From contig NC_090348.1 in assembly GCF_035084215.1 (NCBI RefSeq), forward strand, positions 39,494,001-39,558,000: a stretch of 64,000 nucleotides of DNA, in the 5' to 3' direction. The notes beneath the pieces were generated by a model. It was not told the DNA's origin, searched no databases, and saw only the letters and a list, made by a program, of their open reading frames with translations. Of the stretch, positions 1 through 64,000 are shown piece after piece; the first letter of the stretch is position 1, and each line of letters opens with the position of its first letter. The stretch comes from Heptranchias perlo (taxonomy: Eukaryota). The translations under genes and the position numbers were made by a program.

Positions 1-2694
1 CCTTTCTCAAGAGGTGATTTCCGCCCCAGCCAGAAACAGGTCCAGCTCTCGCTTGAAGGAATTGAAATGCAAATCTCTGGGGGAGAAATAGGTTCAGGCC
101 TGCTTTCGGACCTGAGATGGGTGACGCGGCAGAAACCGTAGGCCCAAGGTTCGTCCCAAGTTTGGCCTTGGGCCTCATCTGAATAATTCCGGCAAGCAGC
201 GGCTGCCAATCGGGCCGTTTACTCATGAAACCATCGAGTGTATCTCCTCCCAGTTCTTTATGTCCGTTACCCAACCTCGAGCCCGGATTCCGTTTTCAAA
301 TCAGCCACCTGTGATTACCATCCCTTTGCCGGTCGGTTGCCGAGTAACGCTAACACCAAGTTAGGCAATCATATCCATCGGTAAAATGGAAACTCCTGGG
401 GATGTTTGGGAGAAAAAAGAACAAACCAAAGAGAAGGCAGAGAGTTAGCTCTCGTCATCAGATGCAAAATCAGAGAAAAGAAAAACGATTTAGACACCAA
501 GCAATTTAGAACTATTTCTCGCTCTTCGGATTTCCTCAACCTGAACATGTTCCACATCATTACTAACACTTGTCATCAGTACCTCCATGTAATACATCAA
601 TGCAGCCGAGATAATGTACTATTTATTATTCTGCACAGTGTGCTTTATATCCTATTCATTTCTTCCTTCTGTAAGATCTAATCAAACCTTAAAATATATG
701 TAAAGAATTAACCCTCCCACAACCAAGGAGGGGTTCCTATGTTTAAATCTGCAGAAGATCGGGATCGTTTGAGGGATGCTGGCGACCTTTAGTGCTGTTT
801 TCACCCCTCTCTCCTACAAAAGATGGTTTGCTTCCCTTCCCCTGCGCCGCCATATATTTTGTCTTTTCTTGAGTGCTCCCCAAGGCCCTTGTGCTGATTC
901 GAATGCCATCGGAGGGGCAGACTAGCACAAGAGCACCTTATTAAGTTGTTCTCAGAACTCCAAATTCATTACTCGAGAACTTGAACCTGCCCCAGAAAGT
1001 GCTGCATGATGGAGAAACCTAATTTACGACAAAAAAAACCTATGAATATTTTTATCTTGTTGTCTGCAGTTTTGGAATGTGTCATAGTTTTCTCGGGGGT
1101 TATCTGTGTTATTCTCTCGTTTGTCTTAAGAGACACATTTTTCATTTTCTCGCTCCACCTATTTCTTTCCTCCCTCCTCCTCTCCCAACATCCAAGTCAA
1201 GATTGGTGATTGAAGGCCGTGGTACCTGATCTCAACTGGGCCAATGGGTGTGGGGTGCGACAATTGGCCTATGAACTCTGCTCTGCGGCGGGGGGTGGGG
1301 GGAGATGGGAGGGTGGAAATCAGCTGGGGTCCCTGATTCTGGTTGCTATCCAGTGATTTTTGCTGGAAGGTGTGCGTCAGGTGAGATCAGGATGCCCAGC
1401 ATTCACCATTAAAGCTCATCCGTAGAACCGTATCCCAGCAGGAATTAGCACTTCAGCTTATTGCAAATGTATGCTCCCTTTACACTACAGGTATTGCAAA
1501 GAGAGAAAAAAAAGGATGAATTCCCTATCAGCAATGAATGATAGGAAACCCTCGCAGTCAACCCGAATTCCTTGGCTTGTGAAGCAGACATGCTATTTAA
1601 CATTCAGCGGTATTTTCTTAATCCTAATTTTTCTCCTCACTGGTTTTAGGAGTCACTTATCCACTAAGAATATCCCTTAATCTGAGATGGGCTGAATTAC
1701 GAATGTTTCCATGAGCACTGTCAATATTTGTGCTCGGGTGGAGTATAAAAACCAGCACAGACCTTTTGGGCCAAATGGCCTGTTTCTGTGCTGTAAGTTC
1801 TATGTATGTTGCTTATTGCAAATATATGCTCCCGACAGGTATTGCAAAGAGAGAGAACTTGCATTTATATAGCACCTTTTCACATCCATCTGAAGTGTCC
1901 CAAAGCACTTCAGATACAATGAATTATTTTGAAGCGCGCTCATTGTCAGTAAACGTGGCAGCCATTTTGCACGCAACCATGACCCACAAGCGGCAGTAAA
2001 GTAAATAACGAGTTACTCTTGTCTTTAAGGACCGAGCACTCTTGCCCCTGAAGGCAGTGAAACTCTCCTTGAGTGGAGGCAGAACTGATAGGAAAAAGTC
2101 ACTGGCAACAGCACTTGCCATCAGATTGGCCATCTAAGATCCAGCGACGGATCCATATAAGCTATCTCTGTGGGCATCAGGGAGGTTCCCCGGCAGCATG
2201 ACAAAATCAGAGGCGCGATTTGCACGAGCGACGCGTGCACAGTATAAACAGGGAAATTCTGCACCAATGGGAGTTGACTTAAATGCTTGTAGAACTACTT
2301 CTGATTCCAATGGAGCAGTTGTTTAACATGAAAGGGTCGTAAGATGTCTTCCATCAAGCTATCCCCTCCCCCCCTTCCCCTCCCGCTTCAGTGGTGGAGT
2401 TTCCTGCCATACACTAGAGGCCTGGCTGAGAACTGAGAAAACTCAGAGCAGCTGCATTTGAATGACAGGCAGTTCTGGGGCTTGAACTCGCAACCATCTG
2501 TTCAGGAAGTAAGTACTATAACAGCGTCCAGCCCTTACAGGACTACGCTGTACTGACACTTCAGAAGATCTACCCCTTTGCGGATAGCAGGCCTTGTTAC
2601 CTTAGCACTCTGTGGAGTTCAGATCCTTGGAGATGACGCCAACAACCTACCTTTATGTAGCCCTGCCATTTTATACTGGAGTCTGCCGTTTGAA

Positions 2695-3167
2695 AGAAGA
2701 AAGACTTGCATTTATATAATGCCATTCATGATCTCAGGATGTCCGAAAGCACTTTACAGCCAATGAAGTACTTTATTTTTGAAGTGGAGTCACTCTTGTA
2801 ATGTAGGAAATGCAGCAGTCAATTTGCACACAGCCAGGTCCCACAAACAGCAATGTGATAATGACACAATCATCTGTTTTAGTGATGTTGATTGAGGGAT
2901 ACGTATTGGCCAGGACGCCGGGGAGAACTCCCTTGCTCTTTTTCGGATAGTGCCATCGGACCTCTTGCGACGACCTGAGAGGTCAGATGGGGCCCCGGTT
3001 TAACACCTCGTCCGAGAGACGGCATCTCCGACAGTGCAGCACTGCCTCAGAACCGCACTGGGAGCATCGGCCTAGATTTTGCGCTCGAGTCTCTCGGGTG
3101 GGGACCTGAACGCACAAACGTTCTGACTGAGAAGCGACCGTGTTACCGACTGAGCCACGGCTGACAC
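2695..3167 (-). mobile_element. Full-length tRNA-derived Deu-type SINE (SacSINE1-like) with L2-like tail
   Basis: Minus-strand head TGTCAGCCGTGGCTCAGTCGGTAACAC..GTTCAGGTCCC (A/B boxes), a central domain shared by many copies in the window, and tail TATATAAATGCAAGTCTTTCTT. Confidence 0.8.
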
Positions 3168-3659
3168 AACTTGCAATAGGCTCATTAGGGGACGATTGCA
3201 TACGTGGGCACTGTGCTAGTGTGTGGGTGGGAAACTCGCATCACTTTTCACTGCATGCTGTTACATGTAACCAATGCAGCTGGTGACACAGCACAAGAAG
3301 CAGGTAATCCACGAGCCACTTGTGATGCCCATCAGAGCTCTCCAGAGACCACAGTGTTTACATTTGAATACATCATCTGGTTGGAGAACTTTGTGTCTGT
3401 GGTTGACATGTGTAGGCCTCGTTTCTATTTGCATTGTAGGAGGCTGGCATCTGTGACCCTGCTTCCTTATCCTAGCCGTCTGCCGTCGTGATAAGGGAGC
3501 TGGATTTAAAAGAAAGAGCTTGCATTTATAGAGCACTTTTCACCACCTCAGCATATCCCAAAGCGCTTTACAGCCAATGAAGTATTCTTTTGAAGTGTCG
3601 TCATGGTTGTAATGTAGGAATTGTAATTTTGGTGCTTAAATGGTGAGGGCGGGGGGGTT

Positions 3660-4075
3660 CGTGAGGTGTAGTGGTTATGGCACTGGACTAGTAATCCAAA
3701 GGCCTGGACAAGTGATACAGAGATTGTGAGTTCAAATCCCACCATGGCATTTGAGAATTTTGAATTCAGTTTCAAAAAATCTGGAAATATAAAGTTGCAT
3801 TCGGTAAAAGTGAAGCTGTCGGATTGTTGTAAAAATCCAACTAGTTCACTAATGTTCTTTAGGGAAGGAAACCTGCCGTCCTTACCCTGTCTGGCCTATA
3901 AGTGACTCTAGTCCCAAACCAACAGTGGTTAACTCTGATACCACTCAGTTGTATCAAACCGTTACAAGTGGTTCAAGAAGGCGGCCCACCACCACCTTCT
4001 CAGGGCAACTAGGAATGGGCAATAAATGCCGGCCTTGCCAGCGACGCCCTCAACCCCGAGAATGAAGAAGAAGAA
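3660..4075 (+). mobile_element. tRNA-derived SINE sharing its 3' tail with the LINE at 23.4-24.6 kb
   Basis: Head GTGTAGTGGTTATGGCACTGGACTAGTAATCC..GAGTTCAAATCCCACC. The 3' end GGTTCAAGAAGGCGGCCCACCACCACCTTCTCAGGGCAACTAGG..AATAAATGCCGGCC is nearly identical to 16296-16375 and 24525-24600. Confidence 0.8.
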
Positions 4076-5589
4076 GTGCTGGGGAGCCACTTCTCAAATG
4101 GCAGCCACTCAGAATCCGAATTAAAGTAAACTCAATACGAAAGCAGCTACAGTTTGTGCAGGGCATTGCACACGTATAGAAACAGTGTGCACCAGTTTAG
4201 CTCAGTTTCTGGCTGGTTCCTTTGGGCAATGGCTCCATTTTCTTCTGGTTGGCTTGCGAGCTCTGTTATCTTACAAATCATAGCTTCCACGTTCCCCAAT
4301 GTTAGGGAAAAGAGCTCGTTCATTTCGCTCCAATTTCCTCTTCTCCTGTTCCAAAGATGCTGAGGTTTGGTTTCATGACCATTGTTTGGACCTCCATCCC
4401 TTTGCCCGAATGGTTGCTCTTCAATCTTGAATCTATACAGTGAGCGTTGACAGGCTATTTGACTACGGAAGGAATCACAAGCAAATGAGATCCAATTCTC
4501 ACCCGATGTCTGTCTGCACTATCGGGCACATTCTAACAACTCTTGTCGCGTTCACTGGGTGTCTCAAGAGATTACGAGAGCAGGGGAAAACACTCACAAA
4601 TCTCACAGCCCGATGGGCAGAGAAAAGACAGAGAAAGAGAGAGAGGGACAGAGGCAGAGAAAAGTGAGAGGAAGGAAGAATACATTAGTGTCACTCGGGC
4701 CTCCCTTACGTCCTGTGTGCCAGCTGCAGCTTGCTCTTTTACTAGCCATCTATATGCAAGTGGACGCCTCGGATATGCAGCTCACGGCTGAAAATCCCAC
4801 ACCTGGGGATTGTGCACGGTTGACATCTTTGACAACCAACCTTGGCTCAGACATTGTCAGGTCAGACTGGAAACTCTGCGATGTGATCTGTCATCCATTT
4901 CTGTCTGACTACTCCCTCTGTGAAGTGCTACAGGATTGTTTCTTCGATGTTAAAGACCCTATATTAATGTACGCTGTTGTCGCTCAGCATCACACGCACA
5001 ATTTATTCCAAAATGTAGAATCCTTTCATCTAATTACCGCCCTGTTGGAAATTATTGAGTGTGTCCATATTGCAATAATGCTGCTTCTCCTCAAAGAATG
5101 GGGTTATGGATTTCTTTAGTTATTTTCTTGCTGTTTGATAGGCTTTACCAACTCCTGATCACAACCTGACTCCAAGGAACAGCTCATCTACGAGCACAGA
5201 ATTTTAAGTTTAGTGCTGTTCTGATGGCCTCGGCCGAGTTTGGAGCCAGGCCCGCCCGTGGTTGAGTAATTGAAGAAATCATTCAGTGAATGAAACTAGG
5301 TGATCTCGTCTGCCTGACCTCTGGCCCACAGACATTGAATTTGGGCCGTCTCATAACTTATTCAGCAATCTCCTCGTACTAACCTGGGCTTTTTTTTCCT
5401 ACAAATGAATTCAGTGCAGATTGATTCCACTGGTTACAGTTTTCCACTTTATATAGAACGAGTTGTTTGGCCAGCTGCCTGCTTTTCCAGGTTTAACTAG
5501 CCTTTGCCAGTAATAAAGTTTTCTGGCTTGGAGTTTCGTCCCAGCAGCAAACGAGAAAGCTATTATTAACGGCTGGAATACTTTTTTCA

Positions 5590-6671
5590 ATTACTCCCTT
5601 CTTAAAAGACTGGTGGGGGGGGGGCGGGGGGCGGTGGTACGTGGGATGAGGTGCTAGGAGTCAGTGTGATAGGATAAGAGGAGGAGGGGGTGGGGGGCTT
5701 TATCGGCCACTAACATTGGAAGCCTAGGTTAAGGGGTCACTCAGTGAAAGATAATTGGAGAGGGGAGTGGGGAGAGGACAATGACTTGCTTGGTCTTATC
5801 TGTAATGCACTCAGGCTGCTTTTGGATGTGAGGGGGGAGTAACGAGTTCCAGTCCGTGCAAGGTTTTTGCAGATCTCCTCTGCCATGTGCACTGAGGCCT
5901 GTGCCTGACCTGGGTGGACCTGCCGAGCTACCTGTGACTGACCAGTTTGCCCAAAACCAGCTGCTTCACCCCAAGCTGGTGAGTAGGAAATCTGCAGGAA
6001 GGGACGAAACGACTTTAATTCCCGCAGGCTTGAAGCTTTCATGAAGAACCCGGGATCTGTCGCTGCCTTTGCTCCCAGCGCAAGTCAAAATACCACAGGC
6101 ATGAGCTATTGTGCAGGTGTCTTGGATTCTGTCGACAGGTAAGAATTTCTAAGGAGCAAATTTACGGCCTTGCTCTCACCCGCTAGTTCCTAGGGCGGGG
6201 GGTGAGTATGTGTATGTGTGTGTGAGAGGGGAGCCGGGGGGAGCTTGCATATTTCGTTGCACACAGGTTAGTATATTTTACTGGCCTGCAGCTGTTTGTT
6301 GGCAGAGTCTGCAAGGCTTCAGACACGGATCTACATTTAAAATCACCAGAAAACAAGGAGGGCAGCATTAATAAAGAGAGAATTAAAGGCAGGCTTCAAA
6401 GTGCCAGGTGAATAGGGATAAATTTGATCTCTTGCAGCAGATTACCAGGGTTTCAAAAGAAGGGGGAACGGAAAGGCACGAGAAAAGCAATAATGTGGCA
6501 GGATTGATTTAGGGGCGGAGGGATGGATATGACAAGTGCTTATCAGCTGCCGGAGTAGGATGAGCGTTGCTGGGAAAGGCTTGGGGCTCTTGGCAGTAGC
6601 AGAAGGGAGTTACTGCTCTCTCTCTCTCTCTCTCTCACTCTGCTTTTGTTGTTTCGCCTGCCTTGTTTACA
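5590..6671 (+). promoter_or_regulatory. Probable promoter/5'UTR region for the alternative first exons
   Basis: Repeat-free, G-rich region with GC boxes (GGGGCGG at ~5621-5635, 6193, 6512), a (CT)n tract at ~6616-6640 and splice donors without clear upstream acceptors, directly before two ATG-containing exons. Confidence 0.6.
6041..6138 (+). CDS. CELF2: Alternative first coding exon (MKNPGSVAAFAPSASQNTTGMSYCAGVLDSVD-R/S), phase 2, probably CELF2
   Basis: ATG at 6041, open for 98 nt (32 codons + 2) up to a strong donor CAG|GTAAGA. Same exit phase as the CELF2-like exon about 530 bp downstream. I do not recognise the peptide itself; the assignment is by position and phase. Confidence 0.55.
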
Positions 6672-6724
6672 ATGGTTTCCGTAATCTCTGAGCTGGATTC
6701 ACTCGAGAGCTGGAAAGTTCTGAG
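6672..6724 (+). CDS. CELF2: First coding exon of a CELF2-like RNA-binding protein (MVSVISELDSLESWKVL-R/S), phase 2
   Basis: ACAATGG Kozak context, 53 nt (17 codons + 2), donor GAG|GTAGGC. The peptide aligns without gaps to the distal CELF2 isoform N-terminus MVSLISDLDSLRGWKALR as I recall it. The paralogue CELF1 is not excluded. Confidence 0.78.
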
Positions 6725-7779
6725 GTAGGCTCGGAGTTTGTCTTTCACACCCGATGATTATTATTATGATGTTTCTTTAGTGTACCCCGTGTAAAAACTA
6801 GTTTCAATTCAGGCATGAACTGCGGTTGAGGTCTCTTTTTTTCTTTCTCTCTCCGTGTAGCGAGAGGTTTCTGTATTGATGTAATAAGATCCCCTACAGA
6901 CCTCGTAAAACCCATGAGGTTGGCTGACATTCAGACAAGCTCGAGGGAATGCTTTTCACATTTAAAAAAAAATGCTCCGGGTTATTTTGAGAGCCTGATT
7001 TTAAAACCAACAAAAAAAAAAGTTTGATTGGGATAAGAAGGGGATTGCAAGTGGACAGGGTAGGTTTTCTGTAACTTTGACTCCGTTTGTTTTGGATCTG
7101 GATGCATTTTCTGTTTGCGAGGCGGGAGGGAGACAGGGCCGTTCTTTCTCCATGATAAATGAGGATATTCAGTAGGTTGTTTCTTTCCCCTTGCTCTGAG
7201 GCTTTCTCTGTAGGCTCTGCAGCTGTACCAAGTGCAGGCCAGAATTAACGGGGGAGGCAGATGTAAGGGGAGGGGGGTTGTACTTTGCAACAAAGAGCAG
7301 GCTTCTGCCTGAATTAAATTTATGGCCTTTTTTTTTGTTGTATGTTGAGTGCTTGTGTTTCTTTACCACAGTAGGCTTTTTCTGGTGCTGTAAGTAGGTA
7401 ATTCATGAATGCGCTGGTACGGTTTTAAGAGTCTTTATATTGAAAAAAAGCAACAGTAATTCTGTACAGGCTCCCACCGTGGGAATATGCACTTTTGGCA
7501 CAGCTGTCAACTGCAGACAAATCCTAGGTGTGAGCTTTTAAGGCACAAGAGGCAGGAGGAGATCGAGGCTCCCAGCAGATATAGGAGAGAGGCTTTTGCC
7601 CGATTAATTTATTTCCCCCCCCCCTCCACGCCCGATTTCCTCTCCTCCCCTCCTCGCTCACTGGGGTACGGCTCCACGTTTGCCCTTTGATACCTTGCCC
7701 AAGCAGCCATTAATTTTGGGGGACCCTGGCCAATTTTTGCCTTGCCAACGCAACAGCCAGTCACCACCCGATGAGGAGC

Positions 7780-8500
7780 CATAAACAGCCGGTGAGATAA
7801 ACGATCAGATAAACTGTTTTTAATGGTGCTGGTTGAGGGAGAACACTACTATTCTTCGAACGGTGCCACAGGAAACTTTTTTCACCCAGCTGAGCATGCA
7901 GTTTAGTTTAACATCTTATCCAAAAGATAGCGCCTCCGACAATGCAGCACTCCCTCAGTGCTGCACTGGTGAATCAACCCAGATTATGAACTCGAGACCT
8001 GAAGTGGGATTGAACTATCTGAGGTGAGAGTGTTGCCACAATTCTAATGAACCTTTCCCTAAGGAATTCTAATAGTTTACCAGCACGGCCCATTGCGATG
8101 TAATTCACATTACAAATGTATGTTTTTGCCTTGCATAAAGAAAGTAGAAATAATATAGTGCTCTACAGGACGTCCCTAAGCACTTTTCAGCCAATTAAAT
8201 ACTTTTGAAGAGTAGTCACTGTTGTGATGTAGGAAACGCGGCAGCCAATTTATGCACATCAAGGTCCCACAAACAGCAACATAATAACTACCGGATAATC
8301 TGTTATTTAGTGATGTTGATTGAGGGATAAATATTGGCCAGAACACCGGGAAGAACTTCTCTGCTCTTTGAATCGTGTCATGGGATTTTTTACATCCACC
8401 TGAGAGGGCAGATGGGGCCTTAGTTTAACGTCTTATCCGAAAGATGACACCTCCGACAGTGCAGCACTCCCTCAGCACTGCACTGAAGTGTCCGCCTATT
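7780..8500 (-). mobile_element. Two partial Deu-type SINE copies (~7780-8040, ~8150-8500)
   Basis: Similar to 2695-3167. Confidence 0.7.
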
Positions 8501-9562
8501 GTTTCAATGACAACATTGGGAAAATTCCAATGACAAAAATCACACTGGGGCCCTCTAGTCTTGTCGCTTCCCAAAGTTCAGACAATGCTACTTTAATTGT
8601 TGTGGGAATTTGAATCTAAAACAATTAATGCTGGCTGTTTCTTTATCCCCCTTGGATTTTCTCCTCTCCTGAAGTCATTGCCCTAGGTTTTCCAATTGTA
8701 ACACCGACAGTAGCCAATTTGCCTTAATGGGTTACTGTTGGCGTTACCATCAGTTAAACCTAGGCTATTGATTCTTATCGGGGTGAATTCACCAATCCAG
8801 TGCTCCCTGCAGCGAGCCAAGCTCGAAGAGAGCAAGGGTCGGAGAATCTGCTGCCACTCCAGAGGGCAGCATTGGTTAATTTGCCCAGTGGTTTCACAGC
8901 TGCCCTCTGGAACCTTACCCATTTTCCACGTACGAGGTTAGACAGCGAGGGTTGGCAAGCTGTTCAACCGGGGCCGCAGTGCGTCGGGGCCCAGCGTCCG
9001 TACTCATTCCTTTTTTCCAGCGGGGCGTCACTGGAGAGTGATCAATAAGCAGGTACTTTGGCCCATTTTTGTCCCTCCCCTTGCCCAGAAGTGATGAGGT
9101 CAGTTGCAGCATCCAACTGCTGCCGCCTGACTCAGATCAGCTAACTCAGCACGGTTCTGCATCACACCAGTTGCTGCATTTGCCTCCTGAGCCTATAGTG
9201 GAGTATCAGAGTCGCTTTCAACACGGGAGACATAAAAAAACGTCAGGATGCTCTAAGGGTCTTGACTGAGCGACTTCCAATATTAAACAGCCATTTTGTT
9301 TCATGCTCGAATATATTTCTCCATTCTGATTAAGATGGCTCCTTTACATTGAACCGCAGAGGAACGGAGAGAACCACTTCACGATCAGCAACATTTACAT
9401 TTTGCCTGCCACTCATTCTTTTTAGCCCACCTTACAGCCCTCAGAGAAGGTCCAGTCCCCAGAAATGGAGTCGCAAATTGCAAATTTCAAGCGAATGTGC
9501 AAAAGTAGTTGTTTGTGAGGAGTTTAACTCCGTTCCTTAGCCGCTGACTCCACCCCTCTGAC

Positions 9563-10262
9563 ATGAGCTTCCGACCGCATATCCGCTCCATCACCAAGAT
9601 TGCCTACTTCCACCTCTGTAACATCGTCCATCTCCACCCCTGCCTCAGCTCATCTGTTGAAACCCTCATCCATGCCTGTGTTACCTCTAGACTTGACTAT
9701 TCCAATGTTCTCCTGGCCAGCCTCCCACTTTCCACCCTCCATAAACATGAGCTGATCCAAAACTCTGCTGCCCATATCCTAACTCGCAACAAGTCCCGTC
9801 CACCCATCACCTTTGTGCTCGCTGACCTACATTGGCTCCCGGTTCAGGAACGCCTTGATTTTAAAATTCTCATCCTTGTTTTCCAATCCCTCCATGGCCT
9901 CGCCCCTCCTTATCTCTGTAACTTCCTCCAGCTCTATAACCCTCTGAGATCTCTGCATTCCTCCAATTCTTGCCTCTTGCCCATCCCCGATTTTAATCGC
10001 TCCACCATTGGTGGCCACACCTTCAGCTGCCTAGGCCCTAAGCTCTGAAATTCCCTCCCTAAACCTTTCTGCCTCTCTAACTCTCCTTTTTTAAGACGTT
10101 CCTTAAAACCTACCTCTTTGACCAAGCTTTTGGTCACCTGACCTAATATCACCTTATGGGGCTCGGTGCCAAATTTTGTTTGCAAATCACTCCTGTGAAG
10201 CGCCTTGGGACATCTTACTACTTTAAAGGCGCTATATAAATGCAATCTGTTGTTGTTGTCGT
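9563..10262 (+). mobile_element. L2 LINE 3' fragment
   Basis: ORF 9563-10048 has L2 ORF2 C-terminal motifs (ETLIHACVTSRLDYSN, LADLHWLPV..FKIL, HGLAPPYL) and ends GCGCTATATAAATGCAA(TTG)n. Confidence 0.9.
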
Positions 10263-10364
10263 CGTCCCTGGTACCGCTGGTACCATGGAATGTGTCCTAC
10301 AATGTAAACAGGGCAAGTTCCACAACACAGGTATCGCCATCACTTAATAGAAACATTTCCCTTT

Positions 10365-10700
10365 CCCCTCTCCACTTTTCTCCGTCAATATCCTTCCCTC
10401 TTCCCCTGGAATTATTGGCTCTATAGTGGGGTATAGTTCCACAGGTCACCCCCCTCTCCCTGGTATCTCATTCACATACCCTTTATTTACCTGTGAGTGT
10501 CAGCAGCAGATCATCGGACACCCACATTTTCTGGTGGAAGTCACCGAATAGCAATCATGAGCAGGAAGGAACCCTGGCTGATTTTCCCCCTCCCGAGCCC
10601 AGTGGCACAGAGGCAAATTGTCGCTCCCCTACCAGAGAATCAGACCTGGGACGTCCTTCTTCGTATGGCTCACTGGATGTACTGACTGAATCATTCGGGC
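10365..10700 (-). mobile_element. Old SINE-like interspersed repeat (family 'C', many copies)
   Basis: Shares motifs (GGAACCCTGGCTGATTTT, GGCTCA..ACTGACTG) in reverse with copies at ~16480-16880, 27555-27835, 31650-31930, 37715-38090, 40785-40965, 48530-48770 and 50660-50940. Confidence 0.6.
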
Positions 10701-12579
10701 AGCCCTCAGGAACTATTGTACTTAAAAGGGGCACAAAGCTCCCGACTAGCCCAGAGTTCTGCTGAGAATCGTCCACATTTTCACAGAATTCTCCAAAGAC
10801 TGCGAAAAATTGTGCCGATGCCTCCTCTCCCACCTCCCCCTCATTTTAAAAAAAAACACATTGCGGCCTGCAGTATTTTTGTGGCGCCCTCGTCCCACAA
10901 ATATTCTCCCCAAGATTATCTCTGGGCCATTTCCCAAGCATCCTCCAGTGGTTCCTTTTAAGGAGCAGTGGTCAGGCACGCTCCACCCATTTTGACCTGA
11001 AAATTGCAATCTGGGTAGACCCCGGTTTGCGTATTTAAGCAACCGTATGTCCAAAACAGGCAGGCATATCGTTCGCCCATTTACAGACCCGCCTGAAAAT
11101 TGCTTCAGGTGGGCCTTGGGTGTCACTGGGGGAGCCAAGGTGCTGCCCCTCCCCCCCGCACCCCACCCCCACCCTTCCGATTTCCAATTGTGAACCACCC
11201 GTTTTTTTTTCAGGTGAGGCACAAATAAAAAGGGGAACCGGGTGACACAGTGGGTTAGACAGCAACCTTTCACCTTTGGGTTCATAACCTGGGTCCTGAG
11301 AGTGGGGGTCAGAGGTATGGAAAGTCCATGCTTCTTTCTATTGACCCCCCCCCCCCAAATCTCGCCGCCAATGGAGATTGCTTCACTGAAATCACTTCCA
11401 TTAATCTAAATGCAGATTCACAAACCCGCATTTTGGTGGGTTTTAAGACGACAGTGGGTCCCCGGGCAATGGGCCGTATATAGCATGGAGTGCAACCAAT
11501 GGAAGTTGACCTGTGTGTCTCCTGTCTGCTGCACTCCTGTAACTTAAGAAGCACCTTCGAAGTGCCTTTTGTGCCATGCATGCATCAACGGAAACGTCTT
11601 GTTCCCAACAACTAAAACCTCAGTCTTCTGTACGGGCCTTTGTAATGTTTATTATTAAAATGAAAATTAATTATATTAGCATAACAAATGTTAAGTGTGA
11701 ATGGCAGCAAGGTTTCAGCCCTCGGAGGCTTTTTTAAAAAACCACAATATTAAACCTTTCTCACCCGATTTCTTAGTCACTGATTGAAATCCCTTGGAGG
11801 GAATCACATTACAGGCAGCCGCTGATTTGAATGGAAGTTGAAATTTAAATTATGTAAATCAAACATATTAACAACCCGAATGTATTCAAAAAAAAAACTG
11901 TAATGTGATATCTTAGTTTATGCAGAAGAATATTTTATTCTTCATGGCAATATCATGAATTTCAATTAACGTGCACATGGGTTTGGGAGATTTCTTTTTT
12001 AATTAATATAATTTATTTATGATGATGGCCATTTTGTTTGTGGACCCAAGTCTGCCAGTTAGAAGCCCCTTCATCAGCTGTTGTTACTCCACTTGCTAGG
12101 TGTTAGTGTTGAAGCTGTGTTCCCCTTTCAGTTGTTTCCCCTTGTTATTCTTCCTCTTTCTAGTCACAGGCTTCCTGCAGCCAACAGGCCCAGTGGAGCT
12201 GCCCTTGAATGCCCAATGACATTGTGGGTAAATGCACTGTGTGGTGTCTACTGAGCCACACAGGCTAGGAAGATCACACACTCGAGCTCTGGTGTTTGCT
12301 GATCCCAGCAGTGGGACACAACAATTAGACTCAGTGCCATTGGATGACACCTGCTGGAAAGTCCATGGGCTAGATTTTGACTGTCCGGCGGCCCACTAGT
12401 GCCGATGGAAGGCCCAGACCGTTTTGAGGGCTAGGCCTGATCGCCATACACCCAGCGGGCTACAGGCAGAAAACGAGTGCCCCAAAGCAGCCCGTCACCT
12501 TGAGGCTGGCACTATATCGGACAGCCCAGAGGTCCTCTAAATTCAAGGGACCACAAGTCAAATTTATGCAACCTGTCTT

Positions 12580-13120
12580 CATAATTTAACCCTTTAAGCC
12601 CTGCTATCATTCTGGTGAATCTATATACTGGAACCTTTCCAAGGCCAATATAGCTTTCCTGAGGTTCGGTGTCCAAAGCTGAATACAGGTCTCGAGCTGA
12701 GGTCTGACCAAGGCTCTGTACGACTGAAGCATCACCTCCTCACTTTTGAATTCCAATCCCCTTGAGATAAAGGCCAACTTTCCATTATCCTTTTTGATTA
12801 CTTTTTGTACCTGTGCACTAGCTTTTATTGACTTGTGGACATGGACACCCAAATTTCTTTGCTCCTCCACAGCTCCTAGCCTCTCACCATTTTTTGTTAA
12901 AAAATTCCAATTTGTCTTTCTCAAATACAAAGTTTGATGACCTCACACTTCCCCCACATTGAGCTCCATCTAAGAACATAAGAACATAAGAAAAAGGAAT
13001 AGGAGTAGGCCATTCGGCCCCTCGAGCCTGCTCCGCCATTCAATATGATCATGGCTGATCATCTACCTCAACTCTACTTTTCCGCCCTATCCTCATATCC
13101 CTTGATTCCTTTAGTGTCCA
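12580..13120 (-). mobile_element. CR1 LINE fragments (RT C-terminus plus a separate 3' tail)
   Basis: Minus ORF 12607-12930 (LGVHVHKS..LAFISRGLEFKS..LVRPQLE). The (AAGAACAT)n tail at ~12972 is the reverse complement of a CR1 3' end. Confidence 0.85.
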
Positions 13121-13342
13121 AAAAAAACCTGCCATAGTTTTGCCCAATAGTTTTACAACAAACATTCCTCGTGACCAGTATAGCGACTGTAAACCTTTAT
13201 TGTTCGAAGCAGGATGTTCCTGGAATTGAGCCTGTCTCAGAGGTCCCAAAACAGTGATGATGCTCTTTAAGTTAACTTTAGCTCGCAGCTTCCTTATTTC
13301 ATAAACATGTCCCCTTCTGTATTGTGTTTTGTTTTCAACTGA

Positions 13343-13785
13343 GTCTTGGCTCAGTGGTAGTACTCTCACCTCTGACGTAGAAGGTTGTGGCTTCAACAGA
13401 ATTCAGCACAAAATCTTGGCTGACACTCCAGTGCAGTACTGAGGGAGTGCTGCATTGCGGAGGTACCGTCTTTTGAATGGGACATTAAACTGAGGCCCTG
13501 TCTGCCCCCTCAGGTGGACGTAAAAGATACCTTGACTTATTTGAAGAGCAGGAGAGTTCTCCCAGTGTACTGGCCATCATTTATCCCTCAAAGAACATCA
13601 TTACAAAAACAAATTATCTGGGCATTTATCTCATTACTGTTTGTGGGACCTTGCTGTGCGCAAATTGGCTGCTGCATTTCCCTACATTACAACAGTTACT
13701 ACACTTCAAGAGTACTTGATTGGCTGTAAAGTGCTTTGGGACATCCTAAGGTCATGAATGCTGCTAGATAAATGCAAGTTTCCTT
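13343..13785 (+). mobile_element. Full-length Deu-type SINE
   Basis: Head TTGGCTCAGTGGTAGTACTCTCACCTCTGA and tail AAATGCAAGTTTC; homologous to 2695-3167. Confidence 0.8.
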
Positions 13786-14408
13786 TCCTTTATTAGCCGA
13801 GGCATAGAATATAAGAGCAGGGAGGTTATGCTGGAACTGTGTAAAACACTAGTTAGGCCACAGCTTGAGTACTGTGTATAGTTCTGGTCACTACATTACA
13901 GGAAGGATGTAATTGCACTAGAGAGGGTTCAGAGGAGATTTGCGAGGATGTTGCCAGGACTGGAGAATTTTAGCTATGAGAAAAGATTGGATAGGCTGGG
14001 GTTGTTCGCTTTGGAACAGAGGAGGCTGAGGGGTGATTTAATTGTGGTGTACAAAATTATGAGGGGCCTAGATAGGGTGGATAGGAAGGACCTATTTCCC
14101 TTAGCAGAGAGGTCAATAACCAGGGGGCATAGATTTAAAGTGATTGATAGCAGGATTAGAGGGTAACTGAGGAAAAATTTTTTCACCCGGAGTGTGGTGG
14201 GGGTCTGGAACTCACTGCCTGAAAGGGTGGTAGAGGCAGAAACCCTCAACTCATTTAAAAAGTACCTGGATGTGCACCTGAAGTGCTGTAACCTAAAGGG
14301 CTACAGACCAAGTGCTGGAAAGTGGGATTAGGTTGGGTGGCTCATTTTCGCCCGGCGCGGACATGATGGGCCGAATGGCCTGCTTCTTTTAAATTTTCTA
14401 TGATTCTA
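13784..14408 (+). mobile_element. CR1 LINE 3' fragment
   Basis: Encodes ..MLPGLENFSYEKRLDRLGLF..RGDLI..YKI; ends TTCTATGATTCTA. Very similar to 35020-35614 and 39077-39547. Confidence 0.9.
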
Positions 14409-15924
14409 ATTCTTTCTTTAAACTGGGAATAGAGCACTTAACGGAAAGCAATTTTAGTTTAAACCTCCAAGCCTCAATTTTCACTCGGGGCGCATTTGGG
14501 TGGGAGGGCAACCCCCCCACGGACTCCTCGGCATGAGGCCAGGGCCATTTTAACTACCGGGCCTGATTTAACTATTTCAGCGCCTGTCTCTCACCCGGAA
14601 CCGACGGGAATGACGCCATGGTCGGTGGACGGGAGTGGGAAATGGGGCAGGGTCCAGAGACTGCCGGGGGCCGTAGGAAATGATCCCCGGCAAGGTTAGT
14701 AACGCTGGAGCGGGTCCCAGGCCCTGTAATAGGTCAATTACCCTTCATAATTACTTCTTTGGCTGGAATATCAAACAGCTCTTTAGTTTTGAAAGACAAA
14801 GTTCATTTGGTTCCATCTTAAAATTATAAATGTTCTAGTAACAGCTTATCATAATCATGCTGTAACTTTCAAGTAGGGAATTCAAAATGATTACACATCT
14901 AAATCAATCACCAGAAACTTGGCCAAACTACTGTAAGGTTTGAAACTCTAGCTTTTAACTCTCAATTCTTTCAAATCCGTTGTCAGAAGAACTTAACAAT
15001 ATTACATTCAGACATACAACTGAGCATGCTACATACAAATATATGGACAACTATATGATGCAAGTCCAAAACTCAAACAAACCAACGTGAGCATTGCACT
15101 AACTTGTCTACAGCGTTGCAAATATAATTTACAAGTCATTATCAATCAATAGGACGGGCCACTTTGGCCTTTTGATCAACAGACACTGTCTGTTCTTTAA
15201 ATAAAGCTAAAACAAGCAACGGAAAAAATTTGTGCCGGTAATTTACATTGTCATTTCAAGTCAAAATGAAAGGCTTATCCTTAAATTATTGCCATCCTGT
15301 AAGGGCGGTGAATGATTTTGGGAGCTGCGCAGAACAGCCTCAGCTGTTACCAGTAGCAACCACATTATGGCGCCAGGCCACGGTACTGCAGTGTTTGCGA
15401 TGGTACTTGTCCTTGGAGCATATCTGTCTTAATGAAACAATGCAAGGCAACAATAAAAAGAGATTTGTTTCATTAAGAAGAATTGCTTTAGCAGCCGCAA
15501 AGTACAAGGAGCATCACAAGCAATCAGTGCAAGAAAGAGGCACGGATGAAGGAGATATCTGGAACAGGTCTGAGAAGCGGATAGCCATCAACATCTCAGC
15601 ATGTAGACACCATTCCATTATGGAAAGGAATGATCTCATCTGTAGCACAGTTTAAGTGTTTTATAATGACATTTCAAATCGTCCTACTCATACTCTTGGA
15701 CTGTAGGCCAAGAGCACTGGAACCACGGTCGGTTTCTGCAAATGTAAATTTATTTTGTGTTTGCTTCTCATTGAAGTAAAACATCCTGAGAATTTCAGCA
15801 GCAACTCCTGTTGCCAACAGAAAACCTCCTCCATTCTGCTGCTCCCCTGCCTCCTCCCCACACACCCCTCTTCCCATCTGTGCTGCTATTGTCATGCCTT
15901 CGTAGCTCCAGATTCTTGAGCTCA

Positions 15925-16403
15925 AACAACACTTAAGAAGCTCGACACCATCCAGGACAAAGCAGCCCGCTTGATTGGCACCCCATCCACCACCCTAAAC
16001 ATTCACTCCCTTCACCACCGACGCATTGTGGCTGCAGTGTGTACCATCCACAGGATGCACTGCAGCAACTTGCCAAGGCTTCTTCGACAGCACCTCGCAA
16101 TCCCACGACCTCTACCACCTAGAAGGACAAGAGCAGCAGGCACATGGGAACAACACCACCTGCACATTCCCCTCCAAGTCACACACCATCCCGACTTGGA
16201 AATATATCGCCGTTCCTTCATCGTCGCTGGGTCAAAATCCTGGAACTCCCTTCCTAACAGCACTGTGGGAGAACCTTCACCACACGGACTGCAGCGGTTC
16301 AAGAAGGCGGCTCACCAACACCTTCTCAAGGGCAATTAGGGATGGGCAATAAATGCCGGCCTCGCCAGCGACGCCCACATCCCATGAACGAATATAAAAA
16401 AAA
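15925..16403 (+). mobile_element. 3' fragment of a second CR1-group LINE family
   Basis: Near-identical to 24155-24629 (LDTIQDKAA.LIG..LNIHSLHHRR); ends in an A-tract. Confidence 0.9.
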
Positions 16404-16615
16404 GCTCTTGTTCTCATTATTCGCTTTATTCTCGCCGTATATGCTCCACGGATGAGATGTCAATGATCAGGACCCTGGACTGGCTCAATGGCTCAATGGG
16501 TGAATGCACCGACCAGTGTGGTGGTGAGCCACGTAGAACAGAAAAAGTCCTCTGTTGGGTGCTTGGGCTAGGCTGAGTTAGCTCATCTGAGCTGGGGTGG
16601 TGAGGAGGGCACTGT

Positions 16616-16785
16616 GGGGTAGAAATCCGTCTTGGCCGACCGTGCTAAACGGGCAGTTTTACGTCGGCCGCCTGATATTCAGTCCGACCGAAGGCAACGG
16701 AACTGAATGTTGAGCAGGGAGTGCAACGGGCGGCCGATACCATACCACCCATTTTGCGTTACTGCCCCAGACAAATTTCTACCCC
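16616..16785. mobile_element. Harbinger-like MITE nested in a family-C SINE
   Basis: Terminal inverted repeats GGGGTAGAAAT / ATTTCTACCCC; SINE sequence continues on both sides. Confidence 0.7.
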
Positions 16786-18449
16786 TTTAACCAGCTTGAG
16801 TGTCCCTAGGCTCGGTGTTGGAGGGAGTTGGGGGGGTGGGGGGGTGGCTGGAGAATCATCCAGTAAACCCTGCTGGAAAATGCATTAGAGCCACAGAGCA
16901 GAATATTCTTACCATGCAACTCTGATTGCAACGTATAGTTGTCCGTATATTTGTATGTAGCGTGCTTGCCATAGATGACATTTCCATGGTACCAACAGCA
17001 TGAGACCTATCTTGTTCCATGGAGTATTTGATCATCTTTGTCCACATTTATCCACATAACCTTGTTAAAAAATACATATTTTTGAACCATAGCTTCAGAA
17101 AGTAGATTTTCACCCCCCTCCCCCCCCCCTCAACTCTCTGTATTTCCTCTCACCCCACCCCTGTTAGGGTGAAGGAGTCCACCAAAAAGTCATCGTCAAT
17201 TCCACTGATTGGTTGACCTGAGAGGAAGCATCCTTGAAAGGTTCAACAATGGACCCCCAAACCCTTCTCCCACTACAGTTGCCACCTGCCCAGTTTTGTA
17301 AATGTAATCAGAGCGCCAGGAATACTATAAACAAATGTCCAATTTTATTCTATCTATTTCCTAATGATATGAAGACACTATTAATTATTACAGTCACTAA
17401 GGTTTTTCATCATCAGCAAGCCACCATGAGAACTTAGGTCATGATCCCATCTCCAACCTGGGGAAGAGATGGCAACTCCTCCGCCACTGCTCACGAAACC
17501 TGGGGTTGCTTTAAGACAGTACATTGTAGTTACATAAGATCCAGCAGAGGGAGCTAGCTGGGGAGGTGATGCTATCATTCATTCATTGAGCAGGAAGTTA
17601 GAACATGTGCTGCTGAATGGAATGAAGATGGCGATCTTGTAAGAGGAGTGGTTTCTCTTCAGTTCTGCTCTGATCCCAGTTCCGCACATGCAGCAACTGC
17701 CCAGGTGAGACCAAAGGGACTTGGGCTGAGAACGTGTGCAAATCAGGAGTGTGGTTGAACTCTGGGCCTGCAGTCATCATTCTGTTTGTTTTAATTACCA
17801 GGCTACTGGCGAGTTCACCTCCGATAAGGTTCTCTGCAGTGCCATTAGGAAGCACCAGGGAGATGATACGGATTTGTGCAAGTGGTTGGCTTTAGGGGAC
17901 AAATCAACATTAAGAAGTTAATGGAAAAGTTGATGCCATTGACAAAATAGGAAGGACACAATCATCCAGCTGCTAGACAATAATTGATTCTTACTCCTTT
18001 ACCTCACTCTTTTATTAAGCACTTGAACATGTACTTTGCCCTTATGCAGCATTTCCCTTTTTTCACCAGGCTGTCAGTCATCTCCCCCTAATTCATCTCC
18101 TGCTACTGCCTTGGTGCCCGTTTCTCCTCCTGAGAAGCTCCTTGGGATGTTTATTATGTTAATGACAGCGTACAAATGCAAGTTGTTACCGACGGAGCAG
18201 GTGCAAGGCCGGACGATTGTCAATACTCTGTACAGCTTTCAGAGCATCTGCAGGAATTATCTGCAAATGTTTTAATTGAGGATGTAATCAGTGCAGCTCT
18301 GATTTTTAAAAAAAAAGAATTGTAAACAAACCGATTCCCGGTAGAGCCACATGAAAGGTACTACATTAAATACTTGTAATTACAGTAAAAACCACAGGAA
18401 TGTGAAGTAGAAAATGGGACTGGAAAATTAGGTGTTTAAAAATTGGAAA

Positions 18450-20110
18450 CCACAGAACCATAGAAGTTTACAACACTGAAGGAGGCCATTCGTCCTATTG
18501 CGTCTGTGTTGGAGCAATCGAAAACTAATCCCACTGCCCTGCTGTCCAACTGTAACCCTTATCTTCCTCTGCTTCAAATCTTTCTCCACTCATCCCTTAA
18601 ATGGTCGCTGCCTTAACTATTCTCTGTGGCAAAGCATTTTGTGTTCGAACAATTCTCTGCAGCAAGAAATTTCTCCTAACCAATCTCATTCTCTAACAAA
18701 AACTTTAAATAGATGATCTCCTTATCATTGACTTTCCAACCAAAGGAAATAGATTTTCCCTATTCATCTCATCTAAATCCTTCATAATTTTAATCCTTCT
18801 ATTAAATTTCCACCTCTCTGCCTCAGTGGAAATAGTCACAATATCTCAAGTCTCACCTGTAGGAAATTTTGGGTCTTTCCCAGAGATTCGTGGACCTGGA
18901 CAATAGTTGAGACAAAGAAAGCCAACCTGATGCGGTAGTTTTGTTAATCAAAGTGATTATTTATTTAATGATTTATAAAGAGTACATAAGCAAGCATGAA
19001 GCAAAGTGAGCAAGTAGCACATACAACCTTTATAAAGCATCAAGGCAGCCGTCTAGGTCTAGACAAAGAGTGTCGATCGCTACGGTAACAGGTGCATCGT
19101 GGAGGGTTGATATGTCTGGGTTCCTTGTCTCATCAAAATTTTCCTCTTTGTTCCAGTTCAGTCGTAAAGTATTGAAGTTTTGTATCTTCTTGTCAAGGTT
19201 TGTCTTCTCATCAAAGTTTAGAAACAAAGTTCTTTTGTCAAAGTTCGGAAGCAAAGGTTTTTTGTCATGGTTTAAAAGTACAGTCTGTTTGTCGCAGTTC
19301 AGAAGTAAAGTTTTATTTTGTCAAAGTTTAGAAGCAAACTATTGTTGGAGGAGCTAATTGCAGAAGTTGTGCAACTGTTGCTCCAGTAATATTGACTGTT
19401 TGAGCTTCCACGCTGTCCTATTTTGACATGGTTTTTTTAGCTGACAGGGTGTGCTTCGAGTTACAGGAAGGCCCAGTTTGGCCACTCACCCATCGTAGCA
19501 TTAATGATGGATGGTTGGTTCTACCAGTCAAGAACCGTGTGAACCCCCTGTATCTGCTTCTTTTGTTTGAGAACAAGGTTGTTGTTGAGCACCAAAGAAC
19601 CAACGTCGTTAGAACCTTCTCGAAGCTTCTGCCTTTCCTGCTTATCAGTTGTTATTGAAAACCGCAGCTTGTTGATGATTTTGTACTCTGCTGCTTTTGC
19701 AGCTTTAAACTGATGTTCAAGTGTCCAGTTTAAACCGTCTGCACTTTGCTGTCTTTGCAGTTGTGAACTTATACTGTCCAAATGTAATGTCAAGGGATGA
19801 GTTAACCCTTGCTTTCAAATGTACTGTCCAAGTGAATGTCCAAACCCTTAAAGGGACTAGTTAACCCTTTACGTTGAATCGTCCAGCAGTTCAAAAGAGT
19901 AAAATGGGGTCTGACCCAATGTCCAAAAACTGTACACATCACACCACACAACTATAGTTGTTCATCCCTGGTATCATTCTAGTGAATCTACACTGTATGA
20001 TCGCGATGGCGTTAATGTTCTTTCTACAGCAGAATACCCAAAATCTCACAGTGCTCTGACTGTGGCCCAACCATTGCCTTCTACAGATTTAACATAACCT
20101 GTTCCTATGC
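18450..20110 (-). mobile_element. Diverged CR1 3' fragment interrupted by the solo LTR
   Basis: Reverse CR1 tail (AGAACCATAGAAG..GGAGGCCATTCG) at ~18455. CR1-like sequence resumes after 19945 (ATCCCTGGTATCATTCTAGTGAATCT). Confidence 0.7.
18858..19941 (-). mobile_element. Solo LTR (ERV1/epsilon-like or Gypsy), 1084 bp
   Basis: TG...CA termini flanked by the 4-bp direct repeat CACC (18854-18857, 19942-19945). Minus-strand AATAAA at 18960-18965, about 100 nt from the end. Internal ~27-bp tandem repeats. It splits a CR1. Confidence 0.8.
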
Positions 20111-20334
20111 TTAGAGCCAGATTAAGAATTCTTTGGGACCTGGGCACCAACAACATTCGGGACCCCTCTCACAGTTCCCCACTCCAATCCGTTAATACAC
20201 AAGTGTAGTAAAATGCATGAAGAAATAGGCCCATAGAACATTTACACACTGCATTAATAATAAAGCAAATCAGATCACATTGTACTAAGTTTGTACCTCT
20301 GCATTTCGCCTCTTTTTGTCCAATATATACTTGC

Positions 20335-20470
20335 ATGGGTGGTCCCGCAGGCACCTGGACGCAAGGGAGGGGGGGGCCCCCAGGCACCTGGACGCGAGGG
20401 TTGGGAGGGAACCCGCAGGTACCTGGACAAGGGGCCCCTGCGCATACCTGGACACGGGGACCCGCAAGTC
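20335..20470. repeat. GC-rich degenerate minisatellite (GCACCTGGACGC core)
   Basis: Four copies of (GC/GT/AT)ACCTGGAC at ~20351, 20384, 20419 and 20445 with G/C runs. Confidence 0.65.
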
Positions 20471-21179
20471 CATGCGTTTATCCGCCGCTGCTCACGATCT
20501 GTGCCCCTGTTTATCAAATCCAAAATGCTATTGCCTTTCTGCTTTATCTACCGCCACTTGAAGTCAATGGAAATAAAAATGAGGCGAGATGTAAAACGGG
20601 CTGCCAACTCGCAATCCCCCGTTTTACACAATCCCACAATGTCAAGACCCACCCCAGTGTCTTTCCAATGAAATGTATGCTCCCATTCCTTATTTTTCCC
20701 CCAATTTGCATTACCTCACACTTTCCATTCAGTTACATCTGCTGTCTACCAGCATTTTGCCAGCACATCGACAGCCTCCTCCAGTTGTTTACATTCCTCC
20801 TCTCTGTTCATCGAACCCCCTACTTTTGTATCATCAGAAAATCCGACATCGTGCTTCTTACACCCTTTGCTGCCTAAATCATATCTTATAAAAGTCCTTA
20901 CAGTTTTTGTTTTATATTATCTACAAGTCTTTTTTTTCATCTTTTGTACCTCCTTTTTCTACATTCCTCATCGTTTTCTTAAATGTTTTTAGCCTTAAAA
21001 CAGATAGCACTCATGAGAGGTGCAATGCCAGACTGGAAGGGGAGATGTTGAATGAAGTCCACCCCTGTGTTCTCCAATTTACATAAAATATCTGGATAGC
21101 GAAACCAGTTGTATACTGGTAAAATTTGTTGAAGACCATAAAATAAAGAGAGATGCATAGACAGAGGGTGAAGCAAGAG

Positions 21180-22130
21180 GATTTGCAGAAGGATTTTGGT
21201 CAATTATGCAACTGGGTAGACAAATGAGACATGAAATTTTAACATCGATGAATTTAAAGTAATGAACATAGGTTGAAAAAAATGTGGGACGTGGACAATA
21301 AATGGAATAAAATTAACATAGAGGACCCGAGAGTAATAATAGACTCATGACTTTCAATGTCTAGATAATGTGCCAAAGCAATTAACAAACTATTACAGTG
21401 CAAGGAATTTATAGCCAGAACAGTAGAATATAAGTTTACAGAAGCTATTGCTTAGGCTTTACGATGTATCGGGCAGATCACACTAAGATACTGTGTTCGG
21501 TTTTAGTAGCCATTCCACAGAAAAAGATTGCCATGCTTGGGAGATGATTAAAGGATTTGATAGAGTCGGGAGAAACAATTTCATCTGATGGGGGAGTCCA
21601 GAACAAGGGGGCATAACCTTAAAATTAGAGCTAGATCATTCAGGAGTGATGTCAGGAAGCACTTCTTCACACAAATGGTGGTGGAAATCTGGAACTCTCT
21701 CCCCTTAAAAGCTGTTGAGGCTGGGGGTCAATTGAAAATGTCATAGCTGAGATTGATAGATTTTTGTTAGGCAAGGGTATTAAAGGTTGCAGAATCAAGA
21801 TAGGTGGATACAGATCAGCCAATATCTAATTGAATGGCGGAACAGGTTCGAGGGGCTGAATGGCCTACTCCTGTTCCTGTATTCCTATGAAAGCCCATAG
21901 ACTGATCCCAAGTGCAAAGATGATGACCTAAGAGGAAAGATTAAAGAAGCTTTGCAGTCCAGAAAGAAAGTGACTAAATGGGACCTGATTGTATATACTT
22001 CAATCTATTAAATGGTATAGGTAAGGTAAACCCAGACTATTAATTCAAAGTAAGGCAGGAAAGTTGGTCCAGGAACAACAAAAGAAATAAGTGAAAAATT
22101 AATTTAGAACAGATACCAGATTTTAAAAAA
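21180..22130 (+). mobile_element. Old CR1 fragment with a younger CR1 3' end nested at ~21545-21890
   Basis: Degenerate RT C-terminal sequence either side of a better-preserved 3' end finishing CCTACTCCTGTTCCT..TTCCTATG. Confidence 0.7.
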
Positions 22131-22399
22131 AATTTAAATTGTATTGGAATGAGTCAAAACAGCTGCAAATTCTTTGGACTGTCATGCTTGTCAATTTTAG
22201 ATCCATTCCATAACCTTCCAAAACTAATTAACCAGCAATGAGCTCATTAAGAAATGATTACTGTACTTCAATAAAAGGTAATGGGGTAAAATAATATGAG
22301 AAGAGATAGCTGTGCAGAGTAATGAAGGGTTTAACTGCAGGATCACAGAAAGCGCAGCAAAGGGGACATTAACTTAACTGAGAAATGGGTATGATAGCG

Positions 22400-23210
22400 G
22401 AGGAGTTATGGTCCTCGACTAACCATCCAGAGGTTGTGAGTTTCAATCCCAAGATGTTAAACTGTGAAATTTAATTTAATAAAGTGGGTAATTTGCGGGC
22501 TAGCACCAGGAAAAATGGCCATGAAAGCCCAGTATAATAGTGAAAATCCAATTGGTTCACTAAAGTGCTTCAGGGAAGGAAGAAAGAAAGAACGTGCATT
22601 TATATAGCGCCTTTCACAACCTCAGCACTTCACAGCCAATGAAGTACTTTTGAAGTGTTGTCATTGTTGTAATGTAGGAAACACTGCAGCCAATCTGTGC
22701 ACAGCAAGGTCCCTCAAACAGCAGTGTGATAATGACCAGATAATCTGTTTTAGTGACATTGTTTGAGGGATAAATATTGGCCAGGACACTCAGGAGAACT
22801 CCCCTGCTCTTCTTTGAGTCATGCCATGGAATCTCTTACGTCCCACCTGAGAGGGCAGACAGGGCCTCTGTTTAACATCTCATCCGAATGACAGCAGCTC
22901 CCACCCCCTCAATACTGCACTGAATTGTCAGCCTGGATTATGTGCTCAAGTCCTTGGAGTGGGACTTGAACCCACAACCTTCTGATTCAGAGGTAAGAGT
23001 GGTACCAACTGAGCCATGGCTGACACCAGGCGGAAGGGACCCTGCTATCATTGCTGGTCTGGCCTAAAGTGATCCTAGTCCATTCTACACTGTTGATTCT
23101 TCACACCCTCTGTGGGCAAGACACTAAGTTGTATCAACAGTTGCTCAGGGCAACTAGAGATGGGCAATAAATGCATCCCTGCCTGTGTCACTCACATTGC
23201 AAGGACAAAA
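22400..23210 (+). mobile_element. SINE of the 3660-4075 family interrupted by a Deu-type SINE
   Basis: Head at ~22405-22460; tail GGGCAACTAGAGATGGGCAATAAATG at ~23148-23175. Confidence 0.65.
22582..23026 (-). mobile_element. Full-length Deu-type SINE (nested)
   Basis: Colinear with 2695-3167 from the (AGAA)n tail to the head. Confidence 0.85.
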
Positions 23211-23363
23211 ATATATTTATTTAAACTTACCGGGGGTGAAATTGGTATACAGCTGTAGCATGAAACAAGCTCACGGCAAATGGGCCAACCATTTTAGTGC
23301 TCCTGGGTCTCAAATGTTACAGTAATAAGGAGAAGGCAGGTTCCTACTCACCAAGAACCTGCT

Positions 23364-24629
23364 TACTGATGCTCAGTTTGGGTTCTGCCAGGTCCACTCG
23401 GCTCCAGACCTCATTACAGCCTAGGCCTAAATATGGTCAAAAGAGCTGAATTCCAGAGGTGGGGTGAGAGTAATTGCCCTTGACATCAAGGCAGCATTTG
23501 ACCAAGTGTGGCATCAAGGAGCCCTAGTAAAATTGAAATCAATGGGAATCAGGGGGAAAACTCTCCAGTGGCTGGAGTCATACCTAGCACAAAGGAAGAT
23601 GGTAGTGGTTGTTGGAGGCCAATCCTTCCAGCTCCAGGACATCGCTGCAGGGCAGTGTCCTAGGCCCAACCATCTTCAGCTGCTTCATCAATGACTTTCC
23701 CTCCATCATATGGTCAGAAGTGGGGATGTTCGCTGATGATTGCACAATGTACAGTTCAATTCACAACCCCTCAGATAACAAAGCAGTCCGTGCCCACATG
23801 CAGCAAGACCTGGACAATATCCAGGCTTGGGCTGATAAGTGGCAAGTAACATTAGTGCCAGATAAGTGCCAGGCAATGACCATCTCCAACAAGAGAGTCT
23901 AACCACCTCCTCTTGACATTCAACGGCATTACCATCGCCAAATTCCCCACCATCAACAACCTGAGCGTTACCATTGACGAGAAACTGAACTGGACCAGCC
24001 ACATAAATAATGTGACGACAAGAGCAGGTCAGAGGCTGGGTATTCTGCGGCAAATGACTCACCTCCTGACTCCCCAAAGCCTTCCCACCATCAACAAGGC
24101 ACAAATCAAGAGTGTGATGGAATACTCTCCACTTGCCTGGATGAGTGCAGCTCCAACAACACTCAAGAAGCTCGACACCATCCAGGACAAAGCAGCCTGC
24201 TTGATTGGCACTTCATCCACCACCTTAAACATTCACTCCCTTCACCACCGGCGCACCGTGGCTGCAGTGTGTACCATCTACAAGATGCACTGCGGCAACT
24301 CACCAAGGCTTCTTCGAAAGTGCTCCCAAACCCGTGTCCTCTACCACCCAGAAGGACAAGGGCAACAGGCGCATGGGAACAACACCACCTGCACATTCCC
24401 CTCCAAGTCACACACCATCCTGACTTGGAAATATATCGCCGTTCCTTCATCGTCGCTGGGTCAAAATCCTGGAACTCCCTACGTAACAGCACTGTGGGAG
24501 AACCTTCACCACACGAACTGCAGCAGTTCAAGAAGGCGGCTCACCACCACCTTCTCAAGGGCAATTAGGGATGTGCAATAAATGCTGGCCTCGCCAGTGA
24601 TGCCCACATCCCATGAATGAATTAAAAAA
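23364..24629 (+). mobile_element. 5'-truncated CR1-group LINE, RT region frameshifted
   Basis: RT motifs QFGF, ALDIKAAFDQVWH, QGSVLGP, MFADD, WADKWQV and RSVMEY-like KSVMEY are spread over three ORFs; 3' UTR and A-tail present. Confidence 0.9.
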
Positions 24630-26869
24630 ATATATATTCATTTGACTTGAAGCTGTGCTCCAGATCCAGTGTGATTGCATAGTCTTGTGGATGAAGGTTT
24701 AATCAAGTTACAATGTACAGAGTGTCAGCTTGGCTCCGTTGGTCAAACTTTCACCATGAATCCAAAGGCTGTGGGCTCAAGCCCTACTCCAGTGCTGGAC
24801 TGGAAGACTGCTGCCTCGTCACAGGTGACTTGCTTCAGATGAGATGTTCAACCAAAGTCCTGTCCGAATGGCCTGACCAGTGCCATCAAAAACATGGTCA
24901 AACTGGTTGCTCATCTCATTGCTGTTGGGATTCTGCTGGTTGCAAAACCTCTGTTGTGTTTGCCTACATAACAAGTCTTTCGAGGTAAAAGAAACAGTTG
25001 GGACTGTGAATGAAACTAGCTTCTAAAGTTGTTAGATTAATGTATAAAAGAAAATGATGATTGATCAGCGTAAATAATTTACCATTGTATCTGCTGGGAC
25101 ATACAGTAGGTCAAGCATTATGCTCATAAATCATTGATTTGACTTCATTGTGTTACAAGAACTGATAGAATTAGGAATTGATATGCAGAGGTTACATACT
25201 CTTTGTGGAGGCAAATGTTTCCAGGTGATGTGATACATAGCTGTCTCATCTTAAAGGTTCCATTCCCCTACTGCAGCATCAGTGTGGCTTTTTCAACGTC
25301 CATTAATTTAGTCTTGCCTAAAGGATGTCCAGCAACTGTTCCTTCATTTCCCAATTGTAAATAGGAGTGCTGCAACATTATCTACTTTGGCCCAAGGCAC
25401 CCCATGAATTTTTTTTTTTAACTCGGCCACATTTTTCAGCCCTGTCCTCCTCTTGACGTTCTTGACTCCTTACTGGGAATATAGCTTTCTAGGTACTGGG
25501 TAGCCTCTGGTACCTCATGCGAGTGGCCATTATTCACTTATGAACCTAGATAGTGAGTTTTAATATCGACTGAAGCGTAGGGGAGCATGAAATCCAGCCC
25601 AATTCAATCCTCAGCCGACATCCATGTGGGCACATTATCAGCTGGAGTCACTGGTGAGAGGGGGGGGAAGACGCTCGCTCGGAGGGTTTAAATCTTGGTG
25701 CCTGTGAAGCTTATTTTCAAGATACTGACGACACCATTTCTGAAGTACACTTGTCGTTAAGATTCCAGTAAAATGGCATGTGAAAATTTTCATACTTTGT
25801 CCACTTGAACAATGAGAAACACCCAGCATTACATGTATAGGATTTGTCCCTCCAAACCCGGGCTATGTCTGGAAAGAGCACGTTGAGGTGTGCAGCACGG
25901 GAGTGGTGGTGGGAGCAATTTCAGCGAATTAAGAGTATCACAGAGTAAACATGTTGGGTTAGACCAACAAGAGTTAGGAGCATCATTATAGGTTGGAATT
26001 CCAGTGATTGGCATGGCCTTGCCCATTCCTGGGACTAAATTTTGTATTTTCACTCACCCTTGGCACAATCTACTCATGTTACGTGAATAATGAGCTGATT
26101 GCTACGTAAGCATGCCACTCCCCCTGCCACCAGGGGTCCGGGATGGAAAGCACAGACTGCTAGTAACACAGTTTGAAATAAATAAAATGCGTTCTCCCTT
26201 TGTGACCCGTGGCCCCAGGACAGAGGCAGCTGAATGCCGGAAACCTCTTGGAGCTTGTTTGAAATGTAAATTTTTTTTTTTTGTTGTGTTAATGCAGGTA
26301 CAAAGAAAACAGTACATATTGACAGGCTGGGTATCTTTCAAATGAATTAGTGCGATGAAAATTTAATGCCAAGTCAGCCCCTCAGGTACAAGCCAGTGCT
26401 GATGCCACGTAGGAAAGATGGAACAAAGTGTAGAAATCCATCTTGGCAAAGAAAGAAAACCATGCAGATCATTCTTGTGCTCTGTAACCTCAGTGTTTCT
26501 GAACTGTGTGTGCAGGGTATTGGTTGATTTCCCCATCTGCTATGTTCTCCTAAACCATGTTTTCAGGTGAACAGGAAAACAGACAATTCACAAGGTAGAT
26601 TTGGAAGAAGAAGGACTTTCAGACATTGTTTGATGCTGACTGCTGTTCGCTGTTTCTTCAGTCAGACCAATGTCTTGGCCTCAACCACTCTTCGTGGTGA
26701 CCCATTCCAGCCGTCGGGTCGCGCCAGCGCGCCCCGTTCCAGCCGATGATCGTCCACTTGCGCACAAAGTGGGAAGCGAGTGTCCATCAGCAGGAAAATC
26801 ACTTCCTCCAGAGTCATGCCCTTGCCTGTGGTGAAGGAAGATGTTAATTGCTTCCCTTCTTGTCCAGGG

Positions 26870-27238
26870 ATAGCTGACACTTCAATACAATAACTGAAGG
26901 AGTGTTGCATTATTGGAGGTGCCATCCTTTGAGTAAGATGTTAAACCAAACCTCTGTCTGCTGTTCAGTCTGATGTAAAAGAGCCCATTCCACTATTTGA
27001 AGAAGACCAGCGAGTTCACCTGGTATCCTGGCCAACGTTCACCCCTCAACCAACAAAACCGGAACAGTTTACCTGGTCACTTACTTCATATGCTGTTTGC
27101 GGGAGCTTGCTGCACGCAAGTTGGTTGCTGCATTTGCCTACAAGACAACAGCGACTACAAATCAAAATTCATTGGCTGGAATGCGCTTTGGGATGTCCTG
27201 AGGACGTGAATGGTGCTATATAAATGCAAATGTTTTCT
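26870..27238 (+). mobile_element. Deu-type SINE, head missing
   Basis: Central domain and TATATAAATGCAA tail. Confidence 0.75.
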
Positions 27239-27335
27239 TTCTTATTGGTGGGGCTTGGGTGGGATGGAAGGGACCAGAAAGAAGCTGAAAACATTGAGCT
27301 TCTGTTTCCCCCCCCCACCTCCTCCCCAACCCAAT

Positions 27336-27512
27336 GGGGTAAATTTTGACTTTGTGCGATATTGTAAAACGGATGATAACAACTCCACAGCTCGATATAC
27401 ATCGCTCTCATTTTTGACTTCATTGGAAATAAAAATCGGGAGAGGTGTTAAAAAAGGCTGCCGATTCGCTATCGTCCATTTTACACTATCGCACAAAGTC
27501 AAGACCTACCCC
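27336..27512. mobile_element. Harbinger-like MITE with 3-bp TSD
   Basis: Long imperfect TIRs GGGGTAAATTTTGACTTTGTGCGATATTGTAAAACGGA / TCCATTTTACACTATCGCACAAAGTCAAGACCTACCCC, with AAT on both sides. A partial copy lies at ~20548-20654. Confidence 0.8.
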
Positions 27513-28201
27513 AATGACTTGTTGTGAGTTTTTTCAACTAATTGGGGAATCGTACAGAACAGAGGTCCTAGGTTCGGTGTTAGTTCTAGTCGATCTTACC
27601 TAAGGCCGCAGTTGGGAGTGCTGCAATTGTCCTCGAGTGACCTTTGGTTAGATGGAGGAAAATCATACAAGATTTCCACTTCTGATATCTGTCTAGGGAC
27701 CTTTACTGGAAATACATACATCTGGATGTCAGCTGAGGAGGAGATCAGGCTCAGTTGTAAGAACACTCCTCATCAAGTTTCCAATTCAGCCAAATCCCAG
27801 CAAGTGGTCAATGGTTTCAGGAGAGAAAATTAGTGGAGAAAATTGGCAGGGAAAAAAGATTTTCTTTTTGAAAGCTTACTCTATCCCGTGGGTTTATTGC
27901 AGTATATAATTGAAAAATGAGGAAGGAGTGAGTCATACAGAACTTCTTTACACACAAAGGGTGATGGATTGGTGAAGTAAATTACCAGGAAAATCCACTG
28001 AAGTAAACAAGAGCCACTTGCATTTTTAAAGCACCTTTATCTCAAGGAAAACAGAGCCAGAAGGGAGAGATTAGGAGGGGTGAACAAAAGCTTAATCAAA
28101 GAGATGGGAGTCTTAGGTTTTAATGGTGAAGAGACTGCAGAGAGGCTTAAGTCAGGCGTTCCAAACAGTGGGCCTGAGGTGGCTGAAAACTCTGCCATCA
28201 G

Positions 28202-28466
28202 CAGGGTTGCCAACCCTCCAGGATTGCCCTAGAGTCTCCAGAAATTGAAGATTAATCTCCTGGACACTCCTGTGAGAAAATCTAGGAGAAAAATCGTAGA
28301 TGCATTCAAAAATTATGTGTTTTATTTCATCTATTAGTTATAAAAATATTGGAGATGGTGGTGGGGGGGGGGGGTGGGAAATGGCTGTTTGGGCAGGGCA
28401 GTTGGAGGTGAGAGGTCATGTGTTGAAACCTCCAGGTATGCATCCAACCAAAATTGGCAACCACTG
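28202..28466. mobile_element. hAT-like MITE inserted in an L2 fragment
   Basis: Ends CAGGGTTGCCAAC / TTGGCAACCACTG; homologous copies at ~47196-47570 (opposite orientation) and ~63666-63924. No clear TSD. Confidence 0.7.
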
Positions 28467-29154
28467 GTGGGCTGGAAGGATAAGGAACGCACAGAAGGCT
28501 GGTGCCACAGGAACAGAGCGTTCGGGAGGGGATATTAGGTCGGAGGGCAGTATAAGTGGATTATAAGTATGTTTCTAGGGAGCGAGGGATTGAGGGATAT
28601 GGTGGGAAGGCTGGTTGGTGGGGTTGAGATCTATCAGAAAGGAATGGTTTGTTGGGCCTAAAGGTCTTTTTCAGTTCCTAAAAATTCTTATGTTCTAATG
28701 TTACCTTTATTTATTGAGTTATTAATGAATAAAGAAGATGGTGAATGAGAGGTAGACTTGAATGATTAATTCATGTGAGGGATATCTTTGAAGTATTTAT
28801 TTTTGTTTCTTTTCTATATCGAGCTGAATATAATTACAATAATTTCCAGTTCTCGCTTAACTGCAGCTGATTTAACATTTACAGGACACATGTGGCAATG
28901 TATTGATTATACAGCAAACGGTAAAATAACATTGCGAAACATAAATATAGGCTAGTGCCTGTCCTAATGCATCTCGTCCAAGCATTCATTAGTGGGTGAG
29001 AGAATTTTAGAAAGGACTGTTGGAATGGGATCAGCCAGTTTTCCAGCTGTGCAGTGATTTAATGAGTAAATGCAGCCCTATAGTTAATCATTGAGCCATA
29101 CAGGCAAGGAACCTCCTGCATTTGATTTCAAGTTGCCTACAGAATAACCGTGAC

Positions 29155-29420
29155 TACAACAACAACAACTTGCATTTATATAGCGCCTTTAACGTAGTAA
29201 AACACCCCACAGGAGCGTTATCAGACAAAATTTGACACCAAGCCACATAAGATATTAGCACAGGTGACCCAAAAGCTTGGTAAAGAGAGAGGTTTTAAGG
29301 AGCGTCTTAAAGGAGGAGAGAGGTTGAGAGGCGGAGAAGGTTAGGGAGGGAATTCCAGAGCCTGGGGCCTAGGCAGCTGAAAGCATAGCCGCCAATGGTG
29401 CAGTGATGAAAAATAGAGTA
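29155..29420 (-). mobile_element. L2 3' end
   Basis: Reverse complement of ~10000-10260 including the (CAA)n tail. Confidence 0.85.
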
Positions 29421-29499
29421 ATTAATGCTCGTGGATCACTTTGGGATGGCCTGGGAAAGTGAAAGGTGCTCTATAAATGCAAGTTCTTTATTTCTTCCT

Positions 29500-30250
29500 T
29501 CCTCTGACCTCACTTTCATCAACCGCCCCGACAGCTATCTCAAGTTGAGTGAGGTTTGCAACCTTGGCATCCTGCTCAAACCTGAGCACAGATTCCTCCC
29601 TTGCGTCCTTTCTGTTCCCCAAACCGCTTTATTCCACCTCTCTAACATTGCCCACCTATGCCCCATCACTCCCTTTCTCTATTGAAATCCTCATCCATGC
29701 CTTTATCATCTCAGAGCTTGACTTCTCTAATGTCCTTCCAGCTGGCCTCCCCGGTTCAACCCTGCGCAAGCTTCAGCTCATCTCCACACCCAAAACAACA
29801 TCCATTTCACCAGCCCCCCACCCCTCTTCCATCACCCCAACCTTCTACCAATCCCTCCTCCCTCTCGAGTTCCACTAACTTCCTGTGCCCTAGCATGTCA
29901 ATTTCAAAGTTCTCATCCTTGTTTTCAAATCCCTCTATGGCCTCACCCGCCCTACCTTAATGTTTTCCTCCCTCTCCTCTAACACCCAATCCCCTAATTC
30001 TCCTCACCCCTTGCTTCCTCAGCTCTATCATTGGTAGCTGCTCATTCATTTACCACATACCTGCCCTCTGGAGCATTTTACCCAGTTCCCTTTGCCTGCT
30101 CACCTTCCATTCCCGCTTTCAAAACCTTCCGCTTTGACTGTGCCTTCAGTTGCCCATGGTAGTCTCTTTATTCATTCCCCTTTGTCTATGTTCAGTGTCC
30201 ACTGTATCCTTTTCCTTGTAACTGCTAAAGGCTCTGAGACGTGTTTCTGT
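29500..30250 (+). mobile_element. Older, diverged L2 fragment
   Basis: NLGILL, IEILIHAFIISELDFSN and LRKLQL motifs in broken frames. Confidence 0.75.
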
Positions 30251-30589
30251 CCGTGAGGATCACTCTCTGCGTCTCTCTCTTTCCCCATCTCTCTCTCTCC
30301 CCTTGTGTCTGTCTCTTCCACTGTCTGCTTCTAGCTGTTTGTCTGTCTCTCTCATATATATCTACATCTTCTTGTTAGTTCATGCATAGTTCTTTGTTCT
30401 CAGCCAACACAGTAGTTGGGGGTAAAAAATTCAGGCAAGAATTGTGCACCTGATCGTTAGCCAGTGACCCCAGGACAGGAGCAGGCTGAAGTGCAGTGCA
30501 CTCTGTGGTTGACAGCCTGCTGACAGTCAATGTCTGGGCTTATACCTGAAGAACAGCCACAGGGGTTGAGTACTGATTTTATATGATGT

Positions 30590-30960
30590 GACAGCACAGA
30601 AACAGGTCATATGGCCTATCAAATTTATGCTGGTGTTTTTCTCCATATAAGGCACCTTATCTAATCTACTCTCCTGCTCACTCCCCATGCTCGTTAATAT
30701 TCCTCTTTTTTTGAAGCAGCTGATTCCCTGTTAAATAAATTTACCACTCTGCCTCAACAACAGTTCATAACACTGAATACCACATTCTAACCATCCTCTG
30801 TGTAAAGGAATTTTTTTCTAACCTCCCCTTTAATTCCTTTTGCCATTGCCTTAAATGTGTGTCTTCTTATTACCATTTCACTAACCAGAGAAAACAATCC
30901 ATCACTATGTACCTTATCACAGCACATCATAATCTTAAAGACCTCTATGAGAGCCTTTAA
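30590..30960 (-). mobile_element. Diverged CR1 3' fragment
   Basis: Minus ORF 30787-31026 (LIEVFKIM..LFSLV..RKKF) and a reverse CR1 tail. Confidence 0.7.
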
Positions 30961-32679
30961 CAGTAATGAGGGGAGAAATATGGCGATGGAGTAGAGAAAC
31001 CATGGGGAGTAGAAGAGCACGTTCAAAAGGAGTCCGTTTTACAAGCATGTCCTGCAGAAACTGATCAGTTCCATTATCTTAATAGGTCTCAATTGTCAAC
31101 TCTTTCATTGGTTTAAAAAAAAAGATTATTTTCATTCTCTACCCAATTATGAATCGCATTAAAAGCCACTGCCACGTACGCTATAAAATATCATCATTGC
31201 TGACTATGACAAGAAACTCTACGAAATGGCCGCTGCCTCACTCTCGAGGTGGGAAGCTGGGCAAATGAACAGTGCCACTGCAATCCCTTGTTGGGTGTTC
31301 ATGATCTTTGGTGCTCCTTCCAGTAATGTAGCCTTCACTGACATCACGTCACAAATTTGGGCCTATCTGTCTTTTAGCTCCATTGATGAGCATTCCCACT
31401 GACATACAACCGGGTAAGTGGCACTGTAGAATTAATCTGCTTTTATACTCTTTTAATCTGGATTCTGGGAGCCTAGCATTCATGGGTCTTTCAGTTGCTG
31501 GATTCAGAACAATCAGAAAGCAACAGACTAGTTGTATCTAACAGCCTTTACCTGTTCTTAACAATCCTTACGTTCTAGGATTGAACCCGAAAAAAGTGGG
31601 TCAATATTTCTTCACTAGGTAACATGCATTTTAAGCTGGAATGATTCTGATAGCGTAGAGGGTAAAGAGCCCCTGGTGTTGTTCTAAGCCATATAGACCA
31701 GTGGGTTCCATTCCCAGTTGGTGCTGGGCTGAATGTTCAGTTACGGCAGCAGTTGGCACATCACAGTTAGCCTCACTGCCTTTCAGAGGGAAAGGAACCA
31801 GCCTGAATTCTCGTTTCTGATCGCTATCCAATGACCTTGCAGAAAAGTGTGCATGTCAAAGTCCAGTGAGATCAAGCACGGTTGTGGGATGCTCGCCACG
31901 GTTAAATAGCTTACACGCACTTACTGTCATTGTTGGATAATCCTTATCCTTTTAATAACAGATTAAGAATATAGATATGTTTTTACAGTCATCACAAAGG
32001 AAGAATGAATGAGATAACTGAGAGCTATTGCAAGCGTGTGGAGCCCTACCCTAGTAAGGCCCAAAAGAGATGGGGAATAAATTGGGGATAAGGGACTTAT
32101 AAACACAATACAATCCACTTTCATTATAAATCGGGTTGAGCAGCTTGCATCTCAAAATAGAAACTGTAATAAATTGCTTAATCAATGCAGTAAGGAATTA
32201 TAATTACCTGATCAATGAGGTAGGCAGCAGATAAATAATGTGTTAACACTGGTTTAGGAAACAAGGCAAATTAGTTGGCCACCAGTTTGGAAATTATCTA
32301 TTTAATGATTAGGTGCAGATTAAAGGTTTGTGGTGGCACTACTTGGCAAAGCTACAGGCTTCCATGTGCTTTGAGGTTAAGGATAATAAGGTATTGTGAG
32401 ACAGGGAAGATGAATTGCAGCGAAGCTTCTGTCTTGTAGTGCAGTGGGGGAGAGATTTATTGCCTGTCCCATTGTTCCTGTTGGCACATTTCAGGAAGGT
32501 TCAGTGTAACATCCTGATTCCTGTGGTGATGGGAAGCATTAATTTTTTTATGAAACTACAATATGGAATATATTTTATCGTATTAAATGTGTATTACAAT
32601 ATATCCGTTGTCAATACTCATTCACAATACCTGAACTTTACTAATAATTGTGGCTGGTGGTAATAGTCCTTTCTAGTAT

Positions 32680-32880
32680 CAGAGGCAGTAGTAGAGGCGG
32701 GTACAATTTTGTCTTTTAAAAAGCATTTGGACAGTTACATGGGTAAGATGGGTATAGAGGGATATGGGCCAAGTGCAGGCAATTGGGACTAGCTTAGTGG
32801 TATAAACTGGGCGACATGGACATGTTGGGCCGAAGGGCCTGTTTCCATGTTGTAACTTCTATGATTCTATGATTCTATAA
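32680..32880 (+). mobile_element. Short CR1 3' end
   Basis: GGGCCGAAGGGCCTGTTTCC..(TTCTATGA)n tail. Confidence 0.85.
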
Positions 32881-34440
32881 TAATAAAACTTGTTTATAGT
32901 ACATAGCTGTTAATATTAATTTATGGTATGTGATGGGTAGTGACATACCTTTACAGTGCTTGTTGACTTTCATTTGTGGTGTATGAATAGTACGAATATT
33001 TATTTGCAGTAATCGGCCAGTATCCATGTTTACATACAAGGGCCGATTTTAATTCCTGGCAGGAATGGACGGGAGTCTTCGTTGGAGGCCAGCCCTCATT
33101 TGAATGCTGCCGGTCAGCTGCTCGATGAGATGTTGCCGGCAGCAAGGCAAGTGCAGGAGCGGAGGTGTTGCGAGGGTCTCGTGACTGGGGGACGGGGGGC
33201 TGGGTGAGGAAAACCTAGGGCAGCGGAGACCCGGACTTTCCTTGTGGGGTCCTGCTCCTCCTGGCCCCTCACAGGAAAGTTTCTTTCAACTTACCTTAGA
33301 GGGTCTCACTGTTTTCCCGACAGCTTCACCTGGAGGGTGAGGAGAGGTGGGGGGGGCCGCCGCTCAGGAGCGTGTTAAACTATCACCGAGGTCTCATGTA
33401 CGTCATGGAACCGCGATTTCCATTTATTAATGAAGCACCTGTCAGAGTCTGTGGGGGGGGGTGCCTCATCTGCTGCTAAAACCAGCTGCATTAAAATTAT
33501 GCATCATCAGGAATGGAGCCGTTCCATTTTAACTGCTTCCCCGTTGTAGAATGCATGTACAAGCACAGGAATAATACTTGTTCACATGATGTCGCTCGTG
33601 CCCTCAACTACAGCACATGGATAGTGTAATTCTCATTTCTAGGATATAAGTACTGCCAGTGTTTACTCCATGTGGCTAATGTTGTTTATATTATAGGGTT
33701 AGTTGCAAATTCTTGTTTACATTATTTATAGATAGTAACGATATTTATCATATCTGTTTCTAAGTACTCCACATTGTGTATTTCTTTACTAGAGTGCAGT
33801 GACTTGTTACGTAGACAGACTGATGGAGCTGAATAACCAGTTAATCTGTTTCTGGTGATGCTGATTGAGGAAGGAACGTTGGCCAAGACACTGGGAAAGC
33901 TCCTAAACTGCTTTGAATGGGGTGATGGGATTTTCGGTGACTTCTGTTCAATGTCTAATCTGAAGTTGTCAAACTAGTTCATGAACTTAAGCCCTGCTTG
34001 GGATTTGAACCCATAATCTTCTGACCTGGAGGTAGAGTGCTACCAACTGAGCCAAGCTGACGTTGTGTGTATTAATGGCCACTTACAATGTATGGGGAGG
34101 ATTAAGGGAGCCTGTATTGAAAAACTATATGAACAGCCAGTGTGAATTCTAGTCAAAGAATGGAATCAAAGGAGGAAGTAACACTATTGCTGGTACCATC
34201 AGTAACTAATACTAACCCATAGAATATCCTTCCCATGTTTTTTTTAAGTTTGAGTTTAAAACGTGAGTCCTGCTTGCTCTCAGGAGCATTGAAGGTGGTG
34301 TACATGGTCTCTGATTATGGTTTGTTTTTTTCCATCCAGTGTCTGCCAAGTATGAGCAGAAATTAAAACTACCTCTGTTGATAGATACTTTTGTTTGGTA
34401 ATTAGCTGCACATTTTGCTTTCCCTTCAACTTCTGTCTTA

Positions 34441-35614
34441 AATTTTTTGAGGCGATAACAAAGAGGGTTGATGAGGGTAGCATGTTTGATGTAGTCTACA
34501 TGGATTTTAGCGAGGCTTTTGGCAAGGTCCCACATGGTAGACTGGTCAGAAACATAAAAGCCCATGGGATCCAAGGGAGAGTGGCAAGTTGGATCCAAAA
34601 TTGGCTCAGTGACACAAAGGTTGTTTCCAGTGGGGTTCCGCAGGGCTCAGTACTTGGTCCCTTGCTTTTTGTGCTATATATCAATGATTTCGACTTAATC
34701 ATGTCTCCTACATTTAAGAGATTTGCAGATGATACAAAAATTGGCTGTGTGGTTGTTAGTGAGGAAGAAAGCTGTAGACTGCAGGAAGATATCAATGGAC
34801 TGGTCAGGTGGGCAGAAAAGTGGCAAATGGAATTCAATCCAGAGAAGTGTGAGGTAATGCATTTGGGGAGGGCAAACAAGGCAAGGGAGTACACAATAAA
34901 TGGGAGGATACTGAGAAGTGTAGAGGAACAGAGGGACCTTGGAGTGCATGTCAACAGATCCCTGAAGGTAGCAGGACAGGTAGATAAAGTGGTTGAGAAG
35001 GCATACGGGATACTTTCCTTTATTAGCCGAGGCATAGAATACAAGAGCAGGGAAGTTATGCTAGAACTGTATAAAACACTAGTTAGGCCACAGCTGGAGT
35101 ACTGCGTACAGTTCTGGTCACCGCATTACAGGAAAGATGTGATTGCACTTGAGAGGGTGCAGAGGAGATTTACGAGGATGTTGCCAGGACTGGAGAATTT
35201 TAGCTATGAAAAAAAACTAGATAGGCTGGGGTTGTTTACTTTGGAACAGAGGAGGCTGAAGGAAGATTTAATTAAGGTGTATAAAATTATGAGGGGCCTA
35301 GATAGAGTGGGTAGGAAGGACCTATTTCCCTTAGCAGAGAGGTCAATAACCAGGGAGCATAGATTTAAAGTAATTGGTAGAAGGATTAGAGGGGAGCTGA
35401 GAATTTTTTTTCACCCAGAGTGTAGTGGTGGGGGCCTGGAACTCACTGCCTGAAAGGATGGTAGAGGCATTTATAAAGTACTTGGATATGCACTTAAAGT
35501 GCTACGGGCCAAGAGCTGGGAAAGTGGGGTTCGGCTGCTTAGCTCTTTTTCGGCCGGCACAGACACAATGGGCCGAATGGCCTCCTTTTGTGCCATAAAT
35601 TTCTATGATTCTAT
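34441..35614 (+). mobile_element. Young 5'-truncated CR1 LINE with open RT frame
   Basis: ORF 34395-35453 contains VYMDFS.AF.KVPH, SGVPQGSVLGPLLF, FADDTK, WAEKWQMEFN and LVRPQLEYCVQFWSP; CR1 tail TTCTATGATTCTA. Confidence 0.95.
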
Positions 35615-36899
35615 AATTAAACTTGGCCAAGAGTATTTGAGTCAAATGTCCACAGCTTTCCTTCCCAATAGTGGTTTTTTTTATTATTAAAATAGAAAAT
35701 TTCTGCCACATACCTCAATAACAGTTCCAATACCTCAAAGTAATTCATTGTCTGTGAAACACTTTAAGATGTAACAGGGCGCTATGTGAATACAAGTCTT
35801 TTCATTCAAATCAGTCCCAATAAGAGCGCCACAGGAAGTTTTAAAGGGACAGTGTCTCCATGAAAAATTGTCTGACAAACTGCTTTATTTTTTTTGTTTG
35901 CGGAGAGAGAGAAGAGCCAAGTGCCCTTTTACGTCGTAGCAACGTTACTACAACAACAACTTGCATTTTCATAGCACCTTTAGCGTAGTAAAGCATCCCA
36001 AGGTGCTTTATTATGCCTCATTACGTGCAAGTTACGAGGTGATATGTTATGCGCTTTCCATTATGGTATCGGAGGGCGATGCCCTTTTAAATCCCTGCTG
36101 CAGATCTTCTCTCTGGGCCTAGACGTGACATCTTGCAAATTGTTTCCTCAGCCCCGTCTGATAAAACAACCAGGGAAGAGAGTTCATGCAAGAACGCAGA
36201 ACCGCCTCCCTCGCGCTAAAATTTGACCCCCTTTCTCTTCAGAAGAACCCTGTGAGATAAAGTCAACAAAACGAATTGGAGCCATTTTCTGTGCTGTTTT
36301 TTCTTTTAAACTCGAGACTAAAAAGAGGTTTAGTCCCTTGAAAGTAACAGTGCTGTGGCATCGCGACGTGACAAAATGTAGTTTTTAAGACAAGTTTATA
36401 GAATGTTGTGGCCTCCAGAATTACATAGCAGGGTTTCAGAAATGTAAAATAAATCAGGACCAGCTGTTGGAAAATAACATTACATTACACCCGCTGGGCC
36501 AGGAACCGTACCACTTGAACTGTTCAGTTTAACCCGAAATCTCTTGCCAAAATCCACAGGGACTGTTTCAGGCCCATCGCACATCAGAGTAAATCATGAG
36601 AAAAGCCCAGAGAAGGTACTTGATTCTTGGCCACTTGACACAGTTGGAAGGAAGCTAGATAGATATCTGTCGATAGATATCTGTCGAGAAGGGAGATCCG
36701 AGAGTTCGCTGGAACTTTCCAGTTGTGTGTTTGCCAGTCTGCAATTCCACCTCCCCACCACCCCCCCCTTTCTTGTTAATGAACAGGAAAATCACGATTT
36801 GATGACCTCCGAAGTGAGAAACCCCCCCATCTATTAATAGCACTGCGTGATTTTTTTCAGAGAAGTTGGGAATGGAACTTAGTGTTTCTTAAGTTATAC

Positions 36900-37262
36900 A
36901 GCGCAGTACTGAGGGAGTGCCCAACTGTCGGAGGTGCAGTCCTTCGGATGAGATATTAAATCGAGGCCCCCCCCCACATCTGCCCCCTCAGGTGGACGTA
37001 AAAGTTCCCATAACACTATTTTGAAAAAGAGCAGGGGAGTTCTCCCCGATGTCCTGGCAAATATTTATCCCTTAACCACCAGCACTAAAAAAACAGAATA
37101 TCTGATCGTTATCACATTGCTGTCAGTGGAACCTTGCTGTGCGCAAATTGGCTGCCGCGTTTCCTACTTTACAAAAGCGACTACACTTCAAAAGTACTTC
37201 ATTGGCTGTAAAGCGCTTTGGGACATCCTGAGGTTGTGAAAGTTGCTATATAAATACAAGTA
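36900..37262 (+). mobile_element. Deu-type SINE
   Basis: Central domain and tail homologous to 13343-13785. Confidence 0.8.
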
Positions 37263-39076
37263 GTTTTTTAAATAGAAATTTACGTTAGCAATCATAGCAT
37301 GTAAATGCTTAACTTGTTTGCGTGACATTTCTCTCTCCCCCTTTTAGAATAAAGGACAAAGGAATGTCATAGGATAGCATTAAACTGTCACACGATAACA
37401 TCGCAAATGGTTATTTCTACACTTGGGAATAGGTGATCAACAGGTGTATGTGGGTATGGTTTGGGAGTCCATGAGCTTCCTCATACATGGACCTCTGATG
37501 GAGTGGGCTGGGTGGGCCAAGTTCCGTTTGCTTGCTCTGGACTTTTTATTTTATGTTTTTAACTACATACTGCCTTGTATTTGTGGTGTTGCGGGGTGGG
37601 GGTGGGGGGTGTTGGGGAGTTGGGGAGGCAAAGTGGCTTTGCTGCCAGATAGCTAGCTGGGTTGATCTTAGTCCTGGTCATAAAAGATATTGGCGGGGAA
37701 ACCCAATTGATTCACTCGGTAAATATACCACACTGCGTGATACCAAACGGCACAGACCGGGGAAATCCCAGGTTTAGTTCATGGTGAGTGCTGAGTTTGG
37801 TAATCTCTGCTGGGACAGCATTTTGGAGGCACTATAGTTTGCCTCACGGTCCATGAGCTTGCGCTGGGAAAAATCTGCTCCTGATCACTATCCATTAAAC
37901 CCTGCAGGAAAGTGTGTTTTTTGTGGCCAAAACTGACCTTGCTTCTGATGCCCCCTCCCCCTCATTATTGAATAGCTTGCTGTCACCCACTTAAGCTTGG
38001 AGAATAGTCACTTGAGTGAGGTTCCAGAGGGCTGATGATGCCTATGTACGAGTACCACAGTATGAGTCAATGCCTCTTGACGGGAGAAAATTGGAGACAG
38101 TTGCAGAACTATTGGGGGGGGGGGAAAAAAAAGCTTAAAATGTCCATGTGATCCAGCACAGGGATGTTGGCAACCGAGCAGCACCAAAATACCAGCCCTT
38201 AGTGCTAAGCGGGGGGAAAGTGCTGACAGTTGAGCCAATGTATGGAGTTGCTGGTGCTGTTTAACTGCTGTACTTCAAGGTCGAAGGATTCGAATGACTG
38301 GTGGCCCAGATGGCATTGAGCTTCTATACTGACGTGATTACCCACAGCTTGATAGGACTTGGATTGTCCCCACAAGTAGCCAGTTCCTGCCTGAAGCTAG
38401 GACCTTGAGGAAGTGAGGCGTGGCAGGAGAGGTCCACAGACGGCAAAAAAGGACATCCTTGACTGCAAGACATTGATCTCGGAGAACTGTAATTACCCAA
38501 CTTGTAAACCGCGTTGTGATTGAGAAGTATTGACCCCGTATTTGGGGCAGAGGCAGAATTAAAATACTCCCAACCAAACATGAGATTTAATGTGTATCCC
38601 ATTTCAACAGAGAATTTAGCTGACAAAAACATTGCTGTGTGGAGGCTTTATAGCAGTGGCACTTACTAACATTTTTCAAAGCCCATCGCCCCAAGTAATG
38701 CCTTCCTTCACAGTCATTCACAATAATAATTCAGTAGCTTGCACCACAGAGTGGTAGAACATGGGTTTGGACAGAAGAGAGGCAACTATAGTGTGGCATT
38801 TGTTACTCTGTTCAGTTAGGAACAAACTAGAAAAGACCTAAGAGTGTCAAAATGTGATGTGCATTAATCAACCATTTTAGTAAACTGCATGCAGCTGTCA
38901 ATCAGACAACGTTTCCAGGACAGAGGAAAACTCTTGAACTTTGCTACGGTTACAAAGTTACAAAACATGTACAGGACTATTAGTATTAGCACGGTGGGTG
39001 CTATAGTTTTAATAGAGCCCTTTCACTTACTGTCGGATGCTGGGATCGTCCTGCCTCCTATTAACATCCTTCTGAT

Positions 39077-39547
39077 CGAGGATGTTGCCAGGACTGGAGA
39101 ATTTTAGCTATGAGAAAAGATTGGATAGGTTGGGGTTGTTTTCTTTGGAACAAAGGAGGCTGAGGTGAGATTTAATTGAGGTATATAAAATTATGACGGG
39201 GCTAGATAGAGTGGATAGGGAGGACCTATTTCCATTAGCAGAGGGGTCAGTGAGCAGGGGACATAGATTTTAAGTAATTGGTAGAAGGATTAGAGGGGAG
39301 CTGAGGAGAATTCTTTTCACCCAGAGGATGGTGGGGGTCTGGAACTCACTGCCTGATAGGGTGGGAGAGGCAGAAACCCTCAACTCATTTAAAAAGTACT
39401 TGGATGTGCACTTGAAGTGCTGTAACCTACAGGGCTACGGACCAAGTGCTGGAAAGTGGGATTAAGCTGAATAGCTCTTTTTTGGCCAGCACGGACATGA
39501 TGGGCCAAATGGCCTCCTTCTGTGCCGTAACTTTCTATGATTCTATG
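39077..39547 (+). mobile_element. CR1 3' fragment
   Basis: Very similar to 13943-14408. Confidence 0.9.
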
Positions 39548-40054
39548 GTCTTTTCTTGTGGGACAGCACTTAAATCTCAGCTCCGTCAGCATCCCACAGC
39601 TAGGCAGACCATAAACTGAGGGCCTGGGGCACGTGGATCAGCAGGTCTGTCCAGGGCCACTTGTTATCCTGCTTTCTGCTGTGTTATGAGTTCCACTGCA
39701 TTACAGGAATAATCATCAAGACCAAGTTTGAGTTAATGCTTCAAGGACCATGGGAAACACACAGAGACGACATCAGAATTTTCCATCTTCAGCAGTTTGA
39801 TTATAAGTAGAAACTTGTTCTGCGGGCCATATGCTTTGTACTGATCGAGCTTTTGAAATATTTAGCTCTGCCTTTTTGGATTGCAGTAAATCTAAACAAT
39901 TATTCCTCGTCTTCATTTATCAGAGTAGGTCTCCTCACTTTCCAACAGATGCTGGCATATTTTGTACATCCATCTGGTTGCCATTTCTTCTCCTGCCTTT
40001 GATATTTCTCAGGCGATTCAATCACCTTTCTTCAAACCCTTGTTGTGAATGAGA

Positions 40055-40487
40055 AAGAAAGAAATTGCATTTATAGAGCACCTTTCACATCTTAAGGACA
40101 TCTCAAAGCTCTCTTCACAGCCAATAAATGAAGTGTCGTCACTGTGGTCTTGTAGGTGAACACTGCAGCCAATTTGTACATATCATGGCCCTACAAACAG
40201 CAATGAGATACATGGTCAGGTAATGGTAGTGCTGGTTGAGGGATAAATGTTATCCAGGACACCTCCCTGTGCTTCTTCAAAAAATGCCATAGAAGTTTTT
40301 ATATCAAGTTGAACAGGTTAAGCAGGACCTCAGTTTAATATCTCAGCTTAAAGATAGCTTCTCTGGCAATGCGGTGCAGCACTGAAATGTCAACCTGGAT
40401 CTGTATGTTTAAGGACTGCAGTGGGCCTCACCACCTGACCTTTTAACTCAGAGGCAAGTGCGCTACCACTGAGCCACAGCTGACACG
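40055..40487 (-). mobile_element. Deu-type SINE, near full length
   Basis: Runs from tail to head ACTGAGCCACAGCTGACAC, as in 2695-3167. Confidence 0.8.
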
Positions 40488-41694
40488 CTTTTCACTCAAT
40501 TATCTATTACGTAAAAGTGGACAATTTCATCATAATTGGTCTTTACAAGTTTTCCACAGTCCTTAAGAAGCCCTTTCTTTGCTCACAACTCTCCATATAT
40601 CAGGATTAATCAGTGACCAGAAATCTAAGACTAGCAAAAGTAATAAAAGGCCATTACTGCTTTTCTCAACAGTTAATTCACATCTACCTTTTGTTGATCC
40701 CATCAAACCCAGAGGAAAATTTCCTCCCAAGTTCTTAGTCAGATTATACATCATAGCCGTATACATACATATCCTCACCTTTTCCAGCAGGGTGTCACTT
40801 GATAGCAGTCAGGACCGGGAACCCTGGCTGAATTTTTTTTCCTCCTGACAATTGTCGTGTCCCTAGCACTGCCTCCGCTGAGACCAGTTAGCTCAGCACT
40901 GACTGAGATCAAACCTTCAAATCTAGTCTGTATGGTTTTGCTACTCACAGGATAAACATACTGAATCATTGGGGGAGCTGGTTTTAAGTTAATACTTAAG
41001 AAAGATATTGATAGAACCAATTAACTAAGATAATTGTGGACTATTTTGAAAAAGAGCGGAGGAGTTCTCCCTGGTGGACTGGCCAACATTTATCCCTCAA
41101 CCAACTTCGCTAAAACAGATTATCTGGTCGTTATCACAGCGCTAATTGTGGCACCTTGTACAATTTGGCTGCCACGTTTCCTATATTAGAACAGTGACTA
41201 AGGAACCGAGGCAGGTAATTGGAGTTAAGATACAGATCCGCCATGATCCAATTGAATGGCAGAACAGGCTCGAGGGACTGAATGGCCTCCTCTTGTTCCT
41301 ATGTGCCAACATAAGCCAACAGCCTCTGAATTACCCTGCTCCATTCACACCACTGTGTAGTCAGGGGAAAGCAAAGTTTTCCGCATGCCTGCTTGAACCC
41401 AGAAGCAGTGCTCTGCTAAGTGGCACCTGAATGCCAGTGACATTTTTAATGTTGATAAAGAACAGCCTGCCCTGTCGGCTCCTGACTAACATCGATCCTT
41501 TTCATTTTTATCCTCGCTTAATCATTGGAATTCATAGCTTCCATTACTGCTGCTTCACTGAATTTCACCATGCATCTTTACATGGTGTTTACATGGGTGT
41601 CGTACTAACCAGGATTTAGAATGTCAGCTGACAGGAAGAGTGGGTGCTACTGGGTTAGAACATTTTATCTCTTTTTTTTTTGCTCTCTGTCTCA

Positions 41695-42098
41695 CCCTTT
41701 GAGTCAGAAGGTCGTGGGTTCAATCCCCCCTTCGGCACTTGAGCACAAAATCTAGGCTAACATTTCACTGTAGTACTGAGGGAGTGCCGCCCTGCTGGAG
41801 GCGGCGTCCTTCAGATGAGATAACAAAACAAGGCCTCACCCACAGTGTCCAGGTGGTCTTTAAAGATTCCAGAGCACAAATTTTTTTTTTAAAAGGAGCT
41901 GCCAGTTTCCTCTGTACTCTGATGACCATTCTTCCCTCAATCATCTCATTGCTGTTTGTGCAACCTTTCTGTGCACCTAATAGCTGCCTAGTGAGCAACA
42001 GTGGTACACTTCAAAAGGAATTAATTGCATGTCAAGCACTTTGAAATGTCCTGAGAGATGTAATAAGGTCCCATATAAATGCAAGTTCATTCTTTCTT
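41695..42098 (+). mobile_element. Deu-type SINE
   Basis: GAGTCAGAAGGTCGTGGGTTCAATCCC B-box; tail ATATAAATGCAAG. Confidence 0.8.
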
Positions 42099-44898
42099 TT
42101 TTAAAGATTGAGTAAAAGCCTGCAAACTACTCTTCATATTAGAGAGTGGAACATAGGAACAGGAGTAGGCCATTCAGCCCTTGGGCCTGCTGTGCCTTAA
42201 ATGAATGCTCAAACGTATATAGATGACATTTTGCTATTTTAATGGAGATGTTAACCTATTTAAAATAAATGTGTCAATGCCTGTGTTAAAATAGCACATG
42301 AAGAAAAAGTCATACAAACTTGTTGATGTACGTCCGTTAATATCGTCAGCAGGAATTTCTAGGCTAAAGGGGTTGAAATCGTGCTGTGTGGTTTGAGTAG
42401 TTGGTGTGTTAACACATTCGGACCAAATTCCTTTATCCACTGTTTTAACGTGCGTTAACCATTTAGTTTAATCATTGAACAAGCAAACACAGGAGCTTCA
42501 TACAAACACATTAGTGTGTTTGTTGCCAATTTGCACATTGCGGTTTCAACCCCAAATCTCGATCCTGCAGGTCGCCTGGGAACCTGTTAAAGAAGATGAA
42601 AAGGGATGTCTCACACCCAATAGCAAACCCATTCATTCATTGCAGCAATACTGCGCATTTTGAGTTGTCACGTTGAAATCGCTTCACAGCAACGCAAATT
42701 GAACAGTACAGATGTCCCATCGGAACTGGAGGCCCTTATCGTAATCTGGCACCCGCGGTTGAACTGAAAGGATCGTTGAAACTCGAGGCTAATGAAAGTG
42801 TTTCCATTGATGTAAATTCTGCTCCCTCCCACTGTCGTGCTCGATGTATCCCCTCAGCCAGGTCTGTACTGAAACACCATCAAGCCCTCCTCATTGCAAA
42901 AACAAAATAAAGTTTTAAATAATCGACAGCAGCAGGAAAACAAAAAGAGCTTTGAGTTAATCATAACTCTTTATGGCTTTAATTTGTAAAAGGGGTGTTG
43001 ATAATGAGCCTCCCTCTAAAGGACTAACAAATAGACTTTAAAATGCTGCAGTATGCAGATGTTTAAGCTGCTTTTATATTGACTCTTGTGGGATGTTAGG
43101 ACTGCCAGCCCTAGCGATTCCAGTAGGTTTACTTTGTGGTTGCCTCCGCTTGTGTGAGCCCTGCACATTGAACTGCTGCAGCTGAAGAACTTCACTAAAC
43201 CCAGTGCAAAAGCAGTTTTACAGCGTTGGTGTAACAGATGTGTTCCACGCAGCAAATATGGGCTCTGGAAACCTGCTTATTTACATCAAATGCCACTGTA
43301 ACATTGCAAGTGTTATTGGGTGAATTTATAATAGGTCAGGCCTGATCCAAAGAAATAGCTGAATTATTGTGATTCAGCACTCGACAGACAGCTTGCACTT
43401 TTTAAATAGGTCAATGAACAGGGAATGGTGGGTTCATAACATGCTCCTGACTTCGAAAACAATAAAAGCATCCCGTCTGAAGGCTAAATGCTTTACTAAT
43501 ACTCTCTGAATGGCTTAAGTGTTCAAAAATTGCTCTTCGTTTGATGTATTGCGACCACAAATGGAAGGGTCATTAATAGTGGCATCTGTAGAAAAAAGAC
43601 TAAATTTACAACTGCAGCCACCACTAGAGACAGAACCCACTTCAAACTACCTTTTGAACCAGTCTAGGATAAATAGACAAAGCAGTTCAATAAGATGTAA
43701 TGCTGCACTTTTACTGTGAACCTGTTTATCTTTGGTCTGATTGGCTAAAATGCAGTCACATGATACGAAATGGCATCTGCTTTGCTTTTTAATGGGGGAG
43801 GCAATGGAACAAGAATAATTACCCTCAGAGAGATGTCATGTGAGATTAACCTTTGACCTTTAAACTTCGAGAAGTCTCTTGCCCTGTACTTACAGAGTTA
43901 ATAATATGCTTGTGACACTACCACACTGGCTGGAACAAATAACTGGTGCCATCCCAGCCAGCGTGAGAGTAAATAACTGGTGCCATCCCAGCCAGCGTGG
44001 CACTGAGCCACACGGGTAAGGAAGGTCCCAGGCTTGATCCCCGATGCACGCAGAGTCCGTTTATCGCAAGCAGGGCGACAATTGGGCCTTTGGTGCCCCA
44101 AGAATTGAGGGGGGAAAAAAAAAGAGGGCAAGGGTTTCTGCTCACAACTGAGCTAACCGTGACCAATGATGCACGAGATCAGCTTGTACATTTTAAAATG
44201 CCGCAGAATTAAAATAATCTTAATCGGCCTGATCCTTGAATCTGAACAACATTCTGAACCAACTTTTCTGACTCCTGCCGTTTTATGTTTTATGTCCATG
44301 TTTTAGTTTTCCTAAGAGCAATTATGGTTCCTCACTAGTATGGCTGCTATTAGCACAAACACTTAAAACTTAAGTCAATAATTGGATTCAGTATCCATGA
44401 AAATGTGGGTCCATGATTCTGCTGTGGGAATAAAAGAACCAAATAAATTGAGCAGAGACCATCATTCTTCACCGATCCAAACTACACAAGCGCCAAATTT
44501 ATAAACACTCTATGGGGGGGAATCTACAAAAGGCCCAGCCAAGTTAGAAAGCCTGCTAACAGTGTGACAAGTAGAAACTGAGACTGTGCTGGATCTGTCT
44601 CCTGCGACGTGAGCTGCTATCTGTGCCAGTCGTTATTGAGGCCCAATGAAAGGGTTAAAATTTCAGCAGGAAAACAGCTTCGAGTACAGCCCACTGAGCC
44701 ATTCGTGTCGGCTGTGACCAGATTTCAATCACGCTTGTAAATAAAAAAAAAAATACTTTCAATGTTGCCGAGAGCATTTCTTTAGAACTGCAAAGCTTCG
44801 CAACATTCTTTTAGAAAGCAGTGTTGCCTGCCAGCTGGTTAGAGTCAAAGGAGGAGACCGTATAGTAGGGGCAACATTGTCGGTAATCCCTGGACAAG

Positions 44899-45203
44899 TG
44901 CCAGCTAATTTGATATTTTTAAAAAATCAATTAATTGTATTAATAATCGTGCTCATATTTTGGAAGAGCAGACACTGGGGTGACCTAAGGCATTGCGGGG
45001 GAGTGGGGTCTCTCAGGACTTTTGTTCCATAACACAGAATGGAATCAGTCAGTTCAGCGGGTACTAGGAGGACTATTAGAGCAGCTGTGATTGCTGGGTA
45101 TCATCTTGCCCCATGTCACTCCACGGCACTCCCCGAGGCACCCTTTAACTAGAGATAATTGATCCAACTAATTGATTTGAAAAACAAAACAAATTAGCTG
45201 GCA
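44899..45203. mobile_element. Degenerate palindromic MITE-like element
   Basis: Perfect 14-bp inverted repeat TGCCAGCTAATTTG / CAAATTAGCTGGCA, plus further inner inverted similarity (AAATCAATTAATTG / CAACTAATTGATTT). Confidence 0.55.
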
Positions 45204-45522
45204 ATTAACTGAGGTAAGTACTTGCTCTACCTCACACTTAACCCCTGACTTTATTGGTGAGTTTGTTTTAGACCGTCGACACTCGCCGCCTGGGCTCGTG
45301 CACGAAGAAGATTGGCCACTCGCCAGTACAGGCACGATGGGCCGAATGGCCGCCCTCTGTGCTGTATGATTCTACGACTTGGGCGGGACCCCTAGAGAGC
45401 TGCTGCTCTCTATGGAACTCTACCCCAGCATGAGTCACTGCCTCTGAGAGAAGGAGGGGAGAAAAGTGGGGCTTTAATTTGGATTATTTTTACCTGGAGA
45501 TAACTTGTGGGTTGATATTACC

Positions 45523-45524
<2 letters not shown>

Positions 45525-45556
<32 letters not shown>
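45525..45556. repeat. (TTA)n microsatellite
   Basis: About 10 TTA units. Confidence 0.95.
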
Positions 45557-45558
<2 letters not shown>

Positions 45559-46199
45559 AAACAAGTATTTGAACCACATCCCTTTGTCCAACTGTTTTAA
45601 TAGTTTGGAATATGGGCGACACATATTGCTGATCCCTCGTTGCCTTGAGAAAGGATAATGGTTGTTTTTACCAACTGAGTGTCTCACTTTGTTACGTCAG
45701 AGGGCATTAAGAGCCAACCACATTGCATGGGGTTGCGTTCATGTAAAGGCCAGAAGGACATTAGTGAACCAGTTGGGTTTTTATGACAGTCTGGAAGCTT
45801 TCATGGTCATTTCTTCTCCGGCGCTCGCTCACCATTTACCAATTTATTGAATTCAATTTGCCATGGTGGGATTTGAACTCTCAACCTCTAAGATTGCTAG
45901 TCCAGAACTGTACTATAACCATTACACCTTACTACCATACCTCAAATTAGCAGACAATTGAATTTGATACAAATACGTTCAATGTTCTTGGAACGACACA
46001 GCATAGCACCATTTCCAGCCTCAGCATTCTTTAATGAGAGAAACATGGAATTTGTTAATCCGTGAGCAATTCCATTTTAACAAATGGGAGTTGGATTGAG
46101 GCCAGTTGTAGAACAGGCCCAACCTGTGTTTGTCATTAGAAACAGGCTATTTCGCACCTGCAAGTGGCATAATGTAACTGCTTTAGAAGCTCTCGTCAG

Positions 46200-46700
46200 C
46201 ATACGAACATACGATACGAATTAAGAGCAGGAATAGGCCATTCGGCCCCTCGAGCCTGCTCTGCCATTTGATAAGGTCATGGCTGATCTGATTGTGACCT
46301 CAACCCTACTTTCCCGTCTCCCTACTATAACCTCTGACTCCCTTGTTAATCAGGAATCTATCTATCCAACTCAGTCTTAAAAAATATTCAATGACCCTGC
46401 CTCCACTGTTCTCTGGGGAAGGGAGTTCCACAGACTCATGACCCTCTGAGAGAAAAGATTTGTCCTCATCCGTCTTACATGGGAGACCCCTTATTTTTAA
46501 ACTGTGGCCCCTAGTTCTAGTCTCTCCCACAAGGGGAAACTCCCTCTCAGCATCTACCCCTTCTAGTCCTCTCAGGATCTTATGTTTCAATAAGATCACC
46601 TCTCATTCTTCTAAACTCCAGTGTATACAGGCCCAACTTGTCCAACCTTTCCTCATAAGATAACCCCCTCATCCCAGGAATCAGTCGAGTGAACCTTCCC
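46200..46700 (-). mobile_element. CR1 3' fragment
   Basis: Minus ORF 46306-46599 (KILRGL..FPLVGETRTRGHSLKI); reverse tail (CATACGAA)n. Confidence 0.9.
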
Positions 46701-47195
46701 TCAATCAATAAAAGTTTAATTGTGTCTTTTAGTTTTTCACTTGTTTTTGTTGGAGACATTAGTGTAGCAGCGTATTTTGTAAATCAAGCCGTGAATTGAC
46801 TGTGCCCACAGGTGGCCATTTGCCAGTCCATAAATTGGAGAAAAAAATCAGCTCCTGACTGTGCAACAATGCTCGTTTCCATAGTGAAGTATAATCAGAC
46901 ATTCTAGCAGTTTAAAAAAAAAGAGAGCAAGAGACTGCAAACATTTTATCTTATTAAATACTGCTTGCATGCATTGTCAAACCCGTTTGTGTGAACCCAG
47001 AGGCTATCGTCAGTAAGTAGTGTGTAATATTGGCAGATAGGCAACATCACACTGCGAGTCCTGATACATTGAATGTAGCTACATGGTACCATGATGTGGT
47101 GGCAAATTTGCTCATGACTCGTTTTATTGTTTTGCCCCTTCAGCGGAATCCTGATCCACACTTTCGGCATGAAGGGATTTCTGGCTGCTCTAATG

Positions 47196-47570
47196 GCTAG
47201 AGTTGAGAACTCTGGTTGGGTGTATTCCTGGAGGTTTAATCACATGACCTCCCGCTTCGAACCGCCCCGCTCCCACTCTCCCGCCATTGGTCCTTCCTCC
47301 AAGCACGCTGCCTTCCCATGGCCAATTGGAACTGGAGCAGACACTTTGTTAGCCAATTGGATTAATCGTGACTGTTAGCGAACAGCCTTTCTCTCCCCAT
47401 CTCCAATATTTTTATAACTAATAAATGAAAGTGTTCAAAAGAGAAGGAAAATAGCACAATTTTATTTAGTTTTTAATGATTTTTCTCCTGGGTTTGCTCC
47501 CAGCAGTGCCCTGGAGATTAATCTTCAATTTCTGGCGACTCCAGGACAATCCTAGAGAGTTGGCAACCCC
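47196..47570. mobile_element. hAT-like MITE
   Basis: Reverse-orientation homologue of 28202-28466; ends GTTGGCAACCC. Confidence 0.7.
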
Positions 47571-50189
47571 AATTTTGCAGAGTCAGGATAATTAACATAT
47601 TTTAGTCAGGCTTCTGGTGGGACTCCTGGCTGCATTGGGGTACCCACTGTTTGAAGGTGTGGGGAACCGAAGGTGTCTGTGGCTGTCCCCAGGTACTTGC
47701 TATCACAAGGTAGCACGGCTGGGCTGCCCCCAAAATGTGTTATTTTTTATTCTAATTTTGATTTGATTTTATTTTACTTCAATTTTCACCAGCTCGGTGG
47801 TCGCACTTTTACCTCTGACTCAGAATGTCCTGGATTCAAGCTCCACTCCAGAGACTTGAGTACCTAATTAAATACTCAATGTGATTGATCCTTAATGCCC
47901 ACAGGGCATGTAGCGATGGGCAATAAAGACTGACTTGCCAGTGTTGCCCACAAGAACATATATTTTTTTTAAAATTAGCCTTCTCTCCATCTCAGACACT
48001 GATCAGCCTGCTGCGTATTTCCAGCATCTTCTACTTTTCAGGAGTTCTTGTCATTTTTTTTAATGATTTGTTTTGATTCAACTGATTTTTAAAAAAGAAT
48101 TTCATTTTTTGGGTGATTCACTCACAAAAACAGTACCACCTGTATTGGTAACAATCTGCCCCGTTACTCCCCCACAGCTGCCCAGTGGAAGTATGAGTGG
48201 ACATGATTGCTGTTAGGGCTTATTACTGATTCTCCCTTGCACTTGCCAGCACTTTGATAGGGCCGCTTGATAACTGACTGTAGTCCTGAAGTGCTAGACA
48301 AAAAACAAAAACAAATGTATTAATTTTTAAAATAGCAATAAAACCCACTCTAGCATGCCCCGCCAGTGTGCTGGATGATATAAGTGTCACCAATTCAGAG
48401 TGAAAGCAGCTGACATCATCAGTCATGACCTACAGCAATAATGCTGTTTCTGCCCTTGTTTTGCTTTTCAAAAATGAATCGTAATAGGTCCTCAGATTTC
48501 ATCTATGCAGCCTTTTTTTTAAATCAAATCTCTCCCCTCCTTTCCTGAAAGCCACGATTCCCTTATTGGGCTAACGTTCCATGTATCCCACGCAAGTGGC
48601 CGTTATTAATGGTTGGTACTTTGAGGCTTTCCAACTGAGGAGGATCTCACAGCCAAGGCTTGTTGCTGTTCTCGCGCATAATTCCAGCAGGGGCTACTGG
48701 ATTACATTCGAGAGCAGGAAACCTGACTGAATTTTCCCTTCCCTAACCCAGGGGGTGCAGCTGCCAAATACTTTTTCTTAAAGGCGATATCCCTTTAAAG
48801 ATGTTAGACGAATCATAGAATCTTACAGCACAGAAGGAGGCCATTCAGCCCTTCGTGCCTGTGGTGGCTCTTTGAAAGAGCTATCCAATTAGTCCCACTC
48901 CCCTTGGATCTTATCAACATCTCTCTCTCTCTTTTTCTAGGGAGCTGCTGAGCTAATGCACTTAGCTGGACTTGCTGCAGATGTTCACAGCTGTGTTGGT
49001 TCACTGACATAAAGTGAACTATGAATAGAGTTTTCACAGCAGTGACTCATATATCCCATAAATGGTAAAGTCTCAAGTGGGTTATGAGGGTCTTGCTGGC
49101 AAACAAATAAACAGAGCGACCATTGATAACTGGCCCCTGTTTGATATATGTGAAGTTTTGTTATTAAAGGGACACTGTCAGTACATTCAAGGGGTCTTCA
49201 GGCAGACCAGAGGACACATTTTACTCTATGTATAAAGTTAAAAGAAATGTTTTTAAACTAAACCACCCGGGTTGAAATCACACTGTGATATTAGTGCCCA
49301 CGGCATGAATGTGTTTGTTTTTCCTCTATTTTACTGAAGACATTATCCTGCTTATCTTAAATAAAAGACAGAGTCATACAGTCATGTTGGCACATCCCTT
49401 CCTGATATCACACAGTGCAAATTCAGCCCCCCCCACCCCTCCCAAATATAACCTCAGGCACAGGTACGACCATTGTAGGGGTAAGATAATGGGACATATC
49501 TTACCCCCCACCCAAGCTTTTAGGTTGATGTCCTCATTCCTTCCCCCTCCCACACCCTGGCCCCATCTCCCTCCTCTTTATAGGCTTGAAGTGAAAGTGA
49601 ATGCCTTACAATTAATGTTTTTTTAACCTCTCCCAGGAGATTGAGGGGGTGGGGTTGGGAGGGAGGGCTGGCGGGCTGTAGTGTCTGGTCATGATGGTCC
49701 ATCATGGTGTGGGGCAGGGTTGATGGACCAGCTGGTCTTTTCCTGCCCATCTACTTTATATGTCCCTATGTCAGTCCTGTGTAAGCGCAGGCATTAATCA
49801 CTTATTTTAAATGGGTTCGTACCTCCATTAGAATAGTGCAGAGAGGAATGCCTTATGAACACATTAACCTGAATTCCTTCTTATTGCCAGCAGTCGTTTG
49901 TAACTTTATAAGTGGTTATGCTTCTGCCCCCAGGTTCCTGGGAAACCCTTCTCCTTAAAAACTGCCCTCTGAGTCTGACATGTTGGATACGTTTGAATCA
50001 CAACAGCTGCTACAGCTGAGAATTTCTGAATTTTCTAAGTTAAATTTTAAATTGAAATATATAATAAACGTAGCTTCAGGGATTGGGTGGTGAGGTCGAT
50101 TAGCTCACTGCCATTTCACAGCTGGGGTTTTGTCCCTGACTGATGGAAGGAAATTGTATGCTCTCTGTCAGCTGAAAGGATTCTATCAG

Positions 50190-50617
50190 GTAAGATAGAG
50201 CAGGCTGGGGCTCTTTTCTCTAGAAAAGAGAAGGCTGAGGAGTGACCTGATAGAGGTCTTTAAGTTTATGAAAGGGCTTGAAAGGGTAGACATAATGTTT
50301 CCCCTTATAGGGGGGACTAGAACTAAGAGCCATAAATATAAGATAGTCACTAATAAATCCAGTAGGGAATTCAGGAGAAACTTCTTTACCCAGAGAGTGG
50401 TTAGAATGTGGAACTTGCTACCACATGGAGTAGTTGAGGCGACGACCATAGGTGCATTTAAGGGGAAGCTAGATAAACATGTGAGGGAGAAAGGAATGGA
50501 AGGATATGCTGATAGGGTTGGATGAAGAAGGGTGGGAGGAGGCTCATGTGGCGCGTAAATACCGGCATAGACCAGTTGGGCCGAATGGCCTGTTTCTGTG
50601 CTGTACATTCTATGTAA
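50190..50617 (+). mobile_element. CR1 3' fragment
   Basis: RRNFFTQRVVRMWNLLP motif; tail CATTCTATGTAA. A shorter copy lies at 53270-53500. Confidence 0.9.
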
Positions 50618-50940
50618 ATAAGATTGACTCCTGAAAATTAACCCTCTGTTGAGGTTGTCTCCTCCCCTCCCTCGCCACAGTGGTCATTATTTATGTATGA
50701 GCCTTGACAGAAAGTCTCGGTCGGTTATCTGGCTATGCAGGGCATTCACAGCCTGAATATGATCCTTCCTACAAATGGTGTCCATGCGCAGGGGTCCCTG
50801 GGTAGCAATCAGGATTGGGAAACTGGCTGCTTTCCCCCCTTTCTAGCCCGGGTTACTGAGGCTATTTGTACCCTTGCTACTACCCAGGTCGGGATCAGTA
50901 CAGATCAGGAGTCAAAACTAGGGCCTTCACTGTCTGTACG

Positions 50941-52088
50941 TGAACACCTACAGACGCTGAAAGACGCCCTAGTAAGAACGGGATATGACGCTCGACTCAT
51001 CGGTCGACAGTTCCGACGGGCCACAGCAAAAAATCGCATAGACCTCCTCAGGAGACTAACACGGGACGCAACCAACAGAGTACCCTTTGTCGTCCAGTAC
51101 TTCCCCGGAGCGGAGAAACTACGCCATGTTCTCCGCAGCCTTCAACATGTCATCAATGAGGACAAACACCTCGCTATGGCCATCCCCACACCTCCACTAC
51201 TCGCCTTTAAACAGCCACCCAACCTCAAACAGACCATCGTTCGCAGCAAACTACCTAGCTTTCAAGAGAACAGCGTCCACGACGCCACACAACCCTGCCA
51301 CGGTAACCTCTGCAAGACATGCCAGATCATCGACACAGATACCACCATCACACGAGATGACACCACCCACCAGGTGCATGGTTCATACTCCTGTGACTCA
51401 GCCAACGTTGTCTACCTCATACGTTGCAGGAAAGGATGCCCCAGAGCATGGTACATTGGCGAGACCATGCAGACGCTGCGACAACGGATGAACGGACACC
51501 GCGCAACAATCGCCAAACAGGAGGGTTCCCTCCCAGTCGGGGAACACTTCAGCAGTCATGGACATTCATCCACCGACCTTCGGGTAAGCGTACTCCAAGG
51601 CGGCCTTCGAGACACACGACAACGCAAAATCGTCGAGCAGAAATTGATAGCCAAGTTCCGCACCCATGAGGACGGCCTCAACCGGGATCTTGGGTTCATG
51701 TCACGCTACACGTTACCCCACCAGCGAACAAATGTTATCTGTTTTTAATATAATGGGTCATTTGCTGGCTCTCTCTGCCTTCCGGATGTTTCTGCCTCTC
51801 TCTGTGTTTTTTTTTCTCTGTTTTTTTTCCCTGTTTGTTTTTTTATTGAATGTGTATTCGGAGGTTCTGCAGGTAACACCTCTCTGTCTGAACACGGTGA
51901 TTGCCTTGGCAACGGGCAGTTGCAGGGGCAGTCTGTAAACACCATTTATTATTGTTCAATATGTATAAATGCGTAGGCTTCAAGGAGATCTTGAAACATT
52001 TGCCTGAGGAAGGAGAAAATCTCCGAAAGCTTGTGAATTTAAAATAAAATTGCTGGACTATAACTTGGTGTTGTAAAATTGTTTACAA
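50941..52088 (+). mobile_element. 5'-truncated Penelope-like retroelement (end of RT + GIY-YIG endonuclease + pseudo-LTR)
   Basis: Open frame to the stop at 51748 with L..TGY, C..C linker, SCDSANVVYLIRCRKGC..WYIGET..LRQRMNGH..VGEHF..H..E..LI..DGLN, typical of PLE GIY-YIG domains, followed by a terminus with a hammerhead-like core. Confidence 0.93.
51998..52038 (+). ncRNA. Minimal type-I hammerhead ribozyme-like motif of the Penelope element
   Basis: CUGAGGA (52004-52010), stem II GGAGA-aaa-UCUCC, GAAA, palindromic AAGCUU in place of stem III, and a wobble-containing stem I AUUUGC/GUGAAU. Confidence 0.65.
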
Positions 52089-52170
52089 ATCTCTCCACAG
52101 ATGCTGCCTGAGCTGCTGAGTGTTCCCAGCATTTTCTGTTCCTAGTTCAGATTTCCAGTATTTTGCTTTT
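52089..52170 (+). mobile_element. Fragment of another PLE-like terminal repeat
   Basis: ACAGATGCTGCCTGAGCTGCTGAGTGTTCCCAGCATTTT, a motif I recognise as a common shark repeat; a diverged copy lies at ~47985-48040. Confidence 0.5.
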
Positions 52171-54491
52171 ATTATATGATGCAAAACTCACCCAGGCGAT
52201 GGAGATTATTAATATATGTCAATTGCCTATACTTACAATCTGAAATACAAATCCAAGAAAGCCAGATCTTTTTTGATTCGACATTGTTGAAGTTGTTTGC
52301 ATTTGTGGATTCCCTTTGTCTCTCGGCTGTCACTGAAAGATGAAATTCAAAGTGAAACAGCTTTGACTGTCTGGGAAATTGTTGCATTCTTCCCAATGTC
52401 TGATGACTGTCAAGAAAGAATAGGTTTTTTAAAAAGGGGAATAGAATGTAGATTAATGGACGTATATAGATGGAATATTGAGCGTCGTTCAGGAACCTTT
52501 ATTACAGGAAGGATGTAGCTGAGCTGGAAAAGGTGCAGAGAAGAGTTACTAGAATGATGAGGAGACTAGAGGGAAATAAGGTGCTCAGAAGGTTTCACCT
52601 CACCTGAAACTTTTCATCATGGACTCAGGATCCAAAGTTACTGAAGGGAACTGATAAGATTTACAGCTTTTAATGTTTTGGAATAGAAAGTTAAGTGAAG
52701 TAATCTAATCTATTCAATCTGCTGCCTTACTCTTGTCAAATTTTTCTTCTTAATAAACATGAATTATTTGCTGTTAGTCTGTTTAAAGTCTGTTCGTGTG
52801 GTGTTTTCAGTCAGTCGGAGGGATCAGGAGTGTACGGTGGTATCCCACAGTATTTCCAGTACATATCCCCATGGTAAAAGGGCTCATTGTTCATCTGGAG
52901 GCTACCCTGAATGCTTTTACATACGAGGTCAGGTTTTCATTCATCAGAAGCGCATACTTGCCTATGGAAGTTGACCTTTGCATTGAGCATGTGTACAAAG
53001 TATCTGGAGATAATCTGACTCATGACGACCCATATTATACCTGAGCTGAAACTGCTTGATGCTCCCCCGGATGTGAAATTCAGGACAATGTTCCATTCTT
53101 GAAGTAAAGGGAATGTGAGCTCAGCGTCGAGCAATCTCACGTCATTTGAAGAGTCATCGACCTCCAGAAGTTAATGTTGCAATGGGTTCATGGCTGTAAA
53201 TGCACAAGAGCACAGAAGAGACATTTGAGACCTTCAAATATAGAATAAAATAGCCAGGTACGGCTATATTGGTTGGAATGTGGAACTCGCTACCACAAGG
53301 AGTAGTTGAGGCGGCTGGCATAGTTGCATTTAAGCGGAAGCTAGATAAACTCATGAGGGAGAAAGGAATAGAAGGATGTGCTGATGGGGTTAGATAAAGT
53401 AGGGAGGGAGGAGGCTCGTGTGGAGCATAAACACTGACATGGACCAGTTGGGCTGAATGGCCTGTTTTTGTGCTGTACATTTTATGTAATTCTATGTAAT
53501 ATATTCTTGTTTTTTTGTTAGTGGACGGCAAGATATTGGAGCATTGCTCAGAAAAAATTCTTATAGTCAACCCTCTCTCATTTGAAATAATACTTCAATG
53601 TATCATCACACTCTTGATGTATATGGGGAACTGATTGATACGAAGAGGCACACGATAAGTTTCAAAGAGCCAACAGCATGTTGACTGTTTTGCAATTCCA
53701 TTCACTGTCGGTCACATGTTACTGCAGACGAGTAATCCGTGTTGAAGTCATTTAGATTGGAATCCCCACTTTAAGAGGTAAATCCTTTCATGTTTCCCCC
53801 CTTTTGATCTGTCGGATTCTTTCTTCTTTGATATCGCAAGTGGCTGCTGCCACTGAAACAGCAGCATGTCTTTGTCAGATTTCTCTTTCCTTTGTATCAC
53901 GGTAAAGAGTCACGTAGGTAAACTGGTAGTCATGAACCAGGCACTGAGAGTATCAAGACTATGCAGTGTCCTTTGGAAGGGCTGATATTCTTGTAGTCTG
54001 CCGGAGCTTTCAAATTCTCAGAGGTCTTCCTGTTAAGATGATAAAGCCGTTATCCTTATCATTGGGTGCTCACTTACTTTCTCAAAGGAGGGAGCTCAGA
54101 GGCTTCAAAAGCTCCATCCTGCCGCAAGCAGAAAAAGAAAGGAGGAATCTTTCCTTCAAAGCAACAAAACACAGTGTGCAGCGTTAGTTTTACATAGGAA
54201 ATAGAGATTGAAGGTGGTAGTAGATATTATACAAGTTATCTGGCCAGTGATGTTGCTACTGGGTGAAATACTCTACAAATACCAGATTATCCTGAATTCC
54301 CTGCATGTCCTGTTGTGCTTCATTCATGTTGTAATCCTTTCTATGCCAACCTGGCCAAAACTAGATAATATGCCAATTCCCACAGAAAATAATAATGGAT
54401 CCTGGAATTATTTTGGAGTAAACAGCAATAAATACAAGTTTTTATTTAATCAGTTCCCCACGCCCCCCCCTCACCATTGTTATAATATTAG

Positions 54492-54711
54492 AATTGTAAA
54501 CAATTTTACAACACCAAGTTATAGTCCAGCAATTTTATTTTAAATTCACAAGCTTTCGGAGATTTTCTCCTTCCTCAGGCAAACGTTTGCCTGAGGAAGG
54601 AGAAAATCTCCGAAAGCTTGTGAATTTAAAATAAAATTGCTGGACTATAACTTGGTGTTGTAAAATTGTTTACAATTGTCAACCCCAGTCCATCACCGGC
54701 ATCTCCACATC
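54492..54711. mobile_element. Penelope terminus inserted as a 186-bp perfect palindrome plus 34-nt tail
   Basis: Arms 54492-54584 and 54585-54677 are reverse complements and match 51999-52088. The insert is flanked by the direct repeat ATAATATTAGAA (54482-54493, 54712-54723). Confidence 0.9.
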
Positions 54712-57700
54712 ATAATATTAGAAAGCATAGAACGAGAAGTCCTTTTGGCCCATCGAGTTCATTTGTTCCACAAGTCTTGTCCGGATCCATTTGAATGTGG
54801 ACTCTGTCCAACCCATCCCACTTCCGAATGAAAATTTCTGTAGAGTATTCCACTTGTATGGCAGATTTGTCACATAGGTCCATTCAGGGGGCCCCACGTG
54901 TTTGCTGATCAGCTCGCCTTCTCAGGCTTTTGCCTTCGCCGCAAAAGACCTTCTCCAATTGTCCATCGCCAATAAAGTCCAACACTGGTGAAGGCACGGA
55001 GAGCTGACACGCTTGCGGTGCACAAATTGGCTGCTGCCTTTCCCTACTTTACAACAGTGACTGCACTTTAATAAATACTTCATTGGCCGAAAAGCACTTT
55101 GGGGCATCCTGAGGGCGTGGAAGATGATATATAAATGACAATTCTTTCTTTTCAGCCGAGATTGTGAACTCAAGTCCCTCAACCCTCTGAATTTTTGATT
55201 CTCGGGTAAGAGTGCTACCACTGAGCCAAGCACAGAAAAGGTAGTTGAGTTATTTGGAATCCAATGCAACACCACCTACATAGGTGAGTGCCCCAAACTG
55301 CAAGCTGCTGTTTCCGAAAGCCTATCCGTTAGCAGTAGTTCAGTGATAGCTGTTGGCATGATGCCTTGCATTCAATTTTGGGACAATACCAGGGAAGACA
55401 ATGGAAATGTTAACATATTCATCCTTTACCGCTTGCAACTGCCAAAGCTCACGAAACAAAGAGTCGAGAAAGAGAAAAAATCTGCTACCCTTGCAATCAA
55501 TTTGTTTCACTCCAGCACGCAGTTGGCTAAATGGGAAAAGGGTCTGAAACATTGAAATCAGATTGCTGTGTACTGTACTCCAGCATCACCATACAAACAA
55601 AATCAGCATGTTGGCTACCAAAATAAAATATTTATGTATATACTGCAAGAGCACAGGAGCTGAACTAAAACCTGAGGGATTTGCAGTCCCAGAAAGCAGG
55701 ATTTTATTTATCTGTCCTGTTGCTCTTTTGCCTTATTGTGATCTTTGGTTGTGCATTTTCTGAAAGTGTTCATTAGTGAATGGGCACCCACCCACGCACC
55801 GTTTATAATGAAATACAGCTTTTTGAGTTAGATTGTTGTTTTAAATATGATTTTGAGTTTCAGCTCAAATAGAAGAGTGGCTGCAAATCTGTGGAGATTG
55901 TGGCCACTGCAAACATTATAGGGATTTTGGTTTTGTTTAACTTGGACCAAACACATGGACCATAATGGTCTTTTCTGGTCCTATGTTCCTATGTAACTAA
56001 AGCTGCTGTACTGCACTTGTGTAGCATTGAATACTGACAGGCTCAAGCCTATGATTCCTGCCATGCGTTGGGTTCCTGATCTTGTTCCAGCTGTTTACTT
56101 TATGTGCCAAGTCAAGTGAGGTGTTTCCTGACAGGTAAAAGTTTCTCTGGTTGCTATGCAGAGCAAAGTTGTCAATGCATGACGATTTACTCTGATTGCC
56201 AGAAGTTTGCATTAGAAATAGTGAACACAGGAAATCTTGTCGTGTTCACAATGCTGCTTCACACATAGTGACCAGAGGAAATCTTCATCGAGGGAGGGAG
56301 GGAGGGAGAGAGAGTCAACCTGCACCATTCCTTGCAGCTGGTTGAGAGCAGCAATGGGCGAGGGGCCAGTGGAAATGAAACCATCTCCTCTCTTGTTAGG
56401 TGAGGGGACATAACATGAGGAGAGGGAGGGGGTAAATACAGAAGAACATTTCATTTTTACTTATCTGACCTCAAGCACCAAAGTAGAATACAAAAGTGAG
56501 CTAATACTACCAGTTTGGTTGGTTGGTTTAATTGGAAGAGCATGTCAGATTTCATGTAAAATGGCAGACTACTATATTTTAGAGCAAATTCCAAGGTCAA
56601 AAGTTTCCCTTGAACTATTGATTTCAAAGATGCAGCATTACCCTGTTTGTGTTTCAGAAGAGATTCTTGTGTAAACACATGACCAATTAAAGGAGTGTTA
56701 GGAATAGCAGTCAAAATAAGGTCACCATTCACGTCAACACAATCAAATAGAGTATGAATGGGAAAAGGCCACTCAGCTCATCTTACTCACCCTGTCACTT
56801 CAGTGCATGGTCAGGGAAAAGATAGCCTTCATTAAAAAAAAACATGGACAAAGCCATGGAGGAGCCGGGAACTGAGCGGGTGGGTAGATTATTGCGTGTG
56901 AATCCCGGAATCTGCGATCGCAACTCAATTGAAGGCAATTGATTTTACTTCCAGGATTCCCGCGCAATAGCTGGCCAAATTGACAGGCCGGCTGCCTGTC
57001 GGGAGAGAAAGCAGCCAGGGAGCGGATGCCAAGTAAATCTGAGATCGCGGGGGGAGTCTCGGGGTGAATGTTGGTTTATTGGGATTTTTTTGATATTTCT
57101 GGTCGTTACTTTTTCCAGAATTCAAGATCGCAACTTGGTATTTGAACTCATGACTAGTGGATTGCTAGTCCAGGACCGCGACCCCTATTTTACCATACTC
57201 GTAGAAAAATCGAGAGGGTGGCAGAAAGTGTAATAAAATGAGGTTCTGGACAGCTACTGAATAACTCTGCTTGTAGTGAGTTCTCAATCTGTGTTTTTGC
57301 AGCAAACTATGTAACTCATTTGGTTGATGCTAATTCATGCACAGCCTCGAACAAAAAAACCTGCTGTTTAACTGTGCATTTGATCTAGATTTGGAGGAAA
57401 AAGAGTTGCCTGATCTCTAGGTTTCAGTTGGGGAAATATTACAAGGAAATAAAATGAAAATTTAGTGCCATGCAATTTGATGTAGATTTCTGACCAAAAA
57501 AAAATGCTAGGTGTCCATGAAGTTTATATTGGATTCAGAATTCTGCTTTGCTCAGATAAGCAAACAGTGTTGAAAAAGACACTACAGTGGAACTTCTGTT
57601 ATCTGCACTCCAATTAGCTGCCAGCCCAATTATTGACCAGAATTCTCATGGACAAACATGAAATGTTAGATTATTGTGCAGCCTGCTCATATTTATTTAG

Positions 57701-58806
57701 TTATTTGCACTCCGTGTCCGTTTTTGGTTAAATAAAAAATACATCATTTTTCCTTTGTATTGTCTGCAGCCTTCCCCATCACTGAGGTATTGCTATTCAA
57801 GATAAAAATTTGTAGTGATTCAATTATCCATGCCGGCTTGCATTGAGGCTGCACAAGGAGCTGGCTCCAGATTCAGGCCATGAATAAGGAACATGTACAA
57901 GGGTGAGCAGGAGAGAAGCGATTTGATGATCACTGCACTATAAGTATCATTCATATTTTGAACTTCCTAACAGCACCAGCATTAACATTAGCATTAAATG
58001 ATGAAAAGCATAACAGATGTCCCCGGCAGTTATTTTCTGCTGCATATGGGAAATGTGGTGGATTCAATCAAAGGACCTGTCAACCACTGCTGAGGGAAGA
58101 CTCAACTGAGGAAAAAAGAAGGACCTTTAGGAACTCTGATGTGGAAAGTAGATTTATTAGAGCAGATGTGACAAGAGAAGAACAAAATTAGAGAAAGTAT
58201 TTACTGGAAGTCGGTTAGGGAAAAATACAATCCAAAGCTTGTAATAAATGTCTATGGAAAGCCTATTGCCAATGATGGAGAGAGAAAGAAAGAGATGGAA
58301 CACACAAAGGCAAAGAATGGATGAGAATTGGGAACATTTTTGGATTGCTATAATTTATATTAGCAAAAGAGCCAAGTTGTTATAAAATTTTATGATTCCT
58401 TCCAGTAACTTGACTGCAAAATGTTCCAATATTTCAGATTTTGTCATCATTCTCAAAAAAATATATAAACTTGTGCACATACTCAAGATTGAATCAGGAT
58501 GTTAACAATTTATTGTTTTCAGTTTATTTAATTTAATTGAGCGATGGCTGGAAGAGTGACTAGAAGACCCAACACAAACCACTTTCAGCCAAACGTTTGC
58601 CTGAGAGAACTGAGACCAGCTGCAGTCCCAGAGCTTTTCTTGAGATGTGTCAATCACAGGTTTAAAGGGCCAGATCAACTCCTGCATGAATCTCACCTCC
58701 GTCTCACTGGCGAGATTGAGAAGCCATGGGAAACCCGTGCAGGTACGGTAAAATTAGTTTCAGGTTCATAATCCACAACCAATTACCTACCGTAAGTATT
58801 TCAAGT

Positions 58807-59018
58807 GGGTAAATTGCCCCTTTAACGATCCGCCCACCAGCATGAATAGGGGACGTGACTTCTGGGTTTTGGCTGCGCACGTGCATCCAAACGCACCAGG
58901 GTTAAACCCGGAAGTGAGTGCGTTGGAGCCGGGTTGCGGTCCCGCTGATAAATTCTACAATTTTGACTACCCACCCACCCCCAGCCCACCTGTTCCTGGG
59001 GGTTAAAATGACCCCCCC
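58807..59018. mobile_element. Harbinger-like MITE
   Basis: Ends GGGTAAATT.. / TTAAAATGACCCCC resemble the other GGG-terminated MITEs; CpG-rich interior. Confidence 0.5.
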
Positions 59019-59584
59019 CTGGACTCTAACCAACCCTGCTCCTAAACTTAAGGAAAGATCTTACAAACTTTCTTGCCGCCCCCCCCCCCCCCCCCAAGGG
59101 TAAATCAAACAAAACTCTACAGCAACTTTACATCGTACGTTATTCTTTTTTGACTTGTTGTGTTCCTTGCCGTGACGTTTGCAAGTTCCGAGCAGCTCAG
59201 GAACCATCTAGTTCCACACAACATTCAATCATCTCTGTCTGCACCCATCCTTCTGACTCTGATTCCTGATCTTTATCGGATGTCTATCCAGCTTTTTTTT
59301 TAAAAGATACTGATTATCTTCCCCTTTACAACGTCCCATCCTCTGACTTCTTTTGGCTGCCAGGTTTGTATATTTCCTTATTGATTAGCTGCAACTGACT
59401 CTGTTCTTGAACAGCTCCAAAATTCAGTCTGCACAAGAGTTACTTGGGTTGGTTTGCAGACCTTCCGATTCACCTGCATTTTGCAGAAAGCAGCCCATTT
59501 CTGAGTGATCTCACACACATATACCACCATCCGTCACTGACTTGGTTCTGAATTTTGTGGACAGATAGACACCCAAGTGGCGGC

Positions 59585-59912
59585 AACCACAATAACTTTA
59601 ATTTATATAACGCCTTTAAAGTAGGAAAACGTCCCGAGGCATTTCACAGAAGCGTTATCAGAAAAAATTTGACACAGAGCCAAATAAGGAGATATTCGGA
59701 CAGGTGACCAAAAGCTTGCTCTAAGAGGTAGGTTTTAAGGAGAGAGAGGCGGAGAGGTTTAGGGAGGGAATTCCAGAGATTAGGGCCTCGGCAGCTGAAG
59801 GCATGGCCGCCAATGGTAGAGCGATTAAAATCGGGCGCATAAGCGGCCAGAATTGGAGGAGCGCAGAGATCTCGGAGGGTTGTAGGGCTGGAGGAGGTTA
59901 CAGAGATAGGGA
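59585..59912 (-). mobile_element. L2 3' fragment
   Basis: Reverse complement of ~9905-10250. Confidence 0.85.
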
Positions 59913-60104
59913 ACGTTACTGCTGCGTAAGTGCCAGGTAACGATCATATCCAACAAGAAAAGGCCCAACCACCTCCCCTTGACCTCTAACACCCAAATTT
60001 CCAATTTGCACTGCCAGTGAGTGAGGCTCCCCACCAGCAGCATTGACTCATTCCATTACAACCTTGATGCTAAGTAAGGGTCAAGGTAGCTCAAACTGAT
60101 GCAT

Positions 60105-60735
60105 CATAGAAATTACACCACTGTAGGAGGTCATTTGGCCCATCACGCCTATGGTGGTGCTGGTTCTTCAACTGGACCGATTAACTCTAATCCTATTTCC
60201 CTGCCCTTTTCTTGATATCTTTTTATATTTTTCCATTTCAAACCCTTATCAGAAATCCCTTTTAGTCATAGGAGCACCTTTTAATGATTATGTGTTCCCA
60301 ATGCAGGAGCACTCATCGGGATTTTAGGAACGAAAGTCAGTCTTCAGATTCACGGCTCGCACAATTTTATTTTGATAAAAATAAAATACTGAATGGAAAA
60401 TCATGTGGCTGTGGATCAGGTGCACTGACCTCCACATCCAAATCCCTGACATGTGCTCCCATCACACCAATCTCTGCACCAGAACACTTCATTGTGAAAT
60501 TTACTTCAAAGTCTCTACTCCAATATCCACGTAGTACAACATTCAATGTTCTATGTGAAGGGATTTCAGTTAACTTCCCTTTGGTGGCAATCCTGAGACT
60601 ATAACGCTTTATTACTGATTCACTAACCAATGGAAACCATCTTTCACTATTTTCCCTCTCAAGCCTTTTCAGAATTTTGTAAACCACGATTAGATTCAAT
60701 CTTAATCTTCTCTCTCTTGTAAAAAGACCCACTTT
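60105..60735 (-). mobile_element. Diverged CR1 fragments
   Basis: Minus ORF 60367-60732 starts GLFTRERRLRLNLIVVYKILK..WFPLV; reverse CR1 tail at ~60105-60200. Confidence 0.65.
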
Positions 60736-60829
60736 TTCAAACGACTCTTGATTTTTTTGCTGCCCCTACAGTAACCAGAGGTCTATTTGTGGTGTTGGTT
60801 ACCATTTACATGAACAAATTCTTTCTGAC

Positions 60830-61372
60830 ATCAACAATAACTTGCATTTATATAACACCTCTAGCATGGCAAAAGATCCCAAAGTGCTTCACAGGAGCGT
60901 AATCAGTCAAAAATTGACACTGAGCCACATAAGGAGACATAGGAACATAGGAACAGGAGTCGGCCATTCAGCCCCTCGTGCCTGCTCCGCTATTTGATAA
61001 GATCATGGCTGATCTGTGATCTAACTCCAGATACCTGCCTTTGGCCCATATCCCTTAATACCTTTGGTTGCCAAAAAGCTATCCATCTCAGATTTAAATT
61101 TAGCAATTGAGCTAGTATCAATTGCCGTTTGCAGAAGAGAGTTCCAAACTTCTTTGTGTGTAGAAATGTTTTCTAATCTCGCTCCTGAAAGGTCTGGCTC
61201 TAATTTTTAGACTGTGCCCCCTACTCCTAAAATCCAGGACAGGTAATCAAAAGCTTGATGAAGGAGGTGGGGGATGCACAAGAGACCAGAATTGGAGGAA
61301 GGTAGGGCTGGAGGAGGTTATAGAGATAGGGAGAGGAGGGGCCATGGAGGGATTTTAACAGGAGGATGAGAA
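60830..61372 (-). mobile_element. L2 3' fragment with a CR1 3' end nested at ~60940-61235
   Basis: L2 ..GAGCCACATAAGGAGACAT is interrupted by a (AGGAACAT)n CR1 tail and resumes at AGGACAGGT..AAAAGCTTG. Confidence 0.85.
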
Positions 61373-63124
61373 GTTTCCCTCTTAGTAGCCTTCTTTCAAA
61401 GCTACGAGCCCCACTCCTTCCAATCTTAACTGAGGTCAATTCTCTGACATAAGGGATAACCTTGCGGCTCTTCTCTGCCATGTCTTGAATCTTTCGCTGT
61501 CATCTTGATGACGAAATCTGGACACAATATTCTCGATGCTGTCTGATCACCGCACTGTATGGATTCAGTTTGACATGCTCTGATTTGTACTCTACTTGTT
61601 TAGCCATATAATTCAGCACTCTGCTCACTTTGTTGAATGCTGCTCCACAGTGACTTGACATGTTAAGTGCCGAGTCTATAGCTGCTTATCTGTACAGTGA
61701 ACCATGGAATCCATTTAGTGGGAACTGGATTGTGTAGGACCTTGCAGGACTCTGTTTTGGGATTCTGAAATGTTTGCCCCCTTCTCCAATATTTGTCACA
61801 TCTGTTTGAGTGGAGTGGCCTTTCCAAGTAAAAGATTTCCTTCTGAAAGAGTTTGTATCAGTATCGAGTGTTCTGGCACTTGGAATGGGGACAATTGAAA
61901 CACTGGTTCATTCGAAAGAGTTTGCTTGCTGGACAGCATTGTATTGATATTCTTCAGCCCGTTGGCCGTCTACAGTGGTTCTGAGCTGTGAGTTTAATTG
62001 CAGTTTTCCCAGACTGGTAATTGTAAAATGCCAGTATTGATTGGCTCGTTTCCATTGCAATATTGAGTTGTGGCCAGTTCTGCCCTCAGTTTTCTCGTGT
62101 CACCATCACAGCCTGGTGCTTTATCCATCCCAGCAGCCGAGTCTCACTAATGAGCTAAGTGTACTGACATGGCGTAGTGCCTTGTGTGAACATTTGTCCT
62201 GAAAAATGGGCATTGTTTGGGGGTGGTGGTCCTGATCCCATAATGCACCGAGTTTTCATTGGGTCTAAAGGTGATGCATCTGAACTAGAAGGATGAATCG
62301 AGTTTCCCCCCCCCCCGATGGCTTTCTGGGTGAATGCACTAGCTGGCGTGGGTCCAGAGCTGTTCAGAGGAGAAAGCTCCCCACAGAAAAGCCTGCCGAG
62401 TTAGCAAATCTCAGTCAGAATGGTGATGTGTGTGTGTGTGCTACAATTTGCCGCAGCACTCCTGGTCTTGGAGGTGGGGGGAGGGGTGGAAGGGGGGGAA
62501 ACACCCACTCTTCCATACAGCCCTGCAAATGTCGATGACCGATAACATCAGGAATGGGTTTGGCTTTAATGCCTCTCGTGGTCGAAGAGCTTGCTGCTGC
62601 CACTTGCTGTCGAGGCTGACATATAACTTTTTTGGGGGAGGTCTTCTAATGTCCGTGCAACTGTACCCCAAACCAAAATAGTTTCATCAGGAGAAGAAGG
62701 AGGAAAAATAGAGGGGAAGAAGTGTTCAAATCCCATCTCTAATTAATATTCACTTTGTACTTTTACAACTCTGAACAGAGAACTGTGGGTTGCATTATAA
62801 AATCCACTCTTGCAGCAAAAAAACTATTATAATAGCAATAATTTATCCTAATTATGCGCAAGTATAATTACATGCAATTATAGAGCCTATCTGTAATGTT
62901 TAACAGGACAGCACAAAGTCTCACATTCTGCTTATTTGTCTGCTGAGGTGTTAGGTGACTGTTCCTTACAGACCTACGTAAACATTATTTTAATGACATT
63001 TCCAATTGACAGAACAGTTGTGTTTTCAAATGCCCTTTTTTTAAAGCTGCATTTAGTCGAGTAGAATTAAAAGCTGTACAACAGAAATCGGGGTAGGAAA
63101 ATGATAATTAGAATGGCCAAAATG

Positions 63125-63535
63125 GGTCTGAAGGCTGTGGGTTCAAGTGCCCCACCAGGTACTAGAGTACATAATCTAGGTACTGTACTGAGGGAGTGCA
63201 GCATTGTCAGAGGAGCCATCAGTCCACTGAGACATGAAACCAAGGACCTGCCTGCCTGTTCCAGTGGTGCAAGTGGGCATTGAAGATTGCATGACACAAT
63301 TCGAAGAAGAGCAAGGAGCTCTCCCAGTGTCCTGGCCGATATTTCTCCCTCAACCAACACCACTAAAAAAAAAGACTAACTGGTCACTCATCTTTTGGCT
63401 GTTTATGGGATCTTGCTGTACACACTGGCTGCAACATTTGCCTACATTACAACAATCACTGTGCTTCAGAGTAATTCACTGTATGTGAAGCATTTTTGAT
63501 TTTTCTGAGAGGAGCTACTTTAATGCAAGCCTTTG
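63125..63535 (+). mobile_element. Deu-type SINE
   Basis: GGGTTCAAGTGCC B-box, central domain and AATGCAAG tail. Confidence 0.75.
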
Positions 63536-63665
63536 TTTCATGAAGATGATCACAGATGGTGGAGAAGGCTGGATGGATTGACAGGCCTTTTCTCCACATA
63601 CGCTCTTATTTTCTCTCCTTTCTCTCTCTTCCCACTTCATACACCATACTTGTCTGGGAGAATAG

Positions 63666-63924
63666 TAGGATTGTCAACCCTCCATGATTGTCCTAGAGTC
63701 TCCTCCTGGACCCTGCTGCGAGCAAACCCAGGAGAAAAAAGAATCATGGGGGGCATTAAAAAAGATTGTGTATTTTTGTCATTTTACTTCGAACACTTTT
63801 GTTTATTTGTTATTAAAATATTGGAGATGGAATAAAGGCTGTTTGACTGGGCAGAGCAGTCGGAAGCGGGAGGTCATGTGGTGAAACCTCCAGGAATACG
63901 TCCAACCAGAGTTGACGAGCCTAG
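63666..63924. mobile_element. hAT-like MITE
   Basis: Homologous to 28202-28466 (TAGGATTGTCAACCCTCC..GTTGACGAGCCTAG). Confidence 0.7.
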
Positions 63925-64000
63925 CAAGTAGGCAGAGTGGCGTCTGGCACTGCTGCTCCACAACCACAACCTGGTGCACTAAAGCACCCACGGGTGACTT

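What the first reader, a model, noticed from the sequence alone, without database searches (positions are those of the whole stretch)
54482..54723. 186-bp spacer-less perfect palindrome of the Penelope ribozyme terminus with 12-bp TSD, 2.5 kb from a sense-strand partner hammerhead
Seen: 93-bp arms meeting at GGCAAAC|GTTTGCC, a 34-nt tail (54678-54711) absent from the 52088 copy, and TSD ATAATATTAGAA. The hammerhead core is present on both strands. Established: Penelope insertions often have inverted pseudo-LTRs and a short tail, and long perfect palindromes are unstable. Inference: a very recent, ORF-less mini-element. In the pre-mRNA it would form a 93-bp dsRNA hairpin (ADAR/Dicer substrate) that sequesters its own ribozyme, and its antisense arm could also pair with the hammerhead at 52.0 kb. 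Two same-strand minimal hammerheads in one intron could alternatively form a dimer in cis, giving a possible fold-dependent RNA switch.
Basis: partly seen in the sequence, partly recalled or inferred. Interest (0 to 1): 0.7.

Follow-up and report, generated by a model that had tools for sequence, protein, structure and literature searches.

The report
Twin-primed Penelope stub, mismatch-repaired centre
This 186-base mirror-image sequence is one of at least 431 stubs with the same centre left by a young Penelope-type jumping gene; each was likely built on the spot from two short DNA copies of the start of the element's RNA joined head to head, so it likely records how these elements insert and is probably not a working RNA switch.

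Summary
The palindrome, tail and 12-bp TSD are real. It is the commonest fixed-centre short product of a young Penelope family whose 3,082-bp parent has an intact 902-aa ORF. At least 431 copies share the centre, with separate flanks and TSDs where checked.

Centre letters, tail to the right: TG about 168, CA 196, CG 35, TA 0. The parent reads CA. One arm ends at the pLTR end and the other at the tail end. Both arms carry the same subfamily variants. Arms pile up at AAACATTT, 30 nt below TATAAAT, even in one-armed copies.

Best reading (0.7): both nicked target strands prime on one RNA at two internal sites, run to its 5' end and join with two T:G mismatches. Repair to C:G would give this perfect class; a rare G-variant parent is a rival. 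Contig ends suggest this copy is heterozygous.

No host gene was found, the 52.0-kb copy is a chance neighbour, and folding energies argue against an in-cis dimer.

The parts
54482..54493 (.). Left target-site duplication ATAATATTAGAA (last 2 nt shared with the arm)
   Evidence: left unique contig of X1 and X3 ends at 54493
54492..54584 (-). Tail-less arm: pLTR from the centre out to the pLTR end (RT start site 1, inferred); sense on the - strand
   Evidence: matches the parent unit
54581..54588 (.). Centre AAACGTTT (parent AAACATTT); predicted 5' end of the parent RNA and junction of the two cDNAs; CG class, 35 copies
54585..54677 (+). Tail-bearing arm: pLTR in sense
54585..54625 (+). Minimal type I hammerhead motif, predicted cut after 54619; masked in the hairpin
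   Evidence: sequence; fold; no Rfam hit
54544..54584 (-). Mirror copy of the hammerhead motif
   Evidence: 100% complementary arms
54678..54711 (+). 34-nt tail, the stretch between the pLTR end and the parent ATG (its end is RT start site 2, inferred)
   Evidence: parent unit reads tail-ATG-ORF
54712..54723 (.). Right target-site duplication
   Evidence: right unique contig starts at 54712
50941..52088 (+). Separate 5'-truncated, tail-less arm of the same parent family (unit 2046-3190, 99.3%): ORF C-terminus, 3' UTR, pLTR with hammerhead motif at 51998-52038; no TSD or partner arm seen
51964..51970 (+). TATAAAT, 30 nt above AAACATTT (51994); shows the promoter-like context that the stubs lack
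   Evidence: sequence; same context in the parent unit

Best explanation
This is an ORF-less, TSD-flanked insertion of the leader of a young Penelope-like retrotransposon, likely made anew at this site when both nicked target strands primed reverse transcription on one element RNA and the two short cDNAs joined head to head. Inferred steps: (1) the parent is transcribed from about AAACATTT, 30 nt below TATAAAT; (2) the protein cuts both strands about 12 nt apart; (3) one 3' end primes at the pLTR end and the other 34 nt further on at the tail end; (4) both cDNAs run off the RNA 5' end as ...GGCAAATGTTT; (5) these ends pair with each other (or snap back first), leaving two adjacent T:G mismatches; (6) replication or strand-wise repair fixes TG or CA, and T-to-C excision repair on both strands fixes CG, the perfect class seen here. 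The stub has no TATA box and is probably a dead end whose ribozyme is masked.
For: Shown: 34 CG and 397 TG/CA centres. With the tail to the right: 196 CA or TA (100 of 100 listed CA), 202 TG or CG (16 of 100 listed CG), TA 0; TG against CA is compatible with 1:1 (p 0.16). The parent reads CA in 100 of 100 listed of 2,843. 73 of 79 centres examined have an 8-16-bp TSD and no arm runs past 140 nt; 35 of 35 CG copies have their own flanks and TSD. 94 of 100 unselected arms end at one of two 3' points. In 18 of 20 long pairs one arm ends at each point, none has two tails, and the tail-less arm reaches more than 50 nt further 5' in 6, so it is not a copy of the other cDNA. The two arms share loop variants in 8 of 8 stubs and recurrent variants at 38 of 38 sites in 24 long pairs; their 5' ends lie within 20 nt in 7 of 24. 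35 of 100 arms end 0-7 nt above TTTGCC, 21 at exactly 5-6 nt, including four one-armed copies; 44 are spread over the next 3 kb. A sister family without a palindrome there piles up at the same place with variable centres. CG occurs on variant backgrounds in 4 of 35, like TG/CA in 27 of 184 (p 0.79). In vitro, the anole PLE protein cuts and extends both strands, starts at two internal sites that define the tail, and is modelled as a dimer (PMC11167929).
Against: No RNA 5'-end data. A 6-bp hairpin directly above AAACATTT could be an RT stop instead of a transcription start. 0 of the 4 sampled arms longer than one unit stop at the predicted start. The modelled duplex of two AAATGTTT ends is weak (-2.7 against -8.4 kcal/mol for CG). 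Four complex copies (L051, L058, L059, L063) show extension past AAATGTTT before joining, which fits snap-back. Eight G-bearing arms exist outside exact centres; four are parent-type and one (L146) heads an intact 902-aa ORF, so some or all CG stubs could come from a G-variant RNA. Shared variants could also reflect one active source locus per cell rather than one RNA molecule. One-armed copies exist, so twin priming is not obligatory.
Confidence: 0.7

Rival explanations
1. One cDNA snaps back on its own AAATGTTT end and copies itself; the second arm is that copy.
For: L051, L058, L059 and L063 show 20-50 nt of extension past AAATGTTT. Identical arms follow directly. Self-priming was proposed for rotifer PLE palindromes (PMC3846280 passages).
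Against: Snap-back of the tail-bearing cDNA alone gives only CA, yet TG is about as common. The tail-less arm ends at a fixed site and is often the longer arm. One-armed tail-less copies with TSD-like flanks exist.
Confidence: 0.12
2. The overall route is as in the best explanation, but the perfect CG class comes from a rare parent whose leader reads AAACGTTT, with no mismatch repair.
For: L146 is an internal G-pLTR followed by an intact ORF, and three more parent-type G copies and four short G arms exist. Perfect ends pair much better. TA = 0 needs no repair bias in this case.
Against: CG is 35 of about 432 exact centres, but only 8 G arms lie outside them among 8,715 arms. All 8 have loop AAAAT, while 4 of 35 CG stubs carry GAAAT or GAAGT. 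One-armed to two-armed short products are 1:38 for G against 4:15 for A (p 0.036; hand-counted, tested).
Confidence: 0.3
3. A self-replicating non-autonomous hairpin family copied from one or a few master stubs.
For: At least 431 near-identical copies with one centre and TSDs; the stubs keep both inferred RT start sites.
Against: At least eight centre-by-subfamily combinations would each need a master. Decay of a CG master by CpG deamination would need about 92% loss at the centre, while the arm's other CpG is changed in 2 of 200 listed. Centres form a continuum: 1,474 loci within 0-30 nt spacing, of which 15 of the first 50 are exact, and 402 more around AAGCTT/AATT. The stubs lack the TATA box.
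Confidence: 0.07
4. A fold-dependent RNA switch with the 52.0-kb hammerhead in a host intron.
For: The antisense arm can pair with the 52.0-kb copy about as strongly as with its own arm (-154 against -151 kcal/mol). Minimal PLE hammerheads are thought to act as dimers (PMC4209133 passages).
Against: Either pairing masks one of the two sense ribozymes, so the -22 kcal/mol dimer cannot compete. About 4 of 431 stubs would have such a neighbour by chance, and L086 is another case. The insertion is likely heterozygous.
Confidence: 0.02

Closest known systems
Endonuclease-bearing Penelope-like element insertions with inverted pLTR, 30-40-bp tail and TSD (Adineta vaga Pen2a/Pen2/Pen3a, PMC3846280 passages; PMC8557442 passages)
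   Same: Head-to-head inverted pLTR, tail on one side only, TSD, palindrome at the junction, 5' truncation.
   Different: Here the whole insertion is leader only (218 bp, no ORF), occurs in at least 431 copies with one centre, and shows a TG/CA/CG/no-TA pattern. The passages I read explain such junctions by self-priming on an antisense template or by endonuclease resolution, not by priming from both strands.
Poseidon of Anolis carolinensis in vitro (PMC11167929, parts 1-2 of 4 read)
   Same: Cuts and extends both strands, two internal RT start sites bounding the tail, AT-rich targets, hammerhead not needed for insertion, predicted dimer.
   Different: There the start sites lie inside the ORF; here both lie just above the ATG. 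The parts I read do not link the two sites to inverted arms or describe leader-only stubs.
LINE-1 twin priming (recalled, no call)
   Same: Both target strands prime on one RNA, giving an inversion with microhomology at the junction.
   Different: L1 arms cover different RNA stretches and the second priming site is set by microhomology. Here both arms cover the same stretch from two fixed sites, so the product is a palindrome.
Non-LTR retrozymes (bioRxiv 10.64898/2026.07.22.740005, part 1 of 5 read)
   Same: ORF-less, pLTR-related, type I hammerhead.
   Different: Retrozymes are direct tandem repeats with two or more same-strand ribozymes; this is a single inverted pair.

Membership tests
EN+ Penelope-like element insertion | Derives from a single-ORF element with reverse transcriptase | tested here: met
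   Parent 902-aa ORF with RVT_1, E 3.3e-10; arms match its pLTR at 99%
EN+ Penelope-like element insertion | C-terminal GIY-YIG endonuclease in the parent | tested here: inconclusive
   A VVY...YIGET...R motif (recalled as GIY-YIG-like) is visible near the C-terminus, but Pfam gave no GIY-YIG hit at E up to 0.1 and the PDB search gave 0
EN+ Penelope-like element insertion | Tandem units forming pLTRs | tested here: met
   3,082-bp tandem units in L096, L097, L112
EN+ Penelope-like element insertion | Inverted 5' copy and one-sided 30-40-bp tail | tested here: met
EN+ Penelope-like element insertion | Target-site duplication | tested here: met
   12 bp here; 73 of 79 centres, 35 of 35 CG copies
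EN+ Penelope-like element insertion | Minimal type I hammerhead in the pLTR | tested here: met
   Core, helix I 6 bp, helix II 5 bp, palindromic AAGCTT at helix III; matches the description in PMC4209133; no Rfam hit
EN+ Penelope-like element insertion | RT phylogeny within the Penelope/Poseidon clade | not tested
   No tree was built
Active hammerhead ribozyme | Self-cleavage | not testable with these tools
   Predicted to be masked by the hairpin
Self-replicating non-autonomous PLE family | Descent from one or few master copies with a fixed structure | tested here: not met
   Three centre states on three backgrounds and a continuum of centres
Non-LTR retrozyme | Direct tandem repeats with two or more same-strand hammerheads | tested here: not met
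   Single inverted pair

The most novel reading that the evidence does not exclude
Penelope-like elements integrate by obligate-style twin priming: a dimer primes both staggered nicks at two fixed sites 34 nt apart on one RNA, and the leader stubs are frozen intermediates whose centre letters (TG and CA about equal, CG about 8%, TA none) record a tandem T:G heteroduplex and its base-excision repair in the germ line. This would explain the inverted pLTR and one-sided tail of the whole class and map the RNA start from genome sequence alone.
Probability: 0.5. Interest if true: 0.62.

Novelty: new variant of a known kind. Interest (0 to 1): 0.4.

Why it matters
How Penelope-like elements make their inverted, tailed insertions is stated to be undefined in PMC8557442 (passages). 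This family gives hundreds of near-identical natural products with a built-in strand marker, which turns the question into direct tests with the existing in vitro system (PMC11167929). It also shows a steady source of long spacer-less palindromes in a 3.25-Gb animal genome, some likely still segregating. The locus itself has no sign of host function.

Tried and rejected
Rfam: 0 matches.

Host gene: Pfam on 50 window frames gave one passing hit, an RT at 34356-35450; 148 further frames from the window and 40 kb of neighbouring DNA gave 0 (these came from 431 non-repeat candidates of 55 aa or more, so not all were scanned and short exons can be missed).

Reads: no RNA holder was listed with certainty. 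Runs X5-X8 are guessed RNA, contigs only; they showed repeats and no splice joint in the rows shown, which is no evidence on expression. X9 (another organism) covered nothing useful. The empty-site joint itself was not among the listed rows.

PDB sequence search: 0. The script returned nothing (missing coordinates) and was redone. In one search the L097 pair was mis-picked (an older neighbouring fragment, 8 of the 14 discordant sites); I kept it in the printed totals and rely on the recurrent-variant count.

My first count of a G-bearing parent (1) was too narrow; and 67 found four.

Rejected: CpG decay from a CG master (see rivals); hyper-editing as the source of CG (no extra A-to-G in 35 CG copies); hammerhead cleavage as the source of the centre (the cut lies about 35 nt further 3'); a splice acceptor at the centre (no AG there); assembly polishing as the source of CG (would give TA equally; argument only).

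Literature searches that found no description of twin priming or leader-only palindromes in PLEs. The library lacks most subscription papers, and I did not read supplements; Figs S1-S2 of PMC11167929 may bear on this.
Full report
Observation. The palindrome is as described: arms 54492-54584 and 54585-54677, 93 nt, fully complementary, no spacer. A 34-nt tail and a 12-bp TSD complete a 218-bp insert. A minimal hammerhead motif lies in each arm; Rfam reports nothing.

Parent. The window lies at G000:C27:39494001-39558000 in a 3.25-Gb genome. The arms are the pLTR of a 3,082-bp tandem unit with an intact 902-aa ORF that carries an RT domain. In the unit the order is TATAAAT, 30 nt, AAACATTT, hammerhead, pLTR end, 34-nt tail, ATG. 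The 52.0-kb copy is a separate tail-less arm, 1,148 bp at 99.3%. A 26-nt core pattern finds 8,715 arms.

Family of stubs. Exact patterns give 34 loci with the perfect CG centre and 397 with TG or CA; one more CG copy has a changed arm. With the tail anchored on the right, 196 are CA or TA (100 of 100 listed CA) and 202 are TG or CG (16 of 100 listed CG). TA is 0. So TG is about 168, CA 196, CG 35. Of 79 centres examined, 73 have an 8-16-bp TSD; the other six rows are complex centres whose outer ends the script did not reach. No arm exceeds 140 nt. All 35 CG copies have their own flanks and TSD.

The centre is a mode, not a constant. 1,474 loci have centres within 0-30 nt spacing. Of the first 50, 15 are the exact centre, 6 a one-base-slipped form, 4 centre on AGATCT and about 12 belong to a sister family. 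Another 402 centre around AAGCTT or AATT.

Two priming events. Of 100 arms listed in order on contig C1, 94 end at one of two 3' points, the pLTR end or the tail end (six of these arms are three duplicates of one insertion). Among 20 long pairs, chosen as pairs, 18 have one arm at each point, two have a shortened tail-less arm, and none has two tails. The tail-less arm reaches more than 50 nt further 5' in 6, so it cannot be a copy of the tailed cDNA. PMC11167929 (parts 1-2 of 4) reports that an anole PLE protein cuts and extends both strands and starts at two internal sites bounding the tail.

One template. Loop variants are shared by both arms in 8 of 8 variant stubs. Recurrent variants agree at 38 of 38 sites in 24 long pairs; discordance is 0.08% within loci against 0.43% between loci, and the two 5' ends lie within 20 nt in 7 of 24. 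One RNA molecule is the simplest reading; one active source locus per cell would also fit.

A fixed 5' end. In the same 100 arms, 35 end 0-7 nt above TTTGCC, 21 of them at exactly 5-6 nt, none at 4, 7 or 8; 44 are spread over the next 3 kb. Four one-armed copies (L185, L189, L200, L203) stop at (G)AAACATTT, so the end does not depend on pairing. In the sister family about half of 30 arms stop within 7 nt of the matching place, where there is no palindrome and centres vary (the pattern forces arms to reach this place). TATA spacing suggests a transcription start. A 6-bp hairpin just upstream is an alternative RT stop, and 0 of 4 arms longer than a unit stop there. I put the start-site reading at about 0.6.

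The centre letters. Two cDNAs ending GGCAAATGTTT pair over 8 nt with two adjacent T:G mismatches (sequence logic; modelled -2.7 kcal/mol). Either strand winning gives TG or CA, seen at about 1:1 (p 0.16). Excision of T opposite G gives CG and never TA. MBD4 excises T from G:T (start of abstract of PMC3458566); the passages of PMC4856981 mention T-G mispairs as BER and MMR substrates but do not test this tandem case. Against this, eight G-bearing arms exist outside exact centres, and L146 is a G-leader before an intact ORF. All eight have loop AAAAT, whereas 4 of 35 CG stubs are on variant backgrounds, the same share as TG/CA (27 of 184). I favour repair at about 0.65 over a G-parent at about 0.3. 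Complex copies show that ends can also be extended before joining; snap-back followed by invasion would end in the same heteroduplex.

Age of this copy. In DNA runs X1 and X3 (one sample, possibly the assembly's source) the unique contigs end at 54493 and start at 54712. A k=31 graph simulation gives exactly these ends if an empty allele is present and 54517/54687 if not. The empty joint was not listed and k=31 is my assumption, so heterozygosity is inferred.

The switch idea. No host gene was found, by a test that can miss short exons. The hairpin (-151 kcal/mol) or the pairing with the 52.0-kb copy (-154) always masks one sense ribozyme; the dimer scores -22. About 4 such neighbours are expected by chance among 431 stubs.

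Relation to known work. The anatomy is that of known EN+ PLE insertions (PMC3846280 and PMC8557442, passages). My searches found no paper on twin priming or leader-only palindromes in PLEs. Earlier unchecked notes of this scan reach the same twin-primed reading at other loci of this genome; I had recorded my reading before seeing them. A look-up for the heteroduplex-repair pattern found none. Those notes call the genome a shark's; I did not test that.

Verdict. Real, very young, a variant of a known insertion type. The locus is ordinary; the set is a useful record of mechanism. Interest 0.4.

Noticed in passing
L146 / L233-L234 (G000:C8:78754738): Internal pLTR with AAACGTTT followed by an intact 902-aa ORF; its outer pLTRs read A. 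Candidate source of G-leader RNA. Three more parent-type G copies (L235, L239, L241) share a GAGCTC variant.
   Followed up: partly
L051, L055, L058, L059, L063; G000:C1:15341358: Complex centres: 20-50 nt of extension past AAATGTTT, then a second join by microhomology; L058 has two centres 74 bp apart.
   Followed up: partly
L155-L184: Sister Penelope family (1,031 pattern matches) with the same tail, TTAAAAT upstream, and arm ends piling up at TTTCC; a third family fragment in L163 has TATAAAT 30 nt above ACATTC.
   Followed up: partly
L096, L113: Near full-length arms whose 5' end falls at unit position 106, the upstream copy of the pLTR end, as if RT stopped where the other primer site lies.
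   Followed up: no
L073, L086, L092, L207: Four of 100 arms end 38-41 nt above TTTGCC, just upstream of TATAAAT: a second, minor end point.
   Followed up: no
G000:C9:85944945-85953203; G000:C1:15341346-15372206: Stubs multiplied as parts of local tandem or segmental duplications (four and three copies).
   Followed up: no
window 52089-52175: The 52.0-kb arm abuts what looks like the end of another repeat family (recalled as a different Penelope-type terminus); no TSD or partner arm seen, possibly a target deletion.
   Followed up: no
window 34356-35450 +: 365-aa frame with an RT domain (RVT_1, E 5e-22), a LINE-type or similar fragment.
   Followed up: no
window 50398-50617 and 53270-53489: Two 220-nt copies (87%) of a common high-copy repeat end.
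   Followed up: no
L232:5315-6845 -: Overlapping open frames of 400-467 aa with no Pfam hit for the one scanned, probably a simple or tandem repeat.
   Followed up: no
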